Below are positions 1 to 64,000 of a DNA stretch of 64,000 nucleotides, piece after piece. Every line of letters starts with the position of its first letter. The stretch's first letter is position 1. The DNA comes from Acutalibacteraceae bacterium. GTDB lineage: Bacteria; Bacillota; Clostridia; Oscillospirales; Acutalibacteraceae. Made by a program: the position numbers and the translations under genes. The stretch covers positions 169 through 64,168 of the forward strand of contig JAZOWF010000064.1 of NCBI GenBank assembly GCA_045659065.1. Direction: 5' to 3'. The notes beneath the pieces are model-generated. The model searched no databases and was not told the DNA's origin. It saw only the letters and a list, made by a program, of their open reading frames with translations.

Positions 1-58634: not shown

Positions 58635-58672
58635 ATTTTATCACAATACATCTTACAAACCGCTTACAAATT
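58635..58672 (-). promoter_or_regulatory. Promoter of the giant surface protein gene, with direct-repeat operator
   Basis: Minus strand AATTTGTAAGCGGTTTGTAAG ATGTATTG TGATAAAAT: two TTTGTAAG repeats 11 nt apart abutting the -35 position, then an extended -10. Confidence 0.55.
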
Positions 58673-58683
58673 AAGGAGTAAAT

Positions 58684-58717
58684 AAAAAAAAGACCGCTAA
58701 ATTTTCGGTCTTTTTTT
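58684..58717. terminator. Bidirectional rho-independent terminator after the response regulator gene
   Basis: A-run, AGACCG..CGGTCT, T-run. Confidence 0.7.
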
Positions 58718-58722
58718 GTAAT

Positions 58723-59502
58723 TTATTTGTTGTTTTTGCTCCAAAGCAGGCCGCAGGATTCGTCAGCCCAGCTGTACTGTGTCATATATTCACCCTGAAA
58801 CTCCGGCTGACCCGTTTTAAGATAGGAGTAATAGTCGCAGGAAATTTTACTTGTATCAACAGAATATAGATATCCGTTCTTCTTCAGAACATCCTCTGCT
58901 CCGACCTTTTCAAGAGCCTGACGCACATCAAGCAAAAGCTGATGAAAATAGTTTCTGTTGTTTTCCTTCGTTCCGTCCTCCCAAAGCGCCGCAGCTATCT
59001 CCTTTGAAGATACGTCCGCACCGTTGCGGTCAATAAGAAAGGCAAGCATTTCCTTGCTTTTTGTTCTTTTAAAGGTAAGCTTTTCACCGCCACAGGAAAC
59101 ATCAAAGTTACCGAAGCATTTTGCCTTAAGGATTCCTCTTTCAGTTTTCCTGCCCTTAATAACGTCAATTTCCTTTTGAACGTCCTCTGCTGAAATAGGC
59201 TTTATCAGATAACCGGAGGCATGTATTTTAAAGGCCGAAACTGCATATTCCTCATAACCGGTACAGAAAACAATCTTGCAGTCCGGATGAAGAGCAGTAA
59301 TTCTTTCCGCAAGACCTATACCGTTGATTCCACGCATATTAATATCAAGAAAAGCCACATCGGGTGTATTGATTTCAACCCAGTCAAGTGCCTCATCACA
59401 AATCGAAAAGCCCACTACCTCGTCTATATCCTCCGATGCCCTTACAGCCTTCAAAAGTGCGTAAAGCATAAGAGGTTCATCATCTATTGCTATTGCAATC
59501 AT
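58723..59502 (-). CDS. Response regulator: receiver domain plus SARP/OmpR-type winged-helix DNA-binding domain
   Basis: Receiver (IAIDDEP..DVAFLDINM). C-terminal CFGNFDV..GGEKLTF.RTKSKEMLAFLIDRNG..VSSKEIAAALWED..GYLYSVD matches the SARP-type trans_reg_C pattern. Confidence 0.75.
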   Translation of the reverse strand: MIAIAIDDEPLMLYALLKAVRASEDIDEVVGFSICDEALDWVEINTPDVAFLDINMRGINGIGLAERITALHPDCKIVFCTGYEEYAVSAFKIHASGYLIKPISAEDVQKEIDVIKGRKTERGILKAKCFGNFDVSCGGEKLTFKRTKSKEMLAFLIDRNGADVSSKEIAAALWEDGTKENNRNYFHQLLLDVRQALEKVGAEDVLKKNGYLYSVDTSKISCDYYSYLKTGQPEFQGEYMTQYSWADESCGLLWSKNNK

Positions 59503-61343
59503 CTGTCTGCCTCCTTAGGAATTTCAACTGTTATCTTGGTGCCTACACCGATTATGCTTTCAATGTGCAGAATACCGCCGCACATTGCTTCAAGTCTGCT
59601 TTTGATGTTTCTCAGACCAACGTGATTGTTCTGTCCGAGCTCAGCCACATCAAAGCCGACACCGTTATCCTTTACGCTAATACAGTAGCTGCTGTCGGTT
59701 TCATAGATTTTAACCTTGACTCTGCCGCCCTCTTCTTTTTTGAGAATGCCGTGCTTGATGGCATTTTCAACAATTGGCTGAATTGTTAGTGCAGGCAGAC
59801 TGAAATCACAGCAGGTCATTTCAGTGTCAAATTCAATATCGGGGAACCGTACCTTTTCAATGCTGATATAATACTCAGTGTGCTCAAGCTCCTTTGAAAC
59901 ACGAATAAGCTTGGGGCTGTCAAGCTCACTGAAATTACCTCTGAGATATTTTGAAAAATCATTAACGAGCTTTGCAGCCTTCGGCGGATCGAGCTCACAA
60001 AGCTGCTCAATGCTACCGAGAGTGTTATAAATAAAATGAGGATGAATCTGACTCATCAGAGTTGAAATGCGGCTTTGTACAAGCTCAGCATCAAGTGTGA
60101 TTTTCTCTTTTTCAAGCTGTTCTGCTTTTTTTGCAGCCTTGATGTTTTTAGGAACGATACGCAGGAATGCAATCATTGAAACGATAAAGCCTATAAGAAA
60201 ATAAATTTTTGAAATAAGACCCGTTTGCCATAAGCCGAAATATTCTGCCGCTAAATCAGCCAAAAATCCTGTCAGACCGACTGCTACAAAAAGTAATGAG
60301 AGCTTCTTTCTGCCTGCTGCACTTTTAAGTGAAAACAAAGCCAGCGCTATAAAGATTACGGCAGAGACAGCGGCACCAACAGCCCAGACAGCAATCATAT
60401 CGTAAAAATAAATCCTGCTGAAAAGAGAAATACCAACAAGTGCACTTATGAAAAGTCCGTATAATAAAGCTGCAATCTGCGCCGCCTTTTTCTTTTTGCC
60501 TGTATACAGTTCCTTCATAAGCACGAAAGCAAATAAGAAGTATGTTATAGCCGAAAGACCTGCCGTCATTGTGTTGACAATTACCGTATCGAACCACAGA
60601 TAAAAGGCTTCTGAGGTAAAAAGGAAAAATACACCTGCTGAAAGAATCAGAAGGCCTGCAAAAAAGGATGTTCTGAAGATACCTCTGTAAAGCAGGGCTG
60701 AGAAAATTGCAATACCGAGAACGATAAAGGCGGAAATAATGATTATTATTGCAAGCACCCTTTCACTCTGACCCGAACGCAAAGCAATTTTTTCAGAATA
60801 ATCACTTGCATAAAGCTTGATTGATGAAAGAAACTCATCAACAGCGGTTTCGTTTCCGAAACGGTGATAATTACGGATTACCGCTTCAAAATAACCATCC
60901 TCACCGAAGTATTCTATTACCTGACCCATATGACCGCAGAAATCCTCACCAATGACAGGATTTTCCGTGTCAAAAACATCAGCTATCTGACCGTTGTCGG
61001 TAAAAGCAAGATTTATATGGTTTAAGGAGAATGTCATCAGCGAGCCTTCAGTAAGATTTCCGATAAAGCTTCCGTCCTCCGGGTTGCAGATTTTAAGCAC
61101 ACCCTTTAACATAACATCGCCTTTGGTAGCAGATATATGCTCACCCTCAACAATCGGCTGCCACTCACCGTCACCGATTTTGTATTCACCGACTAATCTG
61201 ATATCGGGTATAATCGCCCATTCTGACTGAGAGTTGTTTACTATACCGCTGAAAAGCATTGCAAAGGATAATGCAAAAAACAGTACCACTGAAACAAAAA
61301 TCAGAATCTGCTTGTCATTTTTTATCTTCATTTGTTCTGGCAT
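59499..61343 (-). CDS. Sensor histidine kinase, LytS/YehU type (His_kinase PF06580-like + HATPase)
   Basis: HPHFIYNTLGSI H-box, NAIKHG, DNGVGF, GLRNI. Extracytoplasmic domain followed by about 6 TM. ATG 61343 with AAGGAG RBS. Confidence 0.8.
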   Translation of the reverse strand: MPEQMKIKNDKQILIFVSVVLFFALSFAMLFSGIVNNSQSEWAIIPDIRLVGEYKIGDGEWQPIVEGEHISATKGDVMLKGVLKICNPEDGSFIGNLTEGSLMTFSLNHINLAFTDNGQIADVFDTENPVIGEDFCGHMGQVIEYFGEDGYFEAVIRNYHRFGNETAVDEFLSSIKLYASDYSEKIALRSGQSERVLAIIIIISAFIVLGIAIFSALLYRGIFRTSFFAGLLILSAGVFFLFTSEAFYLWFDTVIVNTMTAGLSAITYFLFAFVLMKELYTGKKKKAAQIAALLYGLFISALVGISLFSRIYFYDMIAVWAVGAAVSAVIFIALALFSLKSAAGRKKLSLLFVAVGLTGFLADLAAEYFGLWQTGLISKIYFLIGFIVSMIAFLRIVPKNIKAAKKAEQLEKEKITLDAELVQSRISTLMSQIHPHFIYNTLGSIEQLCELDPPKAAKLVNDFSKYLRGNFSELDSPKLIRVSKELEHTEYYISIEKVRFPDIEFDTEMTCCDFSLPALTIQPIVENAIKHGILKKEEGGRVKVKIYETDSSYCISVKDNGVGFDVAELGQNNHVGLRNIKSRLEAMCGGILHIESIIGVGTKITVEIPKEADR

Positions 61344-61449
61344 CAATTATCTCCTTTAATTTCTGTGTTTTTATTTTAGCACAAGATTTCTGTATCCGCA
61401 AATATATTACACGATTTCTATTAAAACATAATTTTTGTGTAACAAAGCT

Positions 61450-61487
61450 ATATTATCACAAAACATCTTACAAAGTTCTTACAAATT
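61450..61487 (-). promoter_or_regulatory. Promoter of the kinase/regulator operon, with direct-repeat operator
   Basis: Minus strand AATTTGTAAGAACTTTGTAAG ATGTTTTG TGATAATAT, nearly identical to 58635..58672. Confidence 0.55.
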
Positions 61488-61540
61488 TATTCCAAAACAG
61501 ATATTTTTTATATATCAACGGGAATCAAGGTGTATCTGTA

Positions 61541-61584
61541 ACAAATAAAAGCAAGAGCGTCAACGCCGACGCTCTTGCTTTTTT
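61541..61584 (-). terminator. Rho-independent terminator of the small ORF
   Basis: GCAAGAGCGTC..GACGCTCTTGC (11 bp) followed by TTTTATTT on the minus strand. Confidence 0.7.
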
Positions 61585-61596
61585 CATCAGTAAGCT

Positions 61597-61785
61597 TTAA
61601 ATAATGTTAGCGGAAAGCAGCAGATCCACAACACAGGACAGAAGAACACACAGACTTTCAAGGATTTTACAAATCAGTGTAAAGAGATTGCTTTCCTGCT
61701 CCTCAGTGTCATTTTCCTCATTATCGATAATTTCACCGTCGGTGAATGTGATATTTGCCTTAGCTTCAGCAAAATCCTGACCCAC
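61597..61785 (-). CDS. Small hypothetical protein (acidic N-half, hydrophobic C-terminal helix)
   Basis: 62 codons from GTG 61785, preceded by GAGGTGAGGAAGG; own terminator. An alternative ATG at 61809 lies inside the RNA module. Confidence 0.45.
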   Translation of the reverse strand: MGQDFAEAKANITFTDGEIIDNEENDTEEQESNLFTLICKILESLCVLLSCVVDLLLSANII

Positions 61786-61792
61786 TGTGCCT

Positions 61793-61863
61793 TCCTCACC
61801 TCGTTTCATCCGCCTCTGGCGGCACTTCGGTGACGAAGCCCGACACGCTCCGCGTGCCTCGGG
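61793..61863 (-). ncRNA. Conserved structured RNA module (copy 2), leader of the small ORF
   Basis: GC hairpin CCCGA-GG-CACGC-GGA-GCGTG-TCGGG, then GTCACCGAAGTG-CCGCC-AGA-GGCGG-ATGAAA-CGAGGTGAGGA. Same length and flanks as 6908..6971, with compensatory stem changes. Confidence 0.45.
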
Positions 61864-61877
61864 TTCAGATTTTTTTA

Positions 61878-61910
61878 TAAAAGAAAAGAACATCACCTCT
61901 GTGATGTTCT
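61878..61910 (-). terminator. Rho-independent terminator of the tRNA operon
   Basis: AGAACATCAC-loop-GTGATGTTCT followed by TTTTCTTTT on the minus strand. Confidence 0.7.
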
Positions 61911-61912
61911 TA

Positions 61913-61988
61913 TGGCAGGGGCAGAAGGGCTCGAACCCTCGGCACGCGGTTTTGGAGACCGCTGCTCTACCAACTGAGCTATACCCCT
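61913..61988 (-). tRNA. tRNA-Trp (anticodon CCA)
   Basis: AGGGGTA TA GCTC AGTTGGTA GAGC A GCGGT CTCCAAA ACCGC GTGCC GAGGG TTCGAGC CCTTC TGCCCCT G CCA. Confidence 0.9.
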
Positions 61989-62001
61989 ATATTAATTTAA
62001 C

Positions 62002-62078
62002 TGGTGGGCCATCAGGGACTCGAACCCCGGACCAACCGGTTATGAGCCGGTTGCTCTAACCAACTGAGCTAATGGCCC
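62002..62078 (-). tRNA. tRNA with CAU anticodon, most likely tRNA-Ile2 (lysidine type)
   Basis: GGGCCAT TA GCTC AGTTGGTTA GAGC A ACCGG CTCATAA CCGGT TGGTC CGGGG TTCGAGT CCCTG ATGGCCC A CCA. D-arm, anticodon loop and TTGGTC variable loop resemble known tRNA-Ile2 more than elongator Met. Confidence 0.85.
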
Positions 62079-62197
62079 AAATTGTCCGTTGACTTGATAA
62101 GTATATCAAAGTATGTATTGTTTGTCAAGAGATTTTTAAGTATTTTTATACCCTTCTTTGATAATTTTAAATTATTCAACTCTCAATCAATACAAGA

Positions 62198-62226
62198 TAA
62201 AAAAGCCACTTCGTAAAGTGGCTTTT
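62198..62226 (-). terminator. Rho-independent terminator of rplL
   Basis: AAAAGCCACTT-loop-AAGTGGCTTTT followed by a T-run on the minus strand. Confidence 0.7.
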
Positions 62227-62246
62227 CATCATTACAAAAGGATAAA

Positions 62247-62624
62247 TTATTTGAGAGTTGCCTTTGCGCCAGCTTCTTCAAGTTTCTTAGCAGCAGCTTC
62301 TGCATCGTCCTTTGACATTGCTTCCTTGATAACCTTGGGAGCGCCGTCAACAGCTTCCTTAGCTTCCTTAAGGCCGAGACCTGTGATTTCACGAACAACC
62401 TTGATAACAGCGATCTTGTTAGCGCCTGTTTCTGTGAGTTCGAGATCGAATTCTGTCTTTTCTTCAACAGCAGCAGCTTCAGCAGCTACGGGACCAGCAG
62501 CAACAACTGCAGCTGCAGCTGATACGCCGAATTCATCTTCAACAGGGTGTACGAGCTCTGAGAGTTCGAGAACTGTGAGAGTCTTAAGTTCTTCAATAAT
62601 AGCAGTAATTTTTTCTGATGCCAT
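62247..62624 (-). CDS. rplL: 50S ribosomal protein L7/L12
   Basis: [47 protein letters not shown] is canonical L7/L12. Confidence 0.95.
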
Positions 62625-62664
62625 GGTAGTTTACCTCCAAGTTTTTGTTATTTTTTAAATTTGA

Positions 62665-63192
62665 TTATGCTTCAGCAGGAGCTTCAGCGGGAGCAGCTTC
62701 GCCGTCTTTATCAACGATAGCCTGAATAGCACGAGCGAATGCTGAGATCGGAGCCTGGAAAGCACCGAGTACGTTTGCAAGAAGAATTTCACGTGAGGGA
62801 AGCTTAGCAAGACCTGAGATCTTTTCTACGCCGATAACTTCCTTGTCGATGAAACCGTTCTTAATTTCGAAACCTTTGTGTGTGTCTGCAAACTTGCTGA
62901 GAATGCGAGCTGCAGCAACGTAATCATCTGCACTTGTTGCGATAGCTGTTGTACCTTCAAGTACTGAATCAAGACCGTTGAGTTCAGTTCCGCCGATTGC
63001 AAGACGAAGAATAGTGTTCTTTACAACTGTGTATTCAACACCTGCTTCACGGAGCTCCTTACGGAGTGCTGTGTCGTCTGCAACAGTGATACCCTTGTAA
63101 TCAACGATAACACCTGCGATTGAGCTGTTTAGTCTTTCAGTAAGAGCTGCAACAACCTGCTTTTTCTGTTCTAAAACGATAGCGCTGGGCAA
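62665..63192 (-). CDS. rplJ: 50S ribosomal protein L10
   Basis: 175 aa, TTG start with AGGAGGTG RBS, immediately upstream of rplL; typical L10 sequence. Confidence 0.9.
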   Translation of the reverse strand: MPSAIVLEQKKQVVAALTERLNSSIAGVIVDYKGITVADDTALRKELREAGVEYTVVKNTILRLAIGGTELNGLDSVLEGTTAIATSADDYVAAARILSKFADTHKGFEIKNGFIDKEVIGVEKISGLAKLPSREILLANVLGAFQAPISAFARAIQAIVDKDGEAAPAEAPAEA

Positions 63193-63376
63193 ATGAATTC
63201 ACCTCCTGTAATATTTTGTACCCTTGGTGTTAGAAATAAGAAAACCCTTCCACTCATACCGAGTGAAAGGGTGACATAGTTAATTTAGAGTAATTCTAAA
63301 TAAATTATGCTCCGTTCCTCGGCAGGCGGCTTTTCAGCCATTAAGTCTGACACCTGCTGTCTTAGGGTTGGACAGC
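63193..63376 (-). promoter_or_regulatory. rplJ (L10) leader with intrinsic attenuator
   Basis: ~180-nt 5'UTR between the promoter and rplJ. Contains the GGCTGAAAAGCC hairpin and a terminator-like hairpin ACCCTT-CACTC-GGTAT-GAGTG-AAGGGT + TTTCTTATTT (63241..63275), as expected for the Firmicute L10 leader. Confidence 0.6.
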
Positions 63377-63382
63377 TTTATT

Positions 63383-63411
63383 ATAATACCACATCACTTT
63401 CGTGATGTCAA
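63383..63411 (-). promoter_or_regulatory. Sigma-A promoter of rplJL
   Basis: Minus strand TTGACA (63411..63406), 17 nt, TATTAT (63388..63383). Confidence 0.55.
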
Positions 63412-63425
63412 GTATTATTTTTAAA

Positions 63426-64000
63426 TTATTTTGCTTCAGCAGCTGAGCCAACCTTGTTGGGGTTGATCTTAACGCCGGGGCCCATTGTTGCTGTAACAAC
63501 ACATGAACGGATGTACTGACCCTTTGCTGCAGCAGGCTTAGCCTTGATGATAGCATCGAGGAGAGTTGTGAAGTTCTCGTTGAGCTTTTCAACTCCGAAT
63601 GAAGCCTTACCGATGGGGCAGTGAATGATGTTTGTTTTGTCAAGACGGTATTCAATCTTACCTGCCTTAGCTTCAGTAACAGCCTGAGCTACGTTAGGAG
63701 TAACAGTACCTGCCTTGGGGCTGGGCATAAGTCCACGGGGACCGAGAACCTTACCGAGACGTCCAACAAGACCCATCATGCTGGGGTGTGCGATTGCAAC
63801 GTCGAAATCCATCCAGCCTTCGCCCTGGATCTTTGCAACGAGGTCTTCAGCGCCTACTACTTCAGCACCTGCAGCCTCTGCTGCCTTTGCTTCTTCGCCC
63901 TTAGCGAAAACAGCAACACGAACAGTTTTACCTGTACCGTTGGGAAGAACAACTGCGCCACGAACCTGCTGATCAGCATGACGTGAGTCAACGCCGAGAC
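63426..64000 (-). CDS. rplA: 50S ribosomal protein L1, C-terminal part (gene continues past window end)
   Basis: ..[45 protein letters not shown] is canonical L1. The frame stays open to position 64000. Confidence 0.9.

What the first reader, a model, noticed from the sequence alone, without database searches (positions are those of the whole stretch)
58635..58672. Near-identical promoter modules with 11-bp-phased TTTGTAAG direct repeats upstream of the giant surface protein gene and of the adjacent two-component operon
The two minus-strand sequences are:
- 58672..58635: AATTTGTAAGCGGTTTGTAAGATGTATTGTGATAAAAT.
- 61487..61450: AATTTGTAAGAACTTTGTAAGATGTTTTGTGATAATAT.

Both have two TTTGTAAG repeats whose starts are 11 nt apart. 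The promoter-proximal repeat ends 11 nt before an extended -10 (TGATAAAAT / TGATAATAT), so it occupies the -35 position.

The response regulator encoded between the two sites (58723..59502) has a SARP/OmpR-type winged-helix output domain. That family is known to bind direct repeats with 11-bp periodicity overlapping -35 and to activate transcription. The sequence therefore predicts an autoregulated two-component system whose main target is the 1711-aa surface protein.
Basis: partly seen in the sequence, partly recalled or inferred. Interest (0 to 1): 0.62.

Follow-up and report, generated by a model that had tools for sequence, protein, structure and literature searches.

The report
Response-regulator docking sites at five promoters
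Two copies of TTTGTAAG, 11 bases apart and at a fixed distance from the -10 box, mark five promoters in this uncultured gut Clostridia genome and are very probably where the neighbouring two-component regulator binds to switch on its own operon, two giant secreted proteins and two small operons; the mechanism is familiar, but nobody has studied this regulator family.

Summary
Both quoted sequences are exact. A scoring matrix built only from sites in other genomes finds five such promoters in this 2.19-Mb Acutalibacteraceae assembly (27-49 bits; next best 14 bits). They precede the kinase/regulator operon, the 1711-aa protein, a 1275-aa secreted protein, a GNAT-STAS operon and a three-gene operon starting with a 178-aa protein.

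In 41 related genomes the double repeat occurs 2-7 times in the six that have the regulator and 0-1 times in the other 35. The 178-aa target gene is confined to the same six genomes, so regulator, boxes and targets are inherited as one module.

In 67 of 80 loci with regulators 52-92% identical, a related double box (TTTGT[A/C]AN twice) lies just after the regulator gene. In 52 of 66 the -10 hexamer starts exactly 11 nt after the proximal 8-mer.

The regulator's output domain folds like the SARP activators AfsR and EmbR but has only a two-helix stub of their activation domain. The box geometry matches the AfsR afs box.

Most likely the phosphorylated regulator binds as a tandem dimer and activates promoters that lack a -35 element. 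No binding or transcript data exist. This is a new variant of a known kind, of moderate interest.

The parts
61464..61485 (-). Site 2 box: two 11-bp units, TTTGTAAGAAC and TTTGTAAGATG, upstream of the kinase/regulator operon.
   Evidence: Scores 49.0 bits with the foreign-site matrix. Invariant in 9 orthologous promoters whose flanks have diverged.
61450..61455 (-). Site 2 -10 hexamer TAATAT, preceded by TGTG (61459..61456). No -35 hexamer lies at 16-18 bp.
61489..61496 (-). Possible third, degenerate unit TTTGGAAT, 11 bp upstream of the distal repeat of site 2.
   Evidence: 2-mismatch match at 61478..61496. Partly conserved as TnGGAA in G002, G016 and L031. Weak evidence.
61547..61582 (-). 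Intrinsic terminator of the upstream gene; it separates site 2 from upstream transcription.
59499..61343 (-). Sensor histidine kinase, 614 aa. It has one N-terminal transmembrane helix, an outside domain of about 150 aa, about seven more transmembrane helices, then PF06580 His_kinase and HATPase_c. Its end overlaps the regulator's start by 4 nt.
58723..59502 (-). Response regulator, 259 aa. The receiver is intact (D7 D8, D53, T81, K101). It is followed by an OmpR-type winged helix and a two-helix stub of the SARP activation (BTA) domain.
58683..58710 (-). Hairpin GACCG-N9-CGGTC plus a T-run: the terminator of the two-component operon, conserved in orthologues.
   Evidence: Read directly; conserved. 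The consensus scan did not call it because its loop has 9 nt.
58649..58670 (-). Site 1 box: TTTGTAAGCGG and TTTGTAAGATG, upstream of the 1711-aa protein gene.
   Evidence: Scores 49.3 bits. Invariant in 8 orthologous promoters.
58635..58640 (-). Site 1 -10 hexamer TAAAAT, with TGTG at 58644..58641. The predicted start is near 58628, giving a 5' UTR of about 24 nt with GGAGG.
   Evidence: The transcription start is inferred, not measured.
53469..58604 (-). Target gene: a 1711-aa secreted protein with a signal peptide, Listeria-Bacteroides repeats and a hydrophobic/amphipathic C-terminal tail. It has no LPXTG motif.
46492..46513 (-). Site 3 box, degenerate: CTTGTAAGCGC and TTTGTAATAGT.
   Evidence: Scores 26.9 bits. 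A box lies at the same place in front of the orthologous gene in G002, G009, G012, G016 and G024.
46479..46484 (-). Site 3 -10 hexamer TATAAT, preceded by TGTG.
43934..46444 (-). Site 3 operon: a 178-aa membrane-anchored protein (45908..46444), a GltD-like NAD(P) oxidoreductase (44621..45883) and a Pr6Pr membrane protein (43934..44608). The gaps are 24 and 12 nt, and a terminator follows at about 43905..43870.
   Evidence: Co-transcription is inferred from the spacing.

Best explanation
The 22-bp element consists of two 11-bp direct repeats. In each, the first 8 bp (TTTGTAAK) are conserved and the last 3 are loosely MRS. It is the operator of the response regulator encoded at 58723..59502.

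Proposed mechanism:
1. The membrane kinase (PF06580 type, signal unknown) phosphorylates D53 of the receiver.
2. Two regulator molecules then bind head-to-tail, one per repeat, on one face of the DNA at about -42 to -21.
3. This places them where a -35 element would be. These promoters have a good -10 with an upstream TGTG but no -35.
4. As with PhoB and with SARPs such as AfsR, the bound dimer substitutes for -35 recognition and recruits the housekeeping RNA polymerase.

In this genome the element drives five transcription units:
- the kinase/regulator operon (positive feedback);
- the 1711-aa secreted repeat protein;
- a 1275-aa cysteine-rich secreted protein;
- a GNAT-STAS operon;
- an operon of a 178-aa anchored protein, an oxidoreductase and a Pr6Pr membrane protein.

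What is shown: the sequence element, its statistics, its conservation, its fixed register to the -10, its restriction to genomes that carry the regulator, and the SARP-like fold of the output domain. What is inferred: binding by this regulator, activation rather than repression, the transcription starts, and the operon extents.
For: 1. Specificity. A matrix built from sites in other genomes finds exactly five sites in the 2.19-Mb assembly at 27-49 bits, against 14 bits for background.

2. Architecture. All 30 sites in six species have a -10 starting 10-11 nt after the proximal 8-mer. In 28 of the 30 an open reading frame starts 33-142 nt downstream in the same orientation; the other two (L021, L028) have the orthologous gene start in that range, broken by a homopolymer frameshift.

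3. Footprint. In alignments of the orthologous promoters, only the two repeats, the A that follows them, the TG/-10 region and the ribosome-binding site are invariant. The flanks are scrambled or carry indels.

4. Co-occurrence. The six genomes with the regulator hold 30 strict boxes, 2-7 each. The other 35 genomes hold 4 in all, each with a T-rich spacer that the motif never has at position 11. Boxes also lie on contigs away from the two-component genes, which implies a factor acting in trans.

5. Family-wide pattern. In 67 of 80 loci with regulators 52-92% identical, a double box lies within 330 nt after the regulator's stop codon. Elsewhere in those loci there are only 10 matches in 580 kb. 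The -10 starts exactly 11 nt after the 8-mer in 52 of 66. Box variants (AAG, AAC, CAT, CAC) follow the regulator clades.

6. Protein. The receiver's active-site residues are intact. The best structural matches of the output domain are AfsR and EmbR (TM 0.63-0.74 over the whole 139 aa), ahead of PhoB-type domains (TM about 0.5 over 85 aa). The best sequence-profile hit is EmbR.

7. Geometry. It equals the published SARP rule: two 11-bp repeats of which the first 8 bp are contacted, the 3' repeat 8 bp from the -10, and the box at -40..-19 (PMC10936776).

8. No -35 hexamer lies at 16-18 bp. A one-base-precise register to the -10 is what an activator that touches polymerase needs; simple occlusion would not require it.
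Against: - There is no experimental datum: no binding assay, no transcript ends, no expression data. RNA runs holding the window were not found, and contigs of an R. bromii-like relative gave no information on transcription starts.
- The -10 with its TGTG (-16 region) could be strong enough to work without an activator in Firmicutes, so a repressor role is not excluded.
- The 178-aa target gene is confined to the same six genomes as the regulator. The co-occurrence therefore reflects inheritance of a whole module and does not by itself single out the regulator as the binding protein.
- The activation domain that mediates most AfsR-polymerase contacts is reduced here to two helices.
- One large clade has unlike half-sites (TTTGTAAG and TTTGTCAT) for a single regulator. 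That weakens any simple reading of the variable positions.
Confidence: 0.72

Rival explanations
1. The same regulator binds the boxes but acts as a repressor. It would sit across the -42..-21 region of promoters that are constitutively active through their TGTG-extended -10, blocking polymerase until the signal removes it.
For: The promoters have good -10 hexamers with an upstream TGTG, and such promoters can work without a -35. The BTA activation domain is cut down to a stub.
Against: The spacing to the -10 is fixed to the base in 52 of 66 family sites. That spacing, and the head-to-tail arrangement, are identical to SARP and PhoB activator sites. Occlusion would not need such a register. No site overlaps the -10 or the start. 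Every site lacks a -35.
Confidence: 0.13
2. The element is recognised by some other factor of the same accessory gene set, such as an unrecognised transcription factor or an alternative sigma factor that reads TTTGTAAG as its -35. The link to the response regulator would then be only genomic hitch-hiking.
For: The regulator, the boxes and at least the 178-aa target gene all occur in the same six genomes, so co-occurrence alone cannot tell them apart.
Against: The spacing of TTGTAA to the -10 is 12 nt for the proximal repeat and 23 nt for the distal one, which fits no known sigma architecture. Across 80 loci from many genera the one constant neighbour of the box is the regulator gene, immediately upstream, while the downstream genes vary. 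The box variants track the regulator clades. A tandem 11-bp repeat is the known binding mode of exactly this fold.
Confidence: 0.08
3. The similarity is only shared descent: a promoter cassette copied around the genome by duplication, with no selection on the repeats themselves.
For: In G024 contig C199 the cassette was copied together with the last ~45 codons of a regulator gene. G000 contig C75 starts with a similar tail.
Against: The repeats are invariant while the 3-bp spacers, the flanks and the leaders differ at every site and in every species. The boxes precede unrelated genes. The same architecture persists at 52% regulator identity with altered repeat letters.
Confidence: 0.03

Closest known systems
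SARP activators and their promoters (AfsR with the afs box of afsS; also ActII-ORF4, DnrI; EmbR structure)
   Same: Both have an OmpR-type winged helix followed by BTA-type helices, and the best fold matches of the output domain are AfsR and EmbR. The operator is two 11-bp direct repeats with the first 8 bp conserved. The 3' unit ends 7-8 bp from the -10. The box sits at about -42..-21, against -40..-19 for the afs box, and the promoter has no usable -35.
   Different: This protein has an N-terminal phospho-receiver and is paired with a membrane histidine kinase. Its BTA domain is a two-helix stub of about 45 aa with no Pfam BTAD hit. It comes from Clostridia, not Actinobacteria. Its targets are surface and membrane proteins, not antibiotic clusters. 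No biochemical data exist.
PhoB and the pho box (OmpR/PhoB family)
   Same: Both are receiver plus winged-helix regulators that, once phosphorylated, bind head-to-tail to two 11-bp direct repeats. These replace the -35 at a fixed distance from the -10 (own knowledge for PhoB). The fold matches the PhoB effector domain at TM about 0.53. Positive autoregulation of the two-component operon is also shared.
   Different: Pfam Trans_reg_C scores below its threshold (18.2 against 26.2 bits). Extra C-terminal helices are present. The receiver is closest to LytR/BtsR receivers. The kinase is of the PF06580 type, not the HisKA type.
LytS/YesM-type two-component systems (PF06580 kinases paired with LytTR or AraC-type regulators)
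   Same: The kinase has PF06580 and HATPase_c behind a polytopic membrane sensor. The receiver is most similar to those of LytR and BtsR.
   Different: The output domain is a SARP-like winged helix, not LytTR or AraC.
'Two-component SAPR family response regulator' (the JGI/COG3947 annotation class: REC, wHTH, BTAD)
   Same: Homologues at 62-63% identity carry this name in JGI. The domain order is the same.
   Different: This is an annotation label only. The paper library held no described operator, regulon or mechanism for it. The full-length class has a complete BTAD (own knowledge), whereas this protein keeps only a stub.

Membership tests
SARP family (Streptomyces antibiotic regulatory proteins) | OmpR-type winged-helix DNA-binding domain | tested here: met
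   The AF2 model of residues 121-259 has pLDDT 85 and shows a four-strand sheet, three helices and a wing. Its six best PDB matches are AfsR and EmbR. The best profile hit is EmbR, E 0.0095.
SARP family (Streptomyces antibiotic regulatory proteins) | Complete bacterial transcriptional activation domain (BTAD, PF03704) after the winged helix | tested here: not met
   Pfam gives no BTAD hit. Only two helices (residues 223-230 and 246-257) follow the wing. They align with the start of the AfsR/EmbR BTA domain.
SARP family (Streptomyces antibiotic regulatory proteins) | Target sites are direct repeats with 11-bp period, the 3' repeat 8 bp from the -10, overlapping the -35 region | tested here: met
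   The geometry holds at 30 sites in six species and at 52 of 66 family sites. The rule is taken from PMC10936776. Only the sites were tested in silico; binding was not.
SARP family (Streptomyces antibiotic regulatory proteins) | Shown to bind the repeats and activate transcription | not testable with these tools
   This needs EMSA or footprinting and in vitro transcription.
OmpR/PhoB-family response regulators | Receiver domain plus Trans_reg_C above the Pfam threshold | tested here: inconclusive
   Response_reg scores 75.9 bits. Trans_reg_C scores 18.2 bits against a cut-off of 26.2. The full-length fold search does return VanR, PrrA, DrrB and KdpE.
OmpR/PhoB-family response regulators | Cognate kinase of the HisKA (EnvZ/PhoR) type | tested here: not met
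   The kinase has PF06580 His_kinase (73.9 bits) and no HisKA domain.
LytS/YesM-type two-component systems | PF06580 kinase with a translationally coupled regulator | tested here: met
   One search shows the domain; the kinase stop and regulator start overlap by 4 nt at 59499..59502.
LytS/YesM-type two-component systems | LytTR or AraC-type output domain | tested here: not met
   Neither domain is found; the output domain is a winged helix.
COG3947 'SAPR family' response regulators (REC-wHTH-BTAD) | Match to the COG3947 model | not tested
   No COG library was available. JGI gives this name to homologues at 62-63% identity.

The most novel reading that the evidence does not exclude
A large, uncharacterised class of two-component regulators of gut and rumen Clostridia, including cultured Ruminococcus bromii ATCC 27255, works like the SARP activators, which in the papers found here are described only for actinobacteria, replacing the -35 of its target promoters. 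These regulators combine a LytS/YesM-type kinase, a LytR-like receiver and a SARP-type winged helix with only a stub of the activation domain. Box positions 6 and 8 (AAG, AAC, CAT, CAC) and residues 183/184/187/191 on one face of the recognition helix, plus the wing, would form a specificity code. That code would keep parallel regulons of surface proteins, STAS switches and Pr6Pr membrane proteins insulated from each other.
Probability: 0.4. Interest if true: 0.7.

Novelty: new variant of a known kind. Interest (0 to 1): 0.5.

Why it matters
This gives a precise, testable regulon for a two-component family that is abundant in gut and rumen Clostridia (5396 database relatives at E <= 1e-5) and for which the paper library held no experimental work.

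The family appears to control very large secreted proteins. Such proteins probably shape how these uncultured bacteria attach to particles, hosts or each other.

It also suggests that the SARP way of activating transcription, described so far for actinobacterial antibiotic clusters, is used elsewhere. Here it would be used by phosphorylation-controlled regulators in Firmicutes that carry a much smaller activation domain. That bears on which SARP-polymerase contacts are essential.

The 22-bp box with its fixed register is a simple tool for predicting regulons in metagenome-assembled genomes. R. bromii ATCC 27255, which has two such promoters, offers a cultured organism for testing.

Tried and rejected
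- RNA evidence for the transcription starts. No RNA run holds the window; only DNA runs from bovine, pig and other gut and manure metagenomes were listed. For the R. bromii relative only assembled contigs were available. They span the promoter without informative ends.
- Standard two-hexamer promoter. The scan finds no -35/-10 pair at either site. TTGTAA lies 12 or 23 nt from the -10, so it is not a -35.
- The 2322-aa protein on contig C9 as a target. It is rejected because two terminators and about 400 nt separate it from the box-driven GNAT-STAS operon.
- The extra strict-pattern hit on G000 contig C15, and the single hits in G006, G011, G021 and G040. All have T-rich spacers, which the real sites lack. 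The C15 hit has no -10 and scores below 12 bits.
- Literature. Searches for COG3947/SAPR regulators, receiver-SARP fusions in Firmicutes and the box words found nothing relevant.
- Mutual information between box class and regulator residues. The top positions are 183, 184 and 191 on the recognition helix and 207-210 in the wing. Shared ancestry confounds this, and the clade with unlike half-sites contradicts a simple code. I keep it only as a hypothesis.

Full report
**What is in the sequence**

Each holds two TTTGTAAG octamers whose starts are 11 nt apart, followed by TGTG, one base and a -10-like hexamer (TAAAAT or TAATAT).

- Site 2 lies after a strong terminator (61582..61547), about 100 nt before the start of a 614-aa histidine kinase (59499..61343).
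- The kinase gene overlaps by 4 nt the start of a 259-aa response regulator (58723..59502).
- A hairpin plus T-run (58710..58683) follows the regulator gene.
- Site 1 comes next, and 30 nt after its -10 the 1711-aa secreted repeat protein begins (53469..58604).

**Is it more than chance?**

In the window, the double octamer with up to two mismatches occurs four times against 0.13 expected. One of the four is a third, degenerate promoter at 46513..46495. In the whole 2.19-Mb, 102-contig assembly the exact double octamer occurs four times, where the single-octamer frequency predicts about 0.006.

To avoid circularity I built a 38-column scoring matrix from 25 sites found only in other genomes and scanned this genome. 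Five sites score 26.9-49.3 bits. The next best scores 14.1, and the best in a reversed-genome control scores 13.9.

The five sites precede:
- the kinase/regulator operon;
- the 1711-aa protein;
- a 1275-aa cysteine-rich secreted protein on contig C75;
- a GNAT acetyltransferase plus STAS operon on contig C9;
- a 178-aa membrane-anchored protein.

The 178-aa gene is tightly followed by a GltD-like oxidoreductase and a Pr6Pr membrane protein, and then by a terminator. The 2322-aa protein downstream on C9 is separated from the box-driven operon by two terminators, so I do not count it as a target.

**Correction of the geometry**

The proximal octamer ends 11 nt before the -10 hexamer. TTGTAA is therefore 12 nt (proximal) or 23 nt (distal) from the -10, and neither can serve as a sigma-70-type -35 at 17 +/- 1. 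The consensus scan calls no two-hexamer promoter at either site. The columns where a -35 would lie read (A)G-M-R-S-T-T.

If the -10 is placed at -12..-7, the distal octamer covers about -42..-35 and the proximal one about -31..-24. Treated as two 11-bp units, the downstream unit ends 7-8 bp before the -10.

This is the published SARP arrangement: direct repeats at 11-bp period, the 3' repeat 8 bp from the -10, the afs box at -40..-19, and protein contacts on the first 8 bp of each 11-bp unit only (PMC10936776). The logo here shows the same 8 + 3 pattern.

**Comparative evidence within the genus**

The window's relatives are labelled Acutalibacteraceae bacterium or uncultured Clostridia, and are metagenome-assembled genomes from animal and human guts. 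DNA runs holding the window are mostly bovine gut metagenomes.

Of 41 related genomes, six (this one plus G002, G009, G012, G016 and G024) encode the regulator at 88-100% identity. The pattern TTTGTAAK-N3-TTTGTAAK occurs 2-7 times in each of those six, 30 times in all. It occurs 0-1 times in the other 35, 4 times in all. The backwards-read control pattern gives only 3 matches in all 41 genomes.

The four stray hits have T at spacer position 11, which none of the 30 genuine sites has.

All 30 sites have a -10 starting 10-11 nt after the proximal octamer. In 28 of them an open reading frame starts 33-142 nt downstream in the right orientation. The other two (L021, L028) have the orthologous gene start in that range, but a homopolymer frameshift breaks it. 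Many sites lie on contigs away from the two-component genes.

In alignments of the orthologous promoters, the only invariant islands are the two repeats, the following A, the TG/-10 region and the ribosome-binding site. The flanks are unalignable, and the leader of site 2 carries a ~70-nt indel.

One caveat. The 178-aa target gene is confined to the same six genomes, always with a box in front of it. Regulator, boxes and at least this target are therefore inherited as one accessory module, and co-occurrence by itself does not prove which protein reads the box.

**Comparative evidence across the family**

The regulator has 5396 database relatives at E <= 1e-5. JGI names some of them 'two-component SAPR family response regulator'.

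I examined 80 loci from many gut Clostridia with regulators 52-92% identical, including Ruminococcus bromii ATCC 27255. In 67 of them a double box of the form TTTGT[A/C]AN-N3-TTTGT[A/C]AN lies within 330 nt after the regulator's stop codon. The rest of those loci hold only 10 matches in 580 kb, mostly the kinase-upstream boxes of the window's own clade. In 52 of 66 the -10 starts exactly 11 nt after the proximal octamer.

The repeat letters vary by clade: AAG/AAG, AAG/CAT, AAC/AAC, CAT/CAT and CAC/CAC.

The genes behind the box vary but recur. They include large secreted proteins, the 178-aa protein family, STAS proteins, the GNAT, and above all the Pr6Pr membrane protein.

A box upstream of the kinase, implying autoregulation, is mostly restricted to the window's own clade. 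R. bromii ATCC 27255 has two CAC-type boxes.

**The regulator**

The receiver has the full set of active-site residues (D7, D8, D53, T81, K101). It is most similar to LytR/BtsR-type receivers, which fits the PF06580 (LytS/YesM-type) kinase.

Pfam detects Trans_reg_C only below threshold, at 18.2 against 26.2 bits.

AlphaFold models (pLDDT 84 for the full length, 85 for residues 121-259) show a four-strand sheet, three helices, a wing hairpin and then two more helices. The full-length model matches OmpR/PhoB regulators. The output domain alone matches AfsR and EmbR best: six top hits, TM 0.63-0.74 over the whole query. PhoB-type effector domains match only the first ~85 residues, at TM about 0.5. 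A sequence profile of the domain finds EmbR first, at E 0.0095.

The protein is therefore a receiver fused to a SARP-like DNA-binding domain whose BTA activation domain is cut down to a two-helix stub. It fails the 'complete BTAD' criterion for SARP membership and the 'HisKA partner' criterion for OmpR/PhoB membership, but it resembles both in how it should work.

**Mechanism proposed**

Phosphorylation by the membrane kinase lets two regulator molecules bind head-to-tail to the two 11-bp units. There they replace the missing -35 and recruit the housekeeping polymerase. The kinase has one transmembrane helix, an outside domain of about 150 aa and about seven further helices; its signal is unknown.

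The main argument for activation rather than occlusion is the one-base-precise register to the -10 across nearly a hundred sites. The SARP/PhoB geometry and the uniform lack of a -35 point the same way.

Repression remains possible (about 13%), because the TGTG-extended -10 might work unaided and most of the BTA domain is missing. I rate recognition by another factor at about 8% and neutral copying of a cassette at about 3%.

**Specificity hypothesis**

Mutual information between box class and regulator alignment columns is highest at residues 183, 184 and 191 and in the wing (207-210). Residue 187 ranks lower but lies with 183 and 191 on one face of the recognition helix, at i, i+4 and i+8.

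This is what a read-out code would look like. However, shared ancestry confounds it, and the clade with unlike half-sites argues against a simple code.

**Novelty and literature**

The mechanism is of a known kind. I found no paper describing an operator, regulon or mechanism for receiver-SARP regulators of Firmicutes.

Earlier notes of this scan report the same family and the same conclusion in other genomes. They are AI notes and I do not count them as independent evidence.

I rate this a new variant of a known kind, of moderate interest. The regulon prediction is solid and gives clear experiments, with a cultured relative available.

Noticed in passing
window 53469..53560 (C-terminus of the 1711-aa protein); G000 contig C75 5111..5200: The two giant box-controlled proteins end in similar amphipathic tails (...LNWFQKIIKAIKDFFAKLFGKNK and ...SSIFWKIIRIFWKLFRM...) and have no LPXTG motif. 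A third protein, on contig C83, shares 60% identity with the last ~117 residues of the 1711-aa protein. This may be a shared anchoring or sorting module.
   Followed up: no
L011 (G024 contig C199) 1478..1701; G000 contig C75 9111..9217: In G024, only the last ~45 codons of a regulator gene, then a terminator and a box, sit in front of a giant-protein gene. The promoter cassette was evidently copied together with the regulator's 3' end. The 35-codon regulator tail at the end of C75 (86% identical to the window's) may be the same kind of remnant, or part of a second two-component system lost in an assembly gap.
   Followed up: partly
G000 contig C9 9747..11000; window 46536..51414: Single-domain STAS genes are recurrent box targets: the GNAT-STAS operon here, and L024, L028, L047, L094, L096 and L099. 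The window carries a sigma-less partner-switching operon between site 1 and site 3. The regulon may feed a phospho-switch partner into that system.
   Followed up: no
window 61489..61496 (-): A third, degenerate unit TTTGGAAT lies 11 bp upstream of the distal repeat of the autoregulatory promoter. It is partly conserved as TnGGAA in three orthologous promoters.
   Followed up: partly
L021 ~716 (G002 contig C60 ~15716): The G002 orthologue of the 178-aa target gene has an A9 tract directly after its ATG that breaks the reading frame; A8 would restore it. A similar A-run problem affects the STAS gene in L028. This is either a sequencing error or slipped-strand variation.
   Followed up: no
L107 4383..4420; L111 (R. 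bromii ATCC 27255 contig C36 ~20474..20490): Cultured Ruminococcus bromii ATCC 27255 has a family member at 52% identity and two promoters with TGTCAC-GCA-TTTGTCAC-GCCC boxes. They precede a 113-aa membrane protein and a 260-aa protein. In one metatranscriptome contig (X1) the promoter segment occurs twice, about 4.1 kb apart.
   Followed up: partly
window 53404..53468 (-): The hairpin after the 1711-aa gene (GGTCAGG-N12-CCTGACC) has no T-run. Read-through into the two orphan genes and the partner-switching operon downstream is possible.
   Followed up: no
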